From contig NC_092387.1 of NCBI RefSeq assembly GCF_030028105.1, positions 36,589,590 to 36,653,589 of the forward strand: a DNA stretch of 64,000 nt, read 5' to 3'. Below, one piece after another: positions 1-64,000 of the stretch; the first letter of the stretch is position 1, and the number at the start of each line of letters is the position of its first letter. Origin of the DNA: Mobula birostris (taxonomy: Eukaryota). A program made the translations under genes and the position numbers. The notes beneath the pieces are model-generated. The model was not told the origin of the DNA. It searched no databases and was given only the letters and a program-made list of their open reading frames with translations.

Positions 1-754
1 GTCCCTGTTGAATGCTACAGTTGAATCTGCCTTCGTGATTTCCTTTGTGGTGCATTCCAGGCGCAAACCACCTGTAGATTTTCTTGTGTCGCTTCTGATC
101 TTTTGCCAGTTGCCTACATTCAAAGCCATCTTATTCCTGAGTCTTCTGCAGAAGAAAACAATTTATCTCTTTCTGCTCTGTCTCTACCATACATAATTGC
201 AAACTTCACTAATAAACTCAGAATTATGTGATTAAGATGGAGTAGGTGGGATTGTTCTCTATTCTAAGGAGAACAACTCCACTTTCTCCGGCCTGTTCAC
301 TTAACTATCCTTCACCCCTGGAATCTTTTGGTAAGCAACTTCATATTCATGCTAAAGCCTTTAGATCTTTTACAGAGTGTGGTAGTCAATATTAATTATC
401 AAATTAAAAGTTCTAGTTATTACTAAATTTCATCAAGATCACTGTTCTTGAACTCTCCGTAACTATTTATAAGGCCCAGAATCCTGTGTCTATTTTAAAT
501 CCTTTCTCCAATCTATCCCACCATTTTCAATGAACAAAGTGCATCTTCCCAAAATCATACAGCACAGAAACAGACTCTTCAGCCCAAACTGCCTATGCTG
601 GCCAAGATGTCCATCTAAGCTAATTCCATTTGCCCAGATTTGACCCATACGTGTCTAAACCTTTCCTATCCATGTACCTGTCCACATGTCACTTAAATGT
701 TGCTATTGTACTTGCCTCAACTACTTCCTAAATATTTCACAGACAGGGTGGTAC

Positions 755-925
755 ATATATGGAAAGAGCACAGTCGACGTTTCGGGCCAAGACCCTTCAT
801 CTGAAAGGTTTCGGCCCAAAATGTCGACTGTACTCTTTTCCATAGATGCTACCCGACCTGCTGAGTTCCTCCAGCATTTTGTCTGTTGCTTGGATCTCCA
901 GCATCTGCAGATTTTGTCTTGTTTG
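755..925. mobile_element. PLE terminal-repeat inverted pair, internally deleted
   Basis: CAGTCGACGTTTCGGGCC ... GGCCCAAAATGTCGACTG fold-back, followed by the family tail GATGCT..CCTGCTGAGTTCCTCCAGCATTTTG..CCAGCATCTGCAGA. Confidence 0.75.
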
Positions 926-2478
926 CCATTCCTCAGCCCACTTTCCCAGCTCATCGAGATCCCAGTCATTAACTGTCTACAATTCTAGCTATTTTAATGT
1001 GATCTGCAAACACATGTTGTACATTTGCATCCAAATCATTGATCTAGATAACAAACAATGAATGCCGAGTACTGACCGCTGGGGAGCACCACAAGTCACA
1101 GCCTCCAGTCTGAAAAACAAACTTCCACCACCACAATTTGCTTCCTATACTTGTCTATAGTTTCCAGTCCTTGCTTTGCAGCCATTCCTAAATAAAGACA
1201 CAGCATTAGCCACCCTCCAGTCTTCTAGCACGTCACCTAGCACTAACACTAACATATCTATCTCAATCAGGCCTCCCACAATTTCTTCTCACTTCCTACA
1301 TTGATCTCAGACGTATCTGTTTAGACCCCACAGATTTAAATATTGTCATACATTTTCAGATAACTAGCACCTCCTTGACTGTAATGTGACATCCAAAAGA
1401 TAAGCTGCATTAATTTTCCTTGAGTTTCCTAGTTATCAGGTCTTTCTCCACAGTAAAATCAGAAGAGAAATATCAATGGACCTTGTCAATTTCCTCTGGC
1501 TCCATACATAAATATTCACTTTGGTCTTTGGGGGACACTATTCTCACCTGAGTTACTCTTACCCATAAAACCCCTTTGGATTCTCCTCAATGCCAAAAGC
1601 ATCTCATGTTCCCCTTTTGTTTCTCTGATTTTTTTAAAGTACACTCTGCATTCTCTACACTGCTCTAAGGACTTAGTGCCCATGCTGTCTCCTTTTTCAG
1701 TTCTTGTCCCCCCCTTTTACAGTTGTGTACTCTGGTTATATTTCTCTCATTTTTCCTCCCAAAATGTAATGGCTTTTTCTTCGTCATCATTAAATTCTCA
1801 CATATTACACTCTCACAAATCCATCTATTTATTCCACCAACTTGTCTACACCCCTTGAAGTGTTGCTGTGTAATTTTCCCTATGTATAAATCCCAGCCAG
1901 CAACACAGCCAAGGCAAAGTCCAAATTCCCTGACTGACTTCAAAAGCCTGCCTTCATCAATATCAGAAGGCCGGTGATGGGAGATTCACTGCCTGTATTA
2001 CCCAGTGACGGTCACCCTTCACAATCCAGGTTTGCCAAAATTTTGAGAGAAACCACACTTCTAATAAGAAGAGTAATTTGGATGGAATACATATAATTCC
2101 TATCACTCCTGAATATCTCCTAGTCCAAGGCAAAATGGTCAAAACACCTGCACAGGACCAACAGGGCATATCTTGAGAGCCTAAAGAAATGGGTACACAT
2201 TACCATGGTATGAATGTCACATATAAAAGTTTTAATGTGTAATTAATTCATGATGCGTTTTAGCTCATATTGTTCCAATCAGCAGTTGTAGCATTACCAG
2301 TGTTCAAACCAGCATTTTGTCCCAGTTATTTTTCATCTTAAATTGATGGATACTTAAGAGATAAGAAAAATACTAATTACAAACCACATTTACTTGTGAA
2401 AATCTTGGTGAAAATTAAAATACAGTTTTGGTCCAAATGTTCCTGCACTGGTTTGTACCCGATGTTATTTTTGACTTA

Positions 2479-2586
<108 letters not shown>

Positions 2587-3429
2587 CTAGATAAAAGAAA
2601 AACATTTTAATCATCAATAAAATTACATTACCCTAAAACTACCACCGTCTATATAGATAAAATTACCTGTCATTCTGACAGGAAAGGAACATTTCTGAGT
2701 TCATTACTTCAGATTCATCCAAGCAAAACCATTTTCTTTATGTTTCTGCTATGTGTCAAGTCAGGAAATGACATGATTATCTTACAATAATTATTCCTGT
2801 CCACGTCTTACTTGTCTATTTCTTTTATTTGTTTCTCACTTTCATTTTCTGTTTCTTCTTTATGCTTATATTTCCTCCAGTTCTCAGAGCAGTCAGTTCT
2901 ACTGCCTCAGTTTTTGAGAGTTTTTCTAATCTTCTGATACCCTGTTTTCTGCAGGATAGCAGTCTGTGCAATTTCGGTTCTGTTACTAACAATATGCCTT
3001 ACGATGAACTCAACAATTAGCACTGCTTCCACTGACCAAAGAAAGGTAAACTCTGCTAAACTCTGATCCAAAGTTTAAATGCTTTAGTATTTCTCTATCC
3101 ATACTTAGTATGTCACTATCAGTCCATAAAGAGGAGAGATGCATCCAAGCTAAGCTTTCTGGCTCAATGCTGCAAACGGAAAACAGAGTGAAGATCCAGA
3201 GAGACAACAATATTAGATCCCCTTGGCATCTCTCAAACTGTAATAAGCAAAGCTGCATATGATCAGTGTTGACTACAGCCTGAGATAAGGTCACCTTTCA
3301 TCTCAAATGCATCTAATGAAAGATCAAGTTGAAAACAAACCCCTTTCAAAGTATAAATTATTTATAGATACCATAAAACAGGGCAAGATATTAAAATGTT
3401 TTTCCTAAAAGCTTTTTTCTGGAAAATTA

Positions 3430-3669
<240 letters not shown>

Positions 3670-5038
3670 CTATCGGAATTTAAACAGGTATCAAAAATGG
3701 CAACAGAAATCAGCAGAACATTTAAAGCTCATTCCTTTTAATTCAAAGTTGGCTATTTTCTTTTCACTAAGGATTTGAATTACTGAAAGAAAACGAGCAG
3801 TCAGAGGCAAATTTACCTGTTTTAATTCAAAGAACATCTTTTGGACTATCACAGCTTCCTTAGGTGATGTCAATAACTCAGAAAATAACTAAGGAGTTCC
3901 CTTTCTTTCACATGATTAAACCAGTTTAAACTTATCAATCCAAATAGACCTTTCAGTTATCTTATGGTGGTATTCAATGGATCCCACTACTCCCTTAGTA
4001 ACATATAATTAAACCTCATTCTACCTCGATGTATATGAAGATATATTCACCCTGTATTCTGCACCCACGGTACCAAGGTTTATATATCAAAGATACAGCA
4101 CAATCAGGTCTCTTCAGTTCTTGAACAACCCGTATAACCCTATTTACTAACTCAGTATAGCAACACCATGACCACTATGCACTAAACTGACTTTCAGCGG
4201 CCAAAATCTGTTAGGTTACGGATCTGGTATTACAAACTGGGATTAGATTGAATAGTTTTTGCTCCATTGGTAGACATAACGGTCTGGCCTCCAGTGCTAT
4301 AAATTTTCCAGGAATCTAACTTCCTGATATCACACGCACATTTACTTTTTACTTGTTTATGTCCCCTTACCCCAACTCTCACACTTTATTTTTCAGGACC
4401 TCCTTTCCACTTTATATTAAACTAAATAAAAGGTAACTCCTGCTTATTCCTCTGGAGTCTGGGAAGCCAAAATGTTCTCATCTTTCCTGTTACAGTCCAC
4501 TGCCAAGCTTGTAGCACTTCTCTCAACAGTGCTTAAATATCTCCTTTGTGTCTCTGTGAGTATGAATAACAGCAGGAAGGTCTAGTTGGACCAGATCAGT
4601 GGACAGTTTCCAGACATATTTCTGTTTCTGCTCCTTTGTTGTGGCCATCGGACAAATAAAGAAGCCATTTAGCTCACATTTCTGCCAAATGCCCAAATGA
4701 ATTATTCATCTAATTACATGTAGTAACACAAAACTTTTATTCACTAAATATTTAAAAGCAATCATGGATTCTTTCACTTTTTAAAAAAGGAAATTCTATA
4801 TTTTAACATTCTTCCACAAATTCTCCCAATCTCACCATTCATCCTTGGCTGATGATGGCTTTGAATAAAGTCATCAATCACTATTGATTGGAATGAATAG
4901 ATTCCCACAATCAATACCACTTTCAGATTTTGGATTTACATTTTACTCAACTTTAGTCATGGTGGAAATTTCACACAACACTATGATTAAAAAATGATAC
5001 TTATTAGTCACCGTATGTAATTAACAGAATGTAGCTTA

Positions 5039-5341
<303 letters not shown>

Positions 5342-5917
5342 TTATACAAGGGGACAAATACATCAAATAGTAGCTATCTGGTGATGACCACTCTCTTACA
5401 GTAGATAGCAATCTATCATCCTCACTCCCACCCAAGCATGAATATATAATTTATCTACCTTTGTGTGTCTCTCTCCATAGATACAGCCTGACCTGTTCAC
5501 AATCAGAATTATTATCACTATCTTATATGATGTGAAAATTGTTGTTCTGCAGCAGCAGTTCAATGCAAAGACATAAAATAACTAGCAATTACAAAACAAG
5601 TAAACAGTAAAAAAAAAGTAGTGTTTTGGGGTACATGGACTGCTCAGAAATCTGAAGGTGGAGGGGAAGAAACTGTCCCTAAATCATTGAGTGTGCATCT
5701 TGAGGCTCATGTACATCCTCCCAGACAGTAGTAATGAGAAGAGGACAGGTTCTCGATGGTGAGGGTCCTTAATGATGGATGCCACCTTCTTAAGGCAGTG
5801 CATTTTAAAGGTGTCCTCAATGGTGGGGAGGCTTGTAACTGTGACGGAGCTGGAGTCTACAATACTCTGCAGCCTCTTGCGATTCTGTGCATTGGACTAG
5901 TCAGAATACTCTCCACC

Positions 5918-6100
5918 TTATATATATTCCTTCCGGCACCGTGTGTGCCGCACCTTTCCGTTTCCTTAGCATCTGTCTGTTTTTTTTTTACAAGACCGAG
6001 TTGCCAGGTCAATAGAAAACATGCAAGGAACTGGCTGGATTTGAACTCGGGACCATTTGCCTCGAAGTCTGGTGCTGATGCCACTGCACCACTAGCTAGC
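5918..6100 (-). mobile_element. tRNA-derived SINE with 11-bp TSD, inserted in a LINE fragment
   Basis: A box TGGTGCAGTGG and B box GAGTTCAAATCC on the minus strand; TSD TACTCTCCACC at 5907-5917 and 6101-6111. Confidence 0.8.
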
Positions 6101-6877
6101 TACTCTCCACCATACGTCTAAGGAAATTTACAAGAGTCTTTGATGACATACAAAATCTCTTCCATTAGTTCCTTCTGATTTTTTAATGAAATTACTACTG
6201 AATTTATTATTGAAGGTATTTTATGGTCTCTAGTTTTGATCCTATGTGGAAATATTTTTACACCTACTCTACTAACATCCTTCATAAATCTAAAGACTTG
6301 TAAATGTTAATCTTCATTATTTCCTTATTTTCAAACACTACTTGAAACTTCCATTTTGATTGAGTTTACATAAGCTGATAGTAAATTTTATTTGATTATG
6401 CTCCCATAAAGTCTTCGGATGTGTTACACAACAAAATAAGTAGGTAATCTGGCTTCTCAAGCCCTCCATGTGAACACAGCTATATTAAATACATTATATA
6501 CATGCAAGTAGTTAGTGTAAGGTAAGGAAGGATTGAAAAATGCCATGTAAATTTATGGAGGACTTCAGTTTATGTCTAATCTGATCAAGCTCCTGTAGAG
6601 GAAAAGCCAAGGAACAGAATCACAGAAAAAAATTACAATTAAAAAAAGGCATTTATATTTTTACCAAAATTAATCTGAACAATATCTAAGAAAGGAATAT
6701 ATTTAAGCAGAACTGTCAAGAGGTGTAAAGTTTTCAGAAGGTCCAGGAAATGCAGTCAAACTGACAGCTGTGCATGGGATAACAATTTGGAAAACTGCTA
6801 CATTCAGTGTTGAACATGAATGTATCACATCCCCACGTTGTCCAGCAGATTCTGCAATTTAATCACCAATTCATATA

Positions 6878-7304
6878 CACTCCGGGGCCACTTTATTAGG
6901 TATGCCTGCTCATTAATGCAAATATCTAATCAGCCAATCATGTGGCAGCAGCTCACTGCATAAAAGCTTGCAGACATGATCAAGAGGTCCAGTTGTTATT
7001 TAGACCAAACAACAGAATGTGAAGTAGTGGATTGTGGAATGATTGTTGGTACGGTCTGTAGAGTTTACAGAGAATGGGGCAAGAAACATGGAGTGAGTGG
7101 CAGTTCTGTGGGTGAAAATGTCTTGTTAATGAGAGAGGTCAAAGGAGAATATCCAGACTGATACAAGCTGACAGCAAGGCAGCAGTGGTGTTCAGAAGAG
7201 CATCTCTGGATGCACAACATGTTGAACCTTGATGTGGATGGGCTACAGCAGCAGAAGACCACAACGGCTTCCACTCCTGTACTTAATAACATGATCACTG
7301 AGTG
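6878..7304 (+). mobile_element. Tc1-type non-autonomous element flanked by TA
   Basis: TA-CACTCCGGGGCCACTTTATTAGGTA ... TACTTAATAACATGATCACTGAGTG-TA imperfect TIRs; internal transposase-like remnant (GMIVG..RVYREW). Confidence 0.75.
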
Positions 7305-10226
7305 TATATATGCAAGTTCTTATTCTGGGAGACAAGAGACTGCAGGTGTTGGAATCTGGAACAACAATCAGCAGGAGAAACTCAGCAGGCTGAGTAACAT
7401 CTATGGGGTGGGGGGAAGGAAATGTAGGCATTTCAGATCAAAACCTTTTATAGGCATTATAAAGAACAAGGGGGGGATGCAGTGACACAGGAGCCAAAGG
7501 TGATGGGTGAACTAATACACTGGGAGAAGAATGACAGACAGATCAGCCAGTAAGTGGTGGAGATGGGAGATGGACAGTTGATGATAGATGGAGGCTGCAC
7601 CCATCTGCCTTTCACCTCTCCTCTAATGGTTCCCACTATCACCTTCTCTGTAGCTAAAAAGGTTCAGAAAATTGCTGCTGATGCCACTGGAATTTCTGTC
7701 CTTGGGTCCTTCAGCATGCTAGGATGCTGACGGAATGGTTTAAACACAATTTCAGCTAGCCTTAATTTTCTGCCCCTTTTTCCAGCAGCAGCACCAACTT
7801 CAGTGTTAAAGATGAGCACAAAGTATTAATTTAGTACTTCAGTCACACCCTCTACCCCAACTGGTGGATCTACTTCTTGCTCTCTAAACAGTCCCATTTC
7901 TCCTGTTTATTATTTACATTAGGTGATTTTTGGATTCCCTTTTACACCTATTGCCAGTCTTTTCTCATTCTCCTTCTTTTGCCATCATTTTATTTGTCAA
8001 TTCTTCTTAGAATTTTTTTATGATCAGCTGGTTCCGTCTTTGCTTTATTTTTCTCTTTCTGTTAGGACATCAATTTCCCCCTTGCCCCCACCCATTAGAA
8101 TTTACTTGAACCACTCTTCTCTTTAAAGGCCACCAATGTTCAATTAAAGGGTTTGGTCAATCTTTGAATCACTTTACAAAAAGATGATAAGATTATTAAG
8201 TCTGAACAATTAATTCTGTTTCCTGGACTGGATTGCAATACACTGAAATTGGCTCTGCCCCAACTGACTATTTCAAGTTAAAACTGTCCACATCCTTTTT
8301 GACGACTATGCTAGATCTTAAGAGAATATAATTATTGTTCCATAAATGTTCTCCCACTGATCTTTATGATCTCTGACATTTCCCAGAATCAAGTCCAGAA
8401 ATATTTCCTTCCTCATTGAGCAAGAAATGTGTTCGTTGAGGAAGTTTATGGAGCACACAAAATTCTTCCCTTTCTGCCCCTTATGAAATTATGACCCTTA
8501 TATCCGGTAAATCAAAACACTGCAGATGATGCAAACTTGAAGTAGCAAAAACTCAGTAGGTCAGGCAGCATCTGTGGAGATAGAAGGAGAGAACATTCCA
8601 GACTATGACATCAGGAGAGGAAACATTAGGAAACAATTAAAAACTCTGGATTCTTTTACTTTGCTGAAAAGGGAACAGATGAAAAGAGAAATCAGAATGT
8701 CTGCTAGGATGAAGATCAAGAGAAAAATGAATGACACAGATTGTTTTAACTGCAAAGGGATAAAGCAGTTAGTTAAAAACTGCTAATGTGTTTTGGACAG
8801 GATGTAAATTGAGAACAGAAGAGAAGCAAAATTAAACATGCTGTAACTGTGAGAAGCAGGACCCAAGAGCTTCTGGAAATCTTAAATATCAGAGATTACT
8901 GCAATGGATTTCCAGCTTCAGCAGCTTTATGAGTCCTGAGAAGTAGGTCCTCCCTAGGTTACAATGCCTGACTTATGTACATACAAATGGGTGTTTGGGG
9001 GCCAGAGGTATGCATCTCTGGCTGCTGTAGGGCTGTTGGTTTCTTCTGCCACGTGGGGAAAATTGTATTTGAATATTCAAGTTAAACACCCTACTTTAAT
9101 TACACATTGTCTTTAGTTGGCCCATGTTTATATATTTAAATATTTTGCTGGTGGCCACAATTCTGATTTGCAAACTGTTCTCATTAACGCATGTTCTCGC
9201 AGCCTCAGCGAGATCTCTATGTCTGCTTTTATTTCTTCACATTCTGATATGTAGTGTCTTCCCAGCAGTCTCATTTATTTCAGATTTTCAGCAACAGCTT
9301 TGATCTGTATCTCAGACCCAGTATGATTCTGTTTTACTTCTCTCTACTATTCTCTCTCCATTTTTCACCTCCTCCAAATGGACTAGTTGCCACCAACTTT
9401 TATGACCCCTTCTCGATGAAAGCTGTCTTGGTAACAGGAGACAGAGAGTGATGTTGGAAAGATTTTGTGAACGAAGGCCTGCGACTAGTGAAAATACTAT
9501 AGGGACTGGTGTGGAGTCCATGTTGTTTGTTAAATGCATTAACAATTTGGACACAAATTTAGGAGTTATGAAGGGTTTGCAAGGGACATGAAAATTAATG
9601 GCATTATTGGTAGTGAGGAAGGCAGACAGGTTACAGAATAATGATTAGCTGATAAGGGAAAATTAATAGCAGATGAAATTTAATCCCATCAAGGGTGAGG
9701 TGATATATTTTGTGAGGTCTAATAAGGTAGGACACACACCATGGAAGTTAGGGCCCTAATTATTAAAGAACAGCATGATCTTGGGCCACAAATGCATATA
9801 TTCCTAATGATGGCAGCATAGGCAGGTAATGTAATTAAGAAGGTATACCGGGTCTTGGCATTCGTTATCCAGGGCCCAGAAAAGAAGAACATGGTGGTCA
9901 TGTTAAAGCTTTGGTTAGGCCACAGCTGTAGGTTGTATGCAATTCTTCTCACTACTCTCTAATTATGCACCATTTTCTATACTTAAAAGTGCTAGCCACC
10001 GGGAATACTCCTGAGATCACCACCTTCTTTAACTCTTTCTTACTTTTTAAAGCCTGCCTGCAGGACCTAGTCCCTTTTTACCATCTACATTGTCCTACCA
10101 CAACTTCTGGATCAATTCCTTTCATCCACAAACAACAGGAATTCTGCAGATGCTGGAAATTCAAGCAACACACATCAAAGTTGCTGGTGAATGCAGCAGG
10201 CCAGGCAGCATCTCTAGGAAGAGGTA

Positions 10227-10264
10227 CAGTCGACGTTTCAGGCTGAGACCCTTCATCAGGACTA
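10227..10264 (-). ncRNA. Minimal type I hammerhead ribozyme motif, intact (PLE terminal repeat)
   Basis: Minus strand reads UAGUC-CUGAUGA-AGGGUCUCAGCCU-GAAA-CGUC-GACUG: stem I UAGUC/GACUG, full core, short stem II, palindromic ACGU stem III, GUC triplet. Confidence 0.8.
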
Positions 10265-10678
10265 ACTGAAGGAAGAGTTGGTAAGAGATTTGAAAGTGGG
10301 AGGGGGAGGAGGAGATCCAAAATGATAGAAGAAGACAGGAGGGGGAGGGATGGAGCCAAGAGCTGGACAGGTGATTGGCAAAAGGGATATGAGAGGATCA
10401 TGGGACAGGAGGCCCGGGGAGAAAGACAAGTGGGGGGGGGGGAACCCAGAGGATGGGCAAGGCGTATAGTCAAAGGGATAGAGGGAGAAAAAGGAGAGTG
10501 AGAGAAAGAATGTATGTATAAAAATAAATAATGGATGGGGTACGAGGGGGAGGTGGGGCATTAGCGGAAGTTAGAGAAGTCAATGTTCATGCCATCAGGT
10601 TGGAGGCTACCCTCCTATCATTTTGGATCTCCCCCTCCCCCTCCCACTTTCAAATCTCTTACTCACTCTTCCTTCAGT

Positions 10679-10716
10679 TAGTCCTGACGAAGGGTCTCGG
10701 CCTGAAACGTCAACTG
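10679..10716 (+). ncRNA. Minimal type I hammerhead ribozyme motif, near-intact
   Basis: UAGUC-CUGACGA-AGGGUCUCGGCCU-GAAA-CGUC-AACUG; core intact, one C-A mismatch at the first stem I pair. Confidence 0.65.
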
Positions 10717-10919
10717 TACCTCTTCCTAGAGATGCTACCTGGCCTGCTGCGTTCACCAGCAACTTTGATGTGTGTTCCTTTCATCCACAGACTGCTCTGC
10801 ACCATCCTGGCAAAGCTCGTTAACCCTAACAGGGAGGCAACCCGCTTTGTAGAACTACTTTTGACAACTGCAGGAACACTTGGCTGCCTGTCATCTATGA
10901 AATTCTCCTAAATGTATTT

Positions 10920-11965
10920 CTTTTGTTTAAATTTTTTATTTATTTTTATTTGGATAAGGAATTCACAAGTATCATGAACTTTTTTCACATGTATAACCTT
11001 TTCCTTTTTTTTAATATATGTATAAATCTATAATTATTTATACATTCCTAAGTACACATCGAGATGATATAAAAAGTAATTAGGCACTTAAATAGATAAT
11101 TAAGTGCAGTTGTAATTCTACTCTATTAGGCTAAGTAATGATATTAGTTGTTAAGAAAAATAGTAATAATAGTGGATTAATAATAATTTCCATACATCTC
11201 TTCTGGACCATTTCTTTCTGGTCCAAAATATTGTATGAAAGCCTATGTAACTACCATTGTAGGTGTTTATATCTTAACTCATTCATGTTTGCTCCTACCC
11301 CCAAAAAACATAATTATCCAATCCCTATGTACTTAGTTACTTAATTTTATCATTTTTCCCCTTTCCCAAATCTTTTCCTTTACTTGTGTTAATTCTCCAT
11401 TTTCCAAAAAAAGAAAAAAAAAACAGTAAACATTTGGACCAAGGGTGCTTATGTTAGCAATATTACTGCGTTGATGAGGAGAGCAGTATAAATCATTAGG
11501 AGAGTCATCTAAAGTCTGCTCACTTTGGGGTTATATATTCAATCAATTTATTCCAAATTTGATAAAATTTTTCTTTTTGAATTCTCAAAGAGTAAGTCAT
11601 CTTTTCCATTTTAAATATTTCCAAGATAATTTCGTGCCAATCTTCTAATTCTAGTGATTGATTTCTTACTTGCCGCTAAAGGGGCCTGCAGCAACTTTAT
11701 ATCTTTCTTCTGTTCAAGGAACAATACATGCCCCAAATAGAGCGTCTCAACGTTCAGAGGTATCTGGGTCTTAAGTACCTTAACTAATGTTCTATGAATA
11801 CCTTTCCAATATAAATTTAATTTAGGGCAATCCCAGAAAATATGGAAATGATTTGCCTCCTTGGAGCCGCACCTTCTCCAATACGTCACGTTTGTGTCTT
11901 TATATTTTTCCTGATATGGGGTCTTGAAGTATCTTATAATATTTTTCCAACAATGTTCCCAACTG
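10920..11965 (-). mobile_element. L1/Tx1-like LINE 3' end
   Basis: ORF 11611-11889 has the zinc-knuckle WRRCG...HFHIFWDCPKL..YW of L1-clade ORF2, followed by an AT-rich 3' UTR and A-rich tail on the minus strand. Confidence 0.75.
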
Positions 11966-12639
11966 TATTTCTAGGCTTTATTCTTCCTGCCTGTGTAGTC
12001 TGTGCAGTATGGTGCCACTTTCTGGATTGCACTCTGAACTGTCACTTGTTGGGAGACTCAAGGTGGTGTCATAGTGAAGGCTAGTCCCATCAGACATAGT
12101 TTTTCAGAGAAGATGCACAAAACAACAATTAGAAAGCTACATTTACCATCCACCTATTAATGTGTTTCTAGTGCGGCTGAAGACATTGAATTTTAACTGC
12201 AAGGTAACTATTTCATTGTCAATAAATATGTGCAACATAGAGTAGGAATTTCTTCGTAATGCAGTTACTTATGTCACTATACATCACATTTCATTTCAAC
12301 CTTCCCAACATTGAATCAGTATCATCCACATTCACAGTTATTATCACATCAGGGTGTTTAAATTTGGCTGGCAAGCAAGGTCATGGCAATGTTCTCATCA
12401 CAGAAATTCAATACAAATCCAATGAAGGCAAAAGGACAACAACATTTCTTTCTAAGAACAAATTGGGTACCATATTTCTTATAACATTGGCCGCAAAGCA
12501 TTCGAGGTGTGAGGTCACAAAATAATAACTCCAATTCAAGTTCTTTCTATCATCTTTGATAGAAAATTATTCTGTGCTCTGGAGACATTGCATTAAAGCA
12601 TATCGGGTGCAAAAAAAAACAGTATGAGGTTTGGATTTA

Positions 12640-12885
<246 letters not shown>

Positions 12886-13711
12886 CTAAAATGGAAATAG
12901 AGAAACAGAAATAACATACATAAGATATAGATGGAATTGGGCAATATTAATTCTCTTCCAAATACTGCAGAATTACTGCATAAACTTCGCATAATAAACA
13001 GATTCTCTGTTCCCTGCTCTTCCTCCCCTCACTCAAGGCGGTTTTATATTACTGTTTTCCAATCAGCTGGAACTTTTCCAGAACCTAAGTAATTTTGGAA
13101 CATCATAAATCAAAGCAGCCAACTATCTGAGAACTGTAGGCCTCAGCTGATCAGTGGTGTTAGTCTTTTGTTTGTTTGTTCAGTAATACTTCTCCAATGA
13201 CATCGATTATTTTACTTTCTTGCTGTTCCAGAGGTTCAAAGGTCCAATTTAATGTCAGAGAAATGTATACAATGTACACCCTGAAATGCTTTTTCTTCGC
13301 AAACATCCACGAAACAGAGAAGTGCCCCAAAGAATGAACGACAGATAAACACAAGAACCCCAAAGTACCCCCCCAGCTCCCCTCCCTCCAGCACGTAAGT
13401 GGCACTGAACAACAATCCCCCCCTCCCCCCACTGGCAAAAAAAGCAGGCACTGGCACCGTCACCAAGCGATAGCAAAGACACAGATTTGCAGTTACCCCA
13501 AAGACTTTGCGTTACACCTGGCATTTGACATACCACAGATTCTCTCTCTCTCTAACAAGGGAGAAAAGGGTGTCTCCATTTTCCCAGCAAGCAGGGAGAC
13601 ATTACAAACAACTCACTGGTTTACAATGTTAAAAGTTCAATACGTCGCTTTTTTCGAGCTTCGTGTCTGAAGGTTGCAAAGATCCCGGGCCTTCGGCTGT
13701 TTTTGACCATT

Positions 13712-14022
13712 TTTATTTATTTAGCGATACAGTGTGAAGTAGGCCCTTCTGGTCTTTTGAGCCACGCTGCCCCAGCAACACCTGACAAACTCGACTAATC
13801 CTAACCTAATCCTGGGCCAATTTACAATGACCAATTAACCTATCCTGTACGTCTTGGGACCGTGGGAGGAAACTGGAGGACCCGGAAAAAACCTACGCAT
13901 TCCACAGAGAGGACGTACAGACACTCCTCACAGAATGGTGCTGGAATTGAACTCCAAGCTCCGGAATGGGCACACCCTGAGCTGTAACAGTATCGTGCTA
14001 ACTGCTACACTACTATGGCGCC
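13712..14022 (-). mobile_element. V-SINE-like tRNA-derived SINE
   Basis: Minus strand has a tRNA-like head with B box GAGTTCAATTCC and a V-domain-like CCGGGTCCTCCAGTTTCCTCCCAC..CCCAAGACGTAC..GGTTAATTGG. Confidence 0.7.
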
Positions 14023-15057
14023 CCACATTTACCCATAATTATCAGTATATGTGTGCTCTCTAACATGAAGATTAGAACTAAAGATTTGTTTCAAATAGTG
14101 CTACTACTAAATTAATGGACTTGTAATCCGGAGAACTATATGAACAACCAAAAGACTGATGTCAAAATCCACGGCAAGTTGTGGAATCTGAATTCAAGTA
14201 ATTAAACAAACTGCTCAGTGCTGGTGACCACAAAAGTTTACTGGATTGGTTTAAAAATGACTCATCTGGTAATGACATTCATAGGAAAAAACACAAAGTC
14301 CTTACTCTTCCACCACACAAGTGACTCTAGATAACGGCGATGGAGATAATTGTCAAATGCCATCCATGATAAAAAAAAGGACTTAAATTTTACAGAAATT
14401 CTTTGTTAAAATGGGGCCAGATAAAACCAGTCATAGCACTGGGCACTGAATTTGGAAATGCAAAGTTGTCCCCAGCCAGTCATGTTGCAAAGTCCTCCTC
14501 AGAAACCTCTGTGGGAGTACTGAATTCTGAAAGTTGTCCTGAAATGAGCCAAACCCTAAACAATGTGACTAAGTTGTGCTCACACAGTCTTGCAGACAAG
14601 GTGACAGATTTCTCAACCACAATTACTGGATATGTTTTGTCCCATCAGCAGTAAAGACCTAGCAGAGTTGGTGGTATGCAAACAAGAGGAAACAGAACAG
14701 TGTTCCCAACATTAACATCAGACTACATGAAGTCCCATAATGCCAAGTTAATTATGGGCATAGAAATTTCCTCCTGATGTCACTCAGCATCTTTCAGCGA
14801 CAAAGCATTACTCCTTTGCATTGAGTACCTGGACACAGCTCAGCACGTCATAGGAACCAGCCTCCCCTGTATGGACTCTGCCTGCTTCAGTAAAGCAGCC
14901 AGGATAATCAAAGATTACACCACCTCACACCCCACAAGACATTCTTTTTTCTGCTCTCCAATTGAGCAGAAGATATAAAAGCCTGAAAGCATGTACCACC
15001 AGGTTCAAGGGCAGCTGCTGTCCTCCTGTTATTAGACGATTGAATGGAACTTTGAAA

Positions 15058-15960
15058 CAGAATCAGGTTTATTATCACTGACATAGGTCATGAAATTTGC
15101 ATGAAATACATAAAAATTACTATAAAAATATGTATATCTAAATAGTGCAGAAAAAGAGAAAAGTAGACAGGTAGTGTTCATTGGTTCATGGACTATTCAG
15201 AAATCTGATGGCGGAGGGAAAGAAGCTGTTCCTAAAATGTTAAGTGCATATCTTCAGGCTTCCGTACTTTCACCTTGATGGTAGTAATGAGAAGAGGATA
15301 TGTCCTGGATGGTGAGGGTCCCTCAGGATGGATCTTGAGGAATCACCATTTGATGACATCATTGACAGTAGGGAGACTAGTGCCCATGGTGGAGCTGGCT
15401 GAGTTTACAACCCTCCACGGTATTTCCTGATCCTGTGTAACTGGCACATCCAGTGATGCAACCAATTAGAATACTTTCCACGGTACATCAGTACAAAATT
15501 GCCAGAGTCTTTGGTGGCATTCAAATCTCCTCAAACTCCTAATGAAACATAGCCACTAGCATGCCTTCTTCATAATTGCATCGATATATTAGGCCCAAGA
15601 TATCTCTTCAAAAATGTTGACACCGATTAACTTGAAAGTACTGACTCTTTCTACTGCTGATCCCTCGATGAGAATTGTTGTGTGATCTTCAAATTTCCCC
15701 TTCCTGAAGTCCACAATAAATTCCCTGGTTGTTGTACCGACACCACTCAACCAGCTGAACTATCTCACTCCCATACACCTCCTTGTCAACTTCTGATATT
15801 CTGCCAACATAGCTGTGTCATAGATAAATTTATAGATAGCATTTGAGCTGTACTTATCCACACAGTCAAAAGTGTAGAGAGAGTAGAGCAGTGGGCCAAG
15901 TATGAATCCCTGAGGAGCACCTGTGTTGACTGTCAGCAAGGAGATGTTATTTCAGATCTG
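15058..15960 (-). mobile_element. Rex1/Babar-like LINE RT and 3' end
   Basis: Reverse complement has TGAPQG..LGPLLYSLYT and ends in AATAAACCTGATTCTG-like tail; related pieces at about 5500-6170, 38060-38610 and 43450-44030. Confidence 0.7.
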
Positions 15961-16804
15961 CAAAATCCCATCTCTTATCAAGAGTCCATCTTTTCTTACC
16001 TCATAATCTATCGTATGTTCTTGCACTTTCATTTATCTGCACTACACTTTTTCAGCAGCTTTCACATTTCATTCTGCATTGTTATTGCTTTGCTTTGTTA
16101 CCTCAATGAACTGTAATTATTTGTGTGTATGAACAGATTGCAAGACTAGTTTTTCATTGTATTTCAGTATATATGACAATGATATACCAATACCACTCAG
16201 AAGAAGCACTTCAACTACTAAGGCCACAGAAGGTACTTTATGTGGGAGAACTTCAATGACATCAACAAGGATGGTTCAAAAGTACCACCACTATTCGAAC
16301 TGGCCTTGAAAGATGTAACATCGAAGTTGGATCTGCAGCAGGAAGCGAGCAAAAGGTAAATGTAACAAACCTTGCCCAATCCAACCATTGCAGGAGCATC
16401 TGTCCAAATTAACATTGGTAAGTTTGACCACCACACAGCCCTTGTTGATCCAGAAAGCGCATTTTCACAACAAGGATACCGCTCATTATATTTTGAGATA
16501 GGTTTCGAATAAATCTTGCAGCTCATTTCTGAAGCTGAGGCATTGAGGGACCATAAGCAGCAAAAGAAATGTCTTCCACCATAATCTGTAGCTTCATGGC
16601 TAGGTATATCCCTCTCTCCACCACTATCGTTAAGCCTGGTTCACTGAGGAATGTGGAAGGGTATGCTGGGAACAATGTGAGGCATAACCTTAAAATCTGG
16701 TACTAATTTGGCAAAGTTGTGCCATTAAACAGAGTAAATAACAAAATTGCCAAGTGATCCCACAGTCAACTGATCACATCAAACTTCTGCCACATCTAGT
16801 CACA

Positions 16805-16967
16805 AGCACAAGAGATTCTGCAGATACTGGAATTATTGAGTAACACACACAAAACACTGGATAAACTCCACAAGTCAGCAGTACCTATGGAGGGGAATAG
16901 ACAAACAACACTTTGGGCCAAGATCCTTCATGAGTCCTTATTTTATCCCCCTCCATAGGTACTGCTG
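16805..16967 (-). mobile_element. PLE terminal repeat with short inverted segment and 13-bp TSD
   Basis: TSD ACATCTAGTCACA at 16792-16804 and 16968-16980; CCCCTCCATAGGTACTGCTGAC is the reverse complement of GTCAGCAGTACCTATGGAGGGG inside the element. Confidence 0.75.
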
Positions 16968-17150
16968 ACATCTAGTCACACACTGTGGTAAACAGTTAAT
17001 CAGTTAATGGAAGGAGATCAAGAAATCCACATCACTAAGTATCGAAGATAGCTGAAATGTTTGGAGTAAACATCAGCCAGAAGTGCAGAGACAATGATCC
17101 ATTTCAGTTCTTTTTGAGGTCTCCATCTTTACAGAAGCTATTCTTTAGCC

Positions 17151-18351
17151 CAGGGGTCCCCAACCTTTTTTGCACCACAGACCGGTTTAATATTGACAAT
17201 ATTCTTGCGGACCGGCTGACCGGGGGAGTGAGGGCGGTGGGTAGGGTTGCCAACGAACAAGAGTAGCAGTCAAATACGTTGTTTACCCAGAAGACTACAA
17301 TGACCATGAAGCCTTGTGCGGGCACCAATACGCATGCGCGTCGTGACCTGCTGATTCCACCCCCCCCCCCCAAAACAAATCCTTTTTGGCGATTCTGTTC
17401 GTGGGGGTGGGTGTTAATCACTACCGGAATGTAGGTGATAAGTTGGTAATACACTCAATTTTGTTTCTAAAAGGGTTTATCTAACGAATTTAATATTAAA
17501 CATACAGCGCATATTTTCCTCGCATGGATATAACGATAAGTCAATTATCAGGGGAGCTTGAAGTGTTGAACGAACTTCCAGTAGAGGTGGCAGAAGCAGG
17601 TTCGATATGATCATTTAAAGAAAAATTGGATAGGTATATGGACAGGAAAGGAATGGAGGGTTATGGGCTGAGTGCAGGTCAGCAGGACTAGGTGATAGTA
17701 CCGTTCAGCACGGACTAGAAGGGCCGAGATGGCCTGTTTCCGTGCTGTAATTGTTATATGGTTATATAGGTCACTTATAAGTCAATAGCATCATAACATT
17801 TTAAGTAATATTTGGATATTAAACGCACAGCACATATTTTCCCCATATGAATATATAAAATCATTGCAACACACCAATATCACTGAATCAGTGGGAGCCC
17901 TGGGCTTGTTTCCCTGCAACGAGACGGTCCCATTGAGGGGTGATGGGAGACAGCGATACTCGAAGGGGGTTCCTTATGTCCAGTCTATTCCGCAATTTAG
18001 TTATCGTTGAATTCATTGTAGAAAACTCCACTTCGCAAAAAAATGTTGGAAATGAAAGCAACGTTTTCAGTGCTTTCGTGGCTATCTCAGGATATTTAGC
18101 CTTGACTTTGATCCAAAATGCTGACAGAGATGTATGTCAAACATACTTTTCAGCCCGTCGTCATTTGCAAGCTCGAGGAGTTGATCGCCTTCCCGCCCTG
18201 ACACGGATGATGCGCGGGTCATGACCTCGCATGCGTAATGGCTGATCAGTGGCCGTGACAGGGAATGAGGACAGGTGCAGCTGACCAAATCATATCGCTT
18301 CCTCGTGGCCTGGTAGCGCATGCTCTGCGGCCCGGTGGTTGGGGACCGCTG
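17151..18351 (-). mobile_element. Non-autonomous hAT (Charlie/Buster-type) DNA transposon with 8-bp TSD
   Basis: TIRs CAGGGGTCCCCAACC and GGTTGGGGACCGCTG; TSD CTTTAGCC (17143-17150, 18352-18359) with central TA. Minus strand about 18200-17888 encodes a transposase C-terminus FWIKVKAKYPEIATKALKTLLSFPTFFCEVEFS...KLRNRLD...AQGSH*. Confidence 0.93.
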
Positions 18352-19709
18352 CTTTAGCCAATTTGACTTACTCCATGTAATAGTAAGGAAATGCTTACAG
18401 CACTGGTTGCTGCAAAAAGGTTATGAGCCTAGACAACATTCTGGCTTCCAATCGAGAACTGGTAGTGTTTCAAGCTAAGTTATTTGAGTACAGTTACATA
18501 TTAGTATGAACTTGACTGTGTAGAAAGTTCCATATTTATTTCCCATTCACAGGTGGTAGGATAAGTCAAATCCAGCCCACACCCTAATCATTCTACACTT
18601 AATGATTGTGCTATTAGGCAGCATTCACTGATAACTTATATACTGATGCCCAGTTTGGGTTTCCCCAGGTCCAGTCAGCACAAGATCTCATTAAATCTTT
18701 GTTCCAAGCAAGAGTGAAGAGCTGAATTCCAGAGCTGAGGACATTGAGACTGACATAACATGAAAGAAGCATTTGATTTAGTATGGCATCAGGGTGCTTT
18801 CGTATAACTGAAGTTCATGAGCAAAGGGAAAACACTTTAATGGTTGGAGGACTATCCCACGCGGTGGTGGTTGTTGGAGGTCAATCATCCCAGCCCTAGG
18901 ATATCAATGGGGGCATTGTTCAGAACAGTGTCCTCGGCCCAAATACCATCAGCTACATCATCAATGCTTTAAAGCAAGGTAGGAATTCTTGCTAACAACT
19001 GTCTAACATTCAATTCTACCTGCAAGTCACTAGAAGATGAAGCAGTTCATGCTTCCATGCCACAAGAATTACACAATATTCAAGTATGTACTTACAAGTG
19101 GCAAGTAATATTTCTGCAGGAAAAGTACCAGACAATAGCCAGCTTCTCCTGGGCACAGTCCATCTACCCTGCACGTTCAGTGGCATTTCCACTGCCAAGT
19201 CTCAGACCATCAACTGTCTTGAGATTATCTTTGATGGTATTCTATCATCACTGCTATGGCTAAATCCTGCAACTTGCTCCCTAACAGCATCGTAGAAATA
19301 CCTTCAAAAGCACTGCCCAAATTCAAGAAACCATTTCAAAAATAATTTTAAAAAATAAGTAAACAAACATCCTTTCTTGGCTTCTGAGACTTCTGCGTTT
19401 TTTTCCTTACACATTTTTGTAGAATGCCTCATTTTATATTTTGTGCTGGTTAGCTTGCATATTCTATTGTGTTTGTGATTTCTCTCTTCAGAGATTCTGC
19501 ACAACTATTCATTTGCACGTAGTGTTACCAAAGCACCTCATGCAGCCAGTAGCAAATCTCAGGGATAAAAGACTTAGTTTTACAGTGCATTGTTCCAACA
19601 GTTTATGCAAACTTCAGTTAGCCTCCTAAACGCATTATTATAACCTTTAAAATTTTAAGAGTCCACTGTTAAGAATCAAATTTCAGAGTACATACTTGAA
19701 AGTATATGA

Positions 19710-20375
19710 CAACATAGGAAGTCAACACAGCTTCATTAAGAGGAGACTTTGCCTGAGAAATGTTGATAAAATTGAGCAGGTAACAAGCAAATTAGACAAA
19801 GCAGAGTTGGTGGATGTAATTTACTTGAACTTTCAGAAGGCCTTTGAAAAGATGCCATACACAAGGATGCTAAAAAAGAACCCATATTGTTCGAGGCATG
19901 GTACTAGCAATGGATTGAAGATTGACTGACTGGCAGAAGTCAAAACGGGGAGATAAGTGGGGCTTTTCCTGGATAGCTGTTCAGTGACTACTGGAATTCC
20001 ACATGTCCCATGAATGGGAAAAAAATTCAGAAATCGGCCGTGAAAAGAGACTTGGAGTGCTAATTCAGGATTCAGTAAAAGTTAGTTTGCAGGTTGAGTA
20101 GCTAATAATGAAAAAAAATGCAATATTAGCACTCATTTAAAAGGACATACCTATTAAACTGAAGTGAGGAGAAATTTCTACAGCTAGAGGTGGTGAATCT
20201 GTGGAATTCTTTGCTGTAGAGTACTGTGGAGGCCAAGTCATTGGGTATATTTAGGGCAGAGACTGATAGGCTCTTGATTGGTAAGCGGGTTTAGGGGAGA
20301 AGGAAGGAGAGTGAAGTACATGGTTCAACAATAGGTTGAATTCCCTATTTTTGCTCCTACACATTATGGTCTTAT
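19710..20375 (+). mobile_element. CR1-type LINE RT and 3'-end fragments
   Basis: ORF 19696-19929 contains VTSKLDKAELVDVIYLNFQKAFEKMP; CR1 3' motif GAGGTGGTGAATCTGTGGAATTC. Confidence 0.8.
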
Positions 20376-21559
20376 ATAGCGTGTGCAGCTTTATTTTTTT
20401 CTATCTTTGTTTTCACTTTGGCTTTCAGCGAGTATCATTGAAATAAAAATACCTGCAACTAATCAATCCAATTTTCAAAACTGTTCTTATTCATACCAAA
20501 GAACAGCATTTCGATTAAAGTATGTCTTAGGATGCTAAGTTTTATAAAGGCAAAAATTGGTTTAGTATGCACTTTGTTTTAAATATCATTGTCGAGATGC
20601 TCTCTTTTCTATCATTTTATGCTACATCTTTTATGTTGCTTGTATGGTGAACAAAATACGTTCTTGTCCAAGTTTACTTTGACTTTCATTGTCGGGACTG
20701 GAAATTACTTCCAGTTCTGCCCTGCTTTCCCACCATTGGTTATCCGTATGCCCGTCATTGTGACGTACCATCTATCTACACCTATCACAAAGTGAACACA
20801 TAATTGAACATTCAACCCGCCAATCCCTAACGTCCGAGTAAGCGTTCGAAGATCTTGTTATTAAAAACATGTTTTTCCCCTTTTTGTAGACTGCTACGAT
20901 TTGTGTCATGTTGTTTGGATAAGTTTCATAGACTCCTCAGCAGTATTGGTCGCACGGTGTTCGTTGGGAACATCCCTTTAGGGGCTAAATTCATACTGGA
21001 TTGCTTTTAGTCATATCTGTATATAGTTTTTTTAAAAAAAATACACTAAAATTATGAACTGATTCCAGTTGAATGCTGAAGAAATGCAATTCTGAAGCAA
21101 AAACAATTTATATTTCACTTCAACAATTTCGTTCAGAGAATTTGAAAGCAAACCAATTAAACACAACTGATCAGTGTTCGGAGTCGAGATTAAATCGCAA
21201 AAACACAACCGTTATAAGAATTCCTGTTTTCCGAAACCCCAATTTGTTTTAATTGTAGTTAAAACACAGAAGTATCATAATATAGTCGCAAGTATCAAAT
21301 GTACACCACACTTCACACGTTTAGAAGAACCCAGCAGGTCAAGCAGCATCTCCATGGAGAGGAATAAACGTCGACTCTATTCCCTTCCGTGGATGCTGCC
21401 TAACATGCTGAGTTCCTCCAGCATCTTGTGCGTGTTACAGCATCTAGATTTTCGGTCTTTGCGGACTAACGTACACATCAGATTTAATTCCCAATCCATT
21501 GGAAATTGAATGTCATTCGTTGACTCCGATTACGAAATACTGGTTAGCCATTGAGATTA

Positions 21560-21760
21560 CAGAAAGTATTAAATTGCGTGCCCGCGCTTCCGCACCGTGT
21601 TGTCACTCGCTGTCACTGAGAATCGCGGGTTGGGGGCTCCTACAGCCGCGAGATGGCGCACGGTCCGTTCTGCATCGAGACCAGGCTACGTGACTGGGGT
21701 AGCGTACACAGGGACACGGGGGAGGAGGCTAAAAAAAACACTGCGACCAGGAGGGGGAAG
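21560..21760. promoter_or_regulatory. Orphan CpG-rich island in HIF1AN intron 1
   Basis: 17 CpGs counted in 21541-21720 against a CpG-depleted background; CpG stays elevated across about 20740-22400. Confidence 0.55.
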
Positions 21761-22559
21761 GGAGAAGAGAAAGTGAAAGGCAGTTAGTGCAGTATCGCTT
21801 CAACATTATTCCTGATCGAAAAAGCACAGCCTCAAAATATCCTCGGTTCAGAGCCATCCCCTTTGCAGCAGCGCGGTCAAAGAATCACGAGGCGTCTGCG
21901 CTACTCGCATTGCAGCAAACTGGTTTCATTTTTTTTCCACCGATAATATAATTATACCGCAAGTGTATCCTAAATCTCTATCTACGGTGGACTGAAGGTC
22001 CCCGACGTTTATTCCCATCTTCCCCAAGGTCAGAGTTTTAAATCTGTGAAATACGCAGGTCAGCATCAGTAACACTCCCAACTCAGTGACAGCTCCTGAA
22101 GGAAGAATGGCAAGCACGTGCACTTAATTCAATTCATTGTTACAACTCGCAGCTACTACAGTAACAGGAACATCGCAGTTTCGCTGCGGCAAGAGAGCGA
22201 ACAAACTAACCGAATTAGGCTGGTTTAAATCGCCTACAAACTCCAATACCCTCCACACATTCCCTTGCTTCATTATTGTTGAACCTACAACAGTCTGAGT
22301 TTCATGTTTTCCGTAAAATCCTTAGAAACCTGCCTCTTCAAACCAATATTCCCTACACAGTCCGATCTCTCACCCCTCATCGTTTTGTACATATAGACAA
22401 GTACATTTGTTGTCCACCTTATGGTCCTCAATGCACTTCTCCTATTCTGGTCACTTGACCATCCATAAATTGCGTTGTGTCAGCATTGTGAGCTTACTTT
22501 CAGCTCCCAATACACCAAAATTCCAAAACAAAACCTCCTTCAAGGAACTCTCTAAACTA

Positions 22560-22880
22560 TAAACACGAGAAAGTCTGCAGATGCTGGAAATCCAAATGAA
22601 CACACACAAAATGCTGGAGGAACTGGGCAGGTCAAGCAGCATCAATCAAAAAGTGTAAACAGTCAACATTTTGGATTTAGGCCCTTCTTCAGGACTGAGA
22701 AAGATGCCTGAATAAAAAGGTGAGGGGAAAGAGGCTAGCTGGTAGGCGTTAGACAAAGCCAGGTGTGCGGGAAAGGTAAAAGGCAGGAAAAGCAATCTAA
22801 TAGGAGGGAGGACCATAGGAGAAAGGGAAGAAGGGGGCAAGGGGAAGTGATAGGTAGGCGAGAACAGGTAAAAGGCTAGA
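22560..22880 (-). mobile_element. PLE 3' end / terminal repeat with degenerate hammerhead
   Basis: Family tail plus CAGTC-CTGAAGA...AAAATGTT-GACTG on the minus strand and a purine-rich 3' UTR on the plus strand. Confidence 0.7.
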
Positions 22881-24532
22881 GTAAATAGTTGCTTTTGGTC
22901 ACCTTCCTTATCAGTATAACTTCAACCTTGTAAAATGACATGGAGGTGGTGTGGGGGGAGGGTGCACACTGGAGTCCATGTGATTGGGGGCTGGCCTCTC
23001 CTGTTGGTACTGCCCTCCAGTGCTCACATGCTGGAAGGCAAGCTAGATTGCATTTATCTGTGTCTGTGGACTTGCCAACAACATCCCAGGCAGCATCAAT
23101 CTACAGCACATGGACTTGGCTATATTATATATTTTTTGCACGACTGTATAGTTACTGCTATCTTACAAGTGCTATATGTGTCGTGCTGTGTATAACTGTG
23201 TTTTGTACCTTGGCCCCAGAGGAATGCTATATTTGGCTGTATTCATCGGTATTTATATATAGTTCAACGATAATTAAACTTGAACTTGAATGTTTTGCTA
23301 TGATAACGGTTCAATAAGAGTTGTTCTTTAGTTTTGAGTTCCTTTACAAACAAAAGAAAAAGTCAACAGCACCAACCCCTCCCAAAGATATCTTAAGATA
23401 TTTAAAACTGTTAAAACTATTTAACAGTTAAAGATATTTAAAACTGTCAAAGCTGTTAGCCAGGCTAGGCCACACCCCAAAGACAGAGGAAGGCCTGGAA
23501 TATCTCAAAAACAGAAGAGATGCAATTGCAAAAAGGCGATGCATTTTCAAAATCACTCAAATAAAACAGGAAATACTGAAAATACTTAGCATCTTATGAA
23601 AGGGCACTGTCCTGTTAATTGTTACTCTCTTCAATGATATCTGAATTTGCTGAGGGTTCCCAGTATTGTTTTTAATTTGAGCAACATTTTGCTTTTGAAT
23701 AAAACGAAAAACCTCTTACCTTTACTTTTCCCCCCCTGTACTCGCATATGCATCATTTAAAGGATTCTCATCTCTGTATTACAACATAGGTACTAGTAAG
23801 AGATGGAAGCACTCTCAAGTGATCTGGTTATTATAAAAATCTATGAATCAACATCACAAAAGACACACTTGTTGGGGCAATTTTGATGTCGAGGCTTTCC
23901 GCATTACAAATGCAACTAAACATCAAATCATCAACTTAGCTATAAGGTGCTCGGTGCACCTTGAGGTACTGCCTCCCCCAACTTCCCCACTGCCAAATAA
24001 ATATAATCAAACGGTTATGGTTTATTTTGTTTGGACTTTAATGTGCATGCAGCATGATAAAAGGAAAAAGGAAACTGAAACTACAATCATGAAACATACT
24101 GTATGTATATAGCCACTCTATTAAAACTGTGCCATTTCCACTTTGTTCTCAACCGAACAGTTACCAGGAAAAGATCAAACTCTAAACAAGCTGCACCCAT
24201 GTTAATAATTCACAGATCTCTGGCACAAACTATACTTCTTAGGCTTATTATACTTCTCAGGATTGTGGATGACTTGTACCCACACCAGTTCTGCACGGTC
24301 TGAGCAACAAACCCACGAGTCTGTAGAGGCCAAAGTGGGACCTGCACACAGCTAGACTTAACCGAGATGGTGAGTGGGTAAAGTGGGAAGTGCTGCTCTC
24401 CTTCCACCATTTTCACTGGGCGTCTTAAGTTCTCCCAAAGATACTTGAGTTCTTATCATCCCAAACGTTCCTCTACTTTGTCTGGCCATGGGTATTCAGA
24501 CAGTTAGCCTTGCCAGAGAAAAATGAATGAAC

Positions 24533-24557
24533 GAATAAATAAATAAATAAATAAATA
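24533..24557 (+). repeat. (AAAT)n microsatellite
   Basis: GAATAAATAAATAAATAAATAAATA. Confidence 0.8.
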
Positions 24558-25874
24558 TTGCCCAATAAACAGTAGAATAGTTTTGGGTATGAGAAGATAA
24601 AGTAACTCACTACAACGCATCCAGCCTCCTGACCTGCTCCTCAGTATTTATAACAACATATCCAGATGAATTTCTAATCAATGTGACCCACAGTAGTGAG
24701 CAATTTGGCAAAAATAATGTTGTTGAACAGCAATGGTTAGATTCTCTCATGTTGGAGATAGTCGCTGCCTGACACTTTCCAGGTGTAAAGGTCACTTGCT
24801 ACATCAGTCTATATAACCTGAATCAGTGTAGATAATCTGAATGTTACATAGGTTTTGAACCATGAAGGCACTTACAGTTTCAATAGTTGAGTAGATGCGA
24901 ATGGAATTGAATATTGTGCAATTATCAGCATGCATCCACACCTTTGGCCATACAATAGATCATTGATGAAGCAGCTGAAGAAGCCTGTGCCTCCTCCACC
25001 GATGGGTAACCAATCTTGATTTGTGCAAGGAAATTCCCAGCTCTTGTTGCCCACTGAATTCCATTTTACTCAGTCCCCTTAATTCCACTTTTGGTCACAT
25101 GCTGTCTCCCTGTCAAAAACAACTATTTTCAGTTTATCACTGGACCAGGCCCTTTGGACCACAACAACTGTATTGACCATAATTCATCATCCTCGACCTC
25201 GAGGGATAGCCACGACGATTGACCATGATGCCAAATAAAACCAGTCCTATTTACTAGCATATGATAAATACCGCTCCATTCTCTTCAGGTTCCTGTGTCT
25301 GTCTAATGCCTCAAACACTACTATCTTGTCTGCTTCCTCCACCAATCCTACAAATGAATTCCAGGCACCTAACTGATCTCTGTAAAAAGAAAACTTGACC
25401 CTGCACATCTCCCTTAAATGAGGTTAGAGATTATTAAATGTGGATGATAAAATGTATGACTGGGAAAGAGTGAGGGCAAAATGTATGAGTACTGTACCAG
25501 AGAAAAAGTAATCTATTTAGGTTGTCAACAGAGAAAGGGGCAGGCAAATTTTCAGAACCTGTTTAACTTTCTAATGAAGAGGATACAAGGTCATTCTCTC
25601 AGTTCAGAGTTGAGAGATGCTGGGATTCCAACTTCTTGGTTAAATCCATGATAGAGAGTTTGGAAATCATGGATGTAAATGTGATGAGGACTGAAGATGA
25701 TAGGTTTGGTCTTCATAATGTTCAACGGAACAAATAAGTGGCTCCTATAAACTGTACTACACCAATGCCAATGTCTCTGCTGTCCATGCATCCCATGATT
25801 AAAAACAAGAAGCACTTTTGATGATTTTGAGCAACTCCGTGGGTTCTGATAATAAAGCTTAAATAAGGGCACCA

Positions 25875-26151
25875 CATGTTGGCGTGTGGCCAAGTGGTTA
25901 AGGCGTCGGTCTAGTGATCTGAAGGGCGCTAGTTCGAGCCTCAGCTGTACTTAACCACACATTGGTCTGTGACGACACCGGTGCCAAGGCGTATTGGCCC
26001 TAGTGCCCTTCCCTTGGACAACATCGGTAGCATGGAGAGGAGAGACTTGCAGCATGGGTAACTGCTGGTCTTCCATACAACCTCGCCCAGGCCTGCGCCC
26101 TGGAAACCTTCCAAGGTGCAAATCCATGGTCTCACGAGACTAACAGATGCC
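25875..26151 (+). mobile_element. tRNA-derived SINE
   Basis: A box TGGCCAAGTGG, B-box-like AGTTCGAGCC; imperfect flanking repeat TAAA(T/G)AAG(G/A)GCACCA at 25860-25874 and 26152-26166. Confidence 0.75.
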
Positions 26152-27763
26152 TAAAGAAGAGCACCAATATTGTATGAATGAGTGACGCAATCTGCATTAC
26201 CCATCAAAATAATCAATCAGAAGTTCAAATCCAAGGAACACCACCTGCCAAGAAGTGTTGTGACTGTTAAAGTTCCAGCACAGTGTATTGAGAAGAATAT
26301 TTATATAACTGAAGGTTCACAAACCAAACAGACAGAAGTTGGAGATGTGGACCCCCAGACTCAAAATATTACAGATAGGTGCTAAGCATTTATAGGATAA
26401 ATAGGAAGCTGTACACGTTTCAGAATCTCCGTAACTTGAGTACACACTGAATAAAGGGCAGATTTGGCTGCGCATTAATGACGTCCAGTAACAAAGTGAT
26501 ACTGGAATCAGATTTTCCACCCCTCCACTATCCAAGTCATGGATTGGATCAATTGTTTAATTTAGCATTAAGTTTTAACTTAACACTCATTAATAATGTA
26601 CAACTTTGGCAGCAGAAGGAAGGTGAAAATGCTTTAATAAAACTGTCGCACAAATGCACATAAAACTGTTGAAGAGATAAATATACACGTCACTCCGACC
26701 ATTCTTTTTCATGCAGATTAATGAAATTTAATTTCAGAACTTGCTGTGGTGGGAGTAAAAATCTTGGGGGTTTTGCTCTTAGAGTTCTTTGCAGAATAAC
26801 ATAACCAATAACATTCCACTAAATGGAATGGAATTGCCAACTAAATTTGAACCAATTATTCAAGAAATTACAATAAACAGCCCACTTTATCAACTCTAAT
26901 AATTATCTGGATTCAAGGGTAAAAGTAAAGGAAACACTATTATGATAAACTGGTTGGCAATTTTTCCTCATTCTTGCTTGTGCCAAGTTTTAAAGATTAA
27001 TTAAAAGTGCTGGAAGCTCCAAGATACCTCCAGCACTGGCAATCTTAGTTACCAATTGTTTTGTTTAGCCATCCTCCCTAATCATTGGGGTAGACAGCCA
27101 GAACACCTACTCCAGCTCAGCTTATCATAGAATAGTTTAGAACAAATTAAAAAGGATCATGCACTTCAAGCGTTTCCCTAACCTTAACAGGATTCAGACC
27201 TGATCCATACACCTGAAGTGTATTCGTTGATACTGTAACACAGGAAACAAAAGTCATGTTGCAAAGTAGGTCCTTGAACCGCCATTAGATAATGACTAGA
27301 TATACCGTCATGATATTCATTGAAGGATAAATGTTGTGCACGACACTTGAAAAACCTCCCTACTCTTCTTAGACTAGAACCTTGTGATGGTTTCTATTAA
27401 GGAGCAAATTCAATTCAATATTTCTGAAAACAGATTTTGAAATCACTAGCGTCAACCCAGGCTATGGAACAAAATCCCTGGAGTGAGGCTTACACTCATA
27501 ACATTCTGACTTGGAGCCAAGTATTTTACACTACAGCAAGGGCTGACAAGCTTGCAAACATTTAGTGTCAAGGCCACTGATACTCTTTCTGTGAAATACA
27601 AATTCCCAAAAGATTGCTGAAGATTCTGAAATCCCATGTCATACAAACAAATCAAGCGCTATATTGTAAATAGACGGAATTGCGGAATGCTACTTCATAA
27701 GTGTGGGGCAACATTCTAGAATTCATTACCTCAATAAAAATTAACTATTTATTTAACAGAAAT

Positions 27764-28015
27764 AATGTATGAGATCATGAAAAGGCAACGTAACTTCATT
27801 GGACATGTGATCAGGAAAGAGGAGTTAGAATGCATGGTAATTATGGGAAAGATTGAAGGGAAGGAAGCAAGAGGAAGACAAAGACAAATGATGATGGAGA
27901 CAGCAGCCAGAGAACTGGAAATGAATACCAATGAATTGATCCACTTGACCTGAAAAAGGAGTGTGTGGGCCATGGCAGTCAAAGCTCAAACTGGGCATGG
28001 CACCTGATGATGATG
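27764..28015 (+). mobile_element. RTE-clade LINE 3' end with (TGA)n tail and 13-bp TSD
   Basis: RQRNFIGHVIRKEELE..VIMGKIEGKEARGRQR is an RTE ORF C-terminus; tail TGATGATGATG; direct repeat ATTTAACAGAAAT at 27751-27763 and 28016-28028. Confidence 0.85.
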
Positions 28016-30769
28016 ATTTAACAGAAATTAGTGACCTATTTTTTGGAAGCCTGAGTTCATCATCATTGAACATATTGGTCAAAAACAGCACCTGAGAGCG
28101 CCCTCAATACTGCACTTAATATCTGGATAGAGTTTGAATCCACAATCTACTGATTCAGTGGCAAGAACAATACCAAAGAGTCAAAGATAAAGGAAATGGA
28201 GTTTGGGGAAAAGGAATAGAAGGAGCTTCAATTTGATGGGGCCATTGTGTCAACTGCAGCTCTGTTGGCAGCAATAATGCCTTTGAAGTGCAAGGGAGAG
28301 GGTTCATGAGCCACCAACTCTAATGTAAGGCATTATATAATTAAAAATAAACTTTTTATTTTCTTTAATTGTAGATTACAAAAATTTGATTCAGTAGTCA
28401 GTATCAACCAAAATTCTGTCAAGTGAGAAAATTGTGAATGACTAGAGATATGATGTGGGAACGACAGGGTGAGCAAGACATTGATCAAGCACACAAAACT
28501 TGTGTTGTCCTTTTTATTATTATCAGCTAAGTGAAATGGAGAGCATGCCACCTGCTTTCCGATGAGTGGAACATTCCAGCTTTGCTGCCAAGATAGTTCA
28601 GAACAGAGGACGATTTTCCAAATGGTGACACACGTCATTAGATGGATCAGTTTTAATACTCAGTAAAAAATTAAAGTAAATTAGTAACAATTCAGTTCTG
28701 AAGAGCAACCACACCTTTATTTTACATTTCTAACCCTAAGTGACAATACTTTAATACATTAACACCACAGTTCAAGACCAGATCCCACTGATACCCTGTG
28801 TTTCAGTCATGACTACATTCCTCTGGCTGGCTGCATGTTTTTATATCAATCTGCTTCTCAGCCTTCTTGCGCAAGTAACTCATCAGTGCTACAAGCATGT
28901 ACTAATCAACTCCGTGCATTGTTGTAACTAGACACATTTATATCTGTAGAGCAAAAAACAAAAATGTGTTCCTAACCTCAACTCTCAAATTATTTGTACT
29001 GATTTTGGTCCATTGCTGTTTCTCTCAGTCTTGTGGACTTTCTACCTGATCTCTTTACACTTGATGTATCTAATTTCTCCAATGACCTTATTTTCCAAGT
29101 TCCTATTTTAAGATTAACATTGCTCACCACTAATTACATATCTTCTCCAATACACTCTCCCATTTTCCTTGCTTCCACAGAGCAGCTGAAATGCCACAAA
29201 GTCTCAGATCTGGGTATACTTCAGAGATGCTTATAAAGCTATTAACTGTTCACAATGGGAAGGCATCAGATCAGAACTCAATCCTGCCCTCACACATAGA
29301 AAAGTATTTCATGGGGGTGGGAGGGAGGGTGATTCAGCATCTATGGAAATGATTGAGCAGTTGACGTTTCAAGCTGAGACCCTTCTTCAGGGCTAAAGTC
29401 TGAACTTAGACTCATTTCCCTAGTAGGGAAGCAAGCTGGGGTGGTGGTAGAGAAATTTTTTAGTCTTTTTTTTGGGTCAGCTTTCCTTCCTTCTCTTTTC
29501 ATTCTTTGAATGAAGCAAGACCACAGCTGCTTATTCAAGTGGTGTATATCAACAGTAATGTCCCAAGGGAACCGCTTGATTGTGATCAAAGATGGAATTA
29601 ACATATCTCATCATTATCAATTAAAAAGTGATTGGTAAATGTATTCGCTGATGTTCGCGTGATCCCAGTGGGTATAAAACAGCAATATTTCCAAAGTTGA
29701 CATGTATCTAAAACTTACGGTTAAAAATGACACTGTTACAGATTAAGTGTATAAGTACATAGATTTAGCACCTTCTATGGCCAGAAGAGTCAGTACTCTT
29801 TACATCCAATTTAGCACTAAATTGGAAATCAGAAACACAGATTCTGCCTTGCGTTTCTGACCTGAAACATTAACCCTGAGCTTCAAGTTCCTGGGCACCT
29901 GTCCATGTAGACACCAAAGCAAAGAAAGCTCACTAATATCATTACTTTCTCAGTAAGTTAAAGAAATCTGGCAGGTCCCCATTGCGCGTCACTAACTAAG
30001 ACTGCACTGTAAAAAGCATCTAATCTGTACATATTATGGTTTAGTATGCCAACTGCTCGGCCCACGACCACAAGAAACTACACAGCTCAGCAAATCATGG
30101 AAACCACCAGCTTCCCCTGTCTGTACTCTTTACACTTCTCACTGCCTTAGTAAAACAGCCAGTATAATCAAAGACCCCATCCACCCCAGACATTCCATCT
30201 TCTCCCCCTCCCATCAGGCAGAAGATACAAAAAACTGAAAGTGCACACTACCAGACTCAAAGACTATTAAATGGTTCCCTAATGATAAATTGGACTCGTG
30301 ACCTCACAATCTACCTCATTATGACCTTGCACCTTATTGTCTACCTGCACTGCATTTTGTAGCTGTTGTATACTTTATTCTGCATTCCGTTATTGTTTTA
30401 CCTTGCACTACCACAATGAATTGTGTAATGAATTGATCTGTATGAACTATGTGCAAAACAAGCTTTTCACTGCACCTCAGTACATAGGAAAGTAAAACTA
30501 ATTCCAATTTTCCGTAAATATTGGCTGAGCAGTTAAGAGCTTCCAGTATTTTCTATGCGCATTTGATTTCCAGAACCTGCGATGTTTTGGATCGTGTATC
30601 TTGGCTGTATTTCTTATAGCAACGTTGAAACAGAAAGAGCTAGTTGGTGTCAGATTAATAATAAGGAGAGAACGGCTACATAATTTGTTTTGGTGGAGTT
30701 AGCTAAAGGGTAATTTTTTTTCAACGCCACAACGTTGAACTCCCCTAGTTTTTTAATTTTAAATGATCA

Positions 30770-31469
<700 letters not shown>

Positions 31470-31560
31470 ATGGCCATAAGCAGCGCTTGGATCCGGACCC
31501 TTACTGGGGGCATAAGAAGGAGCCTGAAACCGGTTGGGAGCTGGACTTCTGCTCGGGCTG
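31470..31560 (+). CDS. NDUFB8: NDUFB8 exon 1, mitochondrial presequence (MAISSAWIRTLTGGIRRSLKPVGSWTSARA)
   Basis: gagATGG start; Arg/Ser-rich peptide without acidic residues; donor G|gtgaga, phase 1 matches exon 2. Confidence 0.9.
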
Positions 31561-33158
31561 GTGAGAGTTGCGCCTTATCTTTTGTAAAGACAATGGTGGT
31601 TTAGTGACACTAACCTTGGGGATGGTGAGGATAAGGCCCAGGGTTCAGTCCCAGACTGTTCGAATGGAAGGTCATCTACCAAAACATTGGTGTGCCTGCC
31701 TGTGACAGACCTGAGTGTAACCTGCCTGTTGCTTTCGCTTTTGATGCTATAAGTAAGGGCAAATAGCCGGAAACACTTTGAAAACCAAGCCAAAGAAAGG
31801 TTTGTAGGTTATCTAACTGCAGCAACAACGCAATTCCTCCCCATCTATTCTGGGGGAGTGTTTGGTCCTTTCAAAGAAGAAACAAAAGGCGTTCCGTTGG
31901 ACCGGGAAATGGGAATAAACGGGTTGGTGCCCTCAAAGTGGAGGAGGACGCTTGAGGTGTCGCAGTTGTAGCTCGGAAGAGACTGAACAAGAAGAGAGAA
32001 AAAAATGAAGTCTGCATAGGAAGGAATGTATTCTTGGAAGAATATGCTGATATAATCTGGACAGTCTTAATTGTGGATCTTGGGGAAGAGGTGGATGGTG
32101 AGGGGAGTAGGCTGTACATAGTTGTGGGAACAGAGGGCTAGAGTGTGTGGAGGGAAGACTGCCAGAGGAAATATAGGTCAATAACTGGAAGATAATTGTG
32201 TGGTGGCGTTATGGCTCAGATGAGGGTATGATGAAACGCCTGAGAACTTGCATTCAACCCCTTGAAGTTCATTCATATTTGGGAATCATTTCCTTTGAAA
32301 CGCACAGACCTTTCCACTTTTCATGGCACTTTACCGAGCAACCACAGGAGGTGCAATACCTGACCTTTTAACTCTTCCCACCTTCCAGGTGAAGTAGCTT
32401 TTTAATTTTTACTTCCAGTTTGGGACAATGCATTTGCTGGTTGTAATAAAAGCAGTCTTAATACCAAATGCAGATTCTCAAACTCCACCTGCATGCAGAC
32501 CACAGTGACCTTGTGCTTCCATTTGCCTGCCACTTCAAATTTCCCGTTTTTCCATTGAAGCCCGGCATAAATTTAAGGAAGTTGGTGCAACTCTGCCCTG
32601 AGAACATATTGGTAAAATTTAAGTAGCAGGCCTGTCCAGTGTGTAAGGACTTGACAGTTTTGATGAGAGATCGATAGCTTATGATATTAGTGCTACTTTT
32701 CTCTCTACATTGATGTTGTAAAGCCTGTGGATTGTCTTCGGCATCCCCTGTTCAGCTAGTATTTTGCATTCCACAGTTCCATTCTTATTTCTTTTCCTTC
32801 CTCTGTCCCATGCATTTCATCCATTGCATTTTCTGTATGTGTGTTTCTAAGTCTTTGCATTTGAGAGAAACGACAGAGGAAAGGATCAGAAAAAGAAACA
32901 TTTGTACTTTTAAAAAAAAAAAAATTATAGATAGAACCATGTTCATTAAGATCTTGGAGTTTGTGGAAAAAGTACCGGGGGGAGTGGGGGGGGGAAGAAA
33001 TGTGTTGTGCTGACAAAATCAGTGTCTGTCTGATCAGAACCAGGTAGTCTAAAGTCTTCTGCTCTGCTCCTCATCTTCTTCCAAACTGATAGAGGGGAAA
33101 TCATTAAAAAAAAATCAGGGTGAAGCGTAAATGTTTTATGTTTTGGTTTGTTTCACAG

Positions 33159-33285
33159 CTTCTGGAGTTTCGGAGGACATGATGCCAGGTCCATATCCCA
33201 GAACACAAGAGGAAAGAGCATTAGCGGCAAAGAAATACAACATGAGAGTGGAAGATTATGAGCCGTATCCTGATGATGGAATGGG
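33159..33285 (+). CDS. NDUFB8: NDUFB8 exon 2 ([43 protein letters not shown])
   Basis: Hand-translated; acceptor tcacag|CT, donor GG|gtgagc; 127 nt. Confidence 0.97.
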
Positions 33286-34402
33286 GTGAGCTTCTCTCTC
33301 TCTAAAATAGATTTAATATCATACACCAGAAAGTAGGGCTGTTATAAATTGTCTCAGGAGGAGGGTATCTATTTTGTCTTGTGCCTTTTCCACAATCTCA
33401 CTGGTTATCCTCTCAGCCTTCGACCACCAGACAACAGTAACACCTTCATCAGGCTGCTGCTTATTGGTTGCAGCTCAGCATTCAACACCATCATCTTTGG
33501 CATATTGCTAAAGAATCTAGCAATTTTCTACGGATGTACCTTTGGTTCCTTAAGATTGTCATAGCCAGAGGTGGGGTGTAGGGGTGGTAATGGGGATAGG
33601 ATATGCTCCCACTACCTTTGAAATGCTCCCAATGGCGTGTGCCTCAAGTAGCCTCTGACAACCAAGTCCAGCCCCTGGCTTTCATGTGTGGCTTAGCAAT
33701 CAAGCCCAGTGGAACTATTTCTACTGACAGGAGAAGGAGCAAAGGTAGGTTACTAGCGCCTTAAAATGAGTCGCTTCAGGCAGATGGACTCATCAGCCGT
33801 GGTTTGCAACTCATCTAGGAGAAGAAAAACGCTAATTTCAAACCTCTGCTGCTTTGCAGCTGTACCTACTCATGGGGAAGGCTCTAGGAGTAAACTGCCG
33901 GGCGGGGGGGGGGGGGGGGGGGGAGAGATATTCAGAACTGCAGTCCCTAAGGCAGTCCTATGTTGAGTTCAATCTGTGTTGAGTTCAATGCTGACTGGCA
34001 ACTGCTGCGACGCTGCTGGTGCCAAACTGTATCGGTCTCTCCCGTTCATCTGCGTGGAGAGGGAGAGCCTGCTACATGGGCAACAGCTTGCTCTCCATAT
34101 CGTACTGCTATCCAGACAGTAAGAACGCAACATCCATGGTCGTTCCTGACCAATGGAGGCCTCATACCATGGAGAGCATTCTGACTGGTTGCATCAGTGC
34201 CTGCTATGGAGGATCGAAAGAGTCTGCAAAGGGTTATAGACTCAGCCTGCTCCATCATGGCCCCATCACCATTGAGAACAAAGATTTCCAGACATTCACT
34301 ATCCTCTGGGAAGGCAATCTTTTTTTCTCAGCTGTCCTGAATAGCTGACATCCTAGTGTGCGATTGCACCCTGCAGTTAGACAACCCAGCCATGGGAAAT
34401 AT

Positions 34403-34530
34403 CAAACAAGAGAAAATCTGCAGATGCTGGAAATTCCAAGCAACACACACAAAATGCTGGAGGAACTGGACAGGCCAGGCAGCATCTATGGGGAAAAAAA
34501 AGTACAGTCGACATTTCAGGCCAAGATCAT
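34403..34530 (-). mobile_element. PLE terminal repeat fragment
   Basis: AAACAAGAGAAAATCTGCAGATGCTGG...AAAATGCTGGAGGAACT...CAGTCGACATTTCAGGCC. Confidence 0.75.
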
Positions 34531-35109
34531 TTGGCCAGAATATTATCCCTATATGTGCTTTGCCAAGCACCTTAATTTTTTTTTTATTTACAATGAGGTC
34601 ACACCTCATTCTTCTAAACTCAAGAAAGCACTGTGCTTAATCTATCCTCTGGATAAACACATGATCTCAAGAATCAATCTCCGACCAGAAATAGGTCCTT
34701 CAGCCTTCCATATCTATGCTGACCGTCAAGTGCTTAACTATAATAATCCCATTTAACAGCTATTGATCCATAGCCCCTGTGTCTTGGTGATTCAACACAG
34801 TTTATTGAGATAGCTTTCAGGATTCCAGTTAATTAGACCATCAGTTAATTGATCAGCCATTTAATTAGTACAACTCTGAAAGAACAAAAACTAATTGAGC
34901 ATGTAGCTGGTATTTCCTTCATTATTTGGGACACTGTGCTGCTTAATTGGGACAGGGGACTGTTGCCGAACAGTTTCTAACTAATTTTAGTCGTATGTAC
35001 TTGTTTGGCTGTTAGACACTACACTCTGCTTTTAGCCTCACTTCACATCTACAGAAGTCTGTTTTTGTGTTTCTTGATAAATTGTTTGTATCTTCTTTTC
35101 TCAAGTTTT

Positions 35110-35565
35110 AGTTTTCCTTCCTAATTCCAAAGCTTTTCCGGTTCTCTTGCTCATCACATGTATCCTAAACTTCCTGATTTCCACTGTGCCCTACATTACC
35201 AGTGCTGCTTGTGGTCTACAAATAGATGCCCCTTGTGGGATTTTAGTTTTATACTCCTTTCACCCTTTGTCACCTCCACCTATCATGTTCCAGCTTCATG
35301 CATTATTCCGACTCCCCCCTCCACGTACCTGCCTGAGCTCCCCCTCACCTGAATTCGCCTATTACCCTCCAGTTTCTCACTCCATTGGCTCCCTCCACCC
35401 TTTTATACTGGCTACCTCCCCTCTTTCTTCCCAGTCCTGAGAAAGGGTCTTGACCTGAAAAGTGACTGAACATTTCACTCTACAGATGCTGCCTGATGCG
35501 CTGAGTTTCTCCATCATTTTGTGTGTTGCTTCAGATTTACAGCATCTGCAGTCTCTCTCATGTCT
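35110..35565 (+). mobile_element. PLE 3' UTR and terminal repeat, diverged
   Basis: Pyrimidine-rich UTR, then CAGTC-CTGAGAA-AGGGTCTTGACCT-GAAAAGT-GACTG and the family tail. Confidence 0.65.
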
Positions 35566-36167
35566 AAATAAATCAACACAATTGTTTGAGTTTCTTGGCA
35601 CATGTGTAGATAGTCTGAGTTTTGCATTATGGAAAATTGTAACATGGCTATTTTATAGGAACGTAATCCTTAATATATTGTATAGGGGTGGGTGTTGGGA
35701 CTGGCTAAAAATGTACAGAACACTAGATTTGACACAGCTAGATTACTGTGTATAGTTCCTTCACACTATAGGAAGGTTGTAAACTCTCTAGGGAAGATTC
35801 ATAGGGAATTTATAAAAATGCTGCCAGGGCCAGAGATATTGATTAAAGATTAGATAAAACATAAGAAATAGAAGTAAGAGTAGGCCATTCAGTCCATGGC
35901 CCTCTGACACCAAAAATAATCGTGGTTAATCTTTGGCTTGCATCACCTTTCCAATTACTTCTGATATTGGTGAAATAAAAGTATATCTCCAATATGTGCA
36001 GAACTGAGCCTCTGCAGTTGACTTGAATAGGAAATTCCAAAGTTTCGTTATCACTGAGGTGAAGAAATTTCTTCTTGTCTCAGTTTGTGCCTCTTGTTCC
36101 TCCACTTCTCAGTCAGAGGACACGCCATTCTTACATCTGCTCTCCTAAGACTTGTGAGAAAAAATAT

Positions 36168-36355
36168 ACAGTGCCTTGAAGTATTCAGCCCCCACAGCTA
36201 TTTTCACATTTTACTCTCATTTTCTAAATTTAAAATATATTGAAATAGGATTTTTGATCTAATCTACAAAACAGTGTTCATCATGTCAAATCAAAGGGAA
36301 AAGTTCCAAAACCTCTCAACAACTAACTAAAAATTAAAAACCAAAATTGTGAGGC
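36168..36355 (+). mobile_element. Tc1-like left-end fragment
   Basis: TA-CAGTGCCTTG..AAGTATTCAGCCCC..TTTTCACATTT resembles a Tc1 terminus; no partner end seen. Confidence 0.5.
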
Positions 36356-36881
36356 TTTTCTGCAACAATGCTCCATGTAGATGTGCTCAGTGGTGGGGAA
36401 GGTGTTACCTGTGATTGTCTGTTATTAATGCTGCAACATCAGTTAATTCTTTAGATATAAAATTATGCAAAATTTGCTGTTCTTTTGGCTTGCATAGAAT
36501 GACTGTAGTGGCGTTGGGATACAGTATTTACGAATTTAATAACATTACATCAGATAAATCTCATAATATTAGAATTTTAATATGATTTCCTGTTTGCCTA
36601 TAGCAGATGTGAAGTTGGGAATATTGTTGTGCAAGGCTGAATACAAAGTTGGCAGACAAACTTAAAGAAGGTTAAAATGACAATTTAAAGAAGTAATGTC
36701 ATTTACATTAGCAGTTATAATGCGGGCTGGACAATGTTTTCTTAAAATAAACTAGTGTTCATTTCTTTTCTGTATTGTAACTTGCAATGCATGAACATTT
36801 TAACAAAAGCATGTACTAACTATTGAAGCTTCCGACAGAAATCCTCATTGTAAGGTTGAAAGTTTATTTTCCCCTTAATAG

Positions 36882-36981
36882 ATATGGTGACTACCCAAAA
36901 CTACCAGACAGGTCACAGCAAGAGCGAGATCCGTGGTATACCTGGGATGAACCTGACCTGCGAAGAAATTGGGGTGAACCG
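36882..36981 (+). CDS. NDUFB8: NDUFB8 exon 3 ([33 protein letters not shown])
   Basis: Hand-translated; acceptor aatag|A, donor CCG|gtgagc; 100 nt. Confidence 0.97.
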
Positions 36982-37675
36982 GTGAGCAGAAGAAATGGCT
37001 GATTGCCATTCAGTTCTTGAATAAAATATTGTATTTCTGGAAACCCTTTCTCCAACTTCAACCTGCTTTCCTACAAAAAATGTGATTTTCCTTTTCCTTT
37101 CTGCCCAATTCATGGTTAACCTTGACTGGTTGGCAGTTTGCAACTCTTAATTTAACACCAGTTAGGAGTATGAAAACATGCTTGTTATTTTTGCATCTAA
37201 TACCTGACATTGAAATTCAATGTGGGATTTTTTTTTTCCTGGTCATGTGGCTCATCTTCAAAGTACGTGCGATCATATATTGAGTCAGTGGAGACCAAAA
37301 ACTTCTGATCTTGATTTAAATATTCTGAACATGTTTAGAGAAAAGGAAAACAATTTACATTTATATATATTTCCTTGGAGGTATCCAGATGTACATGCAA
37401 GAGGTCTGAACAACTAAGTTTTTGGCTGGGGAATGAATGTTGCTCAGTACACTAATTGCTCTTGATAATTAAGTTGAAAGATATAAAGCCTGCCCAGTTT
37501 AGATAGAACCTTTAATTGAGTTCATACAATTTAAACTGAATTGCACATATGACTTCAACTGTATTATCTATCCAACTGGAACATGTTCATATTAAATATT
37601 TTGAGGCTGATGTATGATTTTTTTGGGTGTCCTGTTTTAAACCTCTTGACATTTATTCCTTATTGCTTTTTCCAG

Positions 37676-37831
37676 ATGCACTGGGATTTTGACATGTTCA
37701 TTCGGAATCGGGTAGATACCTCTCCAAGTCCTGTGGACTGGACTACTATGGTTAAACATTTTAGTGGCTTTCTAGGATTTATGTTGTTCATGTTCTTTGT
37801 TGGCGCATTATTTCCTTCATACCAGCCAGTG
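37676..37831 (+). CDS. NDUFB8: NDUFB8 exon 4 with transmembrane segment (MHWDFDMFIRNRVDTSP...FPSYQPV)
   Basis: Within ORF 37583-37882; acceptor ttccag|ATG, donor GTG|gtaagt; 156 nt. Confidence 0.97.
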
Positions 37832-39096
37832 GTAAGTTCTTGCTGCAAGTTGTGCTTTGTTAATCTCTCATTCATAATCTAATTTTATCATTTTAAGACA
37901 CTGCTCCTATGTACTCAAGCATAGAAGCATAGTGGCAGGATATAAAGAACCTAAATGGAGTAAACAGAAAGGCCCCTAATTCTCTTGGGCAGAGCAATGG
38001 GTCAGAAACCAATAATAGATTTCAAGTAATCAATAGAAGGATTGGACATGAAGAATTAGAATTAGGTTTATCATCGCTGTCTTGTATGACATGAAATATA
38101 TTAATTTTATAGTTCGAAGTAATTTTTACATGATTATAAATTACAAAATAGTGGAGAAAAAAAGAGAAAGGAATAGCAAGGCAGTGTTAGTGGGCCAGTC
38201 AGAAATCTGATGATGGAGGGTAATAAGCAGTTACTGAATGGTTGAGTGTGGATCTTTAGGCTCCTATACCATCTCTGATGGTAGTTACGAGAAGATGACA
38301 TTTCCCGGATGGTGGTGGTTTTCAGTGACGGATGCTGCCTTAAGACATTGACTCTTAAAGGTGTCAAAGTTCAAAGTAAATTTATTATCGAAGTACATGT
38401 ACGTCATCATATACAACCTTGAGATTAATTTCCTTGCAGGCATACTCAATAAGTTCATAGATTTATAACAATAACAACCATAACAGAATCAATGAAAGAC
38501 CACAGCAACTAGGGTGTTCAATGTGTGGAAAAGATGATGACGATGGTACTGAGGGTTGTGCCCATGAGAGTCAACAACACCCTGCAGCCTCTTGCTATCC
38601 TGTGCAGGAATTTGAAGCTACTTGAACCAGAAGTGGAGGAGGGAAATTAGCATCTTTTTTCCCCAAATGGCTGGAGTCTGGAATTCACTGCCTGAAAGAC
38701 GCTAAAAGAAGGAAGCTTTATCGGGTTTAAAGAATATTTGGATATGTATTCAAAAAGCTCTTACCTGTAGGACCATAAACCTAGATTTTTCAGACTGGTA
38801 CTAACTTAATGAGCTAAATGGTACCGTCTGTGCTGTAAATTTTCTTCTCTTTTATCTTTATTGTCCTTCCTTCTTTCAGGAAAATTGAAGGTTTGTCCTG
38901 TGGTGGACGGGGGGGGGGGGGGAATTAATATTCAAAAGTTATATTAAGTTAAAGTGAATTCTCATAGGAAAGAAAGGAAAAAAATAGCAGTCTTTACCCT
39001 CAAATGGTCAAATCAATATAGGAACCAATGTTTGATTTTAATCCTTGGGCATTGTTGAAGGTATACACTAACAAACTATGCAGACAAAAAAAGAGA

Positions 39097-39525
39097 AACA
39101 CACATAAAATGCTAGAGGAACTCAACAGGCCAGGCAGCATTTATGGAAAAAAGTAGACAGTTGAACTTCTGGGCTGAGACCCTGGAGAAAAAAGCTAAGT
39201 CAGAGTAAGAAGATGGAGAGAGGAGGAAGAAATACAAGGTCGTAGGTGATAGGTGAAACGGGGGGGGGAAGATAAAAGGGCTAGAGATGGGGGAATCTGT
39301 TAAGAGGGGACAGAAGGCCATGGAAGAAAGAGAAGGGGAAGGAGCACCAGAAGGAGGTGATGGATGGGCAAGGAGATAAGGTGAGAGATAGTGGGAATGG
39401 TGAGGAGGCTGGGGTCCATTACCGGAAGTTTGAGATATTGATCATGCCATCAGGTTGGAGGTTACCCAGTTGGAATATAAGGTGTTGCTCCTTCAACCTG
39501 AGTAGGGTAGAGGAGGTCATGGACT
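39097..39525 (-). mobile_element. PLE 3' end with 14-bp TSD
   Basis: GIY-YIG tail (..HLIF.LGNLQPDGM..) on the minus strand plus terminal repeat; TSD GACAAAAAAAGAGA at 39083-39096 and 39526-39539. Confidence 0.8.
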
Positions 39526-40659
39526 GACAAAAAAAGAGATCTGTTCAGTTTAGCTTTATTAGAATAAAGAAGGGCGTCCAGGGGATAAGTAGAGGTGAAA
39601 GTGAGAGGGGGGTGGAAGTTTGAAATCAGTGATTAGAAACTGGGTTAAGCATGTAGAAATTATGGACCTGTACTTCAAATTGATAACACAATTGGGCTCC
39701 CTAACGCAGACATGACTACTTTGTGAGCTGAGAATGTGTATGTCATTTGAAGACAATAGTACATAATTTAACCAGAAAGGTGATTTTTGAGGTTCTAAAG
39801 AGGGGGATTTAAAAAAATAATATTGTATTTTTCTATGCTTGGTTGGGAAGGGACATTGGCTTTTGGAGCGATTTGAATTGTGGTTCATATGTCACTGAGG
39901 AAGCACTCTCCTTAGAATGCTGAAAGGGCAATTTGTACTTCATCAGCTGAAGGTCTTAGAGATTATTTTCTATATGGAGACTGGTTAGGTTGATGGTAAA
40001 GTTTGTGGAGATGCTATCTTGTTGTTTTGCTTAAGGGGTGGAGCAAGGGGGATGTGGGAAGTTGATTGAGTATGGTCAAAGACCCTTTCAACATTGGTCC
40101 AGGGGATTCTTCATTTAAGGAGAAAGGATGGCAATGGTTGGGAAGGTGCTGTTGTAAAAGGTGTGACGAGGATGGAGAATTTAGATGAATGGAACAGAGC
40201 TGTGACCAATGGACATGAGGTGGTAGAAGTCAAGTGTGAGCAGGTGCGTTAGAGTGAATTGGCTTACATGAGATAATGGTTGACGAGCTGATGCATTGTA
40301 ATGGCAATGCAGGTTTTGGGGAAAAGTGAGAAAGAATCAGTAGGTCCAGTAGTGAAAGAATCAGTAGTGAAGTTAACAAATTTCACATCATATGCCAGTG
40401 ATAATAAACCTGATTCTGATGATAAGCTTCTTTCTGATCTCTGGCAAGGAAGCGGACCCCATTTATTCTGTATTGCTGCAAATGTTTCATTATATGCATC
40501 TCTCTTTTAACAAACGTAGGCCTTTTGTGAATCTGCTGCACTCTGATTGCTCAATGAACTAGTCAGGTTTAATTATTAGCAATGCAAGAATCCTTTTAAG
40601 TGTAATAATTGTGTAATAAGTGTAATAACAATCTGATTCAGAAGATAAACCATCAAAGA

Positions 40660-41965
40660 TGTGCAATCGTGTTTGACTTAGTTATCCGGACTGTTAAGGG
40701 CCTAGTAAGGGGGATATGTATATTGTTCAGGTAAGTTTCCTGAGTCAATATACAGAGGGCTCTGCTCGAGATGGTGCAATAATGAACAAGGATGGGCAAG
40801 TACCTGAAGTGAAAGTTTGGCTTTAGTGATCGTAATTCTTAGTTTTAAGATAGTGAATTAAAGAATAGGACAGGTTCACAGATTTAAGTCCTAAACTGGA
40901 GCAGGGCTACTTTTGGGAAAATTAGACTAGATCTGGCAGAGCCCAATTGAATGTGCTTGTTTGAAGGGAAAGGAACAAATGGCAAATGGGAGGTTTTTAA
41001 GTGTCCAGGAGAGCATTTTCCTGTTAGGGTGGAGGGCAAACCTGAAGTGTTTAGGGAATCTTAGCTGACAAATGATATTGATGCTTTTGTAAGAAAAATG
41101 AGGTAGCATATATTGGGTTTAGGAAGTCAAGATTGAGCCAATCTCTTGAATAGTATAAAAAGATTAGGAATACTCGTGAGAGGAAAATCAGGAGAGTAAA
41201 GCGAGGGTATAAGCTAGATCTGGCAAGTAAGGTTAAGGAAAATGGCAAGCAGTTCTTTAAATATATTAGAAGAGTGGTTAGGGAGAAAGTTGGGTCTCCT
41301 GAGAGATTATCATGGCTGCCTATGTTTTGAGCCACAGGGATGGATGGGATTTCTTCTTGTTGTTTACTAATGAGAACACCATGAGATAAAGAAAACAAAT
41401 AGAAATATTTTGGAGGACAGTCATATTGCCAGAGAGTGCATTAAGGTGGCTACATCTCTAGGATCTGACTGAGTGTATCCTTAGACTTTGTGGGAGTCTA
41501 GAGAGGAAATTACAGAGGCCTTTGGGAAGGTATGTGCTTCATAATGATTCACTAGTAAAATTCCTGAGTACTAAAAGGAGATTAATATTGTTCTGCCAGC
41601 ATTTGAATAGATAGTCTAATTAGGATGAGTCAGCATGACTGCCCTTGGGAAGTTGTACTTGATGAACGTTTTAGAGTCCTTTGAAGAGGTAATCAAAAAG
41701 TTGTATGAGGGTAGGACAGTGCATGTTGTCTCTTTGGACTATAGCAAGAGCTTTGACAAGGTCCTGCATGATAGGCTGGTTTGGAAAGTTAGGTCCCATG
41801 GAATTCAAGGAGAGATAGCTCGGTGGATTCAAAATTGCCTTGGAGGCTACAAGCAGAGGGTGGTGGTTGAAGGTTGTTATTTGGAATGGTGACCAGTAAC
41901 CAATGATGTTGCCACAGAAGTCGGAATTGGGACCCTTGTAATTAATGTTTTATATAAGATTTGGA
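40660..41965 (+). mobile_element. CR1-type LINE ORF2 fragments
   Basis: ORF 41635-41892 (FEEV.K...EGR.V.VV.LDYSKSFDKV.H.RL..K...HGI.G....WI.N.L....QRVVV.G) is CR1 reverse transcriptase. Confidence 0.85.
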
Positions 41966-42539
41966 TGCTTTCACACATCTGTTACCTCCCCTTTGATTCT
42001 TTTGCTACTTACATACAACAGCAATAATTTATTGTAACCAATTAACTGATAAGAACATTGTTTGGATATGGGAGTAAATGTACACAGATTGCACAGACAG
42101 TATCCGATGTTGGGATCCAAACTGGATTACTACTATGCTGACCGTTCTAACTCCTAATCTTTGTCTTATTCACTCATCCATTGATAGATGGCAGCTTCCT
42201 TGCATTTTACAAGACAGACTCTTTTAAGTAGAAGTGTGGTGAAACATTTAACATTTCCCTGTTCTGTAAATTACGGTTCCTTATACTCCATGTTGAAGAC
42301 ATTATTGTAAGGTGGTCAAACATTTGAGTCAATAGATAGTATAGTCTAGGATTGTGAGTTCTGTTCTGATGACTGAACTAAGTAAGGGGGCGATTATTTG
42401 AACCGATTGCAGAAAATGTAGCTTTAAGCACTGGCACTAATTTCAAGTTGGTGAATATAAAACAACTTTTTTTTTGAATGAGTGAGAAAAATCGGAGTGG
42501 GGAAATTGACTTGAGTTTTGACTTAAATTCTCTTTCCAG

Positions 42540-42632
42540 GCACCAAAACAGTATCCTTACAATAACCTGTATCTGGAGAATGGAGGTTCACCTGATGAAG
42601 AACCAGCTGAAGTGATCCACTATGAAATATGA
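42540..42632 (+). CDS. NDUFB8: NDUFB8 exon 5 ([30 protein letters not shown])
   Basis: Hand-translated; acceptor ttccag|GCA; TGA at 42630-42632; conserved PKQYP and HYEI end. Confidence 0.97.
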
Positions 42633-42696
42633 CCAGATTTCTATCACTGATTGTTGGGTATATGTCAATTTGGAATTGTTCTTGTATGTATAATTA

Positions 42697-42717
42697 AATA
42701 AATAACTAACTAATAAA
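42697..42717 (+). terminator. NDUFB8 polyadenylation signals (two AATAAA)
   Basis: AATAAA at 42697-42702 and 42712-42717, 65-85 nt after the stop codon. Confidence 0.7.
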
Positions 42718-44039
42718 ATTGTCATCATATTTATGAAAAAATTGTTCCAGTTACTTTTCAGGATGAATCCAGTAGCTGTAATGGAATAGGTCTAGGTCCC
42801 AGAAAATGAATTAATCCAATAGTGTTTTATGTTTCAGTTGTCTTTCATACTCAAATTACACTTTTGAAATGAATCAGAACTATCAATTAGAGCAGATTTC
42901 ATTGCAGTAGCACTGCTTTTAAAACAACCTTTCTTATTCACTTAGACTATAAGAAATAGGAACAGGTCCATTCAGCCCTTCGAACCTGCTCTATCATTCA
43001 AAATAATCATCACTCATCCATCAATCCTCAAGTCCACTTTTCTGTTCTTTTCCCATAACCCTTGATTTCTTTACTGATTAGAAATCTAAATATTTTGGGT
43101 TTAAATATTATGCCAAGGACTCTGGCCATACCACTCTCTATGGCAATGAGATCTAAAGACTCAACCCTCTGAGAGAAGAAATTCTTTGTCATCTAAGTCT
43201 TAAAAGGGCACACTGTATAATCGGACTGTCCTATGAGGGCAAGCATCTTTTCAGCATCTTCCCTCTCTAATCCCTGAAAAGTCTATATTTCATTAAGATT
43301 GGTTTTCACTCTTTTACATTCTGATGAGTAGAATCTCACCACCTTTCATCTCATCGAACAATCCCTCCATACTCAGGATCATCCAAGTATACCTTCTCTG
43401 AACTGCCTGCAATGAAATAATATCTTCTAAACAGGAAGACTAAAGTTATTAAATGGTCAAAGTTGAGTTTATTAGTATATGCACAAGCATGTGTCTGCAC
43501 AAAAATCTTTCAGCAGCATTTGCAGGCACATAGCAGCCTACAAGCAGCATTCACAAGAGATTTTTAAAATAATTACGCACAATTTGTCTGAGAAAGAACA
43601 CAATTAGAACAAACAAAATGTACATTTTAGTGCAACATGATTAGGGTTGTGCCAATTGGTCTAAGAGGAGAATGCTTCAAGGGAAGTAGCTGTTGAACAT
43701 GTAGCTTCAGACTTCTTTGCCTCCTGACCCTTGGTACATTTGAGATGATGGCTTGGCCCAGGTAGTGGGGATCCTTGATGGATGTTGCCTCCTTGAGGCA
43801 GCATGTCCTATAAATTCTACATTTGTGGGGAGGTACGTATTGTGACGTATTGGGTAAAGTCCACTGCTCTGTGAAGCTGCTTATGTTCCTGCACATTCAA
43901 GTTACTGTACCAGACCTTGATGAAATCAGTCAAGCTACTTTCAAAGTACATCTGTAGAAGTTAAAGTGTTTGGTGATGAGCTGAACCTTCTTAACCTCCT
44001 AAGAAAGTAAAAATGCTGATGTGCTTTCTATTGCAGTTT

Positions 44040-44480
44040 GGCATTCAATTCTATCATCCCTTCAAAACTAATCAATAAGCTTCAAGACCTTGGCCTCACT
44101 AACTCCCTGTGAAATTGGATCCATTATTTCCTCACTTGCTGACCCCAGTCAGTTTGGATTACAACATCTCCTCCACAACTTCCATCAGCACAAGTGCACC
44201 ACAGGGCTGTGTGCTTAGCCTTTAGTCTACTCGCTTTATGCTTATGACTATGTGGCTAAGCACAGCTCCAATGCCATATTCAAGTTTGCAGATGACAGCA
44301 CTGTCATAGGCCAAATCAAGTGTGAAGACGAAGCAGCATATAGGAGGGAGATTGAATATCAGGCTGAGTGATGCCACAACAACCTCTTACTCAATGTCAT
44401 CAGGGCAAAGGAGCTGATTATTGACCAGGAGGAGGCAACCAGAGGTCCATAAGGCAGACCTCATTGGAAGATCAGAAATG
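44040..44480 (+). mobile_element. Rex1/Babar-like LINE RT fragment
   Basis: Translates ..APQGCVLS...YSLY.YD.VAKHSSNAIFKFADDSTVIG.I...DE.AYRREI. Confidence 0.75.
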
Positions 44481-44595
44481 GAGTGGGCCAAGGACGGAGC
44501 AGGAAGCAGCAGTGAGACATCCTGTAATGATCAATAAACCAATGGCTTGGAATCAAATGACCTTGCCTGTGTCTCAGGGCTGGGTGTGTCTGCAC

Positions 44596-44700
44596 CCATG
44601 CTACCTCCTGCCCTGGCACTCCTCTGTCCCACACCCTTCCCACAGTCATCCACGCCACCTCCTGCTCTGGCACTCCTCTGTCCCACACCCTTGCCATTCC
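44596..44700 (+). repeat. Two-copy tandem repeat, period about 54 bp
   Basis: CCA(T/C)GC(T/C)ACCTCCTGC(C/T)CTGGCACTCCTCTGTCCCACACCCTT starting at 44596 and 44650. Confidence 0.8.
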
Positions 44701-44969
44701 CAAAATCCTTTGCTCCCACTAAATAAATCACTGCTTTATTTGGAAGGAGTGTTTGTAAAAAGGAAAGAGGGAAAAGAGCAAGGAGTTGCACCTTCTGAAT
44801 CTACAATGCAACTGTAGTGAAAGTGCAGAAGGCTTTGTTGGTAATTATGTAAAATTGTCTGGATTTTGAAGAACTCCAAGAAGATTGCCAAGTACCAAAA
44901 TTCAAGAAAAGCCAAATACAGAAAGCAAGAATCAAAATCAGAATCGGGTTTTATATCACTGTCAGTTAG

Positions 44970-45885
44970 ATGATCTTGTAGCACAGTTAAGAGATTAGCA
45001 AATATGATATTGTGACCTTCACTGAGTTGTGGATGAAAGAAAATTAATCATTGGGAACTTCACATCCAAGGATACACATTGTATTGAAAAGACAGGCAGA
45101 TAAGCAGAGGCGATGGGATGACTCTGTTGGGGAAAAAAATGAAGTCAAAGGCATAGAAATGGGTGACAAAGGATTGGAAGATATGAAATCCTTGTGGGTA
45201 GAGTTAAGAAACTGTAAGGGTAAAAAGACCCTGATAGGAGTTATCAGGTTGCAGGACATTGGTGAATGCATAGGGAGCATTGGAAACTAGGTCCTGACAT
45301 GCAGTTGCTGAGTACAAGATTTGGGATCCCAACAAACGGCACGGAGCATGCGAGTTGGAGCCTTGCTAAGTGGGAGTGAAGTGAAGGAACCCAGTGAGTG
45401 CAGCACACTATCACCTGGTGAGCTGAGATGCTAAAGCATTGAGATTTCTGAATACAGAGATTGCAGATTATCAGATGTTCACTACAGCTGGGTGCCACAG
45501 CGATCAGTGTTGGGGTTTCAACTATTTATGATTCGCTTGGCTCAGAGGGACCAAGTGTCCTTAGCTAGACCCCTTCATGGTACAAAAATATTTAGGTTTG
45601 TGAATTGTGAGGGGAATACAAAGACCTTGTGAAGGAATATAGACAGGTCATATGTGGGGGAAAAGTAGGCAGTTGGGAATATGATGAGTTCATCCCCAGA
45701 TAGTTTAGCTACAATTCCAAGTATTATGAATTATAAGTTTATTTACTTTGGATGAAAGAATCAAAAAGCGAATTTTCAAACAAGGTGAACTTACAAAATG
45801 TTGTGGTACAAAGGTATCTGAGGGTCCTAGTGCATGAGTACAAAAAATTAGCAGGAAAGAACAATAGGTAATTAGGAAGATATCT
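44970..45885 (+). mobile_element. CR1-type LINE fragments (endonuclease and RT)
   Basis: ORF 45051-45290 contains SLWVELRNCKGKKTLIGV; upstream YDIV..TE.W motif. Confidence 0.65.
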
Positions 45886-46944
45886 CCTCAACAATGGAAA
45901 AACGTATTACGGTTGAGTGTCCAGTTTGCAAAACACATCTACAGTATTTAATCCAGAAAGGTGAATCTTAACCTGCTACTTGTTTTTTTTAGTTCTCCAT
46001 TTCACTTCCACTCTAATCAGTTTGTTTTTAGCCTCAACATTCTCACTTCATGGTTTTGCTTTCTGTTCTTGTTCATTCCCCCTTTGCTACATCCCTGGAT
46101 AGTTTAGCTACAATTAAAAAGCCATCCTGCTCTAATTTGTGTCATAATGCTTCTCTCGGTGTCACCCCATCAGCAATCCCTTTGTTCTCTCTATTCGTCT
46201 ATTTTTCTCTACAGATTAGTTGTTGGCCAGAAGGAACCACAATCTACAAATCAATAGATTGGGATTAATCAAGGACAGGGGGTGAGCAGAAATGTTGAAC
46301 AACATTGGTTGTAGCCCTGGACTAGAGCTAGTAAGAAGGTGACCCAGGTAGGTCAGGTGACTTTAAGGCAATGGGATGGAGGTCCATCAGTTCAACTGAT
46401 GAGGAACACTATAAGATTCAGGAGCTCCAGACATGTAAGGGAGACAACTCTCCAGAGACCAGCCATCACGGAAGTGGAGGATCCCACGGATATGTGGAGA
46501 TTGTGACCGTGAGGAATCCCTGGTCAGCATAGATTCCTTTCCCGGGTAATGCCTTTTCTTTTCATTGTTCATGGAAGGTCAGGGAATTCTAGTGGGTGTG
46601 CACACATGTAGTTAATTTGTGAACCCACGTGCTTTTAAGTTGAGACATTGAAGGCTACCTGTCAGTAAATACAGATTCTCTCTGTGCCTCTGATCATTAT
46701 TACAAGTATATTGAATATTTTAGCATTTCGTATTTCTGATGGAATGGAGGAACATGGATGATACACGGGAGGTGGACATTTATTATAAATTGGCATCGGG
46801 TTTGGCACAAAATACGATACAGACAGGAAATAGATACATGGCTCCTATGGGTAGAAAATAGATTCATGGCTCCTGCACTCATATTGCACTATTTATTTTT
46901 TGTAACTTATGTCTTGCACTGTAGCTCTGCTGTGAAACAATAAA

Positions 46945-47535
46945 CTTCATCCACTCCATCCGCCAAAAGTAGAACTTCCCGGTGGCCAAGCATTTTAATT
47001 CTGATTCCCATTCCTATTCTGACATGTCGGTCCATGGTCTCCTTTTGTGCCAAGACGAGGCCACCCTCAGGGTGGAGAAACAACACCTTATGAATTCCGT
47101 CTGGGTAGCCTCCAAACTGATGGCATGAATATTGATTTCTTCTTCCGGTAATAACTTTTTCTTTTTCCCAATCTTGCCTCTTACCTCTTCTCACCTCTTC
47201 CCTTTCTCCTCTCCTGTCAGATCCCTTCTTCCCCAGCCCTTTACCTTTACCTGGATTCACCTATCACCTTCCAGCTATCCTCCTTTCCCAACACCCCCCT
47301 CCACCTTTTTATTCTGGCGTCTTTCCCCATTCCTTTCCAGTCCTGAAGAAGTCTCTCGGACCGAAACATCGACTGTCTATCCCTTTCAGTAGATACTGCC
47401 AGACCTGCTGAGTTCCTCCAGCATTTTGTGTGTGTTGCAACGTTTAATGATTAACACATTCAAGATGCTGGAGAAACTCAGCTGGTCAGGCAGCATCTGT
47501 GGAAAGAAATGCACAGTCGACGTTTCGGGGGAGAC
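46945..47535 (+). mobile_element. PLE 3' end (GIY-YIG C-terminus, UTR, terminal repeat) plus an inverted terminal-repeat fragment
   Basis: Translates FPVAKHFNSDSHSYSDMSVHGLLLCQDEATLRVEKQHL...RLGSLQ.DGMNIDF; hammerhead-like CAGTC-CTGAAGA...GAAACATC-GACTG at 47338-47375; inverted fragment at about 47453-47530. Confidence 0.85.
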
Positions 47536-47689
47536 TCAAATTTCACGATTTATGTCAATAATAATAAACCTGATTCCCTTCAAACTGTAACTTTGATCTT
47601 TCTCTCCCTACAAACATTGCCGGACTTTTTGAGTATTTACAGCATTTTCAGCTTTCCTTTCTGAAGATAGTTACTTTGCTTTCAGACGG

Positions 47690-48070
47690 GAAAGATTCGA
47701 TGTCAATGAACCCCGACGCAGGATGCTTCACCAAGGTGGTCGAGATGTGGCTCCGCCCACCAGTCACGTGCCCACGACGGAACGGAGGTTGCGCGCCGGC
47801 GCAGTTGCCACGTCGCGGCGAAGCGGCGTGAGGGAGCGGGGTCCCTTCGCTGTGTGGATTACTGCCGATGTCCCGACGGTAAGCGGCGGCCTGCGTGGTG
47901 GGGCGCTGAGAGGCCGGCCGGGCTGCGTGGCACGGTTGACGCGAGCCAGGAGCGCGCAACAGTGGGCAAGGGGGTAGGCCTTAGTCCCTCTACAGGCCCC
48001 GACCCTGCTGCCCGCCGTATGACAGCGCTGGAGTCTTGAGCGATCTCTTGCCGCTTTACCCGTGGTTCCT
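47690..48070 (+). promoter_or_regulatory. SEC31B: SEC31B CpG-island promoter and probable non-coding exon 1
   Basis: Dense CpG island about 3.9 kb upstream of the first coding exon; GC box CCGCCC (47753-47758), GTCACGTG (47763-47770), GCCACGTC (47807-47814); donor ACG|gtaagc at 47879, alternative gtaggc at 47974. The first coding exon has an acceptor only 14 nt before its ATG. Confidence 0.75.
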
Positions 48071-49721
48071 GCCCAACTCCCCACAGCCCTTCCTCAGCCA
48101 TGGAGGCTACAGTTTCCAGGCTTCTCTGTTACTAATGACTCTGAGAAACTCCCATACAACTTCTCAGCTCCTGTAGTCGAGCTCGGAATCCCCGCCTTTT
48201 TATAAACTTTTGCATTTGGAATCACTGTCGCCTTGTGTTCTGATTCACGAAATATTTCAGCTAACAGCCCAATCTCTGCGATCCTGAATGACTTTTAACA
48301 TCTCTATTTTAATATATGTGTAAATACCTTGGATTTCTGCCTCCAACCTCTCCCAGTCCCAAACTTAGAATCTGATCAAACTCTTATCCCACCCATCACC
48401 CCCTCTGCCCTTACCCACTTCACCCTTGTCCTCTACCCTCTGACATTCCTCTTGTCCCAGTCCCCGTAATTTGCGCCGTCCTGGTCCCTCCCCTTCTCCC
48501 AGCCCCACCCTAATCTTCCTAAATCTTGTCCTGGTATCCTGGACTCTCAATTCCTCCTTTTGCAATCCTCTCCCCCTCCAACACCTCTTCCCCTCAAGAA
48601 TAATTGCTTCTCAGATGAGGTGCCACTATGTAACTGAACTTAAAATCTGGAGTTCCCTTTGAATCTGCGTCTGCACTTATTTTAGAATCAATTCCAAATA
48701 GTCATTTAATCCCATTCCCATTATAAATTATTTCCAAATTTGTTAAATTTCCAAAGAAATTAGAACTGCTCAGCAGATTGAGTAGAGGGAAAAGCATTTT
48801 ATCATTTTGATAGATGACTTTTTATCAAAACAAGGCTAAATTAAAAAGCAAATGTTGTAAACTGTGAGAAGAGTTAGTGATGTTTGTGCCAGGCTGGAGG
48901 ATGAAAGACTGGATGTTAAACAAGTGGTGGTGTCAGCTGAGAGGGACTGTTGAATGGCTTGTTGATCACTGTAAATTAGTCTGTAAGGAAAATGTGTAAA
49001 TAGAAGGCCTTTTATTTTAATTCTCTGTTTAATTTCTACTCTGACATTTGTCTTTGGTCTTTTACACTGTAGAATGAGGCCAGGCTAAACTTGTCAGATA
49101 GCTTACATCTAGAAACGTTCCAGCCCTTGGGAATTAATACTGAATTTAAAATTGCAGACTTGTAGTCTATCCAATTTGTATCAGAGCTGTCTAGTTGTGA
49201 TGAAAGATCATCAAATTGTGACATTAACTCAGATTTTCTCTACCCTCCTGCTGCCTGACTTGCTAAGTATTTCTAGTATTCTGTTTATTTCAGATTTACA
49301 ACAGTAGTGTTTTGTGTCTCACTGATGAAGCATTAAACTTTGTTTCCTTCCTCAGTAACCCTTCATTCTGTTTCATTCTCTTCCTGATCAATTAGCAGTA
49401 AATTAATAAGCCTTCACCACTGTCTGTCAGTTGGCAGCACCACCACTAGCTGTATCCTTAAGGCTTTTGGCTTCACCTTAACAACATATCCCCTCTGTTT
49501 TTGCCTCCCTTTCTTTGATCTCTTCATCTTAAAACATATTTAAGTTCTAACTTTTCTTTGTTTTAATGAAAAATCACTAATCTGTAACTTAGCTGCTGCC
49601 TGATCTATTGAATATTTCTAGCATCTTTTTTAAATTTCAGATTTACAGCATGTTGGCAGTTAACACTGGTTTTAAAGTTTTCTGTGTCTATATATGTATA
49701 TACAGTATGTATTTGTGTATA

Positions 49722-51265
49722 CAGTATTTTGTGGTGTTAGGCACCCTAGATTTTTAATGTAAATGTTGTTTTAGATGTGTATTTTTGCCTCCTGCATTAG
49801 TGTATCAATAGAAAAGTGCAAATTTTAGCTTTGCAAGCATTAATTTTCAAAAATGTAAATGTTAGAGAATTTTTTTGTATTTTGTTAAAGAAAGTAACAT
49901 GTAAGTAATAGACCATTTTTCAAATAAAAACTTGATTACTTTTTGGGTATATAGCCCAGCACATGATCAAACAAAGATGACAAACAGGATGCTAATAATC
50001 AATGACATAATGAGTTGAATGAACTAAACTGAGTAACTGAAACAGAAATGGTTGAAGGAATCAAGCTGGGCGAAGACAGCCAAACTAAAAGGTGAGGGTG
50101 TGGCACCTGTGACAGTCTAGCCTTCGAAACATCAATTCCATACCATGGTAAAAGTGAGCATAACAACAAGACACAAGGAGGTCACCCTGAATCAGCAATG
50201 TGTCTTCCAAGTACACATTTCAAAGCAGGCAGGAGGTTTCAAGATGTGCTGTCCAAACTCTTCTGAAGAAGCACAAAGAAATAGGCAAGGTTGAAGACCA
50301 GAAACACAGTATTCGGCCACAGAAACTGAGTGCAGCAGACGAAAGACATCAAACTGATGTTCCTTTTAAATCATAAGAAGTCCACCACTGCTATCAGCTC
50401 TGAACTCACAGAAACCATTGGAAACCAAGTACACCCCTCTACAGTCCAGAGAAGTCTTGTCAGAAATGGTCTTCATAGAAGAATTGTTGCCAAAAAGCCA
50501 TCCCTTCAAAGTGGAAACAATGCCAAGAGACTCACCTATGCACAAAAAGACAAGGACTGGGGTGCTGAACAATGGCAGCAAGTGCTCTGGAGTGAGGAGT
50601 CAAAATTTGAAATTGTTGGCTCAAACAGGAGGCAGTTTGTTTGTAAAAGAGCTAGATGAATGTCTGCAGCCAACGATGAAGCATGCTGGAAGTTCTCTGT
50701 AGTTCTGGGGCTGCATTTTTGCAAATGAAGTTAGTGATCTGGTCAGAATTAACGGAATCCACAATGCTGAGAATTACAGGCAGATTCTCATTCATTGCGC
50801 AATACCCGTTAGGGAGGCATCTGATCAATTCCAACTTCACTCTACAGCAGGACAATGACCCCAAACACCTGGTCAAGATCATAAAGAGTTCTGTTCAGTG
50901 AAAAAAAGAACAAGGAATTTTGTATGATCTCCACAGTGCCCTGATCTTAACACCATCGAGGCTGTCTAGGATTATCTGGAGAGACAGAAGCAAGTGAGAC
51001 AACCAAAGTCTGCAAAGTTCTCCAAGATGCTTGGAAAAACCTACTAGCCAATTTTCTTATAAAATTGCATGGCAGTGTATCGAAGAGACTTGATGCAGTT
51101 TTAAAGGCAAAAGGTGGTCACACCAAATATTGATTTGATTTAGCTTTTTACTGTTTTGGGCTTTTCTAGTGATTTTTTTTGATATTTAGAAACTTCATTA
51201 TTTTTGAAAGTATCTTCTCTTCACTGAATATTTTTACATGTGCTGAAGACTTTTGCACAGTATTG
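49722..51265 (+). mobile_element. Tc1/mariner transposon, decayed near-full-length copy in SEC31B intron 1
   Basis: Transposase remnants STVQRSL..NGL....AKKP, WQQVLWSEESKFEI, FTLQQDNDPKH, PDLNTIE; degenerate TIRs (right end GTGCTGAAGACTTTTGCACAGTATTG). Confidence 0.88.
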
Positions 51266-51776
51266 TGTGTGTGTGTCTATACAGTACTGTGCAAAAGTTT
51301 TGGATGTGTTTGTATATATAAAATATAGCTTTGCATATATATACATACAGGTTTATCTTTGCACACTTGATACTGTGAACTCTTGCCTCCTTTTAGCACA
51401 GTGAGTTGGCAGCTGCTAAGAAGCTGACTGGTTCCATCTCAAGGAATTCATTCTTCAAAATTAATATCTGGGCATAATAGCAATAGAAGATCAATAGATT
51501 AATAGAAAATCTAGTCTACGTCATCTAGGCAAATGGATGTAAGGATGATGGAGGGATATGGTCAAGGGGTGAGGAGGAGGGATTAGTGTTTGGGTGTTTT
51601 TGATTTGCTTTTTACCTGGTGTGGCACAACTTTGTGGGACGAATAGCCTGCTCCTGTGCTGTACTGTTGTCTGTTCTGTGAATGATGGTAGGTGACCTTG
51701 ACGAGAACATTGTTTACTTTCTAATATTGGGCAGTTTGTCATGATCACTTTTTTTGTTTCAGGCTAATAAGATAAA

Positions 51777-51855
51777 ATGAAGCTGAAGGAGATTGAGAGG
51801 ACAGCTGTTCAGTCCTGGAGCCCTGCTTCACATCATCCCCTTTATTTGGCCACAG
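51777..51855 (+). CDS. SEC31B: SEC31B coding exon 1 ([27 protein letters not shown])
   Basis: Acceptor at 51761-51762; two in-frame TAA just upstream of the ATG; donor CAG|gtaaat. Confidence 0.95.
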
Positions 51856-53559
51856 GTAAATGCAGAAAATGCTTCAAATCACAAGTATCTTACAATGTAA
51901 AGTTTTTAAAAAATTGCTTCCATTTTGGAATTGGTGGTATTCTTATAAGCAATTTTGCTTATATTTTTCTTTTGGTATAGTTGTTAACAAAATATCTTTT
52001 TTGTAAATATATGTGATCATAACTTCTAAATGTGCCTTTCAAGCGTTGTTACTGGATTTTAGTTATTATAGTCATTTGGTGTTAGTTAATATTAACTAGG
52101 TCAAGATACAGTATGTTCTGCATCTCTAAAAGTGCCTGAAAATCAATATCCGGCAAACACTACTGCTGCATAAGTTTGACATTTTAATTCTCTTAGCAGT
52201 TTTTTAAATTGTGTGAAAGGAATTTGCACATTATACAATCTTGAATGACTTGATTGAACATTAGTGCATGAAGCAGTGTGCATTGTCCTCTGACAGCACT
52301 GGCAGACCATAGCATTTATTGAACTACTCTTTGTACTTCAGTGGATTACCTGCAGATCCAGCATCTGCAGATTTTCTCTTGTTTGTACCTGACCAAATAA
52401 TGGTTTTACTGTGGGTCTGTGTCCAAAGGCGTGTTATAAGAGTCTACAGCTTTTTATTGTCATACAGCAGAACTCCTTGTTGAAGTAAGCAAGATCAGGA
52501 CATATTAGATAGATTTGAATGTCAGTAAAGTATTACTAAAGTATAAAAAGAGCAAGTGTGAATTTAAATAGCGGCTTTCTTGAGCGCTACTTCCTAAGTA
52601 CCTTATAGTTAATTAAGTACATTGTCAAGTGATTTCTATGCAGAGGTCTAGCCCAGTAACAACCGTGTGTAAACTTGTAGTGGTAATGGTGGAAGGATAA
52701 ATATTAGTGAAGGGACCAGGAAGGCAGTCGTCTCTTTGAGTAGTGTAATGGTGTTCTGCACTTGAAGTCTTGGTTTAATATTTCAACAATAACCAACTGT
52801 ATTTGCATAAAATTTTTAACATATAAAACAACCAGATACGCCCCACAGAGTTACTAAAATTGACATCTCAGATGAAAAGTGGCAGCTTTCACAATATAAC
52901 ACTCCAACTGTAGTATTCTGAACAGTTAACCCTGATAATGTACTCCAGATATTATCAGGGTTGACTGTTCAGGATATTACAGTTGGATTCAATATTGCTC
53001 ATTTCAGCAACATGATTATCAACCTGTATAATAGTGACTGTGTTACTTAACTAATCCCCCATTCAGCAACGCATTTTCATGCTTTCAGCCAACATCATTA
53101 ACATAATTTTCTTGGCCCCCATCTCTTGTTACGCAGGGCATACAGCTCAAGACTGATGATTGTAGCTTTGGGCACTTAACACAATATTTAATAGCACATC
53201 TGTATATATTCAACACAACATAGGAATGTGGATATAAAGGCAATCAGAAAACGTGATTCCTTAGTTCATGGTCCTTGTCCATATCATAAGTGACTTCAGC
53301 GCACTGAATTTACAACAAGGTGCTTTGGCACATCCTGATGTTGTGAAAAGAGCTATAAAAGTGGAGTTTTTTTTATCTTTATTGTTTTCTTCACCGTATA
53401 TGTTACATTTCCAGATCCTATCTGCTTTTCAAATTGTTCAAACAATGGTCATGGACTTATGGGTAACTTTTGAATAGTTCATTAACATCACTTTTAAATT
53501 GCTTAAATCTATCAGTTATTATTGTAGAGTAAGTTATACTATTATCCTTTAAACTATAG

Positions 53560-53683
53560 GTACCTCAGCACAACAGTTGGATGCTACCTTCAGTACAAAT
53601 GCAGCATTAGAGATCTATGAGCTGGATTTTTCAGATCCATCATTGGATGTAAAGTTGCGGGGCTGTCTACCTGCGACCACCAG
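53560..53683 (+). CDS. SEC31B: SEC31B coding exon 2 ([41 protein letters not shown])
   Basis: Hand-translated; acceptor tatag|GT, donor AG|gtaaat; 124 nt. Confidence 0.95.
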
Positions 53684-53809
53684 GTAAATATGTGGTGTAC
53701 ATACCCAACGTGGTAATAATCCATAAATTACTAAAGAGAATTCCTGGGCAAATGGCACTTGTTCGTAGTAGAACCTAGCTGTTTGACTATTGGGCTAAAT
53801 TCTTATAGA

Positions 53810-55120
53810 GGGACTTGTTGCCTACTTGGAACAGTCTCTGATCCATACCTCCTTTTACGTCGCTGACTCCTTTGGTACTGCTTCTCGCACCTGTGCTGAA
53901 CTCATCTATTTTATCACCTTTGCCTCTAACTTCCACCCCACGCTCAAATTCATGTGGACCATTTCCAGAACCACTCTCTTAGACTCCATCTTAGAGAACA
54001 AAGTACCCATTGACTCCCACAGCTACCTTGACTATATCTTGTAAGGCTGCCATTCCTGTCTCCCAATTTCTCTATGTCTGCTGCATCTGCTCTCAAGATG
54101 AGGCCTTCCATTACAGAATGTCTGAAATACTGACCTTTTTCAGGAAATGGAGGTTCCTGTTTGCTGTGATTCATGAAGCCCTTTCTGATGGCCTCTGTTT
54201 CTTGGACTTCTGCACTCGCCCCACCTCCCTCCAATTGGAACAGAGATAGAGTTCCACTTCTCCTCACCTCTCACTCCCATTAGCCATTGTGTCCAGCTCA
54301 TCCATCCTCAGTCATTTCCACAACTGCATTGTTATCCCACTACCAGCCTCATCCCTTCCCCACCTCTTTCTGCTTTCTGTAGGACTGCACCCTACACCAC
54401 TCCGTAGTCCACTTATCCCTCCCTTATCCCTGGCATATTCCTGTATAATTCCAAGAGTTGTAATGCTTATTCTTATACCTCCCTCCTCTCTTTCATCTGG
54501 GGATGTTAAACTGCCCTTCCAGGTGAGACAAAGGTTCCCATATACCTCTTTCAACTTCATTCACTGCGGATAGCCTCCCAGTGTGGTCTCCTCTACATCA
54601 GCGACACCAAGCACAGACTGGAAACCAACTTGCAGAGCAGCTGCATTCATCTTGAGCTCTCATTTGAAGGCCATTTCAATTCCTGTTTTCATTTCCATGC
54701 TGAACTGTCCATGCTCGGCCTTCTCCACTGAGTGAGACCCAACACAAACTAGATGAGCAACTTATATTCCCTTATAGTGTCTACAACCCAATAGCATGAG
54801 CATTGAGTTTCCCAGTTTTAGGTAACCAATCTCTCTGGTGTGCTTTCCCCCTTTTCCCACCCTCCCTCTCTCCTCCTCTCCTTCTCCCTTATCATCACCA
54901 CTCTCCATGCCCCACCCCAGCTCCCACCATCTCTTCCTCCCTCCTTCCCCTTCCCTGTTGTTTCATTGGCTTCTTTTCACCACCTCCCCTCCCTTTTTTA
55001 TACTGACCATCTCTCCTCTCCACACATACAGGGTTCTGATCCATAACATTGACAGTTTCTCCCCGTGTACTCTTCAGCAAATGTTGCTCAGCCCATCGAA
55101 TTTCTCCAGCAGATTAGTTG
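53810..55120 (+). mobile_element. Decayed Penelope-like retroelement (RT + GIY-YIG remnants + terminal repeat)
   Basis: Fragments FASNFHPTLKF.WTIS, DSHSYLDY, CKAAIPVSQFL...ICSQDEAFH, FQVRQRF, QCGLLYISDTKHRL, with frameshifts and stops. Confidence 0.85.
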
Positions 55121-55291
55121 TTCAAGGAACTCTTGTTATGTAGCATAATTTTGAGGAAATAATAGAATCGCTAGCATTATTCTGTATAACTTCAGCAGAA
55201 CAGAAGTGGCGAGATGACTTGTATGAGGATTAATGTGGTTCAAAAGTTTCCTTGGGATGTACAAAGAAATTGTATGTGGTAAATGTTACAG

Positions 55292-55478
55292 ATTTCACAA
55301 ACTTATTTGGAGCAACCATGGTATAAGTTCTGACGGAGTCATAGCAGCTGGAGGGGACACTGGGACCATCACCCTTTATAGCGCAGAACAGATTCTTACA
55401 GCTGGAAACGATCCCATCATCGGCCAGAGTTCGAAACATGGGGGCCCTGTCCGAGGGTTGGATTTTAACCCCTTTCAG
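55292..55478 (+). CDS. SEC31B: SEC31B coding exon 3 (FHKLIWSNHG...KHGGPVRGLDFNPFQ)
   Basis: Within ORF 55233-55538; WD40 H.GPVR.LD.NPFQ motif; acceptor tacag|A, donor CAG|gtattg; 187 nt. Confidence 0.94.
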
Positions 55479-55704
55479 GTATTGAAACTGTGGTATTGCT
55501 TATATTTAAAAGCACCTTCACTACTGAGTAATATATAGTATTACTTGCCGCTCTGTTTATCATTTTACAAAATAGCAGGAAACTTTTATTTTGTCATTTT
55601 TTTTGCAAAGTAATTAATATGTTTGTAGGCTACTACTCCCTGGCATCTATTGTGCGTTTAAAAAAAAAATCATGAATTGATTACAGAAGTACGCTGTAAC
55701 AAAA

Positions 55705-55950
55705 GGGGAGGGAACATTGACTTAGACCATGAGAGGCCTGCGTCAGGCATTTTCATGCCTTACAAGGTGCAGATTGGAAGTCTGTGTGGGGCGCCACTCC
55801 TCGCACAGACACTACAGCAATCACTAATCACTAGAGCAATGTGTGGTTAAGCGCCTTGCTCAAGGGCACAATCACGCTGCCACAGCTGAGGCTTGAACTA
55901 GCGACCTTCGGATCACTAGACGAACGCCGTAACCACTTGGCCACGTGCCT
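55705..55950 (-). mobile_element. tRNA-derived SINE with CORE-like segment (same head as 25875 copy)
   Basis: Minus strand GTGGCCAAGTGGTTA..GGCG..GTCTAGTGATC.GAAGG.CGCTAGTTC, then CCCTTGAGCAAGGCGCTTAACC. Confidence 0.75.
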
Positions 55951-57076
55951 AACACAAATTTGCTGTATAAAAATTCTTTCTATATTATCCAAAGACTTGC
56001 AAGGGTCTTCAGTTTTCAATTGGGCTGCCTAGTTTTTCTGTTAGGAGGGTAATAACAACTTGAAGGGGTGGGGGGGGGGGTACAAAATACATACTTCCAA
56101 AAGTTGGTAGATTCCTCCAGCATTCCTCCTCCTGTATTCAGTATGACTTGGTGGATAATAATTCAAGGCATATTGTCAAGAATAGTAAAAATTATTGATT
56201 CTTTATTCATTAGTGCTCAATGCAGTTTGTGGGAAATGTGATATCACTTAAATTATGCTGATGGTATCTTTAGATAGAAGTCTGTTCAAGCAGTTTTAAC
56301 TTGTACAGAATGATCTGGCATTATATTTTTTGACACAATCCCAAATATCCTCCGTCTAACTCTGGGATTTTTGAATGAATTATTTATTCTGCTATACAAA
56401 CATGGCAAAGAGTTGAGATATGATTTTGAAGAGGTTCAATTGTCTAAAGGAAACTTGTAATCTAATAATAAACAGCAGCATGGTTTTGGGAGGCAGGGAA
56501 ACACTGTACCGTACTTATCCAAGTTAACTGCAATGCTGGTCAGGTTAATTGATATTTCTGCAACATGACATGACTTTTAGCAGTGACAAGAATAATGCAA
56601 TTTGAATTTATCAAAGAAGTTCGTGAAGGGGGAAAAATGTGTAACAAAGATACGGCCAATAAAGATGCTCAGAAATGTTCCCTATGTCTATTTAGATTTT
56701 GATATTTCAGTCACTCTGGATGGTAGACAGAATGTACTGACATTCAAAGGGCTTAATTTGAAAGGATAGGTTGTGTATAGCCCAAGTTATATCACTTTGT
56801 ACTGTTTAAGATGATTATAGGATTTGATAGGTTAGTTAGAGAGAAGCCATTTCCTGTAGTGAGGGAGTCAACAACAGGGAGGGAAAAATAATTTAAATTA
56901 ATAGATATTTGTTCTGTAGGACGTTAAGGTATGTGGATGGCTAAAAATCAATTCCTGGTATAATTAAATATCAGACCCGACACCGGGGGTGGGGGTGGTT
57001 ACAGCATGTTTTAACCTTGTTGCTGTATTATGAAATGTTGGGTTTGACCTTTGAATTATTGTTTTGTTTTTCTTAG

Positions 57077-57172
57077 AGCAACCTGATTGCTTCTGGAGCT
57101 AATGATTCTGAGATATATATTTGGGATTTAAATAACTTCAGTACACCAATGACACCAGGAGCAAAATCACAG
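57077..57172 (+). CDS. SEC31B: SEC31B coding exon 4 ([32 protein letters not shown])
   Basis: Hand-translated; acceptor cttag|AGC, donor CAG|gtatgt; 96 nt. Confidence 0.95.
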
Positions 57173-57881
57173 GTATGTTGCAATTATCGACATTGATGTA
57201 TACTGCACATCGTATCGAGTTTCTGTTGATTGTACAGATAATTGCTGGACAGAAATTCCTTGGTTCACAGGAGGGAGGCAATGGGGTGTTGATTTGTTCA
57301 AGTGCCAACTCCTGATCATTACTCATGATACTTTAGCCTCCTTTTTTGAGTATATAAACAACACAATTAGAATAGCAATCGTAACTGATACCCTACTTTT
57401 AATATTGTGAATGAATTTTTATATATATTGAAATATGTTTAAATTGTCCTGATTTCAGTACTTAAAGCTCAATAAATAGAAACTGCAGTATTTTTCCAAA
57501 CTCTGTATATTTGGACACCACATAAAAATATTTACTTAATCTTCTTTTGCAATGAAAATAACACAACTCTTTTGCTCTCTTTTTTCCTATCTAACCATAT
57601 ACAGCAAAGAGAGGTAAGGTTTGAATTGAGAATTCTGTTTGTAATATAAGGATCTGCATAATTAACTCTGCAGAATCTCTCCTTTTTATGTGCTTTGCCT
57701 ATTCTCTTTTCTGCCCTTTTGCTTTATTCTGCAGCTTTTTTTTTACAATGTAATGTGGCTTTAAGTACAGTATCATCTATGTTTCTTTCCTGTTGGTCGT
57801 AATGGGTGTGTAGCTCCCTCTGCATAAAGGTTTTGTGAATTTGCTCTCTTCTCAACATCGAATAAATGTGGGTCACGCTGA

Positions 57882-58117
57882 CAACACACACAAAATGCTG
57901 GAGGAACTCAGCAGGCCAGGCAGCATCTATGGAAAAAAAGTACGGTTGAAGTTTCAGGCTGAGACCCTTCATCAATTCTGTAATCCTGATGAAGGGTCTC
58001 TTCCCAAAACGTTGACTGTACTCTTCTCTGTCGATGCTACCTGGCCTGCTGATTTCCTCCAGCATTTTGTGTGTGGTGCTTGGATTTCCAGCATCTGCAG
58101 ATTTTCTCTTGTTTGTG
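57882..58117. mobile_element. PLE terminal-repeat inverted pair (fold-back) with 14-bp TSD
   Basis: About 90-bp inverted arms around a short spacer, both with degenerate hammerhead cores; TSD GTGGGTCAC(G/C)CTGA at 57868-57881 and 58118-58131. Confidence 0.85.
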
Positions 58118-60714
58118 GTGGGTCACCCTGAGGTGTGTTTATTACCCTGAGTGCATGTGCCTTTTGCTGCTTGGTTCTGGTGAACTGTTGGACTGGGTAG
58201 TTTGATTTAGTGGCATGACATGAATTAGCAGATACAAAGTTTACTTTGTGCTTCTGACAGTCCTGGTGAGAGGAGGTTCATACCTTTTTTAATGTGCAAC
58301 CTTAAGACATAGGAGCAGAATTAGGCCATTTGGCCTTTTGAGTCGGCTTCATCATTTAATCATGACTGATTTGTATAGCTACCTTGCCTCACCTCCCTAC
58401 CGTTCATTAATTTTCTGACTTATATATGTCCATGAATTCTTCTTGTCATTATTGGATTTATAAACATTCGTTGGTTTATGGCCATAGAAGGAACATTTAT
58501 GTTGACAACCATACAAATCTATTAACTACTTCACGTTAAACTTCGCACTGTATTCAATATGTGTAGCTCCACTGTAATCTCCATTACCTCTCTTCCCTTT
58601 AACATTTTCTTCCTATCTCTAGTTGCTCAAGTTTTTGTTCCTATCTCATTGCCCTTTAGTTCACATGGACTCATTTTCAATCTGAATGTTTTCTGGTATC
58701 TGTGATGCTATTTTGTGAGTACTAGTTCTGTTGGCATATCTCTGCTCATCTTTCATTAGGGTTTCTCTCATTTCAGCCATTGTTCATCTCTGGATTCTGT
58801 TCTCAGTTAGATATCAACTAGATTTGCAGTTCACATAATTTTTGAAACCATTTATAAGAGTATTAGTCATATACTTTATTAATCCCAGGGGAAATTGGTT
58901 GTTTCTTAATTAACTTTATTCATGTTATTTAATGTATATATTTTGTGCAAGTTGGAGCAAAGTTGCTCCTTGTTGGTACCAGAAGTTAAAATTTTAATTC
59001 ATTGCTGTTGTACATATGAGATATATTGGGTATAATGTAGTCTCAAATTATTAGTTGAAATTTATGGTATAAGATGATAAAAATCACATTAAAATTGGCA
59101 GAGCCAGATACAAATGGTATTGAAAGAAGTACACAGGACTTGGGTGTATAAAGGTAGATGTGTTACATTATAGTTCAAAAGACACCATTTCTGTGAAGAA
59201 GGTGGTTGTTGATAGAATACACCCATATGAGCAAGAAAACAGAATCAGGTGCAGATAAAAGTAATCTTCAAAATCTAACTGATAGATTAACTTCAGCGAA
59301 AATGTCCCTAAGAGTCCGAGGTTGGTGAAACCAATACGTAGGATGTCTAATCTAAAATTTGTTTATGTACATACAACCAAATTCACATTGGCATTGTGGG
59401 ATAATGTGCAGGGGCTCGAGAGACCTGACTCATGAAAATGCAACTTTACACAAATTCTCCCATACATTTGTAAAGGATTTTTGAAGGTAATAATGTTTCA
59501 TGGTATTCAATCATGACTATATACAGTATATTGAATTAGTTTAATGATGGGTACTGTTTGGATGGTTACCAACTGAAATGAAGGAATTATAGTAATTCTG
59601 GCACTATAGAATGTAGAAGGATATGGTATGGGTTGTTAGAGAAAATGGACATTTCGAACTTGCTGACAGTTCTCAGGGATGGAGCCCTTACATAATCTGT
59701 TGACTGCCTGTATACAACTTTCCTGGCAGGAATACACTTCAATCCATTCAGACTTTTTTTTAAATGGAATTAAATTTTAATGGAAATAGTGTCAATATTT
59801 GTTGAGGACAGATAGACTCTTCTGTATGCCTTCATATTTGATACTCAACAGTTTGTATTTGGAAGGCTGTCTGTTTTATTTTTATTTTAATTGTTTTTTG
59901 ACTAGGAGTTTTTTTTAATGAGAAATTAGATAATTGTATTTTAAGTGCAAATCCAGATTAATTAAGACACAAACTTGGCTAAATTTTGTTCTGGATTTCT
60001 GCCCACTGGTTATCACTGTTAATGAGACTAGAAATCTTACCTCCTGAGTTTAGATTTGAACTGTTTTGGCATTTGGCAACACTGGCTTCTGTTTCTTGAT
60101 GATGTCCAGGGCAGAAAGTATGAAAGCATTCTGATCACCAACTTTGACAAGTTACATCTTGATGAGCATAAGTGCAGCATTTTTAAACAAAAATATATAG
60201 TAATCTGTACCAAAAATTAACTTGTAGGAAAAAGAGAGTAGAGAAGATGGAAGTGGATTATTACATTTTCAGTAAATCATAAAATGATAAAGCACAAAGT
60301 GGGGGCAGGGGTATCGTTGGGCACACTGATCCTCTCTTGTCTGTGTAAAATAATGTGAACCAATTATTACTTTTTTCTGTTGTTCCTTCCCTCTTTTCCT
60401 TATGAAAGTTGCCATTGAATGACCACCTGCCATTTTTTCAAGTTATGGATGTGAGGTGATGTGATTGTCAGATTGAATTGTGATATGAACAAAGAATCAA
60501 CTTTTGAGTTTATTTGTCACAGGATGTAAATGTTGTTCGCAAGACTGACATTTATTTATTTCAATCTGTCCCAAATTTGCCGTTGAATTGGGTGGTTTGC
60601 CAAGCCATTTCATAGTTCAGTAATTTAACCACATAGCTGTATGTAACGCCAATCGGTAAATGCACAATGCGAGGGGAAGCAAAATTTCTGTCACCTTCAC
60701 CAAGGAGTTGTCTC

Positions 60715-60930
60715 ATAATCAACTTCCTAGCCTTTTGCTTCAGCTCTCCCCCACCGAATTTCACCTATCGCCTGGCGTTTCTCTCCCCTCCCCACCTTTC
60801 AAATCTACTCCTCAGTTTTTTTTTCTCTAGTCCTGCAAAAGGGTTTCGGCCTGAAACGTTGACTGTACTTTTTTCCATAGATGCTGCCTGGCCTGCTGAG
60901 TTCCTCCAACATTTTGTGTGTGTTGCTAAA
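60715..60930 (+). mobile_element. PLE 3' UTR and terminal repeat
   Basis: TAGTC-CTGCAAA-AGGGTTTCGGCCT-GAAACGTT-GACTG followed by the family tail. Confidence 0.75.
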
Positions 60931-61917
60931 ATTTCTGCCTCTTATGTTTCATTTTTGATAAGTATATCCCAGTTAACTGGCAAGTTTTCAGTTTAAGCTG
61001 TGCATAACTAAGATTGAAGGCACGTTTGTTCCATCGATCATTTGCTCTTTGATGCTCTTTATTTGACTATTGAAGATGTAAATGAAGCTAAATTCTTTTT
61101 TGATCTCGTGTTTTGCCGATCCTTCAAACTGAGTTGTGTTTCTCTTTGATCTTATTCTCCCATGATTGAGATGGATAAGCTTGCTACCATTGTATTTTTC
61201 AGTGTGAAGTGAGTCTAAGCTAGATGTCCATGTTAAATCTTCATTGAAAGTCTGTGCCATGTTTGGTCAGTTCTTTTATTTTTTCTTCTGCATTTAAGCT
61301 TTTGTTGCACTTGAAGTTCTTCCTACCTCTTACCAAATAAAGCCAGACTAAGGTTAAAGATGCAAAACTTTTAAATTTTGAAGTTACTGTCTTGTCCAGG
61401 GCTTGTTTATAGATAAAAATAGAAAATACTGGAACAGAAATGTTCTGATAAAAGGTCATCAATCTTTGGCCAAAGCAGCAATAGTATTGCTATTTTTTCC
61501 AAAGATCCTGCCCCACCAGTTGGGTATTTTTGGCATTTTCTGTTTTTAATCCTTGAATTCAATTATCCTTGCAATGCCCTAAATCCTGTGTTCATGAGCT
61601 TTATCACTGTTGAATATAACTTAATATAAGCTTTTAGACATCCCTGCATCCCTGTAACCCTTGGTGTCTGTCTACTATTTGTGAAATGCTGTGGGGAATT
61701 TCTATTATTAAATTTGGTATTTAAGTGGAAGCTGTAATTTATTTTGTATTTCTCTCATTTGATTCTGTGGATTTGTTGGTGCTTGGTGAACTTTTGATTC
61801 AGGCTGTTTGAGGTCTGTGGCACAGTTGGGGAAATCACGTGTTGTATCTTGACATTATAGACAATTTGCACTGAAGGTTTTGTTTCTTTTTCAATTGGAC
61901 CTTTTGAATTCATGCAG

Positions 61918-62058
61918 CCTTCTGAAGACGTCAGTTGTGTGGCCTGGAATCGACAAGTGCAGCATATCTTGGCTTCTGCTCATCCAAGTGGCAGAGCTGT
62001 GGTGTGGGATCTGAGAAAGAATGAACCTATCATCAAAGTTAGTGATCACAGCAATAGG
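61918..62058 (+). CDS. SEC31B: SEC31B coding exon 5 ([47 protein letters not shown])
   Basis: ORF 61912-62187; acceptor tgcag|CCT, donor AGG|gtgagt; 141 nt. Confidence 0.96.
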
Positions 62059-63081
62059 GTGAGTAAATTGGTTGAAATCCCAAAGGTATCTTTTGTTGCT
62101 AAGGGCTTTTGTGTCTGGTGGGTGAAAGTAAGATTGTATTTAGTGCCTAATCATAGAGAAATTAATTTGAAATTAATGACTCTGTAGGAAGCTGCCTGCT
62201 AGCAGTATTTTTGTGAGGCATCAAAACCCAGGGTGTTCTGGAATATTCTGAGCTGAGCCGGGGTAGGGGGAAATAAACCATATGTAGCTATTCTGCTTTA
62301 TGCCAGCCATAGTGCCACATAGTGGGCTATTTTAGTTTGAATGGGGTTGCTGAGCTTTATTAAATTTGCCACAGGGGGTTTTAAAATTTCAATATATGTA
62401 CATTTATAATTAAGTTAATGCCAACTGATTTTAAATGTTTCTGATGATCAGACATTTAGAAACAGAGAACTGATAGCATAGGCTGTCAAAGATCATCAGG
62501 TTGATGCTGGGGATGCGGTCTCATAATATATTATCCAGAATCCTTGATGCCATGTATTTCTCACTGTAGTTGGGGGAGACATGGAACCAAGGCCTTGTGG
62601 GGAGCTGTGCTGCTATGGAGAGTAAGTGTGGAAGGTGGGTCAGATCAGGCATGACCCAACTAACATTTAAACGTTCATCAATTGTAAAAACTGCGTCTGT
62701 TTTCAAAAACAATAGGTTAGTTCTTAGTTCACTCACTGGTTCTAATGAGCCTTAGGAGAATGTCTGTCTTGCATCACTAGTATGGAAATAGATTTCATTA
62801 ATATTACCCCAGCTCCTCGTTGGTGCAAGCTATAGCCATATGTGTTTTCAATTTAAGACTGATTGAACACACAAATGCCAGAAAAAAATACTGTTGGGAT
62901 TTTAATCATTTGGTTTTCCTGTGAGCTAACTGAGGCAATGAAAAGATTTTTCTGAACATAATTTGTGTTATTCTAGCTAAGATTAATTTTGTGAAATCAG
63001 ATTATCTCAGATCTTTTATCAGATGATCACTGAAATTTGCCCAGGTAAAGTAACCAACATGGTTTCACTTGTCTTTCATAG

Positions 63082-63224
63082 ATGCGATGTTCTGGAATGG
63101 CTTGGAACCCTGAAGTTGCCACTCAACTAGTTCTTGCATCTGAAGATGATCGTATGCCTGTGCTACAAATATGGGACTTGCGGTTTGCAACTTCCCCTCT
63201 CAAAGTTCTAGAGAATCACACCAG
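63082..63224 (+). CDS. SEC31B: SEC31B coding exon 6 ([48 protein letters not shown])
   Basis: Hand-translated; acceptor catag|ATG, donor AG|gtactg; 143 nt. Confidence 0.96.
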
Positions 63225-64000
63225 GTACTGAAATATTGATTGGGGACAGTGTTGCAATTGCATATCTGCTGCCTTTAGGCAACAAAAGGGTGTGGTGGAT
63301 AAGGAGATAGGAAATTTGTTACGTACCATTGAAAATGTGGCAGTGGCAAATTGTCAGTATGATTACAAACAAATCAAAAGTTTATGAATGGGTCTTGGAG
63401 AATTGTAATCCATATTTTCAGTGGTAAGTTGTTTGCAATCTTTAAATATGACTTTTCCCCCTCTAGAAATTTATGTACACAGTTATTTACTAATAATTAA
63501 AATTTTCTTTTTGTTTTTTGTAGCTGTTCTGTTTCCTCATTCTGCCTATATATATTTCACTTTTCCTCAGCTTTTGAATCACAGTCACTCTCTCCCTAAT
63601 CATGTATATGATCTATCAAACCCTCTTATTCTACTTAAAAATTCCCCTTCCTTGTGCTACCTATATAATTATCTCTGGTGCTTACCTTCATTTTTACCAT
63701 GAAAGTAAAACTAGATACCGTAAAGTGTTATAGAATGTATTAAACATCTGAAATTAACAAGATTCCTGTAAAGCAGGAACTGAGCTGTTTTAGCACCTTG
63801 GGTCTAATAATTGTGTTGCAAAATTTGAAAACGGTACTCTGTTAGCTGGAAGCCACCATATTGACAAAAAAGTAACATTTTTGACTGATTTGATTGGGAT
63901 ATATGCTTGGTTACAAGACCAATTTGCCAGCTAGAGAGTTGCTAAGCTTTGAGCTAATTATAAGACCATAAGGCATAGGAGCAGAATTAGGCCATTCAGC

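Follow-up and report, generated by a model that had tools for sequence, protein, structure and literature searches.

A probably inert minimal hammerhead motif from a Penelope-like element in intron 2 of Mobula birostris HIF1AN

HIF1AN lies on the minus strand of the window, a 64,000-nucleotide stretch of the Mobula birostris genome (NC_092387.1, positions 36,589,590 to 36,653,589). Exon 2 (12885-12641) matches human FIH (E 6e-40), exon 4 matches Cupin_8, and the limits of intron 2, read from 12640 to 5280, are set by GT-AG boundaries. The gene extends beyond the low end of the window, and its later introns fall outside it. A hammerhead motif is carried on the same strand about 2.4 kb into intron 2, with the 3' splice site roughly 4.9 kb downstream. 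The exon matches and the GT-AG limits bear out the sense orientation that a first reading of the locus, made from the letters alone (the sequence-only reading), had given it. The motif sits in a 644-bp insertion (10131-10774) with an identical 15-bp target-site duplication on both sides (Table 1).

Table 1. Features of the HIF1AN intron 2 insertion and of the surrounding gene, in window coordinates.
Feature	Position	Strand	Remarks
HIF1AN exon 3	5131..5279	minus	
HIF1AN intron 2, 7361 nt	5280..12640	minus	GT-AG boundaries; holds the PLE insertion
Target-site duplication, left copy, 15 bp	10116..10130		
Main arm: ORF end, pyrimidine-rich 3' region, hammerhead, ~100 nt of 3' end	10131..10611	minus	5'-truncated PLE
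3' extension, 38 nt, main arm only	10131..10168	minus	putative PLE 'tail'
Minimal type I hammerhead motif, without helix III	10227..10264	minus	predicted cut between 10232 and 10231
Stem I, 3' arm	10227..10231	minus	
G12-A15.1 (10239-10236), palindromic C15.2-G16.2 (10235-10234), U16.1-C17 (10233-10232)	10232..10239	minus	
Unpaired A (10252) after A9, then stem II	10240..10252	minus	4 pairs (2 wobble), 4-nt loop
Core C3-A9	10253..10259	minus	
Stem I, 5' arm	10260..10264	minus	partner 10231-10227 (4 Watson-Crick pairs + 1 wobble)
Last 16 codons + stop of element ORF	10561..10611	minus	C-terminus match to P0007, P0012
Inverted duplicate arm	10612..10774	plus	9 differences in 163 nt vs main arm
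Second hammerhead motif, antisense to HIF1AN	10679..10716	plus	core 12/12, stem I mismatch at 10712
Target-site duplication, right copy, 15 bp, identical	10775..10789		
HIF1AN exon 2	12641..12885	minus	FIH match
HIF1AN exon 1, coding part	30938..31066	minus	putative start codon

Read from 10264 to 10227, the minus strand presents 12/12 fixed positions of the hammerhead core in type I order, as first proposed, and the cut position predicted at the outset agrees with this layout. Stem I, claimed at 4-5 bp, comes to five pairs, one of them a wobble, with pair probabilities of 0.55-0.99 when the bare motif is folded. The short stem II of the sequence-only reading stands at four pairs and is refined by an unpaired A after A9 and by two G.U pairs. 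The register with the extra A has pair probabilities of 0.87-0.97, and an A10.1-U11.1 register was dropped at 0.03. In both the HIF1AN-intron motif and its twin arm, the 10.1-11.1 pair is G.U, not the usual G-C. The proposed loopless palindromic stem III survives as a palindrome but not as a stem: just two nucleotides (CG) lie between A15.1 and U16.1, and stem III is absent in the monomer. The plus-strand motif of the inverted arm (10679-10716) lies 415 bp from the minus-strand motif, and its broken stem I pair adjoins the cut site.

The descriptor search suggested in the sequence-only reading returns a single match in the 64 kb on both strands, at 10264 to 10227, with a type I descriptor that was drawn up after the motif had been seen. 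The companion search of Rfam gave nothing of the kind: hammerhead families are absent among the 17 covariance matches in the window and among the 13 matches in 10131-10790, with E allowed up to 10 in both scans. This absence, together with a folding z-score of only -0.99 for the 38-mer motif, favors reading the motif as a chance match to the hammerhead core. The shuffle control argues the other way, as any descriptor match arises in just 4/200 dinucleotide shuffles (mean 0.025), and so do the position of the motif and its relatives, considered below.

The insertion is recognizable as a Penelope-like element (PLE). The hammerhead lies about 300 nt past the ORF stop and about 100 nt before the element 3' end, the terminal-repeat position at which PLE hammerheads are described, and this location weighs against chance. 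Only the last 16 codons of the element ORF remain in the insertion; the 16 residues are identical to the C-terminus of P0007 at 14/16 positions and to that of P0012 at 10/15. P0012 matches RVT_1 (E 5.6e-19) and, below the Pfam cut-off, GIY-YIG (E 0.008), and P0007 has a weak GIY-YIG match (E 0.002) that is likewise below the cut-off. The ORF remnant of another family copy (46973-47086) retrieved 18 proteins in a HMMER search, unlike a fast homologue search with the 51-aa endonuclease remnant, which found nothing. Nine of the 18 retrieved proteins were scanned against Pfam; two of these are without a Pfam match, and three are host genes or unrelated proteins with an embedded or chance match. 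A Cys-rich CX2-5CxxC linker precedes the endonuclease in the relative P0004, a region missing from the insertion, and this linker may point to the Neptune or Nematis clade rather than Poseidon. Longer decayed PLE ORF remnants occur elsewhere in the window at 53814-54822 (+), 46940-47136 (+) and 39422-39541 (-), each upstream of a family 3' end.

The architecture of the insertion agrees with this assignment. An inverted 5'-truncated copy and a one-sided tail of 30-40 bp are described as typical of PLE insertions (PMC8557442). The HIF1AN insertion shows both hallmarks: next to the main arm stands a 5'-truncated arm in inverted orientation, and a 38-nt tail occurs on the main arm only. The insertion structure, the ORF tail and the published features of minimal hammerheads thus uphold the claim of a Penelope-type minimal hammerhead. 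Judged from its sequence context, the motif is not a host element but the end of a 5'-truncated Penelope-like retroelement.

Family matches number 27 in the window, and nearly all are decayed. Core, stems and palindrome are all intact only at 10264 to 10227, as had been claimed of a sole intact copy, with the qualification that three other copies, the plus-strand motif at 10679-10716 among them, retain a 12/12 core alongside a broken stem or palindrome. Within the window's part of HIF1AN, eight family matches are sense and five antisense, and 0/7 of the other sense copies there are intact. A sense copy in HIF1AN intron 1 (29411-29328, minus strand) has a 12/12 core and 3/5 stem I pairs; situated 19 kb upstream of the motif, it is the nearest thing to a dimer partner. 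In one DNA run, 153,845 contigs fall on 812 nt while the flank stays at single-contig depth, so the PLE family is very abundant; contig depth is not usable as copy number. The analysis covered 4/23 runs, all of them contigs, which carry no information on ends, strand or level. DNA pattern scans for further family copies gave 0 and 3 matches in metagenomes and 0 in viral sequences. Similarity in the three metagenome matches is confined to 21-34 nt about the pattern, and they were discarded as accidental or of no use.

Several other features of the window concern the same family or other repeats. Four more inverted family pairs lie at 750-853, 21324-21418, 47361-47528 and 57882-58078. All are head-to-head except the tail-to-tail pair near 47450, and a 9-bp target-site duplication may flank the pair near 57970. 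The head-to-head junction at 21366-21375 is centred on a palindrome spanning the predicted cut site. Both arms at first seemed to start precisely at the cut site, but the junction is ambiguous: it may be the fossil of a cleaved template or, more simply, the product of a template switch at a 4-nt microhomology, which also accounts for a missing base. The junction was therefore set aside as evidence of cleavage. In 10/27 aligned segments, homology stops on the 5' side at a point from -39 to -3 relative to the cut site, within the hammerhead or shortly ahead of it; these limits may reflect a truncation hot spot or upstream subfamily differences. The 3' ends of copies cluster at about +62 to +68 and at +97 to +100 from the cut site. 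A hairpin at 16868-16974 has a weak microRNA-model score (E 1.6e-4, well below the gathering threshold); the hairpin coincides in part with a family copy and resembles a further small inversion. Another dispersed repeat is present in three copies (5498-5891, 15058-15439 and 38057-38606), and weak reverse transcriptase matches at 9454-9735, 15844-15930, 18867-18977 and 41761-41934 are probably decayed LINE fragments.

Comparison across the family bears on whether the motif is a real ribozyme. The conservation set consists of 13 of the 25 other family matches, chosen by eye for covering the motif. The majority base across these copies equals the core at 12/12 positions, and the unpaired A between 9 and 10.1 is present in 12 of the 13. 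Position 11.1 is C, which makes a G-C pair, in 8/13 other copies, unlike the G.U of the HIF1AN-intron copy; C at this position makes up 22-39% of contig depth, in a sampling biased towards the HIF1AN-intron copy. Of 67 variable positions in contigs at least 88% alike, 40 were listed; three of these 40 belong to the motif, at N7, loop II and 11.1, and none to the core. Loose contig ends pile up at 10226-10228 and 10261-10263, that is, at both motif edges, so the subfamilies have the motif in common and diverge on either side of it. A motif shared in this way points to selection in the active elements, and the family motif is likely a genuine hammerhead. The full agreement of the majority base with the core and the break in subfamily homology at both edges, added to the shuffle control and the location within the element, largely refute a chance match, to which we give almost no credence.

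Evidence that the HIF1AN-intron copy itself has been preserved is another matter. The match to the majority in the 13 other copies is 122/151 (0.81) for the core, a figure lowered by five copies that appear cut within the motif, vs 522/633 (0.82) for the tail, and there is no excess conservation of the motif between the arms, which differ at 3/38 positions in the motif vs 6/125 outside it. Much of the loss in family copies falls at CpG sites. The sense arm kept all essential positions and the antisense arm lost one, a pattern that fits selection, but chance would give it too, roughly 1 time in 4 by a hand count of CpG outcomes. In contigs of two organisms the left flank continues 22 nt into the element, with 0 and 6 differences in 353 nt. 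This overlap is a hint that the insertion is common to both, at a length under the 31-letter bridging rule and short of the motif. Taken from the sequence, there is no sign that the HIF1AN-intron copy is under selection.

These observations also bear on co-option of the motif as a cis regulator of the HIF1AN pre-mRNA, in the manner of amniote intronic ribozymes or CPEB3. The motif is in sense orientation with an intact core, the 3' splice site follows some 4.9 kb downstream, and an insertion possibly common to two organisms would lend co-option some weak encouragement. Yet the motif belongs to a mobile family with many copies, has no helix III and is predicted to be sequestered (see below). 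The arms differ in the motif no less than elsewhere, and the balance of 8 sense to 5 antisense matches in the window's part of the gene also counts against a host function. Co-option is, in our estimate, very improbable.

The inverted arm has a strong predicted influence on how the motif can fold. In HIF1AN pre-mRNA, the complement of 10612-10774 is transcribed ahead of the motif, and the inverted arm is predicted to form a hairpin of about 163 bp with 10331-10169. The fold of the whole insertion reaches -375.7 kcal/mol (z -24.8 against 20 shuffles). Motif bases are predicted to pair with this earlier-made arm at P 0.97, and therefore the hammerhead fold is costly, with a predicted penalty of 68-69 kcal/mol for forcing stems I and II. 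The hammerhead fold has a probability of about 1e-48 with the inverted arm and about 2e-4 without it. These values come from equilibrium nearest-neighbour folding with no tertiary or Mg2+ terms, an omission that makes the hammerhead look less stable than it is, though by some kcal/mol rather than 68. The plus-strand motif is predicted to be sealed likewise (P 0.95). A precedent comes from an engineered system, in which complementary sequence placed upstream is reported to have prevented the ribozyme from assembling, both in vitro and in vivo (PMC2817708).

Stepwise folding adds a temporal dimension. Pairing reaches 0.92 at a nascent 3' end of 10280, ahead of motif emergence. At 3' ends 10315 and 10300, pairing with the true arm is only 0.06-0.18, the upstream arm being held by the spacer. 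The purine-rich upstream arm and the pyrimidine-rich spacer pair at -126.7 kcal/mol, and this arm-spacer pairing is a possible kinetic trap. Through such a trap, and with a trans partner or the element protein, a small share of nascent HIF1AN transcripts might be cut without any selected role. The competing spacer, the complete core and stem I, the high abundance of the family and the protein-assisted cleavage shown for an Anolis PLE (PMC11167929) are all in keeping with partial cleavage. However, the long duplex is predicted to dominate from 10280 on, and the four-bp intermolecular helix III is weak at -1.7 kcal/mol. The 10.1-11.1 pair is G.U instead of G-C, and the class is described as slow even as a designed dimer (PMC4209133). 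Two bare motifs joined in a double hammerhead are predicted at -11.5 kcal/mol vs -21.6 kcal/mol for the free dimer. Partial cleavage strikes us as quite improbable.

The hairpin could matter to the host in its own right. Long intronic inverted repeats are editing substrates, and the near-perfect hairpin of about 163 bp predicted in this pre-mRNA would be of that kind. Any host effect might then stem from the long dsRNA, through A-to-I editing or splicing kinetics, and not from the ribozyme. The nearest splice sites, however, are 1.9 kb and 4.9 kb away, and the presence of four other inverted family pairs in the window makes such hairpins look tolerated. An effect of this sort is compatible with the explanation that we prefer, and we regard it as unlikely.

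The preferred explanation, which we consider very probable, is that a 5'-truncated PLE with an inverted arm supplied the motif as its hammerhead, and that the motif is likely inert owing to its predicted pairing with this arm in the pre-mRNA. In an active element, the ACGU palindromes of two motifs would join into a shared helix III to process the element RNA; alternatively, a single motif would be folded by the element's protein. Both possibilities are drawn from the literature on related elements. The insertion itself, to judge by its structure, would go back to a reverse transcription event that left it 5'-truncated and inverted. During host transcription, the complement of the inverted arm would emerge first, and the hairpin would form before the motif is complete. 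The insertion would then be carried passively in intron 2, sealed in the hairpin and spliced out. The HIF1AN-intron copy may be intact simply as one of the least decayed, its two likely derived changes lying on tolerant positions, rather than through selection. The suggestion of a likely self-cleaving element in the oxygen-sensor pre-mRNA is not supported: the class is reported to need a dimer or a protein (PMC4209133; PMC11167929), none of the seven other sense copies in the window's part of the gene is intact, sequestration by the inverted arm is predicted, and selection has left no sign.

As it stands, the HIF1AN-intron motif matters little, being one more copy in a genome with very many. 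It does offer a caution: an intact sense core is insufficient, and the neighbouring inverted arm decides whether a motif can fold. Were HIF1AN pre-mRNA cut, the oxygen sensor FIH would be under a control of transposon origin, a possibility that the evidence disfavors. A broader idea is that head-to-head PLE insertions contain a built-in antisense lock, and that intact sense-intronic hammerheads survive mainly inside locked insertions. Host transcription of either strand would yield the antisense arm ahead of the hammerhead and so seal it. Should hammerheads outside a lock sometimes cut host pre-mRNA, intact sense intronic copies would be expected mainly in such locks. A genome-wide pattern of this kind, if true, would be an indirect genomic test of RNA cutting by PLE minimal hammerheads in vivo. 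It would also amount to genomic evidence of ribozyme action in vivo, with the inverted structure lowering the cost of insertion. We put the lock forward as a speculation that will probably prove wrong.

PLE hammerheads reportedly cleave as dimers, a 2017 result of Lunse et al. according to a review (PMC6765202). The motif has its closest counterpart in the minimal hammerheads of PLEs. These are described (Cervera and De la Pena 2014, PMC4209133) as type I ribozymes with no helix III or loop 3, a palindromic 15.2-16.2, a helix I of 4-5 bp and an unpaired nucleotide between 9 and 10.1, features that the HIF1AN-intron motif shares. Like it, they are reported from PLE terminal repeats, mostly in truncated copies and sometimes as opposite-strand pairs, and minimal hammerheads on opposite strands 100-700 bp apart are described in PLEs (PMC4209133). 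The monomer of this class is given as inactive and the dimer as weak (PMC4209133), and two reviews concur (PMC6765202; PMC6155905). Two differences stand out. Helix II of the HIF1AN-intron motif has 4 bp with two wobbles, unlike the 7-8 bp of the Schistosoma minimal hammerheads (PMC4209133), and the G10.1-C11.1 pair, which is highly conserved in the published consensus (PMC4209133) without being part of the search descriptor, is present in the family but is G.U in the HIF1AN-intron copy. Cartilaginous fishes do not appear to be among the hosts named in that study (PMC4209133). Literature searches for a HIF1AN ribozyme and for shark or ray PLE hammerheads, among mostly open-access papers, gave no description of this locus.

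The Poseidon element PAc of Anolis carolinensis also carries a hammerhead in its PLE terminal repeat (Frangieh et al. 2024, PMC11167929). It is reported to have two preferred 3' ends or RT start sites and an optional tail (PMC11167929), and copies in the window have two 3'-end clusters. Cleavage by the Anolis hammerhead is reported to have required the protein of its element, and RNA-seq gave no ends at the cleavage site (PMC11167929). Protein assistance has thus been shown for PAc (PMC11167929), whereas the HIF1AN-intron motif is known from sequence alone. Non-LTR retrozymes, reported in one chondrichthyan genome, share a type I hammerhead of PLE origin (bioRxiv 10.64898/2026.07.22.740005). 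Retrozymes are described as direct tandem units with a hammerhead in each, such that dimers are possible (bioRxiv 10.64898/2026.07.22.740005), whereas the motifs of the HIF1AN insertion are inverted, so that a transcript contains a single motif together with the antisense of that motif. The surroundings of the insertion contain no direct repeat of the motif, which places the insertion outside the retrozymes. Like the amniote HH9/HH10 and CPEB3 ribozymes, the motif is a sense ribozyme motif in the intron of a protein-coding gene. HH9/HH10 and CPEB3 are single-locus, conserved and active as monomers. Unlike them, the HIF1AN-intron motif is a high-copy mobile relic without helix III, and is an ordinary further member of the RNA class described in 2014.
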